Positions 1 to 64,000 of a stretch of 64,000 nt of DNA are shown in pieces. Source of the DNA: Dehalococcoidia bacterium (GTDB taxonomy: Bacteria > Chloroflexota > Dehalococcoidia > Plut-88900); contig CBDFLQ010000006.1 of assembly GCA_965249275.1 (NCBI GenBank), positions 736,001 to 800,000 on the forward strand. Reading direction: 5' to 3'. The notes under the pieces were generated by a model, which worked only from the letters and a program-made list of their open reading frames with translations, was not told the DNA's origin and did no database searches. Position numbers and translations under genes: made by a program. The first letter of the stretch is position 1; each line of letters starts with the position of its first letter.

Positions 1-297
1 TTGAATGTTGATGCAACCGTCAATAGTCAAAATTTTGTCAATCTAACTTGGACTACGGAGCCTGATGTGGCCAGTTATGTAATTGAAAAAAGTGAAGATG
101 AAGATTCCGATTTTAGGGAATGGGAGCAATTGATGGAAATAAGACCACCAGGCCAGATAGCGTTCTTGCTGGCCTGCGGTGATTCCTACTACTTAAGGAT
201 AAGGTCTAAAGGTAGCGGATCACCTTATCCAGCAGCAAATGGCCCCCCTTCGCGTTCAATCAGGGTGTCTTCTTATTCCCCGTGCCCTACGAGGTGA
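1..297 (+). CDS. 3' end of an extracellular protein with a fibronectin type III-like domain (partial, starts before the window)
   Basis: VNLTWT...SYVIE...YYLRIRSKG pattern typical of FN3 strands. Confidence 0.5.
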   Translation: MNVDATVNSQNFVNLTWTTEPDVASYVIEKSEDEDSDFREWEQLMEIRPPGQIAFLLACGDSYYLRIRSKGSGSPYPAANGPPSRSIRVSSYSPCPTR

Positions 298-306
298 TGA
301 TACGCT

Positions 307-1857
307 ATGAAATGGGAAATGCTAATAGCAATTTTATTCTCTCTGCTGTTCCTGCTATTCGCCATATCCTGCAAGCCTACGCCTGTTGATGCCGAGTCGG
401 CATTGAAAGAAGTGTGTTCACGGAGTGAAACACACACACACTACGATATGACAACAACTGGCACTGTGATAAGAGGCGAGCAAAGCTCGGAATTCTCCAT
501 AGATTACGAAGTGAGCGGGAACAGCTTTCGACAGATAGTAATGGACGATCAGGATATGGTTTTGGGTGAGTTGATTTTCGTGGACGGCGTATTTTATGTG
601 AGAGAGACCAATATACTAGGACAATGGGGGCAATGGGCAGCGTACCAGGATTATGGAACAGATAGTGCTAATTCGAGTCCAGGTGCCCGAGGGAGCCCAG
701 GAATATCAGGAATATGTGGCATCGAAGGCCTTGTTAATTTCAGGGATATGGGAACAATGACGAAAGATGGCTTATCCCTGAGGGTATACGCAGCGTTGGC
801 TCCATCGGGATCCGGTGGAGGAAACAACCGGATTGAATACATGTTTTGGGTGGACAGCAACAGAATCCTACGCAGGTTTTCGCTCAACTCCTTCAGTGAG
901 GGTGTATCTGGGCTTTTGGATGAGAGCGTATCATACACCACTACTGTTCACGGTATTGATGTAGTGAATGTGATCGTTGCTCCTATCTCTCCTCCGGATT
1001 TTCAGTCCCCAACTCCTTTCCCGGCCAAGGAAGCTACTTTTGTGGATGCAACCGCAGAGCCCAGCGCATTCGCAACTGCCCAAGCTGTATCCACCACAAT
1101 TGCCGAACAAACCCTCAGGCCGTCTTCGGAGATAACGGGTCTAGTGAGCGACATGGAAGAGGGAGAGAGCGACTCATTTGGTGTGAGTGCTACGAACCTG
1201 GTGTCGACGGACAGCTACAGCATACGGGTGACCACGGACAACACCAATACGGGGTTTGACAGCGGGTGCATGGATCAGCAGGAGGACGTGACGATATCTG
1301 CTGGGAGCACGTCCCACACGGAGTCTCTCATGCTGTACGGGTGTACTGCGCCCGGTGGGACGGTGACGGCGACGCTGCTGCAGGGGAGCACTATTGTGGC
1401 CACTGCCACCGCCGACGTGGCGGTAACCGATCCCACCCCCGAACCTTCAGCCACACCGGAACCCACCGCAACACCCGAACCTACACCTACGCCCACATCA
1501 ATTCCTCAGCCCACACCAACTCCCCAACAGACCTCTAGCGTGTCCGTCTCCCTCTCTCCTCGGGATGACCCCTACATCACCCAGACCGACATCACCGTCT
1601 CCTGGTCAGACTCCACTCCCTGCCAAGGAAGCTACTTCGTAGGAGTTTCCGACAGCCAAGGCTATTTGATTAGATTGCTCGGTTCCCACCCCGCACCCGC
1701 TACTACAGCTATTGACGCAGACCTCAGCCTCCCCTGGGACAATGTCCCCAACTATTCTTGGACGGTAAGCGTGCGTTGCGACCCTTCCGAGAACTCCTCC
1801 GATTGGTGGATGCTCGGAGAAGTGCCCCTACAATCGGGCTTGCCCAGTTCGCCCTAG
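307..1857 (+). CDS. Secreted/lipoprotein, multi-domain, with PT linker and a C-terminal beta-rich module shared with the next gene
   Basis: Hydrophobic N-terminus with FAISC lipobox-like motif; PTPEP linker; C-terminal ~130 aa nearly identical to that of 2195..4165. Confidence 0.7.
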   Translation: MKWEMLIAILFSLLFLLFAISCKPTPVDAESALKEVCSRSETHTHYDMTTTGTVIRGEQSSEFSIDYEVSGNSFRQIVMDDQDMVLGELIFVDGVFYVRETNILGQWGQWAAYQDYGTDSANSSPGARGSPGISGICGIEGLVNFRDMGTMTKDGLSLRVYAALAPSGSGGGNNRIEYMFWVDSNRILRRFSLNSFSEGVSGLLDESVSYTTTVHGIDVVNVIVAPISPPDFQSPTPFPAKEATFVDATAEPSAFATAQAVSTTIAEQTLRPSSEITGLVSDMEEGESDSFGVSATNLVSTDSYSIRVTTDNTNTGFDSGCMDQQEDVTISAGSTSHTESLMLYGCTAPGGTVTATLLQGSTIVATATADVAVTDPTPEPSATPEPTATPEPTPTPTSIPQPTPTPQQTSSVSVSLSPRDDPYITQTDITVSWSDSTPCQGSYFVGVSDSQGYLIRLLGSHPAPATTAIDADLSLPWDNVPNYSWTVSVRCDPSENSSDWWMLGEVPLQSGLPSSP

Positions 1858-1879
1858 GCCGCCACTCACCTTCTACAAC
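1459..1879 (+). repeat. Copy 1 of a ~420-bp direct repeat (copy 2 at ~3767-4186)
   Basis: Near-identical DNA at offset 2308, covering the linker, C-terminal domain, stop codon and ~20 nt beyond. Confidence 0.9.
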
Positions 1880-2194
1880 CGCCCCTACCCCTACCCCTCC
1901 ACCCCCCCGGCACAGACCGAAAATACGACTATGGCGTGAGCCCATCCCTTGGGAACCTTTTAGGCAACTAATACGTTATAGTCATATAAGATGTATGGTC
2001 CACAAGCATCTAGCGCTTTTTGGCTGCATGTGGATGTATGTCACCGAGTTCACGGTTATTTAGCTCAAAGGTAGCCTCGGCCTCCGACCATGATGCACGA
2101 ATTCGGGCACACCCTGGGGAATCCGAGCTTTTGGGAGATATCTACTAGAGTGGATTTGGCTCCAATAGTTGATGTAGTCAACACAGGAGCAGTC

Positions 2195-4165
2195 ATGCGA
2201 ATGTTGTATAGAAGCCGATTGCGGATGATGCAGATCGTGGGCCTGGGTGTGGCCCTAGTGGTTGTTGTGCTCCTAGCGATAGGCTGTGGTAGTGCCGACA
2301 CCGAGGTAGAGACCACACAAGGCAGTGGCAAAAGTTCGGCATCGGGTGCGATGTCCAGCGGCGTTCCCTACACAGGCGAGTCCTCGATGGAGGAAACGAT
2401 AGCGTATGCGGAGGCTGTGGCCCGCGTCAGGTTCAGGTCCGCCAGACAGACCATCGAGGAAATCCGATTTGATTTCCGCAACTCCGACCGATATATCACT
2501 TATTATGCCAACTCCATCGAGATTACGTTCGAGGTGCTTGAATATCTCAGGGGTAGCGGAGGCGATGAAATCAAAGCGGTGCTATTCGACCATGACGGAT
2601 TGCGTGAAACCCGTGCGGAGGTGGAGGCCCTCAATGAGAACCTATTGTCCTTGCGCACCACCCAATGGGACGAGAGAGAAGCCATCGTGTTCTTGCATTC
2701 GGGTGACGGTGTGGTCAGCACTTTTGACGACCCCGACCGCTATTGGATGACCTCCTTCCGCAACAACGGAGAGGACGGCTACACGGTAGCGAGCAGATGG
2801 GAAAAGGCGTGGCTCCCCGATGCCGCCGCACAGGGGGCGACGGGCAGGGCATTGGGCGGAGAGCAGCGGTTCTTGATAAATCTGCCGAGTGGATCCCAAG
2901 ACGCGAGTGGACGTAGTAGCACTCAAGGCGAGTCGATGACAATCAGTGAATTGAAGGCCCTGGTCACGAGGATAGGGAATGAACTTGCCGCCGGTGGTAC
3001 GGAAGCCTACGCCGAGTGCGTTCGTGACAAATACCGCTCGGCAAGATATCAACAGTACCTCAAGAACCATCGTGAGACCGTATGGGGCGTCGAGTACAAC
3101 CGCCAACACGTGAAAGCGATAACGTCGGGCGCATCATCCGGCACCGAAGTGTACGTCGGTAGTGCGGCTGACCATATTGATGCAGATGACATCCCCGACT
3201 CGCTCGATATTGATGATGTGATATTGCACACAGGACAGGATGCGGACTTGTTTGACAAGGTGTGGCCAGCCAACGCTGTTACGGCGCGACCCCTTCCTCA
3301 AGGCACCTACCGGTTCTATTGGGCCGACCAGCCCAAGAATTACGCCTTGTGTGATGCCATATCGGAAATCCGTAAGAAACGAAACGAGGTAATCGTCACG
3401 GTCGCCCCGCCCTCCGGTACCCTTCACGAAGCCTTCTTTGATCCGGTGACCATTGGCACGGGGGTGGGGGTTGACGGGTCCAACGGCGTCATAAACCCCG
3501 CCGCCTTCTCTATAGACGGCACATCAACCTCCATCACCGGCCTCAAGTGGGAAAGCGGCTCCGTCGTCCTATCCCTCTCCCCCTTATCCTCCCTCTCGGG
3601 GCAGAAGGTGGAGTTCATAGAGCTGGACGGGTCCGTTTCCCTCTCACTACCCGCGTCCTCCGCCACAGAGGACTCTTCCGCAGGCACCCTCTCCTGGTCC
3701 GTATCAGACCAGCCCTGGCACAACGACGACTTACTCATGCTGCGGATTGTGGCTTCCACAACACCCGAACCCACCGCAACACCCGAACCTACACCTACGC
3801 CCACATCAACTCCTCAGCCCACACCAACTCCACAACAGACCTCAAGCGTGTCCGTCTCCCTCTCCCCTCGGGATGACCCCTACATCACCCAGACCGACAT
3901 CACCGTCTCCTGGTCAGACTCCACTCCCTGCCAAGGAAACTACTTCGTAGGAGTTTCGGACAGCGAAGGTTATTTGATTAGATTACTCGGTTCCCACCCC
4001 GCACCCGCTACTACAGCTATTGATGCAGACCTCAGCCTCCCCTGGGACAATGTCTCCAACTATTCTTGGACGGTAAGCGTGCGTTGCGACCCTTCCGATA
4101 GCTCCTCCGATTGGTGGATGCTCGGAGAAGTGCCCCTACAATCGGGCTTGCCCAGTTCGCCCTAG
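2195..4165 (+). CDS. Lipoprotein, hypothetical, with the same C-terminal module as 307..1857
   Basis: AGGAG at 2185-2189 before ATG 2195; LAIGC lipobox; ORF-track start at 2090 is probably an upstream remnant. Confidence 0.7.
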   Translation: MRMLYRSRLRMMQIVGLGVALVVVVLLAIGCGSADTEVETTQGSGKSSASGAMSSGVPYTGESSMEETIAYAEAVARVRFRSARQTIEEIRFDFRNSDRYITYYANSIEITFEVLEYLRGSGGDEIKAVLFDHDGLRETRAEVEALNENLLSLRTTQWDEREAIVFLHSGDGVVSTFDDPDRYWMTSFRNNGEDGYTVASRWEKAWLPDAAAQGATGRALGGEQRFLINLPSGSQDASGRSSTQGESMTISELKALVTRIGNELAAGGTEAYAECVRDKYRSARYQQYLKNHRETVWGVEYNRQHVKAITSGASSGTEVYVGSAADHIDADDIPDSLDIDDVILHTGQDADLFDKVWPANAVTARPLPQGTYRFYWADQPKNYALCDAISEIRKKRNEVIVTVAPPSGTLHEAFFDPVTIGTGVGVDGSNGVINPAAFSIDGTSTSITGLKWESGSVVLSLSPLSSLSGQKVEFIELDGSVSLSLPASSATEDSSAGTLSWSVSDQPWHNDDLLMLRIVASTTPEPTATPEPTPTPTSTPQPTPTPQQTSSVSVSLSPRDDPYITQTDITVSWSDSTPCQGNYFVGVSDSEGYLIRLLGSHPAPATTAIDADLSLPWDNVSNYSWTVSVRCDPSDSSSDWWMLGEVPLQSGLPSSP

Positions 4166-4186
4166 GCACACCTCACCTTCTACAAC
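3767..4186 (+). repeat. Copy 2 of the ~420-bp direct repeat
   Basis: Matches 1459-1879 apart from roughly a dozen scattered substitutions. Confidence 0.9.
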
Positions 4187-4333
4187 TCCTCAGGCCCTCT
4201 CCGTCTCTCCCGTAACTCCACGCGGGAGCACCCCCACCTAACTTTCCACCCCCTCGTGCGTTTACTCACTTGAACGCACCAATCTTGCTACCTCACCATC
4301 ATATGGCTACCATAGTGCTCGAACGGAGACTCT

Positions 4334-6133
4334 ATGCCCATGCGTAATGCTATAAACAAAAAGACTGGCCGATTGACCCTTCTCACAGTCCTCGCACTTG
4401 CCACCATCGCCCTCCTAGTCGCCGCCGCCTGCGGCTCGAGCGAAGAGGGCCCCACCCTTCAGCCCACCTCCACACCCGTCCCCACCGCGCCGGCCACGCT
4501 TGCCACCGCCACCCCTGTCCCGGACTCGCCGGTAGGTACGGGTGGTGAGTTTACACGACTCTTCTCCGACCCCCCCACCCTGGACCCCGCCCTCACCTCC
4601 GACACCAGCTCCGCATTCGTAGTCATCGAGGTCTTCAGCGGTCTCGTCACCATCGACGCCGACCTCAACATCGTCCCCGACATCGCCACCAGGTGGGACC
4701 TCAGCAACGACGAGCGGACCTTCACCTTCCACCTGAGAAACGACGTCAAGTTCCACGACGGCAAGCCCGTGACAGCCCACGACTTCAAATTCTCCATGGA
4801 GCGGGCCCTGGACCCCCGTACCGAATCCACCGTCGCCGACCTCTACCTGAACGACATCGTAGGCGCCTCCGCCAAGCTCAAAGGCACGGCCAACAGCGTC
4901 AGCGGAATACGCGTCCTGGACGACTATACCCTCGAAATAACCATCGACGCCCCGAAACCCTATTTTCTCGCCAAGCTGACCTACTCCACCGCCTTCGTCG
5001 TCGACCAGGAGAACGTCGAGTCGGGCCCCGACTGGACTTCCCGGCCCAACGGCACTGGCGCCTTCCGCCTCGCTGAGTGGGAAATCGGCGAGCGCATCCG
5101 GCTCGAAAGGAACGACCTCTACTATAAAGAGCCCGCCCACCTGGACGCCGTCAACCTGCTTCTAAGCGGCGGCGTCGGCATGACCATGTATGAGAACAAC
5201 GAGATCGACTTCACGGGCGTCGGCCTGGCCGACATAGACCGTGTCCTCGACCCCACAGAGGAGATCAACCGGGACCTTCAAATCACTCCCCCCGACTACA
5301 GCGTCAGCTACTTCGGGCTCAATACCCAGATGGCCCCCTTCGACGACATCAAGGTACGTAAGGCCCTGGCCCTCGCCATTAATAAGGAGCTTATCGCCGA
5401 GGCCGTGCTGTCCAACCTGGTCGTCCCCGCCTATGGCATCCTGCCCCCGGGCTTCCCGGGCCACAACCAGAACCTGCAGGGCATCCGCTTCGACATCGAA
5501 GAGGCGATGAGGACACTGGCCGAGTCCAGCTATGGCCGCGGAGACCCAGCAATCGCCGAACAGCTCATGCAGGCCGACACCGCCGTCGACGACGAGTCCC
5601 GCATCACCGCCCTCAGCGAGGCTTCCAGGATGGCCGCGGCAAAGCTGCCGACCATAATCCTGTCCGTCCCCGGCGGTGGTGGGGCCGTGGGCCTCGATAC
5701 CGAGGTTGTCCTGGCCATCTGGCAGGAGCTCCTCGGAGTCAACGTCGAGGTCCAGCAGTCCGAGTTCGCCACGTTCCTTAACGATGTGGACCGTCGCCGC
5801 TACCAGATGTTCACCCTCGGCTGGGTCGCCGACTACCCCGACCCCCAGAACTTCCTGGACATCCTCTTCCACTCCGAAAGCGCCAACAACCACACCGGCT
5901 TCACAAACCCGGAAGTCGACAGGCTGCTGGAACAGGCCCGCACCGAGAAGGACGTCGAGACCCGAATATCCCTCTACCAGCAGGCCGAGCAGCTCATCGT
6001 CAACGATGTGCCCTGGATCCCCCGCTGGTACGAAGGCGACCGCTACATCCTCATCAAGCCCCACGTCAAGGGCTACGTCCTCTCCCCCCTCCCCATCCCC
6101 AAGCTCAGGTTCATTTACATAGAGCCTGAATAA
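4334..6133 (+). CDS. oppA: Peptide ABC transporter substrate-binding lipoprotein (OppA/DppA, SBP family 5)
   Basis: AAACG lipobox; DPPTLDP, TFHLRNDVKFHDGKPVTAHDF, PNGTGAFRL, GWVADYPDP motifs. Confidence 0.92.
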   Translation: MPMRNAINKKTGRLTLLTVLALATIALLVAAACGSSEEGPTLQPTSTPVPTAPATLATATPVPDSPVGTGGEFTRLFSDPPTLDPALTSDTSSAFVVIEVFSGLVTIDADLNIVPDIATRWDLSNDERTFTFHLRNDVKFHDGKPVTAHDFKFSMERALDPRTESTVADLYLNDIVGASAKLKGTANSVSGIRVLDDYTLEITIDAPKPYFLAKLTYSTAFVVDQENVESGPDWTSRPNGTGAFRLAEWEIGERIRLERNDLYYKEPAHLDAVNLLLSGGVGMTMYENNEIDFTGVGLADIDRVLDPTEEINRDLQITPPDYSVSYFGLNTQMAPFDDIKVRKALALAINKELIAEAVLSNLVVPAYGILPPGFPGHNQNLQGIRFDIEEAMRTLAESSYGRGDPAIAEQLMQADTAVDDESRITALSEASRMAAAKLPTIILSVPGGGGAVGLDTEVVLAIWQELLGVNVEVQQSEFATFLNDVDRRRYQMFTLGWVADYPDPQNFLDILFHSESANNHTGFTNPEVDRLLEQARTEKDVETRISLYQQAEQLIVNDVPWIPRWYEGDRYILIKPHVKGYVLSPLPIPKLRFIYIEPE

Positions 6134-6213
6134 GCAAGAGTAATTGGACCCCTACCGTGTGGTATCCTTTCCACACGGTAGGGTGTTGGTCGGGAGAGTC
6201 AAAGAGGACTGCT

Positions 6214-6621
6214 TTGCGTTCACGCACAGTTAAGAACTTGGATGAAGGGGCAGGGAAGCTCCCGCGAGACCTGGCAGACGCCCTCGCAGACCTTGCAGAC
6301 GCGAGCGAAGAGGCCCGGGAGGACGGACTACCCATCCCAGACCAGCAATTACTTGATGCCTCTGAGCAAATCCTGAGAAAGCTCTACGATATCTGGCCTC
6401 ACCGCTTCGAAGTCTACCCCGACCAGGATGGAGCGATTGCTATCGATGCACGTAATGACCGTGGGTCTGCGGTCTTGGTCTTGTGCGAACCCGGAGGGGA
6501 GGTGCTTTGCTTGGTGCACACTCACGGCGAGCAGCAGAGCAACAGGTATCCGTCTTCTGAAGACCTTCCGGATGATTTTCTGTCTGGAGCCTTTTCCTCT
6601 CTGGAGTTAGCGTCCGGCTAG
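6214..6621 (+). CDS. Hypothetical acidic protein inserted in the opp operon
   Basis: Open frame; GAGGA before TTG 6214; start uncertain. Confidence 0.55.
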   Translation: MRSRTVKNLDEGAGKLPRDLADALADLADASEEAREDGLPIPDQQLLDASEQILRKLYDIWPHRFEVYPDQDGAIAIDARNDRGSAVLVLCEPGGEVLCLVHTHGEQQSNRYPSSEDLPDDFLSGAFSSLELASG

Positions 6622-6626
6622 CTCCT

Positions 6627-7045
6627 ATGCCAGTCCCCGAAACCATCGCCGAATGGGAAAATCTAGGTCGGGGAATCTATTCGAGAAGCACCGCCAAACG
6701 TGCCAGCAGAAACCCACACCATACAACGTGTTTCTGCCCCCGTCAGGGGGAATGAGAATTTCGGTCGACAGATTAAGTGTTGCTCCGCTTGAAGAAGCTA
6801 TTACGATAGCCAAGCAACGGGCTGCAAACCGAGAAGGCGAGTTTCGGGGATGGGCGACTGTTACGGCTGATGCGGCCTGTAAAGAGGGTCGCACGGTAAT
6901 TGCCTCTCCTATAGAAGGCGAAAATCCCTATCACTCGGACATTGTTTTGCCTGCCGCTGTTGCCAATGACCGCAAAATGCAGAAGCACCACGCTCTAGCA
7001 CTCGCAAGGCGCTCCAGTTGGCGCGAAGGCCCGAATCCCGTCTAA
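6627..7045 (+). pseudogene. Hypothetical protein, apparently frameshifted near 6705-6712
   Basis: ATG 6627 gives MPVPETIAEWENLGRGIYSRSTAKRASR; the conserved-looking body (VFLPP..ISVDRL..GWATV..NPYHSDI) is in a different frame. Confidence 0.45.
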
Positions 7046-7106
7046 GATAGATGCTAAGTTCTTCGCACTATGAAAAGACCACACTAGCCAACCCCCGGAG
7101 GCGTAG

Positions 7107-8036
7107 ATGAAGGCCTACATCCTTCGCAGGATGCTCTGGGTCCCAGTAGTCCTTCTCGTCGTGTCCTTCGTCACCTTTGCCCTCGGCAACTATGGCCCGG
7201 GCGACCCCGTTTCCGTTCTCGCCGGCCAGCACCGGGACCCCGATGTCATTGCCCGCATCAAAGAACAGCGCGGCCTCGACGACCCCTTCTTCGTACAGTA
7301 TGGGCGTTACGTATGGAACGCCGTGCAGGGAGACCTCGGAGAGAGTTTCACCTTCCGCGGCGAACGCGTCTCCAGCCTAATCACCGGCAAGATATGGGTG
7401 TCGGCCCAGCTGGGCATCGCAGCGACGATAATTTCTGTGTTTGGAGGTGTGCCCCTGGGCTTGACCGCCGCCCTGAACCAGGGCCGCTGGACGGACCCGG
7501 TCATCGTCGCCACCACACTCCTCTTTGTCTCGGTCCCCGTCCTGGTGACCGCGCCCCTGCTCGCCCTCATATTTGTCGTATGGCTGGACATATTGCCCAG
7601 CGGCGGATGGGGCGGCTTCTTCGACATACGCATACTCATGCCCGCCTTCGTTATGGGAGTGCCGGGCATCGCCATAATGACCCGGCTGATGAGGGCCAGC
7701 ACCCTGGACGTCCTGGGCCAGGACTACATCCGCACCGCCCGAGCCAAGGGCCTGCGCGAATGGACCGTCCGCCGCCGACACATCGCCCGAAATTCCATCA
7801 TCCCCATCGTCACCGTCATTGGCCTCTCTCTGGGCGACCTTGTGACCGGCGCATTCATTACCGAGCAACTGTACGGCATCCCGGGTATCGGCAAGTTGGC
7901 CATCGACTCCATATTCAACCGGGACTTTCCGGTCATCATGGCCCTCGTGCTGATCATTGCCGTGTCCTTTGTCCTTGCCAACCTGCTGGTCGACGTTCTC
8001 TACGCCTTCCTCGACCCCCGGATCAAGTATGACTAA
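7107..8036 (+). CDS. oppB: Peptide ABC transporter permease OppB/DppB
   Basis: GPGDP, GLDDPFFVQY, GDLGES, DYIRTARAKGL (EAA loop), LDPRI. Confidence 0.93.
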   Translation: MKAYILRRMLWVPVVLLVVSFVTFALGNYGPGDPVSVLAGQHRDPDVIARIKEQRGLDDPFFVQYGRYVWNAVQGDLGESFTFRGERVSSLITGKIWVSAQLGIAATIISVFGGVPLGLTAALNQGRWTDPVIVATTLLFVSVPVLVTAPLLALIFVVWLDILPSGGWGGFFDIRILMPAFVMGVPGIAIMTRLMRASTLDVLGQDYIRTARAKGLREWTVRRRHIARNSIIPIVTVIGLSLGDLVTGAFITEQLYGIPGIGKLAIDSIFNRDFPVIMALVLIIAVSFVLANLLVDVLYAFLDPRIKYD

Positions 8037-10080
8037 CCCGCTGCAGCTCCTGAGCGGACTGGGTCGCCGACTCCTCAAAAGGGACTCCTTCAACTCAGCG
8101 CCGGAAGGCCCTGCATCCACCTCCGAGGGGCGCGGCGGTCCCTGGGCACAGGCATGGACCCGGCTGCGCCACAAGAAGGTCGCGCTGGGGGCGCTCATCG
8201 TTGTCGTCATTCTCTATGGGGTGGGCGCCTTAGCCCCTCTAACCGCTCCCCGAGACTACCGGGAGACGCCGTCAACTAACCTGGAAGAACTGCCTGGATT
8301 CCAGGGCTTGGTCATGTCTCCCAACTGGTCGGATGACTCGACTTTGTACAACTACACGCCTGTTGGCGTTTTTCGCTCCGAAAACGCGGGAGGCAGCTGG
8401 ACTCAAGTAGTCTCAGGGCTGGGCGCCGTCAACGTGGATGTGCTGGTGCCGGTCCCGTCCGAAGGGCTTGAAGAGGTGGTCTACGCCGGTACGCCTCAGG
8501 GAGTTTTTGTCTCCCGGGACGGCGCCTCTTCCTGGGCCCCTGCGAACGTCGGCCTCCCGGACAATCTTGGCATCAATCACATCGCCGCCTCACCCGTCTT
8601 CCACGCGGACGGGACCCTGATTGCCGCCTTGTCCGGCGGCCTGTTCAGGAGCGCAGACCGGGGCACGACCTGGACAAACGTCAGCAATGGCTTCCAAGGC
8701 GACTCCCCTGCCGCATCCCACGTCGTCTTCTCCCCCGCCTTCGCCATTGACGCCACGGTCTTCGCCACCGTTACCGAGCGCAAGACAGGCTCCTTCCGCT
8801 CCGTCGAGGAGATCTACCGCTCGACAGACGGCGGGGTGACCTGGACCCAGGCCTACGAGGGCAGAGCGGGCACGTCCCGGGAAACCAGGATGGCCATATC
8901 GCCGGCCTTCGCCCGAGACGGCACCCTGTACGTGTCCACCTCCCAGGGTTTGCTCCGCTCTCGGGACAGGGGGCAAACATGGGATGTGATTGACGAAAGT
9001 TTGGGCAGCCACCAGGTAATCTCCCTCCTTATCTCCCCCGATTTCGGGTCCGACAACACCATATTTGCCAACACCAGCAGCCTGGGTATTTATCGCTCCG
9101 TCGATGGAGGCGAGTCCTGGGACATAGTAACCACCGGCCTCAGCATCACCAAGGCCGAAGGCCTGGCTGTCTCACCCAACTTCGGCAACGACGCCACGCT
9201 ATTTGCCGGCACTGTGGACGGCGGGCTGTTCATCACCACTAACGGCGGCGACCTCTGGACCGAACTCGCCTCCACGGACCTCATCCAAGGGCCGTCCATT
9301 TTCAATTGGCCCCCCAGCTTCGAGCATCCCCTTGGCACCGACAGGATCGGCCGCGACATGCTGAGCCGGGTAATCTACGGCATCCGCACCACGGTGATCA
9401 TCACCTTGGCCTCGGTGCTTACGGGATCGCTGCTGATTGGTGTGTTCATGGGCGCCGCCGCGGGTTATTTTGGCCGCCGCGTAGATACCATAATCATGCG
9501 CACCGGCGATATATTTCTCGCATTCCCCGGCATCCTGCTTATCATCCTTATCGCTGCCACGGTCAAGCCGAGGGTCGTGGAATGGACCAGGGGATTCGAA
9601 GACTGGTCAGGCATCGATGGCATAGTAAGGTCGGGGGCCGTGGACTACTTTGTAGTGTTCGCGTCGCTGACCCTGTTCAGCTGGGTCGGCATGGCTCGGC
9701 TGGTCAGAGGCCAGGTCCTGTCGCTGAAGGAGAGCCAGTACGTGGAGGCGGCTAGGGCCATGGGCGCCTCGAACCTGCGCATCGTCTTCCGGCACCTGCT
9801 CCCGAACGCCATCAGCCCGGTCATCGTATCGGTCTCGATGGGTATGGGTGCTGTGGCGGGATCGGAAGTGGTGCTGAGTTGGTTAGGGATCGGCATCCAG
9901 CCCCCGAACCCTAGCCTCGGGCGCATGATCCTCGAAAACTTTGGAATATCCAACCTCTCCATCCTCCGCGACGATCCCCACCTCCTCCTGGTACCCGCCG
10001 CCACCATCGCCATCCTCATCTACGCCTGGAACCTCCTCGGAGACGGCCTCAACGACGTTCTGAACCCGAGGACACGGTAG
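8029..10080 (+). CDS. oppC: Peptide ABC transporter permease OppC/DppC with a large extracytoplasmic Asp-box (BNR/Ycf48/VPS10-like) beta-propeller insertion
   Basis: ATG 8029 overlaps the oppB end; [35 protein letters not shown]; seven SxDxGxxW-like repeats between TM1 and HPLGTD. Confidence 0.88.
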   Translation: MTNPLQLLSGLGRRLLKRDSFNSAPEGPASTSEGRGGPWAQAWTRLRHKKVALGALIVVVILYGVGALAPLTAPRDYRETPSTNLEELPGFQGLVMSPNWSDDSTLYNYTPVGVFRSENAGGSWTQVVSGLGAVNVDVLVPVPSEGLEEVVYAGTPQGVFVSRDGASSWAPANVGLPDNLGINHIAASPVFHADGTLIAALSGGLFRSADRGTTWTNVSNGFQGDSPAASHVVFSPAFAIDATVFATVTERKTGSFRSVEEIYRSTDGGVTWTQAYEGRAGTSRETRMAISPAFARDGTLYVSTSQGLLRSRDRGQTWDVIDESLGSHQVISLLISPDFGSDNTIFANTSSLGIYRSVDGGESWDIVTTGLSITKAEGLAVSPNFGNDATLFAGTVDGGLFITTNGGDLWTELASTDLIQGPSIFNWPPSFEHPLGTDRIGRDMLSRVIYGIRTTVIITLASVLTGSLLIGVFMGAAAGYFGRRVDTIIMRTGDIFLAFPGILLIILIAATVKPRVVEWTRGFEDWSGIDGIVRSGAVDYFVVFASLTLFSWVGMARLVRGQVLSLKESQYVEAARAMGASNLRIVFRHLLPNAISPVIVSVSMGMGAVAGSEVVLSWLGIGIQPPNPSLGRMILENFGISNLSILRDDPHLLLVPAATIAILIYAWNLLGDGLNDVLNPRTR

Positions 10081-10081
10081 A

Positions 10082-10363
10082 ATGAATTACATATCCGTCC
10101 CGCCATCCGGCGACGACAAGCCTTCCCTGGCAACCCTTCGCGGCGCCTTCACTTGTCTTCCAGACGCAACCTATCAAGACTTTCTGGATATCAAGGCGAT
10201 ATGGAACCCCAGGGTCCCGGAAGTCGACGATCTCGAGGAGAACTGCAGCGCCGGATAGCTCTATCCAACTCTTGGACGAAACGCACGTCCCTTGTTTGAC
10301 ATACGCCTCGTGACAAAGGACGCTATCTTAACGGCTTCCGCCCAAATGTATACCATCTGGTAG
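10082..10363 (+). pseudogene. Possible decayed VapBC-type toxin-antitoxin remnant
   Basis: 58-aa ORF 10082..10258, then in-frame LVTKDAILTASAQMYTIW*, resembling a PIN-domain C-terminus. Confidence 0.35.
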
Positions 10364-10391
10364 CCGATACGCCCCGCCGAGCAGGTTGGCC

Positions 10392-10907
10392 TTACAAATT
10401 CACAATCGCCAGACTAGACGCAATCAACGGCACATCCTGCTGGGCCTCGTCCGCAAGTCCGACCCGGTACACTGTCAGCCCGTGCTCTCCGGCTGGAGCG
10501 TCGTCCTGCACCCTGAACGTCAGCGTTGCAAGAGTCCCGGCATGTGTCGGGGCTGAAGTCTCGCCCCTCCGGGCCAGGGCGAAGATTAGCTGTCCAATCT
10601 CCTGGTCCGCCGACTCCACTCCCACCAGTGGCGAATCCCCGAGCAACTCTCCCACTAACATACCCTCGTAGGCAAAAACCTGCGGGTCATAGTTGATCGT
10701 CACCTCAGCCGCGCTGATTCCCTGTCCATTGGGATCGACTTCCACGTCCACCGTGAAGCTGCCACCCGACTCTGCGTCTATGCTGGCCGGCGTAAGAGTC
10801 ACGATTACCGCATCGTCATCTCCACCCCCGCACCCCGAGACTACGATCAGTACCACCAGCGCCCCGAGTATTGCTGCCGTCAACGATATTTTGGCCATTC
10901 TCTTCAT
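10392..10907 (-). CDS. Cohesin-domain lipoprotein
   Basis: VVSGC lipobox; GGSFTVDVEV..ISAAEVTINYDP..GTLATLTFRV cohesin-type pattern. Confidence 0.75.
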   Translation of the reverse strand: MKRMAKISLTAAILGALVVLIVVSGCGGGDDDAVIVTLTPASIDAESGGSFTVDVEVDPNGQGISAAEVTINYDPQVFAYEGMLVGELLGDSPLVGVESADQEIGQLIFALARRGETSAPTHAGTLATLTFRVQDDAPAGEHGLTVYRVGLADEAQQDVPLIASSLAIVNL

Positions 10908-10917
10908 ATCGTGTTGC

Positions 10918-12318
10918 TCACGGGGAGGGTAGCTGCGCACCGAGGATCGCCAGGTCCAGGTAGTTGACCACGTTGTCATTGTTCAGGTCCGCCGTTGCGT
11001 CGAAACCCGCCTCTCCGGAAATTGTCCCGTAGGCTTGGCGCAACTGCACTAAGGCCAGTTCCCCATTTTCAATCTCGACCTCGCCGGTCGAGTCTGGAGA
11101 AGGCGTCGCCGTAGGAGCGCCGAGGGGAGCCCGAGTAGGTATGGGGGTGGGGGTCGTCGAAGCGGGCCGGTTGCCTATCCTCTCCATCGACACCGGAGGC
11201 ACACCTAGGCTCTCCCTCCACATGTTGTCGAGAGTGATGAGGTCGATTCCATAGACCTTCTCCAGGGTGTCCTCGAAATTGAGCTGGCCCTCCCGAAACT
11301 CCCTGAGTAGTTCGCTCATCTTGGCCGTCCCGAAGGTCCTTATCATAAAGTCCACGACCTGACGGGAGTGGCCGTAAAATACGATAACGGCATCCGGCTC
11401 TCCGGGCCGGTTGGCGAGCTGGACCAGGGGGTATAGGGTGTCCGTCCTGACGGCGCGGAGCACCGCCAGATCATAAGAGAAGCCCGGCTCGATGTTGCCG
11501 TACTCGGCGAGGCCCTCGTTTAGCCAGTCCGGGACCCGTTTCCCCGGCCCTTCGGCGGCTTGTGCAATGAGGAGGTGTGTCACTTCATGGGATACGATTC
11601 CCTTTATCTGGCTGTCGAACCCGTTTATCAGAAGCACCCCCTCTTTCCCGTGGGCCTGCCCCTGGGTCACTAACCCGCTGGAGCTGGTCCGGCTGATGAA
11701 TGGCAGGGCATCCCTCATCTGCACCGGGTTGCTGTACATCACTATGTTGACGTTTCGTGTCAGTGAAGTCTCCAGCAGCCGACCCACGTTGCTCAAGGTC
11801 TTCACTGAAGTGTCCAGCACCGTTTCGGCCCGCGTCTTCACGGGCCCGTTGTAGTAGACGGTCACGTTCTCCCGGGACACGGTGTTCCACTCGAAACGGG
11901 TGTCGGTGTAGACAAACTCGATGACTTCCGTCTCCGCAGAGTTGCCATCCTCGTCCTCCAGTATCCACCTGTACGAGATGACGGCGCCCGGAGGTATGTA
12001 GGTGCTGCTCCCGCCCCGAGTCCTGAGCGTGAACTCTGCAGTCGAAGGGTTGCCATCCTCGAACTCCACAGGTTCCACTCGTCTCGAGTCCTGTCCCACT
12101 ATCAGGAATGTCATGTTGACGCGGGCCACGGGCCTATCGGTGGAGAACTCCAGGGAAAAGGTCATGTCATCCGGGAAGTTGGTCTCGACCGACTGCTCCC
12201 CGAACTCAGTCCAGTGATTGTCCGCCGAAGCTCCTGCGCTTAGTCCGGCCCACAACACTCCCGCAGCTATGGTAACCGCCACTGCTATCCAAATATGGCT
12301 GTATCTTAGTTGTGCCAT
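10918..12318 (-). CDS. Secreted gluzincin metallopeptidase (peptidase MA-like) with PT linker and C-terminal dockerin-like motif
   Basis: Signal peptide; HEVTH...WLNEGLAEY; C-terminal ADLNNDNVVNYLDLAIL. Confidence 0.82.
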   Translation of the reverse strand: MAQLRYSHIWIAVAVTIAAGVLWAGLSAGASADNHWTEFGEQSVETNFPDDMTFSLEFSTDRPVARVNMTFLIVGQDSRRVEPVEFEDGNPSTAEFTLRTRGGSSTYIPPGAVISYRWILEDEDGNSAETEVIEFVYTDTRFEWNTVSRENVTVYYNGPVKTRAETVLDTSVKTLSNVGRLLETSLTRNVNIVMYSNPVQMRDALPFISRTSSSGLVTQGQAHGKEGVLLINGFDSQIKGIVSHEVTHLLIAQAAEGPGKRVPDWLNEGLAEYGNIEPGFSYDLAVLRAVRTDTLYPLVQLANRPGEPDAVIVFYGHSRQVVDFMIRTFGTAKMSELLREFREGQLNFEDTLEKVYGIDLITLDNMWRESLGVPPVSMERIGNRPASTTPTPIPTRAPLGAPTATPSPDSTGEVEIENGELALVQLRQAYGTISGEAGFDATADLNNDNVVNYLDLAILGAQLPSP

Positions 12319-12339
12319 CGGTCCGTTAACGTCCCGCCA

Positions 12340-13704
12340 TTAGGGGCTTGCCATGCTTCGTATCAGGGCTATGGCAAGGTTTACGACATCACCCAACAGG
12401 CCCGAGTCAACGAATTCCAGGGTGTCCTCGGCGGTGTTGACCCGGGAAAGGTCGTCACCGAAGAAGAACACCACGGGTATCTCCACCGACTGGAAGACAA
12501 CGTGGTCGCTGATCAGCCCCTCGGGCTCTCGGCCCGGGGTGATAGTGACTCCAAGCTCCGTACCCAGCCGCAAGACCTCCAGTTGAAACGCCGGCTCTCC
12601 AGCGATAATAGCCCTTTCACCGCTCCCAACATCGTCCAGGTTGATCATAGCAAGCACGCTGCCCGTGTTGTCACCTATGACGTTCGAAACGTATCGCTGG
12701 CTGCCTATGAGGCCGACCTCTTCCCCGCCGAAGGCCACGAATGTCACGTCCACGGCAAGGTCGTCGTCCTTTAGGGCTCGGGCGATGGTGAGCAAGGCTG
12801 CCGTCCCCGACGCATTGTCGTTCGCCCCGACCGACTCGGTGTCCGTATCGTAGTGCGCTCCGACTATAATCGTTGGCGCGCCGGCTATGGAGCCCTTCTT
12901 GGTCGCCACTACGTTGCGGCTCACCCGGTCTTTCGTCTCCACCTTGACCCGTACCCTCACCTCACCCGACTCCATCATCGCCAGAAGGGCCTGACCGTCT
13001 TCCTGGCTTATTGAAAGCGCCGGTATCTGGCCGGCAGTTTGAAGGGTGCCTGCGAAGTTCTCCGGCTCGCTGTTGTATATTATGACCGCCGAAGCGCCCG
13101 CGTCCCGAGCATTGCTGGCTTTAATTTCAAAGTCGGTCTCTCCCCGCCCGATTAGCGCCACGGCCCCGTCCAATCCATCCCCGGGGAAGTCTTCCGGCCT
13201 GCCTAGTCCTGCATCCACCAGCCTCGCTTCCACGTCCCCGAAACCCGTCCGATACATGAACAGCGATTCGATAACTTGCTCATCCTCGCCCATGACCCTC
13301 AGCCAAGGTTCATCACTGCTTATTAGTCTCAGGTCGAAGCCCCTGACCTCTGCCTCGTACCCAAAACTGCTAAGCTCGGCGGCAATGAATTCCGCGGCCG
13401 CAAGCTCTCCGTCCGTCGTAGCATTTCGTTCCGGGTAATCAGAAACTATGGTTTCCACGTATCCATAGGCTATATCACCCAAGTCAGGTGCGAAGGAAAC
13501 AGCGGTGGGCACGTTGACGCCCGGGGCGGAGATGGGGGTCGAGGTAGGAATTGCGATGGTGGGGGTCGGCGTGCCTGTTGTATCAATTGCCTGGGGGGTG
13601 AGTGCCTGCGCCTCAGTAGTTGCAGTGGCATCCCCACCGCCGCCACATGCGGCCGCAACCAGTACTGCCAGCATTGTAGCGGCCAAGATTTTGAATTTGA
13701 TCAT
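12340..13704 (-). CDS. M28 family aminopeptidase lipoprotein with PA domain
   Basis: AAACG lipobox; GAHYD, GANDNASG, GGEEVGLIGS, INLDDVG, SDH; PA motif ALIGRG...GASAVIIYN. Confidence 0.88.
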   Translation of the reverse strand: MIKFKILAATMLAVLVAAACGGGGDATATTEAQALTPQAIDTTGTPTPTIAIPTSTPISAPGVNVPTAVSFAPDLGDIAYGYVETIVSDYPERNATTDGELAAAEFIAAELSSFGYEAEVRGFDLRLISSDEPWLRVMGEDEQVIESLFMYRTGFGDVEARLVDAGLGRPEDFPGDGLDGAVALIGRGETDFEIKASNARDAGASAVIIYNSEPENFAGTLQTAGQIPALSISQEDGQALLAMMESGEVRVRVKVETKDRVSRNVVATKKGSIAGAPTIIVGAHYDTDTESVGANDNASGTAALLTIARALKDDDLAVDVTFVAFGGEEVGLIGSQRYVSNVIGDNTGSVLAMINLDDVGSGERAIIAGEPAFQLEVLRLGTELGVTITPGREPEGLISDHVVFQSVEIPVVFFFGDDLSRVNTAEDTLEFVDSGLLGDVVNLAIALIRSMASP

Positions 13705-13869
13705 CTAAACCTACGTCCTGTGTCCTCTCGGTGGGCACAGTAGAGTTTGGGACTAGCGGGGCTCATAAAACAATAACGTACATACAGTCATTTAGTTGCG
13801 CCCCTCAGCATACAATAATGGGAAACTGCAGTGCAGTTTCCCATTATTTACCTTGCTTAAGTTAGGGAA

Positions 13870-14307
13870 CTATTCCCCCCGACTTGCCGGCCCCCGAGCC
13901 GACTTCTTAGGCGCTCCGGTGTATTTATCATCCGGGAACAGCTCCTCACCGGGAGCCCCGCCCTCGCCGGCCACCGTGCTCATCGGCTCCTCGCCCGCTT
14001 CCATCTTGCGAAGAAACTCTTCGCTCACGAAGAACATTCATATACAGAATCCGTCCCGGGCTATGTCCTCGTGGTGCCTCTCGCAGGGGCAGATCTTCAT
14101 GCGATCCAGATCCGGATCGCCATCTACGATCATTCAGGGACAGTAGCGGTAGCCGAATTTCACCTCGTTCTTGGCTAGCCCCTTCTGCACCTCATCGACG
14201 ATCTCCGGGTCGGAGTAGAACTCGTAGGGTCCCTTCTCCACGTACTTCTCGGACATCTTTACGGCGCCCTTCAGGGCCTGCTCGAAGGTCTTCTTCTTCA
14301 ACCTCAT
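13870..14307 (-). CDS. Ferredoxin:thioredoxin reductase catalytic subunit-like selenoprotein with two Sec (UGA at 14134-14136 and 14038-14040)
   Basis: Read-through gives GYRYCPUMIVDGDPDLDRMKICPCERHHEDIARDGFCIUMFFVS..., matching the FTR CPC..CPC..CxC motifs; SECIS-like hairpin after each UGA; start ATG 14307 or TTG 14301. Confidence 0.88.
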
Positions 14308-14414
14308 TCCTCCTTTGCTCTGGGGCCTGTGGTTCAATTATACCCCACCCCCTCCCTCAAAACCCGTATAATCTGCGTACGCACTCTACCCCTAGCCACT
14401 CACGGGAGGCAGCA

Positions 14415-15290
14415 ATGACCGAGTCCAATCTCTCCAACTGGGGCCGCTGGGGTCCCGACGACCAGATCGGCGTCCTAAACCTTCTACAGGGCCGGGGCCA
14501 TGTCCTCAAGGCCTTCAGCATGGTCAAGGAAGGCAAGATATACAGCCTCGCCGTGCCCCTAGAGAAGGACGGGCCCCAGATGCCCACCTTCCACAAGACC
14601 TGGCGCGTCTCCCACGTCGCCGAGCGCAAGGACCCCGACCTCTCGATCATCGATGACGTCATAGTCATGGAGACTCACTCCGGCACACACATCGACGCCT
14701 TAGGCCACGTCTGGGCCGACGGCCAGTTCTATAACGGATTCTCCTCCGACGAATTCGCCAGCAGCCGGGGAGTTGAACGTACGGGCATTGAGAACGTCCG
14801 CCACATCATCGGGCGGGGCGTGATGCTGGACGTAGCCGCCTATAGGGGCGTAGACCACCTCCAGGAGGCCGAGGCCGTCACCCCGGAAGACCTCGACGGC
14901 GCTGCACAGGCCCAGGGAATCGCCCTCGAACCCGGAGACGTGGTAATGATTCGCACCGGCTGGTATACCCTCTTCGAAAAGGACCGCGCCCGATGGGCCT
15001 CCTCCTTCCCCGGCCCCGATGCCTCCGTCCTCCCCTGGCTGAAGGAGCACGACGTTTGCGCCATCGGCACCGATCACCCAACCTGCGAGCGCAGGATCAA
15101 GGTCGGCAGCCCCGAGGGTGGCCTTCCACTCCACCGCTACGCCCTTAGGGATCTTGGCGTCTACATCCTCGAAAACCTCGACCTGGAGGGCCTAGCCCGG
15201 GACAAGGTCTACGAGTTTCTGTTCATCGGCGCACCCCTTCGCCTGACTCACGCCACCGGTTCCCCCTGGAACCCCCTGGCCATCATATAG
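14415..15290 (+). CDS. Cyclase family protein (kynurenine formamidase-like metal hydrolase), paralog 1
   Basis: [41 protein letters not shown]. Confidence 0.88.
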   Translation: MTESNLSNWGRWGPDDQIGVLNLLQGRGHVLKAFSMVKEGKIYSLAVPLEKDGPQMPTFHKTWRVSHVAERKDPDLSIIDDVIVMETHSGTHIDALGHVWADGQFYNGFSSDEFASSRGVERTGIENVRHIIGRGVMLDVAAYRGVDHLQEAEAVTPEDLDGAAQAQGIALEPGDVVMIRTGWYTLFEKDRARWASSFPGPDASVLPWLKEHDVCAIGTDHPTCERRIKVGSPEGGLPLHRYALRDLGVYILENLDLEGLARDKVYEFLFIGAPLRLTHATGSPWNPLAII

Positions 15291-15302
15291 AGAGGGCCTG
15301 TT

Positions 15303-16175
15303 ATGACTAACGAAAAGCTTTCAAACTGGGGCCGCTGGGGCCCCGACGACCAGATAGGGGTCCTGAATCTGCTCCAGAACTCTTCCTCAGTACTTGATGC
15401 TATAAAGCTGGTAAAGAAGGGGGACGTATACAGCCTCGCCGTGCCCCTGGAAAAGGACGGTCCCCAGTTCCCCCTCTTCCACAAGACCTGGCGCGTCTCC
15501 CACTGGCAGCACCTCCACGATCCCGATCTCGACATCATCGACGATGTGATCGCCATGGAAACCCACTCCGGCTCTCACATCGACGGTCTGGGACACTCCT
15601 GGCACGACGGACAGTTCTACAACGGCTTCTCCTCAGACAAGTACGCCAGCAGCCGGGGCGTCGAGCGCCTGGGCATCGAGAATGTGCGCCACATCTTCGG
15701 CCGCGGCGTCATGCTCGACGTCGCAGCCTATAAGGGAGTCGACCACCTCGGCCCCGCCGAGCCCGTCACCGCCGATGACCTGGACAACGTCGCCGCCGCC
15801 CAAGGCGTCGACCTAAAGCCCGGCGACGTGGTTTTGGTCCGCACCGGCTGGTACACCCTCTTCGGTAAGGACCGAGCCCGGTGGGCTACATCATTCCCAG
15901 GCCCCGACGCCTCCGTGCTCCCCTGGCTCAAAGAGCACGACGTGGTAGCCATAGGCACCGACCATCCCGCCTGTGAGCTCTTCGAAAACTTGGAAGAGCC
16001 CGGGGATACACCCCTCCACCGGCACGGCCTCCGGGACCTGGGCGTCTATCTCCTCGAAAACATGGACTTGGAAGAACTGGCCCGGGACAAAGTCTACGAG
16101 TTCCTGTTCGTCGGGACGCCACTGCGCATCACCCATGGCACAGGCTCGCCCTGGAACCCTTTGGCAATAGCATGA
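15303..16175 (+). CDS. Cyclase family protein, paralog 2
   Basis: Same motifs ([11 protein letters not shown]); highly similar tandem copy. Confidence 0.88.
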
Positions 16176-17020
16176 GTATCTCGTCCGAAAATCGGGTTCC
16201 CCGAGCCATGACCATCGCCGGCTCCGACTCGGGGGGCGGCGCTGGCATCCAGGCCGACCTCAAGACCTTCGCCGCCCTAGGCGTCTACGGAACATCCGTG
16301 ATAACTGCGGTCACCGCCCAGAACACCCTCGCCGTAAACGGCATCGCCGAAATTCCGGCGGACATGGTCTCGGCTCAAATAGACACAGTTATGTCCGACA
16401 TCGGGACCGACGCCTTGAAGACCGGCATGCTCGCCCACAGCGGGATCATTGAGGCCGTCGCCGAGCGAATCCAGGCTCTGGACATGCCCAACGTCGTCGT
16501 AGACCCCGTGATGGTCGCCAAGAGCGGCGACCGCCTCCTCCGGGAAGAGGCGGTGGACGCCTACCGCACCCGTCTCATACCCCGAGCCATGGTCGTCACC
16601 CCCAACATCCCCGAGGCAGAAGCCTTGGTCGGCTTCACCATCGAAACGGATGACGACGTTCACCGTGCCGCCAGGTCTATCGCGAATATGGGAGCCAGAA
16701 ACATAGTCATCAAGGGCGGGCACCGGGAAGGCCCGGTCACGGACGTTCTTTACTCCGAGGGCCGGTTCCACGATTTCACTTCGGCCAGGATAGATTCGAA
16801 GAACACCCACGGCACGGGCTGCACTTTCGCCTCGGCCATCGCTGCGCACTTGGCCCGGGGCTGCTCCGTAGAACAGGCCGTGTTTCACGCCAAGGAATAT
16901 GTCTCGGCGGCGATAGAGACCGCCTTTCCTATAGGCCAGGGACACGGGCCCCTGAATCACTTCCACGCTCTGTGGGGCCCTTTGCAAAACGCTCGTCCCG
17001 TAGAACGAAGTATGAGGTAG
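16172..17020 (+). CDS. thiD: Hydroxymethylpyrimidine/phosphomethylpyrimidine kinase
   Basis: [45 protein letters not shown]. Confidence 0.95.
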
Positions 17021-17150
17021 GCCCTCTCTCTCTGGTTGGGATAGGTCTAGGGCCGTAGGCTCGCCGGGGAGAGTCGAAGACTCGCCGAGGAGAGTGCGGG
17101 GGAAACATATTCCTTCATTGTTTGACTAACCCGCATTGAGGTGGTGGAAG

Positions 17151-18221
17151 ATGATTATCGACAACCATATCCACATATTCCCCGATCAGGCCGGCCCAGA
17201 CGTCGGCCCCGACCCCGCCCGACACGTCGCTCAACTTCAAAAGACCGTAGCCGATTTCTGGGGCAGGATGGTCTCAAGTCACACCGACCCCAAGTTCATT
17301 CCCGAGCCCGAGGAAGACGTCGGTTTCACCGTCGGCAAACATGGTCGATACTACTGGCGTAAACGCGGCGAGGGTTGCTGGCTCCAGCGAGGCCCCGCAT
17401 TCATGGCCAGAATGGAGTCTACACCCGAGCAGATCATTGCCCACATGGACGCCGTCGGCGTGGACATGGCTGTTATACAGGCCGACTACGACTACGTGGA
17501 CTTCGATACCGGCCGCGAGAGCTATTTCCTCGATGCCGTGAGATCACGCCCCGACCGCTTCTTCGCCACTGCCGCCGTCGACTACCGGCTGTCCCACTCC
17601 GACGACTTCCTCCAGGGACAGATCGCCAACCTCACCCACGCAGTGGAGGACTACAGGTTCCGAGCCCTGTTCCTCGGCGGAGAGGCCATCCCCGACCCTC
17701 TCGACGACCCTCGCTGCGACCCCTTATGGCGGGAAACGGTCCGCCTCGGCGTGCCGGCCTACGTCAATACTGGCTTTTGTTCCAGGGTAAAATATCTGGA
17801 GCAGCTCAGGGGCCTCAAATCTGTCCTGGACCGCTTCCCCGACCTCAATGTCATCGACTCCCACGTCGGCGGTAACCTTCTCCACCCCTCCCACCCCGAT
17901 TACGTCGAAACCCCCACCGAGATCTTCTCGCTACTGGAGACCGGTCAGTTCTACCTGGAGGTCGGCTACGTACTCGCCTACGAGGACTACCAAATCTGGG
18001 GCCCCGACTCCCTATATCCCTACCCCCAGCACTCGAAAATCATCCAGGAAGTCTACAAGCGCTTCGGGCCCATGATGGTCTGGGGGTCGGACCTGCCCTG
18101 GTGCTACCGCACCTGCACCTACCAGCAGAACGTTGACTTGGTCCGTCTCCACACCCCCTACATGACCGACAAGGACCGCGAGCTGGTCCTCGGCGGCAAC
18201 CTCTCCCGTCTTCTGGCCTGA
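17151..18221 (+). CDS. Amidohydrolase family protein (Amidohydro_2-like)
   Basis: IIDNHIH, MVWGSDLPW, VLGGNL. Confidence 0.82.
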   Translation: MIIDNHIHIFPDQAGPDVGPDPARHVAQLQKTVADFWGRMVSSHTDPKFIPEPEEDVGFTVGKHGRYYWRKRGEGCWLQRGPAFMARMESTPEQIIAHMDAVGVDMAVIQADYDYVDFDTGRESYFLDAVRSRPDRFFATAAVDYRLSHSDDFLQGQIANLTHAVEDYRFRALFLGGEAIPDPLDDPRCDPLWRETVRLGVPAYVNTGFCSRVKYLEQLRGLKSVLDRFPDLNVIDSHVGGNLLHPSHPDYVETPTEIFSLLETGQFYLEVGYVLAYEDYQIWGPDSLYPYPQHSKIIQEVYKRFGPMMVWGSDLPWCYRTCTYQQNVDLVRLHTPYMTDKDRELVLGGNLSRLLA

Positions 18222-18260
18222 TCACCAATCCATCCTCCGTCTCCCTCTCCTTTATTGCCC

Positions 18261-18333
18261 GCAGGGACGGTTCGCGAACCGTCCCCCGGCCACTCACCCC
18301 AATCCCCGCCAACCGACCATTTACCGTCATTCC
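18261..18333. repeat. REP-like family C (GTAGGGGCGGTTCGCGAACCGCCC-type) within a ~75-bp direct repeat; second copy at ~18842-18914
   Basis: The two diverged copies flank the HEPN-like gene; partial copies at ~53456 and ~53594. Confidence 0.75.
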
Positions 18334-18422
18334 GAGGCCCCACAAGGAATCTAGGGCTAGCCCCAGCACCTCTCCTTCCTGGTTCGCTAGGCCCTTCTTT
18401 ATTGTGATAGCATGACGGTACT

Positions 18423-18806
18423 ATGACCACCACTGCCGACGTAACCCAAGTCTTTGCCGACGCCCGAGCAATGTACTCCGCCGCCCTCTCCCGACTAGCC
18501 GAAGGAGACATCAGAGACGCATCTGAAAAGGCGTGGTGTGCCGTCAAACGGGCCACAGACGCCCTAGTGCTTGCCCACACTGGCGAATTACCGGAACGTT
18601 CGACGGATACAGGTAGCAGTCTGCGAAGAATCGCTAAAACAGAACCGCCAGCGCGTTCGCTCAAAGCCCGCTACTACGAACGCCAGGGCACTTTGCACGG
18701 AGAGTGCTTCTATATCGGCCTCTGTGAACCCACCGAAGATACCGAGCGGCTGATCAGCGAGACCATAGATTACATCCAGGACGCCGAAGCCTTGGCACAA
18801 GTGTGA
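18423..18806 (+). CDS. HEPN/PaREP1-like small protein
   Basis: GDIRDASEKAWCAV...LHGECFY helical pattern. Confidence 0.6.
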   Translation: MTTTADVTQVFADARAMYSAALSRLAEGDIRDASEKAWCAVKRATDALVLAHTGELPERSTDTGSSLRRIAKTEPPARSLKARYYERQGTLHGECFYIGLCEPTEDTERLISETIDYIQDAEALAQV

Positions 18807-19040
18807 CTTAACCGTCCCAGTCTCCCACCATTTGCTTCCCGGTAGGGGCGGTTCGCAAACCGCCCCCAACCCGCTCACCCTAATCCCAGCCAATCGACCC
18901 TTCACTGTCATTCCACCCCCACCCCGTCTCCCGAAATCCAGCCTATCCATCCCCTCCTCCCTCTATAAGGAAATAATGATGGCAGGTGGGGTCCCGATTT
19001 ATTCTTGGGGTGGGGGGATGATAGTTTTTCACCCTCACGT

Positions 19041-19069
19041 TAGACACTCCCACACCCCTCGGCTATAAT
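19041..19069 (+). promoter_or_regulatory. sigma70-type promoter of moaDE
   Basis: TAGACA-N17-TATAAT. Confidence 0.6.
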
Positions 19070-19106
19070 TGACCCTCAAGAAATCCTGTTATCCGGGGAG
19101 GCGGGC

Positions 19107-19358
19107 CTGAGAGTCAACACCCGATTCTTTGCCATTTACCGGGAACGGGCCGGGCTCAAGGAGGAGGACCTCCACCTCGATGAAGGCGCAACCTCCGCCC
19201 GACTCGTGGAGCGGCTCTCGGAGTTGCACCCGGGCCTGTTCGAAGGTGGGGGAAGGCTCGTGGTGGCCGTCAACGGGGAGTACGTCCCCATGGACCATGT
19301 CCTAGCCGACGGCGACGAGGTTGCCCTGATACCGCCCGTGAGCGGAGGCCGAAGTTGA
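19107..19358 (+). CDS. moaD: Molybdopterin synthase sulfur carrier (MoaD/ThiS family), CTG start, missing from the ORF track
   Basis: GGGGAGG then CTG; (M)RVNTRFFAIYRERAG...VAVNGEY...DGDEVALIPPVSGGRS*; stop overlaps the moaE TTG. Confidence 0.85.
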   Translation: MRVNTRFFAIYRERAGLKEEDLHLDEGATSARLVERLSELHPGLFEGGGRLVVAVNGEYVPMDHVLADGDEVALIPPVSGGRS

Positions 19359-19795
19359 TCAAGATAACCGAACAACCCATCGATGCCGCCGAGTTCATCG
19401 CCGCAGTCAACCGGAAGGAGAACGGCGGCCTCGCCGTCTTCCTGGGCACGGTGCGCGACTTCACTGGCCCGACCCGCCTCGCCTACATGGAATACGACGC
19501 CTACAAGGAAATGGCCGAGAAGAAGATGGCGCAGATCGTACATGAGGCCCGGGCCCGCTGGGACACCCCGGACATCGCCGTGGCTCACCGATTCGGGCGG
19601 CTGGAGCTGACCGAGCCCAGCGTCATCATCGCCGTCGGCACACCCCACCGCTCCGAGGCCTTCGAGGCCTGCAGATACGTCATCGACCGCATAAAAGAGG
19701 AAGTCCCCATCTGGAAGAAAGAGGTGGACGAGCACGGGCAGGGTGAGTGGGTCGAGGGTTGTGTGCCGTCCGTCAGAGAACCCGTTTCCCATTAG
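19355..19795 (+). CDS. moaE: Molybdopterin synthase catalytic subunit
   Basis: GGLAVFLGTVR, HRFGRL, HRSEAF, KEEVPIWKKE. Confidence 0.93.
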   Translation: MIKITEQPIDAAEFIAAVNRKENGGLAVFLGTVRDFTGPTRLAYMEYDAYKEMAEKKMAQIVHEARARWDTPDIAVAHRFGRLELTEPSVIIAVGTPHRSEAFEACRYVIDRIKEEVPIWKKEVDEHGQGEWVEGCVPSVREPVSH

Positions 19796-19948
19796 GAGGA
19801 CTTTGCTTCAGTCCGCAGTGGGGACGGGGCCGCACGTGCTGTCAAAGATCCGCCTGCGGAGGAAGCCCGTCGAAGTATGAGCGGGGGGCTGGGGTTATTC
19901 AAATAGTCAAAGTGTTGTAACCTGTGACCTCGCAAAGGTCCCATTAGC

Positions 19949-20040
19949 GGAGGGATCGCATAGTGGTCTAGTGCGGGCGCCTGCTAAGCGCTTATCTGGG
20001 GAAACCTGGATCGTGGGTTCGAATCCCACTCCCTCCGCCA
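19949..20040 (+). tRNA. tRNA-Ser(GCT)
   Basis: GGAGGGA/TCCCTCC acceptor stem, GCCA end, CT-GCT-AA anticodon loop, long variable arm, GGTTCGAATCC. Confidence 0.95.
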
Positions 20041-20088
20041 TCCACGCTCAGAGAGTCAGGTTTATAGCATCGATTAGGAAATTATGCC

Positions 20089-21222
20089 TTGAGTACCACA
20101 GTACTGATAATCGGACTTGGCGACGTGGGCGCATGGGCGCTGGAGTTCCTGGCTCGGGAGCCGGGAATCGGCGCCATAGCCGTTGCCGACCTGCGCGCCG
20201 ACTGGGGACGATACCGCACCAATCTCGCTGCCATCGGCGCGTCCATGAACGGCCATGACAAGTCCTTCGTATTCCACCCTGTCGATCTAAGCGACGTGTC
20301 CCAGACTGCGGCGGTCCTCGCCGACGTCAAGCCGGACGTGGTGATCAACGTATCATCTCTGCTTTCTCCCAGGTCCGTTACCGAACAGCTATCTCGAGTT
20401 CCGGGCGAGGCCGGAGAGCAGGCCCGGGCGGCCTTAACCATCGGGGCACAGCTGCCCTGGCACCTTGCTCCCGCCTACAACGTGATGAAGGCTCGGGATA
20501 GCGCCACACCCGAAACACCCGTAGTCAACGTATCCTTTGCCGACGTGGTAAACCCGATGCTCTGGAGCGCGGGGCTCGGGGCGGTGTGCGGGGCGGGAAA
20601 CTGCGAGCATCTGGCCTACGAGATACGCCGAACTGTCGCCGCCGACCACGAGTGTGCCTCCGACGCCGTTCAGGTCTTCCTTGTGAGCGGCGGCAGCGCC
20701 ATGCTCCACGCCGGGCCCAGCAAGATGCCCTATTTTCTCAAGCTCACCGTTGACGGCAAGGACGTCACATCCAACTACGACCCGAAATCGCTCATCGAGG
20801 CGGCTATCCGAAGCCGTTTCTTCCCCGTCGAAGGATACCCACCCCTGTTCCCTACTCCTGCCGCCTCGGCGGTAAAGAATGCCCTTGCGATTGCTCAGGA
20901 CAGCCGGGAGCTTATGACTGTGAATTCACCACTTGGGCTGCCGGGCGACTATCCGGCCAGGCTTGGGACATACGGCGCAGAGCTGGTTCTTCCTGAAGAG
21001 TTATCTCGGGGGGAAGCGGAAAGGATCGGTCGAGCGGCTCTTCCCGTCTTCGGAATCTCCGAAGTGCAGGGAGACGGCTCTGCCTTATATTCCGAGGAGA
21101 CCCGAGGCCGCCTAAAAGACCTCTTAGACTACGATTGTCCCAGCATCCACCCCTCGGAGGCGTGGCCTCGAGCGCGGGAGCTGATGCAGGCGTATCGGCG
21201 CTTTCTTGAGCGCGTGACCTAG
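20089..21222 (+). CDS. NAD(P)-binding Rossmann-fold protein (saccharopine dehydrogenase-like)
   Basis: VLIIGLGDVG N-terminal dinucleotide-binding motif; KPDVVIN. Confidence 0.65.
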   Translation: MSTTVLIIGLGDVGAWALEFLAREPGIGAIAVADLRADWGRYRTNLAAIGASMNGHDKSFVFHPVDLSDVSQTAAVLADVKPDVVINVSSLLSPRSVTEQLSRVPGEAGEQARAALTIGAQLPWHLAPAYNVMKARDSATPETPVVNVSFADVVNPMLWSAGLGAVCGAGNCEHLAYEIRRTVAADHECASDAVQVFLVSGGSAMLHAGPSKMPYFLKLTVDGKDVTSNYDPKSLIEAAIRSRFFPVEGYPPLFPTPAASAVKNALAIAQDSRELMTVNSPLGLPGDYPARLGTYGAELVLPEELSRGEAERIGRAALPVFGISEVQGDGSALYSEETRGRLKDLLDYDCPSIHPSEAWPRARELMQAYRRFLERVT

Positions 21223-21252
21223 ATCTTCCGGCTCCAACAACACTCGAAGAAC

Positions 21253-22512
21253 ATGCTGAATTGGGCCCGTAGGATAGACCGTAGTTGGCTAGTGCTAGCC
21301 ACTGCCTTCGTGGTTATCTTCTTCAACAGCGGGTCTCGGATGGCTTTCGGTGTAGTGCTCAAGCCTCTTGAAGCGGACTTGGGCTGGAGTCGGGGCCCTC
21401 TTTCCCTGGTGCAGACCACTTATATGGTGGTCTCGGCACTTACTATGCCGCTGGCGGGGCGTTTCGCAGACAGGTACGGCTTTCGGCTGATCATTGCGGC
21501 TTTTGTTCTGGTCATGGCCGCGGGCGCCGGATTCACCGGATTCGTGAAAGCCCCGTGGCAGCTTTTCCTGCTCTACGGGGTGGTATTTGCGGTCGGGAGC
21601 GGGGGCTCGAACCTGGGCGTCATGATCGTCCTGGTGAGCCGCTGGTTCCCGAACAATCCGGGCAAGGCCAATAGCACTGCAATTACCGGCGGCGCCATAG
21701 GACAGCTGGTAATAATCTCGCTATTGTCGTCCGTTCTGCTCGACTGGGGCTGGCGGACCTCATACATGATCATTGGGTTGATGATACCCACCCTCAGTGT
21801 GCCGATGACCTTGGCCTTCATCCGCTCCCGTCCCAAAGTGCAAGAGGCCACCGGGCCGGCAGAGAAAGCAAACCAGAGTGCGGAAAGTCGACCTCCCGAA
21901 ACCGGCATCGCCTACAAACAGGTTGTAACCTCCCGGAAGTTCCTCACACTGATATTCATGTTATCCATCTGCGGCTTCCAGGACTTCCTTGTCAGCACGC
22001 ATATCGTCGCCTTTGCAACCGACCAGGGACTCACCCCATTTCTGGCCGGCAATTTGCTGGCGATTATGGGAGTAATGGGAATGTTCGGGGTGCTGGTCTC
22101 GGGGTACCTTTCCGATGCCTTTGGGCCTGGCAAGCCCTCCGGGGTGTGCTTCCTAATAAGAATCGTGATCTTCGCCCTGGTTGTGACTTCCACCTCCCCC
22201 GCGGCTGTTATCGTCTTCGGCCTTCTTTACGGGTTCACCTTCCTTATGACCGCCCCCCTCGCCCCGATATACTTGGCTCGTGGATTCGGAGTCAGAAATC
22301 TGGGAGCGCTCACTGGGACAGCCAACATGGTGCACCAGATGTCGGGGGGGTTGGGCGCTTTCATAGGCGGGCTGATGTTCGACAATAGCGGCGACTATCA
22401 AGATGTTTGGCTCCTGGCATTGATACTCTCGGTAGTCGGGTATGTCTCTGTATTCGCGATCCGGGATCGGCCCTTTATATCGATACCCTCTCCCAAGCTG
22501 GAGGAGGGGTAG
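21253..22512 (+). CDS. MFS transporter (OFA/MCT-like)
   Basis: ~12 TM segments; GRFADRYG and GYLSDAFG motifs. Confidence 0.9.
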   Translation: MLNWARRIDRSWLVLATAFVVIFFNSGSRMAFGVVLKPLEADLGWSRGPLSLVQTTYMVVSALTMPLAGRFADRYGFRLIIAAFVLVMAAGAGFTGFVKAPWQLFLLYGVVFAVGSGGSNLGVMIVLVSRWFPNNPGKANSTAITGGAIGQLVIISLLSSVLLDWGWRTSYMIIGLMIPTLSVPMTLAFIRSRPKVQEATGPAEKANQSAESRPPETGIAYKQVVTSRKFLTLIFMLSICGFQDFLVSTHIVAFATDQGLTPFLAGNLLAIMGVMGMFGVLVSGYLSDAFGPGKPSGVCFLIRIVIFALVVTSTSPAAVIVFGLLYGFTFLMTAPLAPIYLARGFGVRNLGALTGTANMVHQMSGGLGAFIGGLMFDNSGDYQDVWLLALILSVVGYVSVFAIRDRPFISIPSPKLEEG

Positions 22513-22597
22513 CAGAAACCATACGCCTTATTCCGACTTAATGGACAGGTCATAGCCTGTCAGATATCATAATCGCCGCTCATCAAAGGAGCCTAAA

Positions 22598-23761
22598 ATG
22601 AAAATTCACGAATATCAGGCCAAGAGCCTGCTAGCCCAGTACAAAATCCCTGTACCCGAGGGTCGCGCTGCCGAGACCCCGGAGGAAGCTGCCGAGATCG
22701 CCCGAGAACTCGGGGGGCGTGTCGTAGTTAAAGCCCAGGTCCACGCCGGGGGCCGGGGCAAGGCGGGGGGTATAAAGGTAGCCGATTCGCCGGAGGAGGC
22801 AGCGGCCCACGCTAAGTCGCTGCTAGGGACCCGGCTCGTCACCCATCAGACCACTGCGGAAGGCGTACTCATCGGGAAAGTGCTTGTCGAAAAGGCTGCG
22901 CCGGAGGGTAAGGAGCTGTACGTCGGAATCGTCATCGACGGATCGGCAGGCGTGCCGGTGATCATGGCCAGCGAGGCGGGAGGCATGGAGATAGAGGAGG
23001 TCGCAGCGGCCACTCCTGAGAAGATACTCAAGGAGGGGGTCGACCCAACCATCGGGCTTCAGCCCTTCCAGGGTCGGCGCCTAGCCTACGGTCTCGGGCT
23101 TGGGGATAAGCAGGTCCGGCCAGCCGGGGCCATATTCTCAGGGTTGTACCGGCTAATGCGGGAGAAGGGATGCTCGCTTGTCGAGATTAACCCTTTGCTA
23201 GTGACGGGAGACGGGTCATTGATTGCCCTGGACGCCAAAGTTGACTTTGACGATGATGGCCTTTTCCGCCACCGCGACGTACAAGACCTGCGAGATGATT
23301 CCCAGGAAGACCCCCTCGACGTACAGGCCAACGAATATGACATCAACTACATCAAGCTGGACGGCGACGTGGGCTGTATGGTCAACGGGGCGGGCCTCGC
23401 GATGGCGACCATGGACATTATCCAGCTTCTCGGGGCTGCTCCGGCCAACTTTTTGGACGTGGGCGGCGGCGCCAATGAAGAGAAAATCGCCCAGGCCTTC
23501 AAGCTCCTGGTGTCGGACCCCAAGGTGAAGAAGGTGCTGGTAAACATCTTCGGCGGCATCCTTCGCTGCGACGTGGCTGCCCGAGGCATTGTGGCAGCGG
23601 CCAGGGAGGTCGACGTGGATATGCCGGTGGTAGTGAGGATGAGGGGGACTAACGTCGATGAGGGTCGGCAGATTCTCGAAGAGTCGGGGCTGAACATAGC
23701 CTTCGTACCCGACCTCCAAGGCGCCGCCCAGAGGATAGTTGCCGCCCAGAGCTCCCGCTAA
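22598..23761 (+). CDS. sucC: Succinyl-CoA synthetase beta subunit
   Basis: MKIHEYQAK, KAQVHAGGRGKAGG, NGAGLAMATMD, NIFGGILRCD. Confidence 0.97.
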   Translation: MKIHEYQAKSLLAQYKIPVPEGRAAETPEEAAEIARELGGRVVVKAQVHAGGRGKAGGIKVADSPEEAAAHAKSLLGTRLVTHQTTAEGVLIGKVLVEKAAPEGKELYVGIVIDGSAGVPVIMASEAGGMEIEEVAAATPEKILKEGVDPTIGLQPFQGRRLAYGLGLGDKQVRPAGAIFSGLYRLMREKGCSLVEINPLLVTGDGSLIALDAKVDFDDDGLFRHRDVQDLRDDSQEDPLDVQANEYDINYIKLDGDVGCMVNGAGLAMATMDIIQLLGAAPANFLDVGGGANEEKIAQAFKLLVSDPKVKKVLVNIFGGILRCDVAARGIVAAAREVDVDMPVVVRMRGTNVDEGRQILEESGLNIAFVPDLQGAAQRIVAAQSSR

Positions 23762-23773
23762 GGGATTATACAA

Positions 23774-24652
23774 ATGAGCATTCTAGTAGACTACAATACA
23801 CGGTTGATGGTCCAGGGCATCACCGGCAGAGACGGCAGCTTTCACGCCATGCGCTGCCGAGACTACGGCACGAACCTGGTGGCCGGGGTGACTCCGGGAA
23901 AGGGAGGCACGGACGTGGAGGGTGTGCCGGTGTACAACTCCGTTTCCCAAGCCGTTGCCGAGACAGGTGCGAATGTCGCCCTGATTTTCGTTCCCGCCCC
24001 TTTCGCTGCGGACGCTATCCTGGAGTCTGCCGATGCGGGAGTGCCCCTAATCATCGCCATCACCGAGGGGCTACCCGTGCTGGACATGGTCAATGTGGGC
24101 AAGTATCTGAAGGACAAGGCCGTCCGCCTGATCGGCCCCAACTGCCCAGGAGCGATATCCCCCGGGTCCAAGGCCAAGGTGGGAATCATGCCGGGCAACA
24201 TACACATGGCCGGTCGAGTCGGCATCGTGTCACGGAGCGGCACCCTTACCTACGAGGCCGTCGCTCAGTTGACCGAGCTCGGGATTGGTCAGTCAACGTG
24301 TGTGGGGATTGGGGGAGACCCGATAATCGGGTCTGACTTCGTGGAGATCCTCGGCCTTTTCCAAGGGGACGACGAAACCGAAGCCATAGTGATGATAGGC
24401 GAGATAGGCGGGTCTCGGGAGCAGGAGGCAGCAGCCTTCATCAAGAGCAACGTGACCAAGCCGGTGGTCTCGTTTATCGGAGGGGCTACCGCACCTCTCG
24501 GGCGACGGATGGGTCATGCCGGGGCCATAATCACCGGCGAGAGCGGCACTGCAAAAGCAAAGGCAGAAGCGTTGAGCGATGCTGGGGCCACGATAGCCTA
24601 TAGTCCTGCGGAGATCGGGATCACGATGCAAAGGGTGCTTAACTCCCGCTAA
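23774..24652 (+). CDS. sucD: Succinyl-CoA synthetase alpha subunit
   Basis: [28 protein letters not shown]. Confidence 0.97.
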
Positions 24653-24697
24653 CACTCTGCATCAGCTAGTCCATTGGGAGTGGCAGAGTTCCCTCTG

Positions 24698-24726
24698 TTG
24701 ATAGGCACTAGCCAATCTGCTATCTT
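24698..24726 (+). promoter_or_regulatory. sigma70-type promoter of tRNA-Ala
   Basis: TTGATA-N17-TATCTT with extended TG. Confidence 0.55.
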
Positions 24727-24749
24727 TTTAGTCCGCGATTCGCTTAAGT

Positions 24750-24827
<78 letters not shown>

Positions 24828-24984
24828 ATCCTTTCTTTCCCTGCCCATCATTGTCCCAGAACATCCTTAATTTATAGCTGGGTGATGCTTATTGGGTGCC
24901 CAGACGCGCCACCTGTTCCCCCCAATTTCCCGCCTCGGCTATGGTAATAAACGTGGGAAAAAGTCGTTACTTAGAGGGACATCT

Positions 24985-25133
24985 ATGACACTATCGGAAA
25001 CAGGGGTTAAGGCCCTATAGGAACCGGGCGATATTCCGATGTCGGAGGATTGCATCTTTACATCAGCAAAGCGGGACGCAAGTCGTGGGTTCTGCGCATT
25101 ACCGTCGACGGGCGCCGAGACATGGTTTTGTGA
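24985..25133 (+). pseudogene. Tyrosine integrase N-terminal (arm-binding) remnant
   Basis: MTLSETGVKAL*EP/RYSDVGGLHLYISKAGRKSWVLRITVDGRRDMVL*: P4-type integrase N-terminus with a stop, a frameshift and truncation, just after a tRNA. Confidence 0.75.
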
Positions 25134-25482
25134 GCTCGATGGGATCGTTGACAGCGTTCATGAGTGAGACTACCATGGTCCTCATCGAGGGTAGTACTTC
25201 GTTTAGGCTCAGGCAGTTTGGTATGGGTTAGAGCGGTAAGGGAACGGGCGGATTCAACGTCGCTAGCATAGGGCTGTCGACACACCGATAATCTCCTCAG
25301 ACTGCCTAACCACTCTCCAGAAGAACGCACCGTTCACTGTAGCTCCTAACTCCAGGCCATTGGGAGTATGGAAAGCTGGGAGGTGGGATATGGGTGTCCT
25401 GTAGTTCATAGGTGACCCCCGCTTATCTTTCGTTGCGCGCGCTTGGCACGAGACACGATAACTTTCAGGGAAAGGCAGACTC

Positions 25483-26853
25483 ATGAGATTTTTTGGGCGT
25501 TCAGTCAGAAGAGGACCGACCTGGCAAAGGACTGCGATCTTAGTACTCGGGGTCTTGGCTTTGTCCCTACTTATAGCGGTCGCCTGTGGAGAGACTTCCA
25601 CGCCGACTCCGGCGCCCGAGCCCGCCACTTCCGTGCCATCCACCGCAGTTTCCCAACCCACGGCTACAGCGGTGCCCGCTCAGGTGGTGACAGCCACGCT
25701 TGAGCCTCCCACGGAACCAGAGGTGACAATCAGGGCAAGAGATGAATGGACGGTAGAGAACCCGGCAACGCTGGCGGAGATAGAAGCTGAGCTGGAGAAA
25801 CACCGGGGCGAAAGCATCGTAATTGTCGGCCCGGGAGGCGCCTACCAGGCTGCAATGAGACAGGCCTATTTCATACCTTTAGCGGAGAAATTCGGTATCG
25901 AGGTAGTCGAGGATAGCCCCAACAAGACGCCAGCCCAGTGGGTGACCGCTGCAGAGACGGGCAACATAGTGTGGGATGTGTCAGCCCACGGCGTTGCAGA
26001 TGCTGTAGCTCTCATCAAAACCGACACCCTGGAGGAGTTGGACTTGAGCGTGGTAGATATCAGGGACCTGTTAGACCCCATTCGAAACCTCTCTCCATAC
26101 ATGGGTGGTGGAGAGGTCACATGGTCAATCGTCCTGGCTTACAACACCGAAGTCTACCCCGGGGATAGCGGGCCCAAGACCTGGGCCGACTTTTTCGATG
26201 TGGAGAAATTCCCCGGCCGCCGGGGCCTGCGGAATGCGGTGGCGTGGGGAGGTCAAATCCAGATCGCCAGGCTAGCCCGCGAACCCGAGCTGTTGAATTC
26301 TCCAGAGGGCAAAGAGGCTGCCAACACACCGAGCAGAGAGCAAATAGAGGAAGATTTCGCCTGGTTTGCCGATTGGGTTGACGACGAAGACAGCGACATA
26401 GTGTATTGGAGCAGTGGCTCAGACTGTCCCCAGATGCTTATCGCCGGAGAGGTCGACATGTGCTCTGCCTGGAACGGTCGAATCTTTGATGCGGTGGAAG
26501 GTGAAGGCGCTCCCTTGGGCATCTGCTGGGAATGCGGCCACATCATTAATATAAGCGGGTGGGACATGGTCAACGGCATGAAGGAGTTGCATCCCGAAAG
26601 GTACGAGTTGGGCAACCTGGTCATCGCCTGGGTAACCTTCGCCGAGATCAACGTTGAGATGTCCAAATACATCTCATATGGGCCGGTCAACCGGAAAGCC
26701 ATACCATTGTTGGACGACCCTGCCTTTGACGATGTACGAGACGAGCTGCCCACCTCGGCGGCAAACGCCCCCTACGGAATCATCCTGGATGAGGTCTATT
26801 TGGGAGAAATTCTGGACTGGGCTGAGGAGATGTACATCACCGCAACCCAGTAG
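25483..26853 (+). CDS. Extracellular solute-binding lipoprotein (PotD/polyamine-type), orphan
   Basis: AVACG lipobox; LAYNTE..PKTWADFFDVEKFPGRRGLR, SAWNGRI, ISYGPVN. Confidence 0.85.
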   Translation: MRFFGRSVRRGPTWQRTAILVLGVLALSLLIAVACGETSTPTPAPEPATSVPSTAVSQPTATAVPAQVVTATLEPPTEPEVTIRARDEWTVENPATLAEIEAELEKHRGESIVIVGPGGAYQAAMRQAYFIPLAEKFGIEVVEDSPNKTPAQWVTAAETGNIVWDVSAHGVADAVALIKTDTLEELDLSVVDIRDLLDPIRNLSPYMGGGEVTWSIVLAYNTEVYPGDSGPKTWADFFDVEKFPGRRGLRNAVAWGGQIQIARLAREPELLNSPEGKEAANTPSREQIEEDFAWFADWVDDEDSDIVYWSSGSDCPQMLIAGEVDMCSAWNGRIFDAVEGEGAPLGICWECGHIINISGWDMVNGMKELHPERYELGNLVIAWVTFAEINVEMSKYISYGPVNRKAIPLLDDPAFDDVRDELPTSAANAPYGIILDEVYLGEILDWAEEMYITATQ

Positions 26854-26915
26854 CAAAGAGCAGGTCCAAACTAGAATAAGTAGAAGCTGTTGACATCGAA
26901 CACAACCGGCTTGGC

Positions 26916-26954
26916 TTCATCGTATCCTGCCTGAGAACGGCAGGATACGATGAA
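26916..26954. terminator. 16-bp perfect hairpin downstream of the binding protein
   Basis: TTCATCGTATCCTGCC-N7-GGCAGGATACGATGAA. Confidence 0.6.
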
Positions 26955-27105
26955 TGACCTGCAGGGTCATATCGCCTGATAGCCACATCGACTGGGGATG
27001 ATGCCTCACGATGAGTTCATGTCTAACGCGCCGCCGCATTTGAAGGCTAAAATCCCGAGGGTGGTCGAGAGTGATGAAGGTCCTTTGTGGGTTGAGGGGA
27101 TCTAG
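26954..27105 (+). pseudogene. Amidohydrolase N-terminal fragment
   Basis: MTCRVISPDSHID.. frameshift ..MPHDEFMSNAPPHLKAKIPRVVESDEGPLWVEG*, resembling the ISADSH start of Amidohydro_2 proteins. Confidence 0.55.
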
Positions 27106-27478
27106 CTGTTGATGCGGAAGGGGTGGACGGCAAACCAGTGCTCCTTGGCAGGTTATTCACAGAAGAGCATCCAGGGGTAGGGTTTCGTGCACCAACAAGG
27201 GGTGTGCTAAACAGTTGCGTCGAGTAAATAGTAGGGACGACAGTTGCAGCCAATCCCACATCGACACCTTTCCGCGCGTCAATTGATGCAGGAGGGTATC
27301 ACACGGCATTGCCTCTTCCCTCACGTCCAACTCTGACCCACCAACACTATTCCCACTCCTGCCCGTAATTGTCCCAGATCACCTTTATTTCGTAGTTCCT
27401 AGTGCGTTCCGGAGTCTGTTCAGCCAGACCACGTGTCTCTGATAGCAGATATTTGTTGCGCACGAATGAGGCGATGTT

Positions 27479-28255
27479 CTAGGGATTTTTCGTCGGGCTG
27501 AAGGATTCTCCATCATCTGCTCGGCAGGAGGCCGGCTCGGGTTGCTGGTCTTCTGTTGGACTTCCCCGCTCTGATTCCTCTTCAGTTGTCGCTTCTTCCT
27601 TCAAAGGAGAGGACTCAACATCCACAGTGGGGACACGCTGTTTCCGAATCCGATTTCTTAAGCCTACTATGAGTTTTATGAACCCCATCAGAAGCCGCAA
27701 CACAAATTCCAGGCCAATGAGGAACAAAAGGTAGTACAAGATGTTTTCGGTGTAGTCTCCTGCCCCTTTGAGAGAGTCAAGGGAATCGGAGACGGAGAAG
27801 AATGACGCATCGATGAGGAATACACCGAGGACTGCAAAGGGCAGCATCTTGGCGAGGTCTCGGGATAGGTCTTCCTTGTAATAGGCTGTGACTCGGATTG
27901 CACTGACCGTGGCAAGGGCTATCAACAGCGTATCCGCGAAGGTTTGCTCTTTAGAGAGGAAGGCCAATACAAGGGTGAGGACTGCGAACCAGAAGAATGC
28001 GAATACCGGAAACAGAATGAGGTATTTCGCCACGTACAAGGTAAAGTGGAGCGAAGATCGTATCCATCGGTGACTCGACTCTTCATAACTGGACAGGTCC
28101 AGGTCAAACACGTCCCGAGCAGCCACAAACCGATAGAATCTGAAGACAAAGATTGCATAGGCTGCCATGCCCAGAACGTAAACCGAGACCGGCCACAGCA
28201 AATCTAAGGCCTCATTAAGGTCCAGTCCCTTGGTGAAGATGTCGTTAATGTCCAT
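27479..28255 (-). CDS. Hypothetical membrane protein
   Basis: ~5 hydrophobic segments, acidic tail. Confidence 0.75.
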   Translation of the reverse strand: MDINDIFTKGLDLNEALDLLWPVSVYVLGMAAYAIFVFRFYRFVAARDVFDLDLSSYEESSHRWIRSSLHFTLYVAKYLILFPVFAFFWFAVLTLVLAFLSKEQTFADTLLIALATVSAIRVTAYYKEDLSRDLAKMLPFAVLGVFLIDASFFSVSDSLDSLKGAGDYTENILYYLLFLIGLEFVLRLLMGFIKLIVGLRNRIRKQRVPTVDVESSPLKEEATTEEESERGSPTEDQQPEPASCRADDGESFSPTKNP

Positions 28256-28762
28256 AAGGCTTCCGTTAGACGGTAGAAATCTCCAGTTTAGGCGTACCTG
28301 TAGGACCGAGATACAAACCCTGACCTCGCCCGATGTGAATCCTGAATAATTTGGAAGGAGTCACGAGCGTTAATGACTTTCCATTTATGCAGCGGGCGTG
28401 AGATTCACACTCTTCCTAAACATACTAATGCAACCTCGCTAGTTGTAACACAAATCGGGAGGGGCCAACAGGCCTGGGCCTTGAGCACGCCGGGAATGGA
28501 TGGTACGTCCATTGACCTATCTGCAGGTCTGTCCTATATCACCGGTTTCGTCCAGCAGTCGATTATCGGTGACCATAGACAGTGGATATGTATGCCGTCA
28601 TAACACGGAATTTGGCTGAACTCTCGCTCCTTTTCCGCGCTTCGGCCTTCCTAAATCGAGCCTTGGTCACTAGACCATACTGGCTGTGATATCCTAGCTA
28701 CTAGAATAATTTTCCCAAGCATTTTCTGGAAGTTCCAGAGGACTCCAGGAGCCGTTTTCTGC

Positions 28763-30697
28763 ATGCGATTCATCATAGATAGATGGCGGCGCATCGGCAC
28801 CCGACTGTATCTAGCTTTGGGATTTGCGGTGGCACTGACGCTAATCTCCGGTGGGGTAGCCGTCTACTATTTCGAACAGAGCGGAGACCATAACTACCGC
28901 GTCCAATCGGAGTCGGTGCCGGCTTTAGAGTCGTCCTGGATAGCCGCTCGTGAGGCGGAACGCTTACGGATTCTGGGGCTCGAGGTGGTGGCCGATGCTG
29001 AATCCGGCTTCCAACGCCAGGATGCCGACGCCCTAGTCAGGTCTCTACAAAGGTTGGAAACCGCCTTGGAAAGCGTGAGCGGTGTGCCGGCCCTGGCAAT
29101 CGACGCCCAGGCTGTCAGCGATGCAGCTTATGACCTGGCCGAAGTCATCGACAATCTTGTACTTACCCGCGAGGCCGTGCTGACGGCAAACGACCTCGCA
29201 TTGGACTACCGGTTACGCTTGGCAACAACCTCCTCGGATATCGGGGAGTCAGAGGCTGCATTATCGGTGCTGCGGCAGGCGTTGCAAGCTCAGGATGATC
29301 CCTCCCTTCAGGGGATGTTGGAGAGGTTTTTAAGCATACATGCGACCGGCATAGACCCAGCGGTGTCATCTTTAGGCGAAGGTGCGGGGGTCTTCTACAT
29401 CCGCGGCCAACAGCTGGTACTGGAAACCAACATCAGGGAGCTGGCAGCATCCTTCGAAGAGTCGAGTGCCGCATTAGAAAGCTCAGTGACGGCGCTGCTA
29501 ACCGCATCCGGCGAGCATTCTTCGGAAGCGCTGGGACTTGCCGTGAGCAGTTTTGACGAAGGCCGAACACTGTTGGCAGGTATCAGCGTAATCAGCGTGA
29601 TTGCGGCGACTTTGGCAGCCTGGATTTGGGTAGGAAACGGCATGGTCAGGCGGCTTTCCCGTATGTCTGATCGCATGAGGAAGATGGCCGACGGAGACCT
29701 GGAGACTCCGGTGCCAGAAGTGGGCCGCGACGAGATTGGAGAATTGGCCAACGCCTTGGAAGTCTTCAGACAGCAAGCCCTGGAAGTCCAGCGTTTGAAT
29801 TTGGTCGAGAAGCTATACGAGGAGCTGCGTGTGACCAACGCAGAACTGAAACGGGTCCAGGCCCGGCTGGTGGCCCAGGAGAAACTGGCGGCTTTGGGTG
29901 AGCTGGTGTCGGGGGTGGCGCATGAGATCAGTAATCCGTTGAACTTCGTCAATAACTTCTCCGAAGGCTCTCTCGAACTGTACAGTGAACTAACGGAGAT
30001 GCTGGACAACTACAGGGATAGGATGTCAAAGGACGATACCGCCTTACTGGATGACATCACCCAGGAGATGACCGCAAGTCTCAATCGCGTCCTTTCCAAC
30101 GGTGGGCGTGCCCTGGCAATTGTCGAACGGATGCGGGGGTTGGGTGTCACGGGCGGAGACCCCGTTGTGGTCGGCTTGAATGAAGTATTGCGGGAGGCGG
30201 TGAATTCGGGGTGCAACACCTTTAATGCCCAGTGGCAGGACTTCTCAGTGGAACCAGTTCTTGACCTGGATAAACCTGTAGGTGAGACGACGTTGGTCGA
30301 AAGAGATTTCTCCGAGGCGCTGCTAAACCTGGTATCGAATGCCTTCTATGCCATGGACCAGAAACGACAGGCCTCGGAAGGCTACGAACCAGTCTTGGCC
30401 GTTTCGAGTCGGCGGGTCGGTGATATGGTGGAGATACGAGTGCGGGACAACGGCACCGGAATATCCGATGATGTGCTTGGACGTATATTCAACCCGTTCT
30501 TCTCGACACGGGATGGAGCAGCAGGGGCAGGGTTAGGTCTTCCTCTAGCGGCCGATGTGGCCCGCAGGTTCGGGGGCGACCTATCGGTGGACACTGTAGA
30601 AGGTGAATACGCGGAGTTCATCATGACGCTGCCAATTACGATAGACAGCCCCACTATGCCTGAGATGGAAGAAAGCCTGTTGCAAAGGACCGTATAG
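28763..30697 (+). CDS. Membrane sensor histidine kinase with HAMP domain (orphan)
   Basis: 2 TM; DEIGELA HAMP; AHEISNPL H-box; NAFYA, DNGTGI, FNPFFST, GAGLGL. Confidence 0.93.
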   Translation: MRFIIDRWRRIGTRLYLALGFAVALTLISGGVAVYYFEQSGDHNYRVQSESVPALESSWIAAREAERLRILGLEVVADAESGFQRQDADALVRSLQRLETALESVSGVPALAIDAQAVSDAAYDLAEVIDNLVLTREAVLTANDLALDYRLRLATTSSDIGESEAALSVLRQALQAQDDPSLQGMLERFLSIHATGIDPAVSSLGEGAGVFYIRGQQLVLETNIRELAASFEESSAALESSVTALLTASGEHSSEALGLAVSSFDEGRTLLAGISVISVIAATLAAWIWVGNGMVRRLSRMSDRMRKMADGDLETPVPEVGRDEIGELANALEVFRQQALEVQRLNLVEKLYEELRVTNAELKRVQARLVAQEKLAALGELVSGVAHEISNPLNFVNNFSEGSLELYSELTEMLDNYRDRMSKDDTALLDDITQEMTASLNRVLSNGGRALAIVERMRGLGVTGGDPVVVGLNEVLREAVNSGCNTFNAQWQDFSVEPVLDLDKPVGETTLVERDFSEALLNLVSNAFYAMDQKRQASEGYEPVLAVSSRRVGDMVEIRVRDNGTGISDDVLGRIFNPFFSTRDGAAGAGLGLPLAADVARRFGGDLSVDTVEGEYAEFIMTLPITIDSPTMPEMEESLLQRTV

Positions 30698-30744
30698 CGG
30701 GGGGGGTTTTCACACATCTCCTGTTCGGCATCTCGCCTTTACCT

Positions 30745-31719
30745 TTAGCGTTTCCGCGCTATCAGGTAGGAGAATACGCCAAGGGCGAAGGCGCTGGTAA
30801 CAGCCTGAATAACTATCAGGGTGGTCCGCCTACGCGGGCTGGAAGCAATACCCCCCAGCGTGTTACGGATGCGCGGTATGGCGTCTCCGATTACGGGTGC
30901 TGCGGGTTGCTCCAACTCTTGTAAATCCGTTTGAGTCGTAGACCCTCCCCCGGGAGCAGACAGTGGTGCGGCAGTAGGCATTGCGGTGGGCGTGGGAGTG
31001 GGGACAGATGTAGGCGTAGGTGCGGGTATGGGAGTCGGGACCGGAGTCGGAGTTGGGATGGGAGTTGGAATCGGAGTTGGGGTGGGTGTTGGCGTCGGGG
31101 TGGGTGTTGGGGTAGGAGTTGGGGTAGGGATGGGTGTTGGGGTAGGGATGGGTGTCGGTGTCGGGGTCGGAGTTGGGGTCGGGGTGGGAGTCGGAGTTGG
31201 GGTAGGGGTGGGTGTCGGCGTCGGGGTTGGCGTGGATGTCGGTATCGGGGTTGGAATGGGGGTTGGCGTAGCCGTAGGCGGTGGCGGAGGAGGTGTTGGT
31301 GTCGGGGTTGGCGTAGCAGTGGGAGGTGGCGGTGGTGGGGGAGGAGGTGGCGGTGGCGGTGGGGGAGGAGGTGGCGGTGGCGGTGGGGGAGGAGGTGGCG
31401 GTGGCGGTGGGGGAGGAGGTGGCGGGGGGTCACCATCAAATAGGCCACACCATGATCTGGGATCACTTCCGCAGGGGAACTGACATTCACTTCCTCCACT
31501 GCTGACGGCACATGTCGTCACAGTGCCAGGGGGATTGGAAGGGGGAACGGGCAGACCACTACTATCGCAACTCGTCGGGGCACTGTTAACGTTACCATCT
31601 TCGTCGTAGTAGTAGTACGTGCACTCCAAAGACTCTTGAGCATTGGCACGCATCGTATAGCCAATCCCAATCGTGAGGATGACGATGGCAATGAGAATGC
31701 CGCCTAAGGCGTATTTCAT
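30745..31719 (-). CDS. Secreted Pro/Thr-rich surface protein with Cys-rich head and C-terminal membrane anchor
   Basis: Signal peptide ending ANA-Q; 6-Cys domain; P36 run; PT repeats; TM followed by RKR. Confidence 0.75.
30980..31428. repeat. Low-complexity tandem repeats encoding poly-Pro (21-bp unit) and (PT)n
   Basis: GGTGGCGGTGGGGGAGGAGGT-like unit repeated 31321-31428; hexamer repeats below. Confidence 0.9.
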
Positions 31720-32434
31720 GCAACTGACTCGAGATTCTTCAATGCGGTCACTGGCCTACCAGTGCCTCGATATAGTCACCCAAGTATCAAATCAGGGTTC
31801 CCCGCGCTCTGTTCCTCTGACTCGACAGACTGATTAATGTCCCGTTTATTGCGGCTTACCTTCAACCTATTCTGTGCTCTCGCACATTAATACCTCTTCC
31901 TTATTCTTGTTTGCACGGCGCCACACCGAGGCGTTTGGAATTGCAGCCACGCCGGTCAGGTCAGGATGCTTCTGGGATAGAAGTGCCTAGTGTTTGAAGA
32001 GCCTTAGCTTTTTCCACCGGACCCATTAATCCTTGAAGACAATTTTGAACCTATCCACAATAGGATTATATCCCCTTGTACCCACAGTCGACCAATTGGT
32101 CTACTAATCCTCTAGGACAAAGTAGGTTTTTGGGTCCTCCTCTTTGACACCCCGGCACGGTGGGAATATCATCCTTCCCGGAATTCGGGGCGGGTCCCGC
32201 GAACTAGAGCAAGAGAGGAATAGAGACGCATCATTGGGAAGAGATCAACGTAGAGGGCATCACGGTATACATATCGGAGATCCACAAGTTGCAGACGTAA
32301 GTCAAGCCTCAATCTTTTGTTCGATGAGCTTAAGAGCCATAGATAGACTCCATAGTGATTAGGATAGTGGCAATGCCCTGCGAGACAACGATACTATTCA
32401 CCACCCAGATAAAGAGGTGTAGCGAGGTGGGCGT

Positions 32435-35098
32435 ATGAACCCTGGCAAGGCACTGCCGATCTTGCTCCGGGCACTGGTGTGTTTGCTGCCCATCTTCACA
32501 GTCAGCGGGCTAGTCTGGGGCACCGTCTCCTGTGCCCCACCTCCGACGACTACCTCGAGCCCATCTCCTGCGGCCAGCCTGGCCCCTACTCTGACGCTAA
32601 CACCGATCATTCCGTCCGAGAGGGATGCCATTGCGTCCGACAATAGGGCTGCTAAGCCCATGGGTAGCCCAGCGCCTATGGGTACTCCAACCTCCGCGGC
32701 CGTCCCAGCACCTATGGACACTCCAACGCCTACGAACACTCCGATACCAATCCCAACACAGATACCTACAGTGGCTGCTGCCACAGAGTTGTCTCGAACC
32801 ATTCCCTGGTTTTCGTCCCCACCTGACGTCAGTCACAACAAGGCTGCGGGGGCGCTTACAACAATTTGGGCAGAAAACTCAAATCTCGGTGCTTGGGTTG
32901 CCCAGATGTCGTGGGTCGGCAACGGAATTACCGGACTTGATGACCGAGTTCTCCTCTTACTGCGGGACATCGTCTTGGCAAACCCAGACCTTGCGGAGAC
33001 CATTGCCGGATACCATTGGTTTGCCGATGGTGTGACTCCCTGGGAATGGGAGACACTCGAAACTCTCGGCACATCGCCAGGAGAGAATGTCGAGAAGGCG
33101 CTTCAAATAGCACGCTTGGTGTGGATAGCTGACGGGGTCACTAATCGAGAAGAGAAGGCCATAAGCAACTTGCAGCGGATTGCCAGGCATCCCAAAATAG
33201 CGGAAAGGGTACTGCACTTTGACTGGGTGATAGAAGGCATTGCATATCAAGAGCAACAGGGCCTAGAGAACTTAGCAGACCTGGCAAACAATCATCCGGG
33301 TCTCGCTGCAATGGTGGCAGAGCAACCATGGTTGGCCGATGGTATGACGTATCATGAGCAGATCGCCATCCGGTACCTGTCCTACATCGCAGGCAGCGAC
33401 AGGTCGCTAGCGGAGAACGTCGTTCACTCCATCCCCGGCGGCCTGAGCAACGCGTATCTGGTCATATCTCTTGGCAGTTTGGCCGTCGAGGACCCGTCAG
33501 GATTCCAGATGGTCCGGGAGCAGCCGTGGATTTCCGACGGACTGGATGTCGAGGAGAAAGCCTTCATGATCACCCTGAGAGATACGAAAAGCATCTCGAT
33601 GGAGTTATTTGCAAGCGTTCTGAAATCCCGTTTCACGCGGTCGACAACCGTTTCGCTACCGGAGAGTGGTGAAGTGCGTCTTTGGGCATTCCAGAGCGAT
33701 CCGTTCCCTGCCAACGACAACAGCATAGAAACAATGGAGAGGGCAGTCCGCAGTATAGAAGAGTTGTTAGGTCTGCCCTTCAACACCAACGACATCATAG
33801 TTTTGATCACACCGGCAGGCATAGGAGAAACGCGCGAGCCACACCCTGCAGTGCATGTAGGGAGTCACATACGCATAGTCAGAGATGGTGGCCAACCAAT
33901 ACCCAAGTCTTACATCTACCACGAGACGGGTCATTACTTCTTTAAGTTCTTCCCCAAATGGATCATCGAAGGCGGCCCCGAGTTGCTAAATTCCTATATA
34001 CGGGACAAAACGGGTGTCGAATCCATCAACGACAGGCTCCTTGCGCTGGAGGAGCATGTCAAGTGGGCCTGTTACGACCACGGAATCCCGAATCTCTTAG
34101 AACTGGATGAGCGCGAGGGATTCTACGTGGACCAGAGCCCTATCTTTTGCACGTATGCGTTTGGAGAATACTTTTTCCTCCGGTTGCATCAGCTGCTAGG
34201 ACAGGAAGCGGTATCGGCCGCATTGAGGGATATGCATCTTCGGTTCACATTGACGGACCTCGACGTGAGGTTGAGAGGCAAAGACATTTACCTGATATTT
34301 CTGGAGCATACACCCCCTGAGAAGATAGAGGATTACCGCGACTTGTTCAGGAAATTGCACGGCGGGCCGTGGCCCGACGCCAACGTCAATGTCGTAGACG
34401 ATCACGGAGACAGTGCAACGGGTGCAACCCGGATACAGGCCGGACAAGTTGTGAAGGGAGCGCTGGACCACGAATTCGACGCAGACTATTTCCATTTTGA
34501 GACCGCGGCCTCACAGGAGTATCAGATTGCAGTCAACAACAATTCAATGGAGGACATACGCCTTAAGCTCTACTCTACTGACGGTGCAACTCTCCTTGCG
34601 GTTCGCGAATCGGAAGTGCAAGGCGCAGGCATACTTTTGTCCTGGTCAGCACCGGACTCCGGAGGACAATACATCGCCGTGGACAGTCCTGAGGGGAGCA
34701 TAGACTCCTATACAGTACGCATTGCACCGCTTGTTGTTGGCGCTGACGACCATGGAGACGAGGCCACAACAGCGACTCACGTCGAGGTAGGAATTAGAGT
34801 ACACGGCACATTGGACCATAGTGTGGACCGGGACTACTTCCAGTTCCGAGCCGAAGCAGGGCGAGGGTATAAGGCCATTGTATCCAACGGCGCTCTGGTG
34901 TATTCAGACGTTATCTTCTATCACCCTGACGGCGTTACTCCGACAAAGAGATATGCGGGAGGATGGGGGATCAAGGGGGCCAGGCAATGTGTATACATTC
35001 CGAGAGACGGTGAGTATTACGCCGTAGTCGGGAGTCCCGAGGGGAACAGCGGCGACTATACACTAGAGGTCATGCCCACCGAAGAATGTGAACTATGA
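32435..35098 (+). CDS. Lipoprotein/secreted gluzincin peptidase with helical repeats and two PPC-like C-terminal domains
   Basis: HETGH...WIIEG; WxADGxT repeats; two DDHGD..AT..G.LD...D.DYF.F modules. Confidence 0.72.
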   Translation: MNPGKALPILLRALVCLLPIFTVSGLVWGTVSCAPPPTTTSSPSPAASLAPTLTLTPIIPSERDAIASDNRAAKPMGSPAPMGTPTSAAVPAPMDTPTPTNTPIPIPTQIPTVAAATELSRTIPWFSSPPDVSHNKAAGALTTIWAENSNLGAWVAQMSWVGNGITGLDDRVLLLLRDIVLANPDLAETIAGYHWFADGVTPWEWETLETLGTSPGENVEKALQIARLVWIADGVTNREEKAISNLQRIARHPKIAERVLHFDWVIEGIAYQEQQGLENLADLANNHPGLAAMVAEQPWLADGMTYHEQIAIRYLSYIAGSDRSLAENVVHSIPGGLSNAYLVISLGSLAVEDPSGFQMVREQPWISDGLDVEEKAFMITLRDTKSISMELFASVLKSRFTRSTTVSLPESGEVRLWAFQSDPFPANDNSIETMERAVRSIEELLGLPFNTNDIIVLITPAGIGETREPHPAVHVGSHIRIVRDGGQPIPKSYIYHETGHYFFKFFPKWIIEGGPELLNSYIRDKTGVESINDRLLALEEHVKWACYDHGIPNLLELDEREGFYVDQSPIFCTYAFGEYFFLRLHQLLGQEAVSAALRDMHLRFTLTDLDVRLRGKDIYLIFLEHTPPEKIEDYRDLFRKLHGGPWPDANVNVVDDHGDSATGATRIQAGQVVKGALDHEFDADYFHFETAASQEYQIAVNNNSMEDIRLKLYSTDGATLLAVRESEVQGAGILLSWSAPDSGGQYIAVDSPEGSIDSYTVRIAPLVVGADDHGDEATTATHVEVGIRVHGTLDHSVDRDYFQFRAEAGRGYKAIVSNGALVYSDVIFYHPDGVTPTKRYAGGWGIKGARQCVYIPRDGEYYAVVGSPEGNSGDYTLEVMPTEECEL

Positions 35099-35320
35099 CT
35101 GAGCATATGCTTTAATCTCACGAACCTGTGTAGGACATCCAGAGCCTTGCCCATACGCATATCCCTCGTTCTATCCAGCAAACAGCCGATTTACTATTTG
35201 GCCGATCAGTACTGAGAGTCTATTCAATTCCGGGCTTTGACACCCACGCGCGGCGGGCATATCATCCCCACTGGACATCAGGGCTCGGGCCTCGTAACCG
35301 AGAAGGAAAGAGGACCAAAG

Positions 35321-35722
35321 ATGCATCACTGGCAAGAGTTCAACGTCGACGGCATATTTTCGTACAAAGACAACTTGAAGATTGCTCACGCGGTGAGGAC
35401 GGGCAATACTGTGTACATATCAGGGCAGGTAGCGCTGGATGTTGACGGGAATGTGGTGGGCGAGGGAGACGTAGAGGCACAGGGAGACCTGATCTGGGAG
35501 AACATTGGTAAGGTGCTGGAGGCGGCCGGGGCGTCGATGGACGACGTAGTTAAGGTGTTCCAGTTCGTGGTCGGAGCGGAGAATTTCGCTGGGATGTCCA
35601 GGTCACGGCGCAAAGTATTAGGAGAGGCGCCCTTGAGGGCCATCACGGCGATTGTGGTCTCGGGGCTGGTAAAACCCGAGCTTCTGCTGGAAGTGGACGT
35701 GATTGCGGAGATAGGCCAATGA
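35321..35722 (+). CDS. RidA/YjgF family protein, paralog 1
   Basis: GNTVYISGQ, LEAAGASMDDVVK, LLLEVDVIA. Confidence 0.88.
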   Translation: MHHWQEFNVDGIFSYKDNLKIAHAVRTGNTVYISGQVALDVDGNVVGEGDVEAQGDLIWENIGKVLEAAGASMDDVVKVFQFVVGAENFAGMSRSRRKVLGEAPLRAITAIVVSGLVKPELLLEVDVIAEIGQ

Positions 35723-36141
35723 GCTCGGTAGAGACAGGGTCAAAACACTGGACCAGCTATACGGTACCCGGCATCTGGTCCTTTCCTGAACACCAGAAGA
35801 TCACCCACGCCCTGAGAGTAGGCAACACGGTCTACATCTCGGGACAGACTGCCCGTGGGGTGAACGGGGAGGCAGAGGGCGGAAGCGGAGTCGAGGCGCA
35901 GGGCATGGCGATATGGAGACACATCGAGACGGTGCTGGCCGCGGCCGGGGCCACGCTGGATGACGTAGTAAAGGTCTTCCAGTTCGTGGTGGGAGAGAAG
36001 AACTTTGCGGGGATGGGCCGGGCACGGAGGGCTGCGTTAGGGGAAACTAAGCTTCGAGCTATAACTTCAGTGGTTGTGGCCGGGCTTGCGAGGCCGGACC
36101 TACTTCTGGAGGTCGACGTGATTGCCGTGGTCCCGGACTAG
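35719..36141 (+). CDS. RidA/YjgF family protein, paralog 2
   Basis: Same motifs; ATGA overlap with paralog 1. Confidence 0.88.
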   Translation: MSSVETGSKHWTSYTVPGIWSFPEHQKITHALRVGNTVYISGQTARGVNGEAEGGSGVEAQGMAIWRHIETVLAAAGATLDDVVKVFQFVVGEKNFAGMGRARRAALGETKLRAITSVVVAGLARPDLLLEVDVIAVVPD

Positions 36142-36446
36142 CTCGGCCGCAGGGCATAGCCCTGGAGGTCAAAGGTGCGGTTCAGACGCGCATCTTCGGA
36201 TAGGGCCTCAATGCGCCTTGATAGTGGGGAAGCCTCGGGGGAGGATTCTGCGGTGTCGGCTGCCTCAGGGGACTCCCAGACGAATATGCGGCCCATCTCG
36301 TTAGAGCCGGCCCGGCTCGTGAATCGCAGCCCGAGCACGTAGCCCTGCTGGAGAGAGAAGGCCGTGTCCAGGGCTTCGAGGAGGTTTGCGATGCGCTCCT
36401 CATTGCCGGGCTTCGGGGTGAACGTGGATAGCCTCATCACGACCAT
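36138..36446 (-). CDS. Antibiotic biosynthesis monooxygenase-like small protein
   Basis: FTPKPGNEE...GYV...FVWESPEAAD dimeric alpha-beta barrel pattern. Confidence 0.65.
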   Translation of the reverse strand: MVVMRLSTFTPKPGNEERIANLLEALDTAFSLQQGYVLGLRFTSRAGSNEMGRIFVWESPEAADTAESSPEASPLSRRIEALSEDARLNRTFDLQGYALRPS

Positions 36447-36452
36447 GACCGG

Positions 36453-37082
36453 TTACCCCACCCCTCGCTTCTCAATGGCTCGCTCCAATATCCTGCGGTA
36501 AAGGTCGGTGGGCGCGGCCCCGACTATCGGCTCCCGACCTTCGATGAGCACCAGCGGCAGTCCCGATGGCGCTTCTCCGTATTCCATAACCATCTCAAGA
36601 TGCTCGCCGATGACCGCCACTTTCTGTTGACCGCCTTCCAACTCTCTTTTGAATCTCTCAGCGTCCAGGCCCTCCCGGGTGGCGAGGGTCGTAAGCTGCG
36701 AGTAGTCGCTGACATCAATGCTCTCGACGAAGATTGCCCGGAACAGGGCACGGTGGTAGGACTCGAAAGCTTGGGGCCCTTGGGCGGCGGCGCACTTGGC
36801 GGCTTCCAGTGCGGGAAGACTTGAGGAGATGTAGGGCTTGTCAGCGGCCCAAGGCTCGAACCGGGCCCCTGGTTCAGCCTCTGCCGCCGCGGCCCGGGAG
36901 GTCCTGCCGTGGGGTGTGACAAGCCGAGAGTCGGCGCGGCCCATGAGGAGAGCGTAGCTCTTCCATTGGAACTCCACCCGGGGCCCGAGCGCCTCTTTGA
37001 CCTTGTCCAGCCGCACCGACGTGATGTAGCACCAGGGTCATATGTAGTCGGAGTAGATGGTGACTGACAGGTCTGGGGCCAT
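36453..37082 (-). CDS. DsbA/FrnE-family selenoprotein (UPWC; UGA at 37038-37040)
   Basis: MAPDLSVTIYSDYIUPWCY, where the family has CPWC; cis-Pro motif SGLP; hairpin after the UGA. Confidence 0.9.
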
Positions 37083-37464
37083 GTGATCTTCCAAGGTGTT
37101 ATGTCTAGTCTGAGAGAGGGGCGATTATAGCATGAGGTACGCGTGTTTTATCGCTCGCATGCAGACCCGGTAAGTCCAAGTTTTTGATTGAACTCCATAT
37201 TCAGGCGTGGCCTCTAATTGTTCTCGATAGAATGGAGTTGTGGGAGCAGGTGAGAAAACCAGGTGACTGCGGCACCGGATTTGGTCATGGGTAAAGAATA
37301 GGGATGGCGGGTCGGTAGCACAAGGGGCCCGCGTCACTTTGGTGAGGAGTGTGGGGGTTGATACGGGTATCCGCTCGACCCTTCGACGGGGCTCAGGATG
37401 AGCGGGAGTGGGGGGATGGTCATAGAATCTAGCATCAAAGCAGGATGCCTCAGTTATCGTGACC

Positions 37465-39096
37465 TCAAACCGTAAACATCACCAATTCCAGTATTTCATG
37501 GCTTGCAACAGTGCCGATGAACTCACCTGTATTTTTGTCCAGTACCGGTAGCACTGTTAGCGAATTTTCGGTCATTCGCTGGAGAGCATCTTCCACCAAT
37601 TCCTCCGAATTAGCATTGGGCGTAAGTCGGCGCAGCACTCGGCCAAGGTGAGTGTGCCTCCACTCGCTGCGCGGAAGGTAGCGCAACATGCTCAACGACA
37701 CTATGCCAGCGAATTTCCCCTTATCTACAACCACGTAGTCGTTCTGTTGCGGCAGAATCCAACTGTCAACGAACGCTTTTACCGTAAGTGATTGCTCTGG
37801 GTAGCTTCGAGAACGGTCCAGGATATCCTTTATCGTGATGCCCTCCAGGGCAAAGCGATCCAACGAGGGAGGCATTTGTCCCCGGGGGATAACAGTTTCG
37901 GAATGTTTGAGTCTTCCAATTGCAAAACTGATTCCCATGGGGGTCAGAAGGATATATCCGAACATGACTAGTACCAGCAAAGAAAAGACTCCCTTGTCAA
38001 TGGTACCGGTCTGTAGGAGCAAGAGAAGAAGGGCGATTTCGGCCACTCCCTTGGCCATCAGGCCCATGGCAGTGGCGAAGGGAGCATGAAGGCGGGTAAT
38101 GTATACGCTGATAAACGCTGCAACGAATTTGCCGGCTAGAGGCACAAGCGTTAGTGCGAGTACAGTCTCCAAGGGCAGCTCCAGGAAATCCAGGCTCAAA
38201 TGTAGTCCTGCGGAGGCGAAGAACAGGGGAACGAACAACCCTTCGGAGGTACCTTTCATACCCGGCATGATGTCGCGCCGAACCTGGTACGGCAACATGG
38301 AGAGAGCGGCACCAAAAAGCAGAGCACCAAGGGATCCGTGAAGTCCGACCTGCTCGGCCAAGGCCACTACCAAGAAAAGCCCGCCCAGCAACAGCCCAAA
38401 AGAAAGTTGCGGCACTCTTAAGAATCGATGCAACAGAACGATCACCCTGGGCAGCAACTTGGTGGAGACGAACCATGTAGCAACTGCAAATCCGAGAATT
38501 TGCCCCACCAGGGTCAGCACACTGATCCAGTCCAGACCGTGACCGCGTCCCCCAGGGTCAAAGTGTTCGCTTATAGTGAATCCCACAACAAACAAAGCGA
38601 TTAGCTCGGCGATTATTGCAGCGGTGAAGATTTGGACTCCCACAGGCTCTCTCAGTCGGCCTTCATCAATCAACACCCTGGCCACGAGGCCGAGGCTGGA
38701 CAGTGACAGCACGCCAGCCAATCCCAAAGCTTCGGTAAAGTCAAGCCCTAAATGGAGATCAAAAAGGTGATCGCTGGTAACTGCCAGGGACACCAATAGC
38801 GATATGGTCACAGACAATACGGAGGCAAGGAAGAGACGGCCACGAATGGCCGCAAAAAATCCCCTAATGTCCAGCTCCTCCAAGCCTATAAGGAAAAAGA
38901 AGACAAATATACCGATGCCTAAAAAAACTTCGAGACCTGGGCTGGTTTTAACGACTCCGCTTAGGGGACCAAGGACAACTCCAGTAGTTGCATAGGCGAT
39001 GATTGAATTTAGGTTGAACCGTTTGAATAAGCCCTCGAGCAGCTTGGCAGTTACAATGAGGAGCCCAACTGACAAGACGGCATTCTGGAGATCCAA
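37465..39096 (-). CDS. Cation:proton antiporter (CPA2) with C-terminal CBS pair
   Basis: GVVLGP, FLIGLE, PLFFASAGL; LTVLPVLD..GEFIG CBS motif. Confidence 0.88.
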   Translation of the reverse strand: MDLQNAVLSVGLLIVTAKLLEGLFKRFNLNSIIAYATTGVVLGPLSGVVKTSPGLEVFLGIGIFVFFFLIGLEELDIRGFFAAIRGRLFLASVLSVTISLLVSLAVTSDHLFDLHLGLDFTEALGLAGVLSLSSLGLVARVLIDEGRLREPVGVQIFTAAIIAELIALFVVGFTISEHFDPGGRGHGLDWISVLTLVGQILGFAVATWFVSTKLLPRVIVLLHRFLRVPQLSFGLLLGGLFLVVALAEQVGLHGSLGALLFGAALSMLPYQVRRDIMPGMKGTSEGLFVPLFFASAGLHLSLDFLELPLETVLALTLVPLAGKFVAAFISVYITRLHAPFATAMGLMAKGVAEIALLLLLLQTGTIDKGVFSLLVLVMFGYILLTPMGISFAIGRLKHSETVIPRGQMPPSLDRFALEGITIKDILDRSRSYPEQSLTVKAFVDSWILPQQNDYVVVDKGKFAGIVSLSMLRYLPRSEWRHTHLGRVLRRLTPNANSEELVEDALQRMTENSLTVLPVLDKNTGEFIGTVASHEILELVMFTV

Positions 39097-39621
39097 ATTG
39101 AAGGGCCCTTTCTAGCAGCTGTTCCTCTTGGTGGCAGCAGCTAAAACGAAAATGGGAATAGTGAACCTGAGGGTAAAGTCACTAAAGAATAGCATCTTGT
39201 TTTCGTAGTCCCGCGGCAATGAGGGTTCATTCTGCGGTCGACGTATAGTGCGCTTGTGTTAGGGGTATTGTGCAAAAGGGCCTCGGCAGTGTCAATGAGC
39301 TAAAACTTGGTGCATTTGACCGACTCGGGCACAGACTACCAGACAATTCCTAATGAGTTAGGGGCAAAGTTGGCCATGCCGACGGTAGGAGGAAACTCAT
39401 GCTTCTTTGCCCTTAACATTTGATTTTCTGGTTGAGCTTGTGCTTGGGAGACGCTTCTTCATTAATCGTTTCTCATAAGACAAGGATGCGTGCCATAGAT
39501 AGAGCAGGTGCTAGGCAGATGTTTGCATCCGCTCGACCCTTAGATAAGCTCAGTATGAGCGAGGCGGGGCGTGGGTGCTTGGGGATGACGAGGGTATGGA
39601 GTGTGAGTGGGCAAATCCTAG

Positions 39622-40817
39622 GAAACCTCTGAACAAGTCTAAGGGCATAGGTAATAGGTAAGATAGGGAGAGTAAGGCCAAAGCTGAGGTGAGATTTGAT
39701 GGAGCAGCCGACATTTGCAGACTTGGAATACGAGGGCAAGAAGCGAAAGACCCGCCGGGAGATATTTCTGGAGCGGATGGAGGACCTGGTTCCATGGGGA
39801 AAGTTAGAGGAGCGAATCCGGCCCTACTATTCCAGGGCGGGCCGTGGACGGAGGCCCTACGAGTTGTCGGTGATGCTGCGGATACACTGCGTGCAGCTGT
39901 TCTACAACCTGAGCGATCCGGGCATGGAGGACATGCTCTACGAGGTGGAGTCGGTGAGGCGGTTCGCAGGTCTGAGGCTGTCCGGCCCCTTGCCTGACGA
40001 GACTACGATACTGAACTTCCGCCATCTGCTGGAAGAGCAGGAGTTGGGTCGGGGGCTGTTCGAGGAGATCAACCGTCATCTGGAGTCTCGGGGACTGAGG
40101 CTCAGGGAGGGTACGATTGTGGATGCGAGCATCATCGAGGCGCCGGCGTCTACGAAGAACCGTGCTGGAGAGCGAGACCCCGATATGCACCAAGTGAAGA
40201 AGGGGAAGGAGTGGCACTTCGGTATGAAAGTGCACATTGGTGCAGACGCTGACACGGGGGTGGTGCACAGTATGAGTACGACAGCTGCGAACGTGCATGA
40301 CGTGACGGAGGCGCACCGGCTGCTGCATGGAGGGGAGAGGCGAGTGTGGGGAGATGCGGGATATCAGGGAGTGGAGAAGCGGGCGGAGAATCGGGATATG
40401 GATGTGGAGTGGCGGGTGGCGATGAGACCTGGACGGCGTCGGAAACTGAGGGCGGGGAGCTGCGAGGCCTTAGCGGAGAAGAGCAAATCATCCATCAGGG
40501 CTAAGGTGGAGCATCCGTTCCTGTACGTGAAACGGCACTTCGGCTACGCCAAGGTCCGCTACAGGGGCTTGTACAAGAACACGCAACGGGTGGCGATGCT
40601 GCTGGGGCTGGCCAACTTGGTAAGGGCCGAGCGCCACTTAGCGGTGTGACGGAGGAGCAGTGTGGTCAAATCCGGGTCGATGGTGACTGGATGCCCTGAC
40701 AGGCCAGAACATAGGATGCAAATAAGCCACCGAGACGCAACATTACGACCCAACCTCTCCCCAAAACTCCATGCAAGACAACCTAAGCTGGTTTACAGTG
40801 AGTTGTTCAGAGCTTCC
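39622..40817 (+). mobile_element. IS5-family (IS5 group) insertion sequence, 1196 bp, with CTAG target duplication
   Basis: IRs GAAACCTCTGAACAAGTC and GAGTTGTTCAGAGCTTCC; CTAG at 39618-39621 and 40818-40821. Confidence 0.93.
39696..40649 (+). CDS. IS5 family DDE transposase
   Basis: KTRREIFL, LSDPGMED, PDETTILNFRH, VDASII, WHFGMKVHIG, GDAGY, IRAKVEHPF. Confidence 0.96.
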   Translation: MMEQPTFADLEYEGKKRKTRREIFLERMEDLVPWGKLEERIRPYYSRAGRGRRPYELSVMLRIHCVQLFYNLSDPGMEDMLYEVESVRRFAGLRLSGPLPDETTILNFRHLLEEQELGRGLFEEINRHLESRGLRLREGTIVDASIIEAPASTKNRAGERDPDMHQVKKGKEWHFGMKVHIGADADTGVVHSMSTTAANVHDVTEAHRLLHGGERRVWGDAGYQGVEKRAENRDMDVEWRVAMRPGRRRKLRAGSCEALAEKSKSSIRAKVEHPFLYVKRHFGYAKVRYRGLYKNTQRVAMLLGLANLVRAERHLAV

Positions 40818-41056
40818 CTAGATCTCTCGCGGAGCCTCGGGATGACATGCCAGAGGCGGGATGGGGGGCGAGCACAGTAGGCGCTCCTGCGGAGGAATCG
40901 TGGGAGTCTGGATTCCCGTCCTCCAAAGGCGGATTTTCAATGTCTGGGCACGAGAATGACGGAAGGGATGGGATGGGTTGTGATATATTGTTCCCTGGTG
41001 GAGACCATATGTACCCGCGCACATAAGGCTCGACGCCATTCGCCCATGGCAGGTGA

Positions 41057-42571
41057 ATGGTGAGACTCCCGGCGTCCCTCTCCGTTCTGCTGGCAACGAA
41101 ACGACGCCGTCAGGTGTTGCTCGCGCTTGCCGCCGGCCACATTCTGACCCAGATGTCCAGCCTTCCTGTGGCCCTCTCCGTAGGCACCTTGGCCAAGGAG
41201 TTCTCCGTAGGCATCGACGAGGCGGCCTGGATCGTCATCGTCTACCTACTAGCCCTCGGCAGTGGCGCACTCCTCGGGGCCCGGCTCGGTGACAGGTACG
41301 GACACAGTCGCGTTTACGTCCTTGGCGTCGTCGCCTCGACCCTTGGTGCGGGACTGATAGTTGTCGCGCAAAGCCTTTGGGAGGTCATGGCGTTCAGGGC
41401 GGTTTCGGGCGTCGGGGCGGCGCTGATGATTGGAAACGCCAACGCCATACTGGCCTCAGCCTTTCCAATCAATGAGAGAGGCCGCGCATTTGCGGTTCCA
41501 ATCATGGGCTCCCGCCTGGGCACCCTGCTGGGCCTAGCCAGCTTCGGCCTTTCCCTACAATTCGCCACCTGGCGCATCGCCTTCGCCACTTTCCTACCCA
41601 TCGGCATTCTCGCTGTTGTCGCCTCACTTGGCCTCATCCGGGGTTCCCAGACCGAAGTCGAAGACAAAGAGAAGCGCGATACGGGCCCTATCGACTTCAT
41701 TGGCGCCGGATTTATCGTTGCGAGCGCGTCCGTCCTGATTCTCTCCACGAACCACCTGCACGGGGGCGAGGAGTCGTTCACTTCTTCCGAGGCTCTCACC
41801 TACCACCTCCCCATGCAATTCCTGTTCCTGGGTCTCGTTGTCATATTCGCCTTCGTCGAGCACAAGGTCCGAAACCCGATCGTCGATTTCCGCCACTTCC
41901 AGCAAAAGTACTTCACACTTTCCCTAGTCTCCAACACGGCTTTCCACTTCTCCATGCTCGCCGCCATGACCCTCGTCCCGATACTCATGGAGCAGGGTTT
42001 CGGCCTCTCACCCATCTTCGTGATGATCGTCCTCATACCGAACCAGGGGGTCGGGCTGTTCATGCCCATGGTCGCCGGCTGGCTCTACGATAAGCACGGG
42101 TCCCGACTCTTCCGCCCCGCGGCCATGGCAACCATAGCCTTAGGGTTCCTTGCATTGGGACTGCTGGCCCCCAACATCACCTGGTGGATCGTGCCCTTCC
42201 TCATGCTGCCAATCACCATGGGCACAGCCATATTCAACCCGATCAACAATGCGACGGTTATGAGCGCCCTGCCCCTGGAGCACAGGGGTATAGCATCCGG
42301 CCTGCTGGAGACCACCCGCGAGATCGGCCATGCCCTTGGGGCGACGGCCTCCGCGACTGCCCTGTCGATGTTCATACCCGCCCTGGTCAACGACCTCACC
42401 GAGGCTCAGGCCCAGGCCCATTACTTCGACGGCTTCCGGGTCGCCACCCTCATGGTCATGGGCGTCCTCTTCTTCGGAGCAGTAGTCGCCACCTTCCACA
42501 AGACGAGGCGCCAGCCGGGGGTGCTTACGCCTTCGCAGGCGCCGTCGCCATCGGCGTCGCCTACGTCTTAA
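41057..42571 (+). CDS. MFS transporter, DHA2-like (14 TM)
   Basis: ARLGDRYG, ERGRAF, GPIDFIGA, RGIASG. Confidence 0.88.
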   Translation: MVRLPASLSVLLATKRRRQVLLALAAGHILTQMSSLPVALSVGTLAKEFSVGIDEAAWIVIVYLLALGSGALLGARLGDRYGHSRVYVLGVVASTLGAGLIVVAQSLWEVMAFRAVSGVGAALMIGNANAILASAFPINERGRAFAVPIMGSRLGTLLGLASFGLSLQFATWRIAFATFLPIGILAVVASLGLIRGSQTEVEDKEKRDTGPIDFIGAGFIVASASVLILSTNHLHGGEESFTSSEALTYHLPMQFLFLGLVVIFAFVEHKVRNPIVDFRHFQQKYFTLSLVSNTAFHFSMLAAMTLVPILMEQGFGLSPIFVMIVLIPNQGVGLFMPMVAGWLYDKHGSRLFRPAAMATIALGFLALGLLAPNITWWIVPFLMLPITMGTAIFNPINNATVMSALPLEHRGIASGLLETTREIGHALGATASATALSMFIPALVNDLTEAQAQAHYFDGFRVATLMVMGVLFFGAVVATFHKTRRQPGVLTPSQAPSPSASPTS

Positions 42572-42659
42572 CGGGAGGTCGATTCTCGTAAAGCCACGTC
42601 CATTCGATGTATAATCTGCTAGTCACGAGAAGCAGCCGAAGCCGGCAGGGAGCACTATC

Positions 42660-43781
42660 ATGCGAGAGATATTCGAGGAAGTCGGCGGCCTGATTAAGAA
42701 GAGCAAGCCCTTTGCGCTGGCCACGGTAGTCAGAACCAAGGGGTCCACGCCCCAGAAGCCCGGGGCCAAGATGCTGGTGCGGGAGGACGGGTCCTTCGCG
42801 GGGACCCTCGGGGGCGGCTGCATAGAGGCGGACGCATACACCGCATCCAAGTTGGCCATGGTCGAGAACACCCCCGCAGATGTTCAGGGTTTCACCCTGA
42901 ACGACGACCTAGCGGCACAGGACGGCCTGGTCTGCGGCGGCACCATGTACATCATGATCGACCAGCCCCAGAAGGACCCTTTGTTCGACGCCTACACGCG
43001 TGAGATAAACGCGGCTTATCGGGGCGAGGGTGGGGTCGCACTGGCGACCGTCACGCAGAAGGGCGCGCTCTCGGGGCCGGTGGGGACGAAGCTGCTCATC
43101 CGGGAGGACGGGTCCAGGGTAGGCTCCCTGGGAGAAACCTCGCTGGACGACGCAGCGTCGGAAGTCGGCAACAAGGCCATGGACTTCGGTCGGCAGGAAT
43201 TCATCTCGTCAAAGGACGGGACGGAGATATACGTGGAAGCTTTCACCAGTCCTGCCACCGTTGTGCTGGTCGGGGGTGGTCACGTCTCAAATTCCATCTA
43301 TAAACTTGCGACGTTCCTCGGGTATCGGACCCGGATAGTCGACGACCGGCAAGAGTTCGCCAATCCCGAACGGTTCCCGGACGCCGACGCCCTGGTCGTA
43401 GACGACTACGACTCCGGGATCAGGCGTATCGGCATAACGGCCAACTCCTTCGTGGTGGTGGCGACTCGAGGGCACAAGTACGACGACATGGCCCTGCTGG
43501 AGGCGGCTAGGTCTCAGGCCAAGTTCATCGGGCTGCTGGGCAGCAGGCGAAAGGCGCTCCTGATTTTCCCGACTTTGCTCTCATCCGGCGTGCCGCTGGA
43601 GAGGGTAAGCGAAATCCGCACACCCGTTGGTCTAAACCTCGGGGGGCGGACGCCGGAGTCGATAGCCCTGAGCGTCATGGCGGAGATCGAGATGGTGAGG
43701 CACGGCGGGGACGGCTCTTCGATGAAGATGGAGGAGAAGCTGGTACTCAAGGCACGGGAGAAGGCCGGGGTTCCGGCGTAG
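42660..43781 (+). CDS. XdhC/CoxI family molybdoenzyme maturation factor
   Basis: GSTPQKPGAKM, GTLGGGCIEA, CGGTM, GGGHVS, TRGHKYD, GLLGSRRK, TPESIALS. Confidence 0.92.
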   Translation: MREIFEEVGGLIKKSKPFALATVVRTKGSTPQKPGAKMLVREDGSFAGTLGGGCIEADAYTASKLAMVENTPADVQGFTLNDDLAAQDGLVCGGTMYIMIDQPQKDPLFDAYTREINAAYRGEGGVALATVTQKGALSGPVGTKLLIREDGSRVGSLGETSLDDAASEVGNKAMDFGRQEFISSKDGTEIYVEAFTSPATVVLVGGGHVSNSIYKLATFLGYRTRIVDDRQEFANPERFPDADALVVDDYDSGIRRIGITANSFVVVATRGHKYDDMALLEAARSQAKFIGLLGSRRKALLIFPTLLSSGVPLERVSEIRTPVGLNLGGRTPESIALSVMAEIEMVRHGGDGSSMKMEEKLVLKAREKAGVPA

Positions 43782-43851
43782 AGCGCTTGCCGGGGCCATG
43801 TTAGTCGGGCCTGACTCGACTTTCTAGTGACTGAGCGTGCAGGACAGTGTT

Positions 43852-43937
43852 CACCCTCACCCTAGCCCTCTCCCATCGAGGGAGAGGGGACAGGACGCCG
43901 CCCCCCGCTCATACTTCGACGGGCTCAGCACGAGCGG
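43852..43937. repeat. Composite of two REP-like palindrome families (A: CCCTCACCCTAGCCCTCTCCC..GGGAGAGGG; B: CCGCTCATACTTCGACGGGCTCAGCACGAGCGG)
   Basis: Family A also at ~49138, 51916, 55718, 57706; family B also at ~37370, 39529, 47849, 49250. Confidence 0.8.
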
Positions 43938-44010
43938 CCCAAACCCCTCCAGCATAGGTAATACAACAGCCATGTCGAGGGAGAGGGAATAGGACTCCAG
44001 ACGCGGGCGA

Positions 44011-44637
44011 ATGTCCACAAACTCACCTCCTGACACCGGTGTCACAGCAATTCTTTTGGCCGCGGGACTTTCCACGCGAATGGGTCAGCCCAAGGCCTTG
44101 CTCCCTTGGATGGGGACGACGTTAGTCGAATATCAGTTGGAGCAGATGGCGGCGAGCCGCGTGTCCTGTGTGGTACTGGTTGTCGGGCATGAGGCGGAGG
44201 CTGTCAGGGTACGGGTGGCGGGGAGAAGGGGCGTTAGAGTTGTGGAGAACCGAGACTACCGGCAGGGGCGGGCTTCGTCGGTGGTGGCTGGAGTGAGGGA
44301 AGCCGCAATCAACTCCAAGGCACTACTGTTACTGAACGTGGACCAGCCTCGGCCCTCGTGGTTAATTGATGAGGTAGTCAATGCACATCTTCGCGGAGGA
44401 GCAAAGATCACGATACCCGTGCACAAGGGCCGCAGGGGCCACCCAACGGTCTTCGACGGCAGCTTAAGGCACGAGATGCTGGGGATCATTGAGGAAGGGT
44501 TGGGGCTGAAGCAGGTAGTGAGGCAGGACGGGGGTCGGGTGGGGAACGTGGAGGTGTCGTCATCGCTCATCTACCTGGATATGAACACCCGGGAACAGTA
44601 TGAGATGGCGTTGGGGAGGGAGGCGGAGTTTCGATGA
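44011..44637 (+). CDS. MocA/MobA-like molybdenum cofactor nucleotidyltransferase
   Basis: LLAAGLSTRMGQPKALL, VDQP, GHP, DMNT. Confidence 0.88.
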   Translation: MSTNSPPDTGVTAILLAAGLSTRMGQPKALLPWMGTTLVEYQLEQMAASRVSCVVLVVGHEAEAVRVRVAGRRGVRVVENRDYRQGRASSVVAGVREAAINSKALLLLNVDQPRPSWLIDEVVNAHLRGGAKITIPVHKGRRGHPTVFDGSLRHEMLGIIEEGLGLKQVVRQDGGRVGNVEVSSSLIYLDMNTREQYEMALGREAEFR

Positions 44638-44648
44638 CTCGGGTCTGC

Positions 44649-44677
44649 TTGACAACCTATGAGTGCGAGCCTATGTT
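44649..44677 (+). promoter_or_regulatory. sigma70-type promoter
   Basis: TTGACA-N17-TATGTT, followed by AGGAGG RBS. Confidence 0.65.
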
Positions 44678-44721
44678 AGCCGCGTTCCCGTACGGCGGCT
44701 TTTTCAGGAGGTAAACGGCCC

Positions 44722-45924
44722 ATGATGGCATTAGAAGGCCTACTAATAATCGACATGACCATATGGCAGCACGGGCCGGTGTCCACGGCGATGCTGGCAG
44801 ACATGGGCGCCGAGGTGATAAAGGTGGAAGAGAGGGTGTCGGGTGACCCGGGGCGGTACCTGTCGACCTGGAATTTCGGGAAGAACTCGGGGACCGATCT
44901 GAATTACTACTTCGAGAACAACAACCGGAATAAGAAGAGCCTGGCCATCGACCTGAAGACCCCCGAAGGCAAAGAGGTGATGATCCGGCTGATCAAGAAG
45001 GCCGATGCATTCGTGTCCAACTTCCGAGAGCCCTCTCTAAAGAGGTTGGGGTTCGATTACGAGTCGGTGCATGCAATCAATCCGAAGCTAGTGTACTCGG
45101 CGGGGTACGGATTCGGGCCAAAGGGGCCGGACTCGGCGAGGCCGTCGGCGGACCTGGCGGCGCAGGCCCGGGGCGGAATCATGAGCCAGATCCAGACCTC
45201 GGCGCCTATGCAAGTGTGGGGAGGCATGGCCGACCAGACCGGAGCATTCATGCTGTGCCTGGGCACTACTATGGGCCTGCTTACCCGGGAGCGCACGGGC
45301 ATCGGGCAGAAGGTAGAGGAGTCGTTGTTCGGGACCCAGCTGGCAGTGGGTGCATTGATGGCCCAGGGAACGCTGTTCTCAGGGAATGTGCCCAGCGAAT
45401 ACCGGCGTCGGGCGCTGAGCCCCTTCTGGAACGTCTACAAGACGAAGGATGAAAAATGGCTGTGCCTCTCCGTGCTGGACATGGAACGGGACTGGGAAGC
45501 CACGTGTCGGGCCCTGGACCTGGAATGGATGATGGAGGATCCGCGGTTTATATCGGGGCAGGACAGGGTCTTTGGCCACAGCGATACGTTAATAGGCATA
45601 CTGGAAGAGACCTTCGCCAAGAAGACCCGGGAAGAGTGGCGGGAAATCCTGGACGCCACCGACGTCATCTGGGCCCCGGTACAGGACTACATGGAGGCCC
45701 TTTCGGACGAACAGGCAATCGCCAATGACTACGTGGTGGAGATAGACCACCCGAACGCCGGAAAGGTCAAAATGCTGGGTCTGCCCATTCAGTTCAGTGA
45801 GACTCCCGGCAAGGTGAGGAGTGGCGCCCCGGAGCTGGGGCAGCACACCGAGGAGTTGCTGACGGAGCTACTGGACTACTCGTGGGACGAGGTCATCGGC
45901 CTGAAGGACAAGCAGGTCATCTAG
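44722..45924 (+). CDS. Family III CoA-transferase (CaiB/BaiF)
   Basis: LADMGAEVIKVE, NRNKKSLAIDLK, GFGPKGP, APELGQHT. Confidence 0.94.
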   Translation: MMALEGLLIIDMTIWQHGPVSTAMLADMGAEVIKVEERVSGDPGRYLSTWNFGKNSGTDLNYYFENNNRNKKSLAIDLKTPEGKEVMIRLIKKADAFVSNFREPSLKRLGFDYESVHAINPKLVYSAGYGFGPKGPDSARPSADLAAQARGGIMSQIQTSAPMQVWGGMADQTGAFMLCLGTTMGLLTRERTGIGQKVEESLFGTQLAVGALMAQGTLFSGNVPSEYRRRALSPFWNVYKTKDEKWLCLSVLDMERDWEATCRALDLEWMMEDPRFISGQDRVFGHSDTLIGILEETFAKKTREEWREILDATDVIWAPVQDYMEALSDEQAIANDYVVEIDHPNAGKVKMLGLPIQFSETPGKVRSGAPELGQHTEELLTELLDYSWDEVIGLKDKQVI

Positions 45925-45938
45925 GGCCGGGTGGCGTT

Positions 45939-46589
45939 TTGAGCAGCGAGGGCGGCGACACCGTGCCCAACATGCGTCTGTATGAGGTGTACGCGTCTCG
46001 GGACATCGGGGAGGTGGGGCGGAAGTACGATGCGTGGGCAGAAGACTACGATAACGACATCACGGGGGATTACGGATGGCCGGCCCCAGGTCACATGGCC
46101 GATGTCTGCAGCCGCTACGCAACCCGTGATTCTCTGCTCCTAGACGCGGGCGCAGGGACCGGACTTACAGGCGCAACACTTCGGCGGGCAGGGTTTCAGA
46201 ACATCGTTGGGATAGACCTGTCGGCGGGGATGCTGGAAGTAGCGAAGGGCAAGTCTGTTTACAGCGGGCTTTACAAGATGAAACTCGGAGATCCGTTGGC
46301 CTTCGAAGATGGGGCATTCGACGCCGTGGTCAGTGTGGGCGCATTGACCATTAGCCACGCCTCCGCCGACTCCCTGGACGAACTGGTCCGGGTCACGAGA
46401 TCCGGAGGACATCTAATGTACACCCTGCGGCCCGACTACTATCGGGACTCGGACTTCCCGCAGAAGCATGCCGAGTTAGAGCAGGCGGGACGATGGCGGT
46501 TTGTGGAGGTGACTGAGCCTTTTGCGGCCATCCCTTTGCGGGAGCCTGACGTAGATTTTCAGATATGGGTATTCGAGGCATTGGGTTGA
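45939..46589 (+). CDS. Class I SAM-dependent methyltransferase
   Basis: YDAWAEDYD, LLDAGAGTG, GIDLSAGML; start uncertain. Confidence 0.85.
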   Translation: MSSEGGDTVPNMRLYEVYASRDIGEVGRKYDAWAEDYDNDITGDYGWPAPGHMADVCSRYATRDSLLLDAGAGTGLTGATLRRAGFQNIVGIDLSAGMLEVAKGKSVYSGLYKMKLGDPLAFEDGAFDAVVSVGALTISHASADSLDELVRVTRSGGHLMYTLRPDYYRDSDFPQKHAELEQAGRWRFVEVTEPFAAIPLREPDVDFQIWVFEALG

Positions 46590-47798
46590 GTGGCAGACGC
46601 TAGCTACAAATACATAGTCATAGGAAAAGGGATGATCGGGTCGGCGGCGGCGCGGCACCTGGCGGAGCGGACGGAAGGGGTGGCGCTGATAGGCCCCGAC
46701 GAGCCTCGGGACCCGTCAAGTCACGACGGTGTGTTCGGGGACCACTACGACGAGGGTCGGATAACACGGATTCTAGATCCGCATCTTGTTTGGGCAAAGC
46801 TGGCCCGGGAGTCGATCAGGCGGTATCGAGACATGGAATCTCGATCTGGCATACCGTTCTACCACGAGGTCGGGCAGCTGTCCGTGGGGCCGCTTGACCG
46901 GGCAGTCTCCGAATACGTGCCCAATTCCGAGCAGGTAATGCTCGACCTTAACGAAGGGTTTGAGAAACTGGGGCCGGAGACCCTAGAGTCACGGTTTCCG
47001 AAGCTCAGTTTCGAGTCACAATGCTCGGGGTTGTACCAGTCATCCGATGCCGGACACATAAGTGCCCGCGGCATCGTGGAGGCGGAGACGGCCCTGGCCA
47101 AGGGGCACGGCGCCGACGTTATCAGCGAGGAGGCGGTCTCGGCGGAGAGTGGGGCGGGCGGGGTTGAGGTGAGGACGTCGGGGGGCGGGGTATACCGGTC
47201 GGACAGGGTTTTGGTGGCAGCGGGGGGATTCACGAGGGACTCGGGGCTGGTGCCACGGACGCTGGATGTAGACGTGCTGGCAGTCAACGTGGTCTACATC
47301 GAGCTTACGGAGTCGGAGGCGGGAGACCTGTCGGACCTGCCCAGCATGATCTACATGACCGGCCGACCCAACGATAGCAGCTACATCGTCCCACCCGTGC
47401 AGTACAGGGACGGTAAGTACCGGATGAAGATCGGGGGGTCAGAAGGGCACGGGAGCCTGGGGAGCATGGAGGCGATCAAGGCGTGGTTCAGGGGGTCGGG
47501 CACACCTGCCGAGAGAGACCGCTTGTGGGACAAGATTCAGGCCACGATCCCACGGCTACAGTCCGTGCCAGACGAGCGCGTGACTCTGGGTACGTGCGCC
47601 GTGAGCAAGACGCCTACGGAGCTGCCCTACATAGATATGGTAGACGAGCGCATAGGCGTGGCAACGGGCGGCAACGGACTTGCGGCGAAGTCGGGGGACG
47701 AGATCGGGAGGCTGGGTGCGCTGACGCTGCTCGAGGCGACGTGGGACTCGGACCTGGACCCGGGCCTGTTCGGGGCCAAGGTGAGGACTCGGGCGTAG
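46590..47798 (+). CDS. FAD-dependent oxidoreductase (sarcosine oxidase/DAO-like)
   Basis: IVIGKGMIGSAAA, HYDEGRITR, GGNGLAAKSGDEIG. Confidence 0.87.
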   Translation: MADASYKYIVIGKGMIGSAAARHLAERTEGVALIGPDEPRDPSSHDGVFGDHYDEGRITRILDPHLVWAKLARESIRRYRDMESRSGIPFYHEVGQLSVGPLDRAVSEYVPNSEQVMLDLNEGFEKLGPETLESRFPKLSFESQCSGLYQSSDAGHISARGIVEAETALAKGHGADVISEEAVSAESGAGGVEVRTSGGGVYRSDRVLVAAGGFTRDSGLVPRTLDVDVLAVNVVYIELTESEAGDLSDLPSMIYMTGRPNDSSYIVPPVQYRDGKYRMKIGGSEGHGSLGSMEAIKAWFRGSGTPAERDRLWDKIQATIPRLQSVPDERVTLGTCAVSKTPTELPYIDMVDERIGVATGGNGLAAKSGDEIGRLGALTLLEATWDSDLDPGLFGAKVRTRA

Positions 47799-48163
47799 GA
47801 GTCCAGCCTGGGACCATCCTGCCGTTTGCTCCGCCGTGGGCCGCCCCTCGCTCATACTTCGAGAGCCTCAGCACGAGCCGCCCTACCCAGAGGAGCCACC
47901 GAGATTTAACCCTACAGGGAGTACCCCTACCTCGCACTACCCCTGGATTCACGCGATGGCGCACCTTCGGCCTGCCTCCGCAGGAAAGACGGTCATACGG
48001 GGTTATTTGAATGGGACAAGGGATTCAGAGCCCTACCGCACTCCTTCAGCCTGCACAGGGCTGGCTCCAGTCTTCTCCCTTGACGGGAAAGGGGACAAGA
48101 CGCCCATCGCTCATACTTTGAGGACCTCCCGCCAGGGGCGGACCTTCGACAGGAATGGCGGAG

Positions 48164-49081
48164 TCAACGGGCAGCAGTTACGGCACGAGCGCGGTTGATG
48201 GACTGTTCGACGATATCAAACCCGGCCAGCTCTGAGAAGGCTGCCATGAGTTGCTGGGTGACAGGGCCCGGAACCTCTTCGCCGACGGTTCGGGTGTCTA
48301 CTCTTCCCACAGGTACGACGCAGTAGGGTGTTGTGGCAAGGAAGGCTTCGTCGGCGGTGTAGGCGTCGTAGGGCTGGATTTCCTCTTCGATGAATGGGAT
48401 GCCCAACCGCTCCGCCAACTCACCGATGACCTTTCGGGTGACGCCCTGGAGTATGGCCGAGTCCCCGGCAGTCCTTATCTTGCCGTCGGTGACGATGAAG
48501 AAGTTGGAGCCTATGCTTTCGGTGAGGTTGCCGCGAGCATCGGTGAGGACGGGGAAGGCCTCAGGATCGATGTCCGTGGCCTCCAATTCAGCAAGTACGA
48601 AGTTGAGCCGGCTGTAGTGCTTGATCTTCGGGTCCAGGGCGTCGGAGGGATAGCTCCTGATCTTGGGTATGACCACATGGGCGCCGTCACTGTAGAGGGG
48701 CGCCATTCGGGCGTGATCCAGCGGATCTATCCATATGGCGATGTTGGGCTTCAGAGCCAAGGCGGAGCGACCGCCTTCGCCGCGGGTCACGAACTGGGTG
48801 ACCATGTAGTCGTCCCCCCGCTCCCGGATTGACTCGTTGCGCTGGACAACGTCTAGGGTGATGTCGGTCATCTCCTCCTTGGTCATGCCGGGGTCGATAC
48901 GCACGTAGGTGAGGGAGCGGTAGAGGCGGTCGATGTGGTCTTCGAGGCGGAATACCTTGCCGTTGAAGGTACGTGAGGTATCGAAGACCACATCCCCGAG
49001 CCTCATACCCCTATCGTTAAGGCCGAGCTTGGCCTCGCTTCTGGGCATGAACTCGCCGTTTAGCCAGACTTGGTATTCCAT
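48164..49081 (-). CDS. Class IV PLP aminotransferase (IlvE/DAAT-like)
   Basis: WLNGE, DRG..LGD.VF, IKHYSR, ESIGSNFF, ILQGVTR, ADEAFL. Confidence 0.9.
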   Translation of the reverse strand: MEYQVWLNGEFMPRSEAKLGLNDRGMRLGDVVFDTSRTFNGKVFRLEDHIDRLYRSLTYVRIDPGMTKEEMTDITLDVVQRNESIRERGDDYMVTQFVTRGEGGRSALALKPNIAIWIDPLDHARMAPLYSDGAHVVIPKIRSYPSDALDPKIKHYSRLNFVLAELEATDIDPEAFPVLTDARGNLTESIGSNFFIVTDGKIRTAGDSAILQGVTRKVIGELAERLGIPFIEEEIQPYDAYTADEAFLATTPYCVVPVGRVDTRTVGEEVPGPVTQQLMAAFSELAGFDIVEQSINRARAVTAAR

Positions 49082-49347
49082 GATTTCCTCCTCTTAATTC
49101 CGAGTCCTGAACAACTATTTTGTAGTCTTTGGGACATCACCCTCACTCTCTTCAGCGAGTCTCCGACCCTAGCCCTGTCCCGTCAAGAGACCTTTGTGTA
49201 GCCGCAGGGCAAGCTATTCTTTGCTATTCTAATCGCCATTCCCCTCCCACCGCTCATACTTCGACGGGGCTCAGCACGAGCGGCCCCGGCCCCTCCGATA
49301 TGGGTTATGCAAAGGTCACGTCAAGGGAGAGGGGACGGAACTGTCCT

Positions 49348-50312
49348 TTAGAAAACATCGATTTCCTGGCCGAGGTTTTGTTCGCGGGCCAATTCGTAGA
49401 TTCTCATGGCAGTTGCAACGTCCTGGAGGCGAGGCCCTGGGACTCGAAGAGGGTGATCTGGGCCTCGGAGGTGCGGCCAGGGGCCCGGCCCGACACCACG
49501 TCGCCGAGTTCCGTCATGGTATCCCAATTTACTACGCCGCGCTCGGCGGCGACGAGGAGGTCCCCGCATTCGAGTTGGGCCTGCACACGGGAGTCGACGG
49601 TGATGATGTCGCTCTTGCGGATGGCGTCGTTGTCGAGCTCCTTGCGGACAAGGGAGTTGCTGCCTGCGGCGTTAATATGGGCACCTTCGGCGATCCATTC
49701 ACCCTTGACCACCGGGTCCCGAGCGTTGGTTATGGTGACAACAACGTCTGCGGCAGTGATTGCGTCCTCGGGGGTGGAGGCGGGAGATACATCGATGCCG
49801 AGCTTTTTGGACATGCTGTCGCAGAACTCGGCGAGGGGCTCGGGGCGGCGGCTGTAGACCTTGGCGGTCTCAATATTTCGAACCGCGCATACAGCCTCAA
49901 GCTGTGTTACAGCCTGGCCCCCGGAGCCGATCATACCCACCACATTGGCATTTTCTTTGGCAAGGTACTTGGTGGCTACACCGGAAGCCGCTCCCGTGCG
50001 CATTCTGCCAAGGTTGTCGGCCTGGACGATGGCGAGAAGGTCACCGGTCTCGGCGCTGAAGAGGAGGACCATGAATCGGGTGCCGGAGCGGAAGGATGTG
50101 TATACCTTCAGGCCCATCGCCTCTCGGTAGTAGCAGACACCGGACATGAGCTGCATATTGCCCTTGCCGGGGATGTGGAAGCGTCGCCGGGGGCGGTTTA
50201 TCGAAGTGCCCTCACCCTGACTTCGGAACGCTCCTTCGACCGCGTCAAGGGTCTCCTCCATTGTCAGGAGTTGCATTACCTCTTCTTCGCGGATGATTAG
50301 GGTCACGCTCAA
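49348..50312 (-). pseudogene. Ornithine cyclodeaminase/mu-crystallin family protein with a frameshift near 49427
   Basis: RTGAASGVA, IGSGGQA, HINAAGS, FESQGLA; the expected QDVATA...LGQEI tail is in another frame. Confidence 0.8.
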
Positions 50313-51163
50313 AACTCCTTGGCGGGGCCCCTGGGCGCCAGGCCCTTGAGATATTGCACGCTTCTGCCTATGACCTCGGCGTCTTCGGCATCGGGGCGGA
50401 AGTTGAGGTAAGTCTCCAGGTCTACGAGGGCCGTGGAGTAGTCCTTGAGCTGGAGACGCACTTTGCCCCGGTCTCGGACCTCATCGAGGTCCCAGGGCGA
50501 TACATCGATCATCATTTCTATGACCGTCAAGGCCTTTTCGTAGTCGCGTCGGGAGGCGTGGATGCCCTTGAGGTTGTTCAGCATCCGGGTGACTAACTGG
50601 GCCTCGGTACAGGCGGCCAAGTGATGCTCCCGGAAGGGCATGAATCCGCCGCCCGTGAGGCGGAGCCTCTGGGCAAGGTGCTCCGTGTCGAGTATCAGGC
50701 CCTTATAGAAGGGATCGACGTAGATTGGACCGTCCTCACTTTCGTGCTTGACGATGAAGTGGCCCGGAAACCCGACCCCCTTGATCTCGATCCCCGCGTA
50801 CCTGGCCACCTCGATGTATACGACCGACAGGGTAATGGGAATGCCGATCCTCCGGTCCATCACCTCGTTGAGGTAGCTGTTGCGGGGGTCGTAGTACTCT
50901 TCCTCGTTGCCCCGGAAGTCTTCCTCTTCGAAGAGGACGCGGTTGAGGGCTTCGATGGCGGCCTTTGGTGAAGCATCCGTGGAGCGGGACCGCACCCTCC
51001 GGCCGAGGCGCTCCAGAATATGCACATAGTAGGGGATGTCCAGATCAGGGTATTCGCCCTGGGCGATAAGAAGGGCAGCACGGGACAGGTCGATATCCCG
51101 GTGGGGCGGGGCCATCAACTCTGCGAATGCGCTTTGGGAAGTGCCGGGGTGGGAGTCTTCCAT
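50309..51163 (-). CDS. SirB1/transglutaminase-like protein with C-terminal TPR
   Basis: FRGNEEEYYDPRNSYL, GIPITLS, FPGHF, RMLNNLK, RDRG; ATG 51163 preferred over the ORF-track start 51715. Confidence 0.88.
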   Translation of the reverse strand: MEDSHPGTSQSAFAELMAPPHRDIDLSRAALLIAQGEYPDLDIPYYVHILERLGRRVRSRSTDASPKAAIEALNRVLFEEEDFRGNEEEYYDPRNSYLNEVMDRRIGIPITLSVVYIEVARYAGIEIKGVGFPGHFIVKHESEDGPIYVDPFYKGLILDTEHLAQRLRLTGGGFMPFREHHLAACTEAQLVTRMLNNLKGIHASRRDYEKALTVIEMMIDVSPWDLDEVRDRGKVRLQLKDYSTALVDLETYLNFRPDAEDAEVIGRSVQYLKGLAPRGPAKEF

Positions 51164-51290
51164 CAGGGCCTCGGGGGTGGGGGACTGGGTCACGGGAAGT
51201 GTATCATGCAAGCGGGGGGGCATGTCTGCCAGCGTCCAGGGACATTGAGTTGTAGTGAGGGTTTGTGGGTTTATGTCTGTTTTGGAGGGG

Positions 51291-51667
51291 CAGGCGATGG
51301 AAGGTCCGGGACTAGAAACCAGGCCGTGGGTTGCTGCCGAGCCGTCGGCACCGGGCTGGATTATCCCCACATGTTGTCGGCTGCGGTCAGGGTTGTGTGG
51401 GGCAGATCCCTCCGGCAGCGGCACTTGACCGGACCGCTGACGGGGAACATAACCGGCGTCCCGGTGCATCGGTCGTAGAGACTGATAGCGGGGACGGCGG
51501 GACAAACAAGGACACGAGGGCCTTGCTAGACCGGGGGTCGGTTGACCTGCCCGGTAAATCGGCTCGCAATGGGCCGGAGTAAACGCATCCGGTAATGGGA
51601 AGCGTTGAATCGGCAGGGGCCCTGGACGGGGCATGCCGAGCATAGTCTGTGGACCTTCCATCGCCTG
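51291..51667 (+). ncRNA. Candidate large structured ncRNA (~377 nt), family not recognised
   Basis: 17-bp perfect terminal stem plus about 11 nested helices, G-U pairs and GNRA-like loops favouring the + strand, and a loop-loop complementarity. Confidence 0.6.
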
Positions 51668-52142
51668 GGTGGGGGGGAGGGAATAGCCAGGGCCTTGGGC
51701 AAGAGGAGATGGCATCGTTTGCTTGAGCCGGGCACTGCTGACGCAGAGCCACAGGATGGGCTTAGACGTTGAGTCCTCGTGGGCCGGGGCTGGGGTTCCC
51801 CCTGGGTTGTGGTTCCTCCTTGGGTTTAGGTGAGTGACGAGCTAGTCGAGGGTGAATATAGTACATGTGTTTTGCTTTAGTCAAGGGGTTCGTGTCACAT
51901 TTGGCCAAGTGGGATCACCCTCACCCTAGCCCTCTTCCATCAGAGGGAGAGGGGACAGGACGCCCCGCCCTCTCCGCCTCCGAGGATGGATTCTGGCTCT
52001 CGGGGGCGGGGAGGGGGAAGGGGAAGGAAGGTGTTGGGCAGGAATACCGAATAGAACATTCAGTTGTTATGTATTCCCCATTCAGATTATTCTTCTAGGC
52101 GCAACAGTGGTAGGTTCAAGGCAATTGAGAGAGATAGTAGCC

Positions 52143-53312
52143 ATGAACAAAATCGATGATATTGAAACGTTGAAATCTTTCATAGATGACAACGAAGACC
52201 TAGAACAATTGGAATCAATTCTCGACCGATTCAACATATTTGAGTCCCTGGGACTTGTCCGCCAAGAGATACGCCATTCCGCTTTCCTTCGCTGGCTCCT
52301 TGATCCAGCTGAGACTCACGGCCTTGGGGATTATTGGCTGCGACGGTTCCTCAAGATGGTCATCAAGGGAGGCGAAGAAAAGCCAGGAAATAGGCTATCG
52401 CTCTTCGATCTAGATGGCTGGGACCTTTCTCAAGCTGAAGTCCGCAAGGAGTGGAACTACATCGACCTGTTGATCGTAGATAACCGCAATATGTTTGTTT
52501 GTGTCATTGAGAACAAGGTCGACTCAAGTGAACACAGTGACCAGTTGAACCGGTATAAGGAGATTGTGGAAAGAGAATTCGAGGACCATAAGAAGGTCTA
52601 TGTATTATTGACAGTATCGGGGGCCGCTCCTTCAAATCCTTCTTATATTTCCGTTGCCTACAAGGACTTGGTATGGGCTATAGAAACTGCCCTAAGGAGA
52701 CGTGCGAGCCAGGTGAATGATGCGATCATGCTTTTTGTGCAACATTATGTTGACATGGTAAGGAGACGAATTGTGGAAGATTCGGAGATTCAGGAAATTT
52801 GCCGCAAACTTTACAAGAACCACGGCAGAGCTCTGGACTTGATATTCGAACATCGGAACGATCGTCAAGCCGAAGTAGGCAGAGTGATACGAGATTACAT
52901 ACTCTCCCTCGGTGATGAAGTTACTTCAATTGTTGATACTACGACCCTTATAAAATTCCTACCAAAACACATGGACCTGCCTCAAATTCAGCACGATGGA
53001 AAACCGATTTTGGCGTGGCAGCTGGTTAACAAAGGTAGGAAAGTTCAGTTCGACTTGCAATTACGTCGTGGGCCGGAGGAAATGCGACAGCGAATATACG
53101 AGGTGGCTCAGAAACACCCTGACATTTTTGGCAGAACTCAGGAACCACTATCCAAGGATTTTCCTATTTTCTTCTCAGAAACTTGGATAGCAAGGGACGA
53201 ATATTACGCGCTCGACGACGAGAAGATAAAACAGAAAATATGCAAAGGCATCGATAATTTGTTGGAAGTCAAGGGCGAGGGGATGACAAATGCGCTAAAG
53301 AAATTGCTGTGA
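52143..53312 (+). CDS. PD-(D/E)XK nuclease family protein (lower GC, likely acquired)
   Basis: FNIFE..QEIRHSAFLRWLLDP..HGLG, IDLLI..VIENKVDS.E..QL..Y. Confidence 0.82.
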   Translation: MNKIDDIETLKSFIDDNEDLEQLESILDRFNIFESLGLVRQEIRHSAFLRWLLDPAETHGLGDYWLRRFLKMVIKGGEEKPGNRLSLFDLDGWDLSQAEVRKEWNYIDLLIVDNRNMFVCVIENKVDSSEHSDQLNRYKEIVEREFEDHKKVYVLLTVSGAAPSNPSYISVAYKDLVWAIETALRRRASQVNDAIMLFVQHYVDMVRRRIVEDSEIQEICRKLYKNHGRALDLIFEHRNDRQAEVGRVIRDYILSLGDEVTSIVDTTTLIKFLPKHMDLPQIQHDGKPILAWQLVNKGRKVQFDLQLRRGPEEMRQRIYEVAQKHPDIFGRTQEPLSKDFPIFFSETWIARDEYYALDDEKIKQKICKGIDNLLEVKGEGMTNALKKLL

Positions 53313-53752
53313 GGTTAGCTTGATTGCCAGCGACAAGAGCGGCACCTCCCGGGGATGGATTCACGCCTAGGCGCATCTTCGACATCTTCGACCGGCTCGG
53401 GGGGTGGAATGATCCGCCTAAGGTGGACAGGCTCCCCTGGGGTGGGTGGGGAGTCGGGCGGTTCGCGGAGTGTGTTTCATAAGTCCGTTAAACAAGCCTA
53501 ATTGGCTATTCTTAACCATTGTGATGGGTACTGTAGGCACGGACATAAGTCGCAAAAAGTGAAAAGTGGGCCATGGAGTGACTTTTGAAACAGGCTCCGC
53601 GAACCGCCCCTACGGGGTAGGTGGGGGATGGGGAGGACAGGCACGAGAGCTGCTCATACGGGGAGATGAGGCGCTGTTTCTAATGGCGGGTGATTGGGGG
53701 GGTGTGATAATATGCGGAGGCTTTTCAATTGATTTCTCGGGGGTTGTCCGAT

Positions 53753-54796
53753 ATGCCACAGGGCCAAATGGCTTCTCAAACTTTCCAAGTCCCGGATACC
53801 GTTGAGGCTATCGAGTTCTATTTCGAGCAGGGGTTGACCGACGGCCTGCCCGTCGTGCCTCCTACGCCCGATATGGTGACGCGATTCCTGGACGCAATCG
53901 GCAAGGCCCCGGGGGACGTGCTCGGCACGATACCGACCCGTAAGCGGGAGATCACCGCCGGAAAGGTGGCCATCAACGCCATCATGGCAGGCTGCAAACC
54001 CGAGTACATGCCCGTCGTCGCAACCGCTATCTCGGCCATGTGCGAAGAGAAGTTCAACCTTCACGGGACCTCGGCGAGCACGGCGGGGACGGGCCACATG
54101 GTCCTGGTACATGGGCCAATCGTGAAGGAACTGGACATCAACTACGCCAATAACCTGTTCGGACCTACCAAGAGGTCGAATGCGACTATCGGGCGGGCTA
54201 TCCGGCTCATCATCATGAACGTATGTGGGTCGGTGCCAGGGATACTGGACAAGTCGACGTTCGGGCATCCCGGCAAGTACAGCTACTGCTTCGCCGAGAA
54301 CGAGGAGCTTAGCCCCTGGGCTCCGCTTCACGTGGAACGGGGGCTGGCGCTGGAGTCGAGCGCGGTAACGGTCTACGCGGGGAACGCGCCCATCCAAGGC
54401 AGCGACCACGGCAGCCACACCGCCGAAGGAATTATGAACTCGCTGGCCGGGGGCATCCTGGCCAACGGAATGCCCAACGGCGGAGAGCTGATGGTAGTAA
54501 TCAGCCCCGAGGTGCTGCTACACATCCGGGAGGAGGGGCTGTCCAAGGATGACGTCAAGAACTACCTGTTCGAGGCGACGAAGCGACCCCGCTCTTTCTG
54601 GAGCAGCATGGACCGGGGCTGGGACCCCGAGGGCGGTACTCACGATGGCAACGAAATGGCCGCAGCCGTTCAAAGCCCCGACGACCTGATGGTGATAGTT
54701 GCGGGTGGCACGGCGGGAGGGTTCTTCTGCACGATCCTGCCCTGGGGCGGGGGCACGGCCACTAAGTCGGTAACCAAGCAAATACCCGGTATGTAG
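53753..54796 (+). CDS. Uncharacterised ~350-aa 'TDGLPVVPPT' protein, paralog 1 (UGSC-associated)
   Basis: TDGLPVVPPT, NAIMAGCKPEY, NATIGRAIRL, FGHPGKY, ENEE.SPW.PLH. Confidence 0.85.
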   Translation: MPQGQMASQTFQVPDTVEAIEFYFEQGLTDGLPVVPPTPDMVTRFLDAIGKAPGDVLGTIPTRKREITAGKVAINAIMAGCKPEYMPVVATAISAMCEEKFNLHGTSASTAGTGHMVLVHGPIVKELDINYANNLFGPTKRSNATIGRAIRLIIMNVCGSVPGILDKSTFGHPGKYSYCFAENEELSPWAPLHVERGLALESSAVTVYAGNAPIQGSDHGSHTAEGIMNSLAGGILANGMPNGGELMVVISPEVLLHIREEGLSKDDVKNYLFEATKRPRSFWSSMDRGWDPEGGTHDGNEMAAAVQSPDDLMVIVAGGTAGGFFCTILPWGGGTATKSVTKQIPGM

Positions 54797-54825
54797 AGTC
54801 CCAACACACGGGAAAGGAGCGCGCC

Positions 54826-55374
54826 ATGACAACCGAGACCAAGAACGGGGGCATCACAGTGATGGACCCCAGGGCCCAGTCCCTCCACGCCGAGGCGGAG
54901 ATGGCCCCGAGGCCCGGCAAGCTTGAAGGAAAGGTCCTCGGGCTGCTATCCAACAGCAAGCATAACGCAACCGAGCTTCTGGAAATGGTCGGAGACCTGC
55001 TGGGTGAGCAGTTCGAGTTGAAGAACGTGAAGGCTTCCAGTAAGGCTGACGCGTCTCGACCGGCGCCGGTTAACACGGTGGCCGAGCTGGCAAAGGAGAG
55101 CGATTTCGCCGTAGTAGCGATCGGGGACTGAGGCTCCTGCTCTCAGTGCAGTTTGCACGACGGAATTGAGCTCGAAAAGCTGGGCGTACCCTCTGCGGTG
55201 CTCATCACGGACGAGTTTGTCAACCAAGCTAAGGCCATCGCCGAGATACAGGGCATCCCCGATTATCCATTCGTCATAATTCACCACCCGATCGGACGGC
55301 TGACGCCTACGGACCTGAAAGCTCGGGCGCAGGCGGCCCTTCCCCAGATTCTGAAGATTCTGGAAGTCGAATAG
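54826..55374 (+). CDS. UGSC-family selenoprotein 1 (UGA at 55129-55131)
   Basis: Joins ORFs 54826..55131 and 55153..55374 in frame: AIGDUGSCSQCSLHDGIELEKLGVP; hairpin GTGCA-GTT-TGCAC after the UGA. Confidence 0.92.
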
Positions 55375-55390
55375 TCCGGTCGGGGCCCGC

Positions 55391-55894
55391 GTGATGGACT
55401 CGGCGGACTGCGAGGTTGTGCGGCGTCTGGTCGAAGAGGTCGCTAATCGCGGCCGAATGACTCTCGTCGACGATCTGGTCGCCGCCGATTTCCAAGAGCA
55501 TGTGGGCCCTCCAGGCCTCCCCTCCGACCGAGAGGTGCTGAAGCAGGCCCTCGCCTCCCGACGTCTGTTCGGGAGCGGATCGGACTACGCAATATCGGAG
55601 TTGCGGGCCCGGGAAGGCCTTGTAGCCTTGACTCTAGAGGAGCGCAACGGCAAATCCCGCTCCGATCAACTGAGACCTTCGGACAGCTGTGTCTCAAGCC
55701 CCACCATCCCTCGGAATCACCCTCACCCTAGCCCTCTCCCATCAAGGGAGAGGGTACAAGAGGCCCACCCTTCCCCGCCAAATATTGGCTTAAGCGAAGG
55801 CACCAAAGTGGAGAGACATACAATTCGCGTGGAGCAGGGCAAGATTGCCGAGCATTGGGGCGCCGCGCCCCTGTTCGCCACTCCCACTTTATGA
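55391..55894 (+). CDS. SnoaL/ester cyclase-like protein with an in-frame palindromic-repeat insertion
   Basis: VRRLVEEV.N.G....DDLVA.DF.EH and RVEQGKIAEHWG; HPHPSPLPSRER is the translated intergenic repeat. Confidence 0.6.
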   Translation: MMDSADCEVVRRLVEEVANRGRMTLVDDLVAADFQEHVGPPGLPSDREVLKQALASRRLFGSGSDYAISELRAREGLVALTLEERNGKSRSDQLRPSDSCVSSPTIPRNHPHPSPLPSRERVQEAHPSPPNIGLSEGTKVERHTIRVEQGKIAEHWGAAPLFATPTL

Positions 55895-56580
55895 CCACTT
55901 CGACAAAAAGCTGGAAGCTCAGCCCCTCGGACTTTGCTTTTCTATGGGAGGAGTGCAAGCGCTGCTTCTACCTTAAGGTCGCCCGAGGCTTCTACCGACC
56001 CCGGACTCCCTTCCCCGGTATCTTCAGCGTCATCGACCGGTTGATGAACGAATATTTCAACGGCAGGCCGAATGCGGAGATTTCGGACACGCTGCCACCG
56101 GGGGTGGTGAAGTACGGAGAGAGTTGGGTCGAGTCCAAGCCCCTGTCTGTTCCCGGCCACGCTTCCACGTGCTTTATCCGCGGGCGCTTTGACTCGGTGC
56201 TAGAGTTCGAAGACGGTTCCTATGCCGTAATCGACTTCAAGACCACGTCTACACAGAGCGGTCACCTGCCTCTCTACACACGGCAGCTCCACGCCTATGC
56301 GTATGCGCTGGAACGCGCTGCCCCCGGCAATCTGGCCCTCTCTCCCATCACCCGGCTGGGTCTCGTCTGCGTGGAACCCGACGCGCTTGTTAGGGACGCA
56401 CAAGGCCGGATATCCTATAGCGGCAATGTGGAGTGGAAAGAGATGCCCCGTGACGACACTGCATTCGACGCCTTTCTCGGCGAAGTCGTCACCTTGCTTG
56501 ACCTCCCCGAGCCTCCGCCCTCGGCCCGCAGGTGCGAATTCTGTCGATACCGTAAAGCTGCAAGAAACATGCCCTACTAG
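55891..56580 (+). CDS. PD-(D/E)XK nuclease (RecB/Cas4-like, 4 Cys)
   Basis: LSPS..ECKRCF, GRFD..VIDFKT, QLHAYA, CEFC. Confidence 0.8.
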   Translation: MTTSTKSWKLSPSDFAFLWEECKRCFYLKVARGFYRPRTPFPGIFSVIDRLMNEYFNGRPNAEISDTLPPGVVKYGESWVESKPLSVPGHASTCFIRGRFDSVLEFEDGSYAVIDFKTTSTQSGHLPLYTRQLHAYAYALERAAPGNLALSPITRLGLVCVEPDALVRDAQGRISYSGNVEWKEMPRDDTAFDAFLGEVVTLLDLPEPPPSARRCEFCRYRKAARNMPY

Positions 56581-56613
56581 CCTTTCATTTGTGATTCACA
56601 GGAGACGCCAAGC

Positions 56614-57648
56614 ATGAAGATGAATTTCACCGTCGGGATGGGGCGAAATATACCTGCCTACGACATCCCGGCCCATGCCAGGGCAGCCGAGGAGTGTGGT
56701 TTTTCCATGATGGGGTGGGTGGACCAACCGAACCTGTCCCGGGACATGTATTCCAGCCTGACCATCGCGGCGCTGAGCACTAAACGTATCGGGTTGATGT
56801 CCGCGGTCACGGACCCGATAACCTACCACCCGTCGGTCACTGCGACAGGGCATGCGACGTTGAATGAGGTGTCGGGGGGGAGGGCGATTCTGGGGCTGGG
56901 GGCGGGGGGGCGGTTCGGTAAATCGATGCGGCCCCGTTCGACAAAAGAGATAGAGAAAGCCATCAATTTTCTGCGTGGGTACATGGCCGGGGAGGAAGTC
57001 GAGTGGCAGGGCGCCAAGATGCACTCGGAGTGGTCCAAGGCCAAAATCCCCATCTACCTGGCAGTGGACGGGCCGAAGCTTTGCAAGCTAGCCGGCAAGA
57101 TCGCAGACGGCGCGATTTTCATAGGCGTACATCCTGAGATGGCAAAGTGGCGGGTGGAGCTGATACACCAGGGGGCAGAAGAGGCGGGTCGGGACCCGGC
57201 TGAGATCGATATCTGGGCCCGCAACATGGCCTACATCGCCGACACAAAGGAGGAGGCCCGCAAAGAGGTAACCTCCTACCCGACGATGTATATAAAGATG
57301 CACCAGTTTTTCAGCCGGGACGTACCTGAAATACACGACCTACGACGGCGGATGGAGCATCGGGAGCCTGGGATAGTCGAAGAGCTGATGAGTGATTCGG
57401 CGAACGCGGCCAAGGCATACAACGAGTATTTCCACGAGCACGTGGACGCTCCACACGCGAAGCTCGTGACTCAGAGGATGATCGACGCCTTCCATCTGAC
57501 AGGTCCGTCGGAGGAGATCAGGCAGCAGATCGAGGAATTGGGCAACATGGGCGTTACCACCATCTCCACCGTCCTCTTCACCATCTTCGACAAGATAGGC
57601 ATGATGCGTAAGTTCAGTGAAGAAATCATGCCTCATTTCCGGAATTAG
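56614..57648 (+). CDS. LLM-class flavin/F420-dependent oxidoreductase
   Basis: AEECGF, AVTDPITYHP, SGGRAILGLGAG, IPIYLAVDGPK, AGKIADG. Confidence 0.9.
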   Translation: MKMNFTVGMGRNIPAYDIPAHARAAEECGFSMMGWVDQPNLSRDMYSSLTIAALSTKRIGLMSAVTDPITYHPSVTATGHATLNEVSGGRAILGLGAGGRFGKSMRPRSTKEIEKAINFLRGYMAGEEVEWQGAKMHSEWSKAKIPIYLAVDGPKLCKLAGKIADGAIFIGVHPEMAKWRVELIHQGAEEAGRDPAEIDIWARNMAYIADTKEEARKEVTSYPTMYIKMHQFFSRDVPEIHDLRRRMEHREPGIVEELMSDSANAAKAYNEYFHEHVDAPHAKLVTQRMIDAFHLTGPSEEIRQQIEELGNMGVTTISTVLFTIFDKIGMMRKFSEEIMPHFRN

Positions 57649-57797
57649 GCTGTACTGAAGAGGCGGATGACACGCATGCATAACTGCCTTGGTGAGAACC
57701 GGATCACCCTCACTCGCCTCAGCGAGCCTACGGCCCTAACCCTCTCCCATCAAGGGAGAAGGGACAGGACAGCAGCCCCGGAGAAAGGGAGAGCATC

Positions 57798-58838
57798 TTG
57801 AGCGAATCTGCCGGAATTCAATTACCGGATACCGTCGAGGCGATTGAGTATTTCTACGAGCAGGGAATGACAGACGGCCTCCCTGTCGTGCCTCCTACGG
57901 CGGAAACCGTGGGCGCGTTTTTGGAGGCTGGGGGTACGGAGCCCGGGGAGGTGATAGGGACTCGGGCGAGCCGTAACTGGGTCGTGACCGCTCAGAAAGT
58001 GGCGGTCAACGCTGTGATGGCGGGCTGCAAGGCTGAATATGCGCCCGTTGTACTAGCGTCCATACGGGCGCTCTTGAAACCCGAGTTCAACGCATCCGCC
58101 ATCGCGGAGACGGCGGGTACTTCTGCACCATTGATCGTGGTGAACGGCCCTATTCGCAAGGAACTAAACGTCAACGGGGGATGGAACCTGTTCGGGCCCG
58201 GGTGGCGGGCCAACGCCACCATCGGCCGTACTCTCAGGCTCGTCCTCATGAACGTTTGCAGGGAAATTCCGGGTGTAACCGATAAGTCGACTTTCGGGCA
58301 CCCGGGACGCTACACCTTCTGCATAGCCGAGAACGAGGAAGCAAGCCCCTGGGAGCCGTACCACGTCGAGCAGGGGATGGCGCTGGAGTCGAGTGCGGTG
58401 GGCCTTTTCCCTGTCTGTCATCCGATGGAGGTGTTCAACCAGTCTGACCCGATCCCGGAGCAGATTCTCGACACGCTGAGCCATGCCATCGCTGCGAACC
58501 TGGTCTGCCACGGGCCGGTAATGCTCATAATGAGTCCCGAGCACGCGCAGAACATAGGGCCGGCGGGATGGAGCAAGCAGGACGTCAAGGAATACCTGGC
58601 CAAGCGGGCCAACGAGTTTCAGCCTCAGTTCGCCTACGAGCGGGAGCGGATCGGGGCGCTGGGCGGGACCTGGTACCCGGGCACCGATGACCCGGACGAC
58701 TCGGGCATTCCTACCACTCCTGAAGGCATTACCCTGCTGGTCGCAGGTGGAGAGGGCGGCGGACATTCCACGATTATTCCGTTGTGGGGACAGGGCGTTC
58801 TGAGTAAAAGCGTACTTGAACCCGTATCCGCGGCCTAG
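57798..58838 (+). CDS. Uncharacterised 'TDGLPVVPPT' protein, paralog 2
   Basis: Same motifs as 53753..54796. Confidence 0.85.
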   Translation: MSESAGIQLPDTVEAIEYFYEQGMTDGLPVVPPTAETVGAFLEAGGTEPGEVIGTRASRNWVVTAQKVAVNAVMAGCKAEYAPVVLASIRALLKPEFNASAIAETAGTSAPLIVVNGPIRKELNVNGGWNLFGPGWRANATIGRTLRLVLMNVCREIPGVTDKSTFGHPGRYTFCIAENEEASPWEPYHVEQGMALESSAVGLFPVCHPMEVFNQSDPIPEQILDTLSHAIAANLVCHGPVMLIMSPEHAQNIGPAGWSKQDVKEYLAKRANEFQPQFAYERERIGALGGTWYPGTDDPDDSGIPTTPEGITLLVAGGEGGGHSTIIPLWGQGVLSKSVLEPVSAA

Positions 58839-58847
58839 AAAGAGATC

Positions 58848-59888
58848 ATGACGACCAAAGGCACCGAGCTTCCCGACACTATCCAGGCAATCGAGTATTT
58901 CTTCGAACAAGGCTTGACTGACGGCCTGCCCGTCGTGCCCCCCACCGCGGAGGCCGTGCAGGCTTTCCTCGAAGCCGGGGGGATCGCGCCTGACGAGGTG
59001 CTCGGGACACGGGAGAGCCGGAACTGGATCGTCACCGCTCAGAAGGTTGCCGTCAACGCCATAATGGCTGGCTGCAAGGCTGAGTACGCTCCGGTAGTTG
59101 CGGCCGCTGTGAGGGCGATGCTAAAGCCCGAGTTCAACCTCTCAGGCATTAGCGAGACGACGTCCGGGATGTCGGCGCCGATGATCGTGGTGAATGGGCC
59201 CATACGGAAAAAGCTGGACATCAACTCGGGGTGGAACCTGTTCGGGCCCGGGTGGCGGGCCAACTCCACCATCGGGCGGACGCTAAGGCTGATATTGATG
59301 AACGTTTGCGGTGAGATACCGGGCGTGACGGACAAGTCGGCGTTCGGGAGCCCGGCCCGTTACACCTGCTGCATCGCAGAGGACGAGGAGATCAGCATCT
59401 GGGAACCGTATCATGTCGAGAAGGGGTTCGATCCATCCTCCAGCACCGTCTCTCTTTTTCCAGCTCTGCCCCCAATCCCGGTATTCAACTACGCTGACAA
59501 CTCGCCCAAGGCGATCCTGGACACTATCAGCCATGCCATAGCTGCGAACATCAATTGCCACGGCGAGTTGGTGCTAATCATCAGCGGCGAGCACCTGTTC
59601 AACATCGAGCCGGCGGGCATGACGAAAGCCGAGATCAAGGAATATATATCAGAGCGCGTAAACGAAATGAGCCCGGGGCTGGTATTCGACGCCGAGCGAG
59701 CATATGAGCTGGGCGGCGTCACCCCGTTCAAGGACCCGGTCAGCGAGGAGCGCTCCGTCCCCACGTTACCCGAGCAATTGCACCTGTTCGTGGCGGGGGG
59801 TACGGGGGGTGCGGTCTCGGCGATGGTGCCCATTTTCTCTCATGGACATTCGAGTACGTCGGTTATCGAGCAGATCATAGAGCCATAG
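58848..59888 (+). CDS. Uncharacterised 'TDGLPVVPPT' protein, paralog 3
   Basis: Tandem paralog, closest to paralog 2. Confidence 0.85.
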   Translation: MTTKGTELPDTIQAIEYFFEQGLTDGLPVVPPTAEAVQAFLEAGGIAPDEVLGTRESRNWIVTAQKVAVNAIMAGCKAEYAPVVAAAVRAMLKPEFNLSGISETTSGMSAPMIVVNGPIRKKLDINSGWNLFGPGWRANSTIGRTLRLILMNVCGEIPGVTDKSAFGSPARYTCCIAEDEEISIWEPYHVEKGFDPSSSTVSLFPALPPIPVFNYADNSPKAILDTISHAIAANINCHGELVLIISGEHLFNIEPAGMTKAEIKEYISERVNEMSPGLVFDAERAYELGGVTPFKDPVSEERSVPTLPEQLHLFVAGGTGGAVSAMVPIFSHGHSSTSVIEQIIEP

Positions 59889-59940
59889 GTCCTTTTCGAA
59901 AGGCCACAAACAAAACTAATCCAGTTCCGGAGGTCAACCG

Positions 59941-60948
59941 ATGGCAGGCAAGCTGTACACGTCATACACAGGTTTCCCCTCTTTCTTCAGCGGCAAGATC
60001 GCGGGCGTGGAGGACGTTGAGGAAGGAACGTTGGTCGTGGCGGGAGTGCCGATTGACCAGGGGGTAGTCACAGGGCGGCCCGGGGCTCGGTACGGCCCCC
60101 GCGGCATCCGTGAGGCCTCCATGCAGCATCGGGGGGCTTACGAGGTTTCAGCAGAGAACACCCTTATGGACGTGGAAACCGGCATCTGGCGAAAGCCCGT
60201 AGCCTCTCCACCCCTCATCGACATTGGTGATTTCGACATCAACCCCACGGACATGCGGGACACGACCGAAATCGTTATCAAGGGCGTCGCCGATGTAGTG
60301 AGGAGGGGCGGGATTCCGGTCCTGTTGGGGGGAGACCACTACGTTGCGTATCCGGGATTTGCGGGCTTCTCAAAGGGGATGACGGAGCGGGGCGGGGCCC
60401 CGAGGCTCGGGTATCTGCATATCGACAGCCACCCCGACTTCCGGGACGTCCACGGTGTCGGGGGGAAGTACACTCACGGGACCCAGGCACGGCGGCTCAG
60501 CGAGGACACCCACATCTCCTATAACAACATGGCGTGGGTCGGGCTCAACGGCTCGGTAATCGACCCGGCGCAGCACCGCATTTTCCGGTCGGGCGGAATG
60601 CAGGTGACCACGGCCAAGATGATCCGGGAGCAGGGGCCGGCGGAAATTGTAAGGAGCGCTATGGAGGTGGTGGGGCACAGCGTGGACGCTGTCTACGTGA
60701 CGATAGATATCGACGTAGTAGACGGGTCGGAGTCTCCCGGGACGGGGGCCCCGATATTCACGGGAATCACCGCCGTGGAGTTCCTGGAAATGATGGAAGC
60801 CCTTTCCAGCTACGACATAATCAAGGCGATAGACATCTGTGAAGTTGCGCCGCCTCTCGACCCGACGGGTCGGACAGTGCACCTGGCCGCGAGCGGGCTG
60901 CTGGGGATTCTCGGGCCGAAGATTTTTGAGACCGTTGAGATAGACTAG
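59941..60948 (+). CDS. Ureohydrolase (agmatinase/arginase family)
   Basis: GARYGPRGIR, GGDH, DSHPD, HGT, DIDVVD...PGTG. Confidence 0.9.
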   Translation: MAGKLYTSYTGFPSFFSGKIAGVEDVEEGTLVVAGVPIDQGVVTGRPGARYGPRGIREASMQHRGAYEVSAENTLMDVETGIWRKPVASPPLIDIGDFDINPTDMRDTTEIVIKGVADVVRRGGIPVLLGGDHYVAYPGFAGFSKGMTERGGAPRLGYLHIDSHPDFRDVHGVGGKYTHGTQARRLSEDTHISYNNMAWVGLNGSVIDPAQHRIFRSGGMQVTTAKMIREQGPAEIVRSAMEVVGHSVDAVYVTIDIDVVDGSESPGTGAPIFTGITAVEFLEMMEALSSYDIIKAIDICEVAPPLDPTGRTVHLAASGLLGILGPKIFETVEID

Positions 60949-60974
60949 CCGACTCTGTCAGGAGAGGCCCCATT

Positions 60975-61790
60975 ATGCCGAATGCAGGCGGCAGACTTGA
61001 AGGAAAGACAGCCCTAATAACGGGGGCCGGGTCCAGCGGGCCGGGCATGGGGAATGGGAAGGCCACGGCTATTCTTTTCGCTCGGGAGGGCGCCAAAGTA
61101 CTCTTGGCGGACCTGCACGAAGACCGTGCCCGCGAGACCCTCGTGACGATAGAGGCGGAGGGAGGAGTGGCATCCACCATCGAGGTTGATGTCACTGTCG
61201 AAGAAGACGCCAGCCGTCTCGCTGAGACGGCCATCGAGCGCTACGGCCGCATCGACGTGCTGGTCAACAACGTGGGCATTTCGAAGCGGGGGTCGGTGCT
61301 GGACGTTACGCCTGAGGAGTGGGACCGGGTAATGGCCGTCAACGTGAAGAGCATGATGTTGTGCAGCCGTCACGTCGTGCCCCGCATGAAAGAGGGCGGC
61401 GGTGGATCGATAATAAACATTGCCTCCACCGCGGGCCTCAGGGCTCACCACAGCACACCCTATACCACCTCCAAGGCGGCGGTTATCGGGCTGACGTTTT
61501 CGATGGCCGCCGACCACGGCCCCGACAACATTCGGGTGAATGCAATAGCTCCAGGTTTGGTCTACACGCCGATGGTCGCTCCTCGGATGGAAGAGGGGAT
61601 GCGGGAGAGGCGGATGGCGGCGGCGCCCCTCGGGACGGAGGGGACGGGATGGGATGTGGGGTGGGCGGCGGTGTTCCTGGCGAGCGACGAGGCTCGGTGG
61701 ATAACTGGCGTCACCCTACCCGTTGATGCGGGTCTGAGTGTGACGACGGGGATTACTTATCAGCCGCTGTTGCAACAGAATTGGAAGTAG
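60975..61790 (+). CDS. Short-chain dehydrogenase/reductase
   Basis: TGAGS...GNG, NNVG, YTTSK, IRVNAIAPG. Confidence 0.93.
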   Translation: MPNAGGRLEGKTALITGAGSSGPGMGNGKATAILFAREGAKVLLADLHEDRARETLVTIEAEGGVASTIEVDVTVEEDASRLAETAIERYGRIDVLVNNVGISKRGSVLDVTPEEWDRVMAVNVKSMMLCSRHVVPRMKEGGGGSIINIASTAGLRAHHSTPYTTSKAAVIGLTFSMAADHGPDNIRVNAIAPGLVYTPMVAPRMEEGMRERRMAAAPLGTEGTGWDVGWAAVFLASDEARWITGVTLPVDAGLSVTTGITYQPLLQQNWK

Positions 61791-61923
61791 GCCCGCCCAA
61801 CCACTTCTAATCACAAAGTCATCCGCATCTATAAGGTACACATCGCACGCTGCGATGTGAGAATAATCTCCCTGCAGCCACGCTTCCTTCCGAGTGATAC
61901 ACCCTCGCAAGAACAGCCGTACG

Positions 61924-62652
61924 CTACCGCAAGTGCTGGGCTGACAGGCCGGCGACAACTCCGAAATGGTCTGAGAGTTTTCTCCCTTCGTGGATGTTGC
62001 TGATCACATCCAGGGAGCCAACTTCTAAATCATTACTCAGAGCAATGTGGTCGATGCTCTTGCGTCCCTGGAAGGCAAGATCTGATGTAGCGATTTTCCT
62101 GCTCGATGGGAACGCCTTTTGAAGCGCCAGCCGCAGGTCGGGACGTGCGCGGCTGCCTGTTCCTATAGCTTGATTGAAGTCCCCCATCACTATCAGACGC
62201 TTCGCAGTCGCCTGTCCGAGAACTTCGGTGAGAGCACCTAGATACTTTTCATGGTCTTCCCAGCGCATCTTGCGTTCCAATTTGCGTCTGGCCTCGGTCC
62301 GTGATCCGAACCAGGGAATGCAGACTCCAATGACTGTTACCTTGCCCAAGGAAGTACGTGTGACTCCAGCCACGAACCGGCCCGGTGGCATCGAATCGAG
62401 CCCCAGATCATCAACTTCGTCCCAAGGTTCTCTCGACCAGAGTATGACCTTACGCCGGCTCATCTTGATTCCGTACCCCGCGTCGGGCTGTGAGCAGATG
62501 GTGTACCCGCGTTGAGACAGCAACCTTACATCCGTCTCGGTGAGACAGACGACCTCGGGGACATGACCTTCAATACGGCTCAGTATTTCAGTGGTGCGCC
62601 GTGATCTAGGGGTCGCCCACTCGACATTCCATGTAACCGCTTTCAATGACAT
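61924..62652 (-). CDS. Endonuclease/exonuclease/phosphatase (EEP) family protein
   Basis: VTWNVE, CLTE, MGDFN, IDHI, SDH. Confidence 0.85.
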   Translation of the reverse strand: MSLKAVTWNVEWATPRSRRTTEILSRIEGHVPEVVCLTETDVRLLSQRGYTICSQPDAGYGIKMSRRKVILWSREPWDEVDDLGLDSMPPGRFVAGVTRTSLGKVTVIGVCIPWFGSRTEARRKLERKMRWEDHEKYLGALTEVLGQATAKRLIVMGDFNQAIGTGSRARPDLRLALQKAFPSSRKIATSDLAFQGRKSIDHIALSNDLEVGSLDVISNIHEGRKLSDHFGVVAGLSAQHLR

Positions 62653-62856
62653 ATCCTGCTTTCTTCGCCTACCCTTGGGATGGTCGCCTACAAGGTCACT
62701 AGAAGCCAACTCTGAATATCGCTGCCTCAGACCACTCTCTACCTTTAGTTTAAGGTACGCCATATCAAGCGCCTACAAGTTCAGTTTGGAATGCCAGTCT
62801 GAAATGACACGCTGCGTGGTATACTGTTCCCACTCACGTAGGCAAAGGAGGCACCC

Positions 62857-63414
62857 ATGGTCAGTGAAATGCTGAAAACTATGATCGCCCTAGACCCGAG
62901 GGGCGACGAGAATCTCGAAGAGCACATCGATATGGCCCCAAAGATCGACAGCCTCAACGGCAAGCGCATCGGGCTCTTGCACGACCGCAGGCTCAACGGC
63001 GACAAGCTCCTCTGGATGGTCACCGATCTCATCAAGTCAGAGTACGAGATCTCCGACGTCACCTTCGTCGCCAGGCCAAACGTCTCCGACGTATCACCCC
63101 CAGAGCTCCTCGACGAGTTGGCGGAGAAGGCGGACGCCACCCTGATTGCGATCGGGGACTGAGGCTCCTGCAGTACGTGCTGTATGCACGACGCGATCTC
63201 CCTCGAAGACCGGGGCGTACCCACCGCCGTCATAATCAGTGACCAGTTCATACCCGGAGTGCAGGCCATAGCCCGTACCCGCGGCCTCCCCGACTACCCG
63301 TTCGTGGTGGTCAAGCACCCCATCGGCAGCCTAGCGGATGACGACCTGAAGGCACGGGCCAAGGACGCCCTGCCCCAGATTGTGGACATCCTCACGAACG
63401 GCAGGAGGTCCTAA
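62857..63414 (+). CDS. UGSC-family selenoprotein 2 (UGA at 63160-63162)
   Basis: Joins 62857..63162 and 63184..63414 in frame: AIGDUGSCSTCCMHDAISLEDRGVP; hairpin CGTGC-TGTAT-GCACG after the UGA. Confidence 0.92.
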
Positions 63415-63456
63415 CTCCTGCCGAGCTAGACGATTTCATAAGAAACCAGGCTCGGT

Positions 63457-63491
63457 GGAAAAGCCGACGGGATAATCCCGTCGGCTTTTCC
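63457..63491. terminator. Perfect hairpin, probable (bidirectional) terminator
   Basis: GGAAAAGCCGACGGGA-TAA-TCCCGTCGGCTTTTCC. Confidence 0.65.
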
Positions 63492-63586
63492 CGTTTCAAT
63501 GAACACCGAGTCTCATGCCTCCAAGACCAAAAGTGATATACTTCACGACGCCTGTCCAGGGAGGATCGACGCACGGAAAGGCAGCA

Positions 63587-64000
63587 ATGAAAGGCTCTAT
63601 AGAACGGATTGAAGGCGGCACCGTTACCAGTCCCAAAGGGTTCAGCGCCGGCGGTGTCTACTGCGGAGTCAAACCCTACGGCGACGACAAACTGGACCTC
63701 GGCCTTATCTACTCGAAGGCCCGCGCCGCTGCTGCCGCCGTCTTCACCAAGAACCGAGTAACGGCACCCGCAATTCTGATCAACAGGGACTACCTGAAAG
63801 ACCCGTATGCTCAAGCCGTTGTGGTAAACAGCGGGATCGCTAACGTGTCCGTCGGGGAGCAGGGGCGGATCGATGCGGTGGAGATGTCAGTGTTGGCGGG
63901 GAATAAGCTCGGGGTTGCGGCGGAGGACGTGCTGGTCGCCAGTACAGGCGTCATAGGCGTCGAACTGCCGATGGCCCGAATACGGGCGGGTATAGAGGAA
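63587..64000 (+). CDS. argJ: Ornithine acetyltransferase/N-acetylglutamate synthase (partial, runs off the window)
   Basis: VTSPKGFSAGG, DLGLI, AAVFTKN, VVVNSGIAN, VASTGVIG. Confidence 0.93.
   Translation, partial: MKGSIERIEGGTVTSPKGFSAGGVYCGVKPYGDDKLDLGLIYSKARAAAAAVFTKNRVTAPAILINRDYLKDPYAQAVVVNSGIANVSVGEQGRIDAVEMSVLAGNKLGVAAEDVLVASTGVIGVELPMARIRAGIEE

Follow-up and report, generated by a model that had tools for sequence, protein, structure and literature searches.

The window, the 64,000-nt stretch of Dehalococcoidia DNA analysed here, carries on its minus strand a gene that very probably encodes a genuine double selenoprotein of family NF041072. The product is about 143 residues long, with the type of fold found in the catalytic subunit of ferredoxin:thioredoxin reductase (FTR) and in ferredoxin:disulfide reductases (FDR) and, by analogy, their chemistry. 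It is a well-supported case of a small protein with two selenocysteines (Sec), each of which has an in-frame SECIS of its own. A curated model and published work already cover the feature.

The gene and its family

When TGA was translated as U, the minus strand from 14307 to 13870 gave 145 residues followed by the stop codon TAG (13872-13870), confirming the single frame through both UGAs that had been read from the sequence alone. Translation likely starts at the TTG at 14301 rather than at the ATG at 14307, giving a product of 143 instead of 145 residues. In all 12 family-level loci compared, a start at this TTG (GTG in one genome) was kept, 7 nt 3' of an AAGGAGG Shine-Dalgarno sequence, whereas the ATG was seen in the window sequence only. 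The three motifs in the read-through protein are CPU with U58, C73-P74-C75 and CIU with U90. The features of the locus are as follows.

13870..14307, minus strand: ftrB-type double-selenoprotein gene, assigned from the translation, the NF041072 and PF02943 matches, selection and start conservation
14134..14136, minus strand: UGA 1, predicted Sec58 (CPU), aligned with Cys57 of the Synechocystis FTR chain 1dj7_A
14120-14101, minus strand: SECIS-like hairpin 1, GCGATCCG/GATC/TGGATCGC, 13 nt after UGA 1, with G first in the loop
14083..14091, minus strand: middle CPC motif (C73-P74-C75), presumed Cys pair ligating a [4Fe-4S] cluster, aligned with C74 and C76 of 1dj7_A
14038..14040, minus strand: UGA 2, predicted Sec90 (CIU), aligned with Cys87 of 1dj7_A
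13998..14035, minus strand: SECIS-like element 2, GCGAAGA/GTT/TCTTCGC (14024-14008) on a lower stem, 13 nt after UGA 2
13873..13977, minus strand: C-terminal extension past the FTR fold (residues 111-145), delimited by pLDDT and motif conservation
13814..13848, minus strand: inverted repeat AATAATGGGAAACT..AGTTTCCCATTATT, 22 nt past the stop codon, read directly from the sequence

The protein matched NF041072, the curated equivalog model "FtrB family double-selenoprotein", over model positions 1-121 of 121 with 212.3 bits (E = 1.2e-63; curated cut-off 160 bits), and a six-frame search of the genome with the same model gave 202.1 bits for the locus. The score with PF02943 (FeThRed_B) was 74.4 bits against a gathering score of 22 (E = 9e-21). 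The genome has no FTR-family gene besides that of the window, which is a member of this known, curated family; nothing of substance sets it apart. A two-Sec FTR homologue from ocean metagenomes was already described by Zhang & Gladyshev in 2008 (PMC2398784); that homologue and NF041072 share with the window protein the two Sec in CxU motifs, at both redox-active positions. Among 401 sampled Dehalococcoidia genomes, 34 scored above the family cut-off. The sequence-only reading had regarded the double-Sec form as uncommon, a view that the curated NCBIfam equivalog, the 2008 report and the 34 genomes of this class do not support.

No Cys or single-Sec orthologue above the cut-off was found in the 401 + 401 sampled genomes. 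Single-Sec relatives in the same phylum share the domain but have Sec at just one of these two sites, namely CPU..CPC..CRC (L080), CPC..CPC..CYU together with rubredoxin (L081, L083 and L084) and CPC..CPC..CHU (L042 and L082). They would form a selenenylsulfide and not the diselenide proposed for the double-Sec protein, and their scores on NF041072 (38-92 bits) are far under the cut-off. To what is known of the family we add its spread in Dehalococcoidia, its division into two subfamilies whose SECIS registers are shifted, and which of its relatives have Cys or Sec. The Dehalococcoidia with the double-Sec protein are selenoprotein-rich and apparently sponge-associated.

The AF2 model of the read-through protein had a mean pLDDT of 86.8, and the C-terminal extension scored 55-63 compared with at least 87 upstream of it. 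This extension consists of a ..GE.LFP motif, conserved across subfamilies and the furthest point reached by the NF041072 model, and then a basic tail. The inverted repeat past the stop codon is possibly a transcription terminator; a scan of 13600-14500 for promoter and terminator consensus sequences found none, and did not report this repeat either.

The neighbouring genes encode an M28 peptidase, a peptidase MA, two cyclase-family proteins and ThiD. They gave no functional link and, in agreement with the sequence-only reading, include no adjacent variable-subunit or thioredoxin gene. A classical-type FTR-like gene divergently adjoins the double-Sec gene at two of the ten double-Sec loci in which a second frame of this kind was sought, both among the six loci of the sister subfamily. 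Since it is adjacent at these two double-Sec loci only, we do not consider it a conserved partner.

Translation of the two UGA codons

Comparison with relatives indicates that both UGAs are translated, each with its own SECIS-like hairpin. The two codons, 96 nt apart, were invariant in 12/12 family-level loci, and all 34 genomes above the family cut-off had exactly two TGAs, at these same codons. Protein conservation continued past both UGAs at every one of the 13 loci above the cut-off (among 41 relatives), and of 16 loci that a scan of the genome collection confirmed as relatives of the query, 13 had the double-Sec state. The pN/pS value was 0.15 upstream of UGA 1, 0.046 between the two UGAs and 0.18 downstream of UGA 2, indicating purifying selection in all three segments. 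Conservation downstream of the UGAs, a test named beforehand, was therefore upheld. In metagenome contigs from four runs, variants between the UGAs were listed at 14041, 14044, 14050, 14053, 14056, 14059 and 14062, all third codon positions, and at 14060 and 14061. Among the variants listed there was none at either TGA, TGC and TGT included. Contigs from two RNA libraries cover both TGAs and the gene apart from 13870-13996 and 14267-14307; because such libraries can hold DNA, we do not take these contigs as proof of transcription.

The GCGA-starting hairpins had been placed exactly 13 nt after each UGA, and their positions (14120-14101 and 14024-14008) were confirmed. Both apical loops begin with G. 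Element 2 has a further lower stem and therefore spans about 14035-13998. For the window sequence alone, 56-nt folds were not beyond chance when compared with dinucleotide shuffles (z = -1.0 and -0.8). None of 300 synonymous recodings was as stable as hairpin 1 of the window, and 13 of 14 sequences fell at or below 4% in this comparison; the window's hairpin 2 was matched in stability by 24% of its recodings. The lower stem GCGA/TCGC of hairpin 1 is invariant, and 18 nt of element 2, AGCGAAGAGTTTCTTCGC, are identical in 12/12 family-level loci despite synonymous change in the flanking codons. Outside the hairpins, 58 of 74 conserved degenerate codons varied synonymously, compared with 0/6 and 1/5 inside, the latter in the hairpin 1 region. 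In the sister subfamily, the stem of hairpin 2 is shifted by one register with three compensatory pairs. Minimum free energy folds contained the apical hairpin 2 in 18/18 sequences and hairpin 1 in 15/18. Judged from the relatives, the hairpins are under selection at the RNA level.

Selenocysteine machinery is present in the genome as selB (369 bits), selA (541 bits) and selD (389 bits), all above their cut-offs, and selD carries an in-frame TGA of its own. This part of the check on the Sec machinery came out in favour of read-through, whereas searches of the assembly, which is 87% complete, did not find the tRNA-Sec: the top matches of the Rfam model were tRNA-Ser, ARAGORN at default settings and two pattern scans gave none, and cmscan gave none near selA, selB and selD. 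ARAGORN at the 80% threshold made dozens of "SeC" calls, which were judged false and of which many lay on a repeated element. In 5/5 complete relatives the Rfam model detected a tRNA-Sec with 66-67 bits, and ARAGORN identified an SeC-type tRNA with anticodon TCA in the three relatives scanned. The 3-kb tRNA-Sec regions of two relatives of the same genus (G001 and G005), which include a thioredoxin gene, had no blastn match in the window's assembly (G000), and therefore a gap in the assembly likely accounts for the tRNA-Sec not being seen.

We consider it extremely unlikely that the two UGAs terminate translation or result from sequencing errors, with three short ORFs or a dead gene at the locus. 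Translation with table 11 does yield separate ORFs of 67, 31 and 55 aa, and public gene callers split the family, with N-terminal pieces that end in ..CP and one C-terminal piece that starts at M91; the missing tRNA-Sec would also fit. However, the same two TGAs in all 34 genomes, purifying selection after each of them, conserved and co-varying hairpins, selA, selB and selD in the genome and the lack of TGA variants among those listed argue against this explanation. It is likewise very unlikely that UGA is read as Cys, Trp or Gly, through a recoded code or a suppressor, instead of as Sec. All-Cys homologues with identical motif spacing exist, so the enzyme would function with Cys in both places, and Cys can enter at UGA via the Sec pathway under selenium scarcity. 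Against this, TGA is the gene's own stop codon in two relatives (L024 and L035), the relatives have the tRNA-Sec described above, and the constant spacing between each UGA and its hairpin is the signature of SelB-dependent decoding and not of a code change.

Relationship to FTR and FDR

Sequence comparison places the double selenoprotein among homologues of the FTR catalytic subunit, nearer to the stand-alone ferredoxin:disulfide reductases of bacteria and archaea than to plant-type FTR. The best solved sequence relatives, found with a family profile, were 4tpu, the FDR of M. acetivorans (E = 7e-15), and 7pwe (E = 4e-12). A Foldseek search with the AF2 model listed 12 matches with E < 0.01, of 69 with E <= 10, and these 12 were all FDR or FTR chains; 7pwe, a glutaredoxin/FDR fusion according to its PDB title, came first and 4tpu next.

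The FDRs 4tpu and 7pwe (the latter from Desulfotalea psychrophila) have CPC..CPC..CxC motifs with 14- and 12-residue spacers, which are common to the window protein. Their third motif, CYC, has no His, like the CIU of the window protein, and they too have no variable subunit. In contrast to these all-Cys enzymes, the window protein has Sec at both redox positions and Ile in place of Tyr. It also lacks an extra redox domain, whereas the two FDRs carry a rubredoxin or glutaredoxin domain, and it differs from them in its C-terminal tail of some 35 residues, which is conserved but was modelled with low confidence.

The classical FTR has the same fold and the same six-position motif, and the expected chemistry would be alike, with a [4Fe-4S] cluster beside a redox-active chalcogen pair. 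The classical chains share 22-26% identity with the window protein over the aligned columns. Between motifs 2 and 3 the window protein has four more spacer residues, and His86 of 1dj7_A corresponds to Ile89, so the CHC motif is absent. The classical FTR host is an oxygenic phototroph, whereas the host here is a Dehalococcoidia bacterium. The FTR variable subunit (PF02941) gave no match at E <= 0.1 in the 87%-complete genome, and was detected in the Synechococcus control.

The UGAs had been proposed to fall on the redox Cys positions of FTR, and the alignment bears this out: Sec58 and Sec90 occupy the places of the redox-active Cys pair, Cys57 and Cys87 of 1dj7_A. We take Cys57-Cys87 of the Synechocystis enzyme to be the redox disulfide, with Cys57 as the exposed redox-active Cys, Cys87 as the cluster-proximal redox Cys and the remaining four Cys as cluster ligands. 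C56, C73, C75 and C88 lie in the columns of these ligands and are invariant in 59/59 aligned sequences, as is the whole CPC middle motif across the alignment. The same assignment of redox pair and cluster ligands was given to a two-Sec GOS read in PMC2398784.

Ile at the third motif is specific to the double-Sec clade. CIU occurred in every double-Sec sequence read, and CIC in none of the 137 all-Cys homologues with three CxC motifs. In these homologues the third-motif residue was His in 45 and another residue in 92 (Tyr 30, Glu 15, Phe 15, Leu 7, Asp 6, Lys 5, Arg 4 and others 10). Sec had been suggested to make the catalytic His dispensable. This idea was not supported, since the 92 homologues without His are all-Cys, and the single-Sec CHU relatives L042 and L082 keep both His and Sec; the check for a correlation between loss of His and presence of Sec, which drew on these same two groups, found no link.

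Proposed chemistry and electron acceptor

Our proposal for the mechanism follows the chemistry of FTR and FDR. Reduced ferredoxin would hand single electrons to the [4Fe-4S] cluster, and the cluster would cleave the adjacent Se-Se bond. Sec58 would be the exposed nucleophile, which attacks the substrate disulfide to form a selenenylsulfide, and Sec90, on the cluster side, would ligate the unique Fe of the one-electron intermediate before resolving the mixed bond. If the FTR mechanism carries over, a diselenide would lie next to an Fe-S cluster. To our knowledge, a redox diselenide has been proposed in one other family of natural proteins, SelL of aquatic animals. SelL is a UxxU selenoprotein with a thioredoxin fold, no Fe-S cluster and eukaryotic SECIS elements. 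Since the genome search detected no variable subunit, the protein probably acts on its own or forms a homodimer, like FDR. We found no protein, 75Se or activity data for any family member in the open-access literature, and it is therefore still well suited to tests of the gain from Sec in Fe-S-mediated disulfide cleavage, of SelB at UGAs 96 nt apart and of co-evolution of coding sequence and SECIS.

By analogy, the acceptor is most likely a protein of thioredoxin or glutaredoxin fold. Natural fusions of the domain to thioredoxin (L056) and to a glutaredoxin-like domain (L080) hint at such a substrate, as does the glutaredoxin fusion named in the title of 7pwe. A canonical thioredoxin (128-129 bits) was present in 5/5 complete relatives, about 115-210 nt from the tRNA-Sec. 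The searches detected no canonical thioredoxin in the window's assembly. Because all five relatives carry the gene at this place, and the regions of G001 and G005 that include it have no blastn match in the assembly, we rejected its absence as a finding.

It is possible, although we do not favour it, that the protein is a real double selenoprotein whose Sec pair serves another low-potential substrate and not thioredoxin. Candidates would be a selenoprotein partner, whose selenenylsulfides would be reduced in a cell rich in selenoproteins, a carrier of NrdH or glutaredoxin type that serves ribonucleotide reductase, or a disulfide or persulfide of low molecular weight. Among solved structures the nearest relatives are FDRs and not FTR, and the FDR of M. 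acetivorans, as described in PMC6262447, reduces an atypical, non-canonical thioredoxin. The fusion partners of the FTR/FDR domain vary among relatives, with thioredoxin in L056, a glutaredoxin-like domain in L080 and rubredoxin in L037, L038, L081, L083 and L084. The genome has a TrxB-like gene (284 bits, under the cut-off of 343) that could serve canonical thioredoxin, and also a UxxC ArsC/Spx-like candidate selenoprotein. Furthermore, PMC13326102 places Dehalococcoidia MAGs among the selenoprotein-richest bacteria, with 46-49 selenoproteins. However, no conserved neighbour points to any substrate, and the canonical thioredoxin of the five complete relatives speaks against another substrate. 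The two explanations differ in the acceptor only, and the present data do not separate them.

We regard as improbable a more specialised role, in which the Sec-Sec pair is more than a quicker counterpart of the Cys pair and makes a two-electron centre of much lower potential with a transient Fe-Se bond, and the enzyme is a dedicated recycler of oxidised selenoproteins instead of a thioredoxin reductase. If this were true, ferredoxin would drive reductions beyond those of the all-Cys FDRs, with selenenylsulfides or diselenides as targets. The fixed double-Sec state, the clade-only Ile and the presence of a single FTR-family gene are in favour of such a role.

The double-Sec gene and its family

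Translation table 11 splits the locus into ORFs of 67, 31 and 55 aa. When TGA was translated as Sec (U), the frame predicted by the sequence-only reading ran through 145 residues to a TAG, with the motifs Y-C-P-U58, C73-P-C75 and C88-I-U90 (numbering from the ATG at 14307). The main features are as follows.

14307..13870, minus: double-Sec FtrB-type gene, read with TGA as U
14136-14134, minus: TGA1 (U58), from translation
14120-14101, minus: hairpin 1 (SECIS1), GCGATCCG/GATC/TGGATCGC, exactly 13 nt after TGA1
14040-14038, minus: TGA2 (U90), from translation
14024-14008, minus: hairpin 2 (SECIS2), GCGAAGA/GTT/TCTTCGC, exactly 13 nt after TGA2
14415-15290 and 15303-16175, plus: cyclase-family (PF04199) genes, tandem paralogues divergent from the ftrB gene

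The read-through protein matched PF02943 (FTR catalytic chain; Pfam) with 74.4 bits and an E value of 9e-21, and NCBIfam model NF041072 with 212.3 bits (curated cut-off 160; E 1.2e-63, all 121 model positions). NF041072 is an equivalog model named FtrB_double_U and described as "FtrB family double-selenoprotein", so a curated model already exists for exactly the double-Sec form inferred from the sequence. The gene is real, neatly supported and already known; it belongs to a curated equivalog family whose first report dates from 2008. The family is listed in a table of a 2022 review (PMC9312934) and in a table of a 2026 review, the latter giving NF041072, motif CxU and 2 Sec (PMC13188914). According to a passage of a 2026 database paper, the selenoprotein-richest bacteria include Dehalococcoidia MAGs with 46-49 selenoproteins (PMC13326102). 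No biochemical study of any member was found in the open-access literature searched, and the chemistry of the family is a testable question. The additions made here are modest: fixation of the double-Sec state, four Cys/Sec states, co-evolution of SECIS and peptide, and His-to-Ile as a clade trait.

In all 12 loci from same-family genomes, a TTG start (GTG in one) stands 7 nt downstream of AAGGAGG, whereas the ATG at 14307 is present in the window only. The TTG at 14301 is probably the true start. An inverted repeat read from the sequence 22 nt past the stop codon suggests a single-gene transcript; the consensus scan called no terminator at this gene. The neighbors (an M28 peptidase, an MA peptidase, the two cyclase-family genes and thiD) offered no functional lead. 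Long antisense ORFs across both PF04199 genes are probably artefacts of high GC content.

Conservation of the read-through frame and Cys/Sec states

A six-frame search found one NF041072 copy with 2 TGA in the window's own genome, G000. Among 41 relatives, 13 exceeded the cut-off, including all 11 same-family genomes, and all had 2 TGA. In an even sample of the class, 34 of 401 genomes passed, each with exactly 2 TGA; in one further genome the gene is split between two contig ends, each piece with 1 TGA, and the next-best matches reached at most 80 bits. About twenty genomes of this sample had FTR-like matches with 1 TGA, at 43-51 bits. Of 401 genomes sampled across the phylum, none but the window's own passed. 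A genome-collection scan gave 16 loci, 13 of them double-Sec, all from Dehalococcoidia or Chloroflexota MAGs, and three all-Cys from other phyla. Within the sample, the double-Sec state is fixed across at least ten Dehalococcoidia families.

Two of the refutation tests set by the sequence-only reading concern conservation downstream of both UGAs and the presence of TGC or TGT at the UGAs. In-frame translations of the relatives were well conserved past both codons. Seven diverged family-level sequences gave pN/pS values of 0.150 upstream of UGA1, 0.046 from UGA1 to UGA2 and 0.184 downstream of UGA2, indicating protein-level purifying selection in all three segments of the read-through frame. 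Among the differences listed for contigs of four public runs, no variant fell at either TGA; those between the UGAs lay at third codon positions (14041, 14044, 14050, 14053, 14056, 14059 and 14062) and at 14060 and 14061. Two contigs from sponge-metagenome RNA libraries, X15 record 13 (14020-14259) and X16 record 18 (14023-14254), cover both TGAs and show 3 and 4 differences, respectively, a weak hint of transcription. Such near-identical contigs (3-4 differences in 232-240 nt) in sponge-labelled libraries also hint at a sponge-associated lineage. Within 13700-14500, contig depth in these two runs was very high at 14429-14482 and 13997-14050, because many related organisms share conserved stretches.

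A representative library yielded 447 proteins at E <= 0.001, none at E <= 1e-30. Among the best 150 of these, 137 had Cys at both ends of all three CxC motifs, and almost all of them shared the spacers of 14 and 12 residues. The other 13 include six N-terminal pieces ending ..CP, one ending ..FCI and one C-terminal piece starting at M91, which are Sec forms cut by gene callers. Reading the relatives' DNA through TGA revealed all four Cys/Sec states. All double-Sec loci read CPU..CPC..CIU. In L080, an FTR-like gene from another Chloroflexota class (G445:C292:2900-3800; NF041072 91.5 bits), Sec occupies just the first site (CPU..CPC..CRC) and a glutaredoxin-like domain is fused at the C-terminus; this gene resembles a step between the all-Cys form and the double-Sec form. 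Sec at the last site only was found in a subfamily of FDRs with a rubredoxin domain (CPC..CPC..CYU; L081, L083, L084) and in a classical-type subfamily (CPC..CPC..CHU; L042, L082).

The sequence-only reading had proposed that Sec might make the His of the third motif unnecessary. This idea did not hold. His was absent from 92 of the 137 all-Cys homologues, and the CHU relatives combine His with Sec, so that Sec does not account for the missing His. The middle residue in the 137 was His in 45, Tyr in 30, Glu and Phe in 15 each, Leu in 7, Asp in 6, Lys in 5, Arg in 4, Ala, Cys, Gln and Trp in 2 each, Thr and Asn in 1 each, and Ile in none. The His-to-Ile change is a trait of the double-Sec clade, not a consequence of Sec.

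A classical-type FTR-like gene (CPC, long insert, CAC, CHC) divergently adjoins the double-Sec gene in 2 of 10 double-Sec loci in which a second FTR-like frame was sought, both among the six loci of a sister subfamily.

820-1263 of L035, minus: divergent classical-type FTR-like gene
near 3600 of L055, minus: divergent classical-type FTR-like gene

SECIS-like hairpins and the Sec machinery

Both stem-loops start 13 nt past their UGA, letter for letter as first described. Their loops begin with G at 20-21 nt past the UGA, which presumably fits the bacterial SECIS model. Fold z-scores were -1.0 for hairpin 1 and -0.8 for hairpin 2 (56-nt windows, dinucleotide shuffles); taken singly, both are within chance on the window sequence. 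Across the 12 family-level loci, codons for conserved amino acids with degenerate coding varied synonymously in 58 of 74 cases outside the hairpins, compared with 1 of 5 inside hairpin 1 and 0 of 6 inside hairpin 2, where AGC GAA GAG TTT CTT CGC is identical in 12/12; because the genomes are kin, this contrast is descriptive and does not amount to a formal test.

In the sister subfamily (L035, L051-L055), a hairpin occupies the equivalent place, shifted by one register, and both members of three base pairs change (A-T/G-C, G-C/A-T and C-G/G-C), which goes together with amino-acid swaps between SEEFLR and SSEFAR. In sequences from many families, the minimum-energy fold contained apical hairpin 2 in 18/18 and hairpin 1 in 15/18. 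Each sequence was also set against 300 synonymous recodings that keep its peptide. In 13 of 14 sequences, SECIS1 matched or exceeded the stability of 96% or more of the recodings, and in the window none of the 300 was equally stable. For SECIS2, just 5 of 15 sequences stood out (no more than 1.3% of recodings); in the window, 24% of recodings were equally stable. The stem of SECIS2 is encoded by a peptide that evolved to do so, and SECIS and peptide co-evolve.

G000 encodes selB (369 bits), selA (541 bits) and selD (389 bits), each above its curated cut-off. An in-frame TGA in selD makes selenophosphate synthetase itself a candidate selenoprotein, and a small ORF is a further candidate.

G000:C2:14217-15140: selD (L020), one in-frame TGA
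G000:C5:411034-411159: ArsC/Spx-like, glutaredoxin-fold ORF (L096), in-frame TGA, U-T-S-C motif near the N-terminus

No tRNA-Sec was found in the G000 assembly (7 contigs, 87% complete). All five complete-chromosome relatives carry one (95 nt, 66-67 bits; ARAGORN type SeC, anticodon TCA, in 3/3 scanned), about 115-210 nt from a canonical thioredoxin gene of 128-129 bits (G001, G004, G005, G007, G010; L070-L074, L097-L099). The 3-kb regions around tRNA-Sec of the same-genus G001 and G005, which include their thioredoxin genes, had no blastn match in G000, explaining the apparent absence of both genes together. The missing tRNA-Sec is likely an assembly gap. The tRNA-Sec model gave a below-threshold match in the window to a tRNA-Ser.

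19948-20037, plus: tRNA-Ser, anticodon GCT

Low-threshold ARAGORN "tRNA-SeC" calls (85 nt) in G000 recur at ten or more places, often with a 77-nt pseudo-"tRNA-Stop" 61 nt further on, and look like a multi-copy repeat or mobile element rather than tRNA genes.

G000 C3:7910-8131, C7:346839-347060, C7:1000339-1000560, C6:56272-56356 and C6:281717-281801: examples of the pseudo-"tRNA-SeC"

Fold and proposed mechanism

The solved sequences that matched the family profile best were 4tpu (E 7e-15), the FDR of M. acetivorans, and 7pwe (E 4e-12), titled a glutaredoxin/ferredoxin disulfide reductase fusion of Desulfotalea psychrophila; classical FTR chains came next at about 1e-5. An AlphaFold2 model from a 59-sequence alignment had a mean pLDDT of 86.8, high to about residue 110 and 55-63 in the tail. 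Foldseek listed 12 matches with E < 0.01, all FDR or FTR chains (69 with E <= 10), and among those listed 7pwe ranked first, followed by 4tpu. In the alignment with FTR chain 1dj7_A, U58 and U90 fell on Cys57 and Cys87, bearing out the placement of the UGAs at the redox pair, while C73/C75 fell on Cys74/Cys76, C88 on Cys85 and I89 on His86.

Of two features that define classical FTR, the double-Sec protein lacks His86, and the variable subunit was not found in G000. Since neither a variable subunit nor a second PF02943 gene was found in G000 (87% complete) and the matches are led by FDRs, the protein is nearest to stand-alone FDRs and is predicted to work like them. Both of its Sec codons, which occupy the places of the redox pair, are translated, Cys is invariant at the four ligand positions, and the fold is FDR-like. 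By analogy with FTR/FDR chemistry, ferredoxin would pass single electrons to the cluster, which would split the adjacent Se-Se bond. Sec58 would attack the substrate disulfide, and Sec90 would bind the unique Fe of the intermediate before resolving the mixed selenenylsulfide.

The acceptor, by the same analogy, is probably a thioredoxin- or glutaredoxin-fold protein. The only thioredoxin-fold genes found in G000 encode exported TlpA-like proteins and the ArsC/Spx-like UxxC candidate; a TrxB-like gene scored 284 bits, below the cut-off of 343. Relatives contain natural fusions to thioredoxin (L056) and to glutaredoxin-like domains (L080 and 7pwe). L056, a contig of a Saccharibacteria MAG, encodes an all-Cys FTR-like domain (CPC..CPC..CHC) with a thioredoxin domain (WCGPC) on its N-terminal side, a natural fusion of enzyme and probable substrate.
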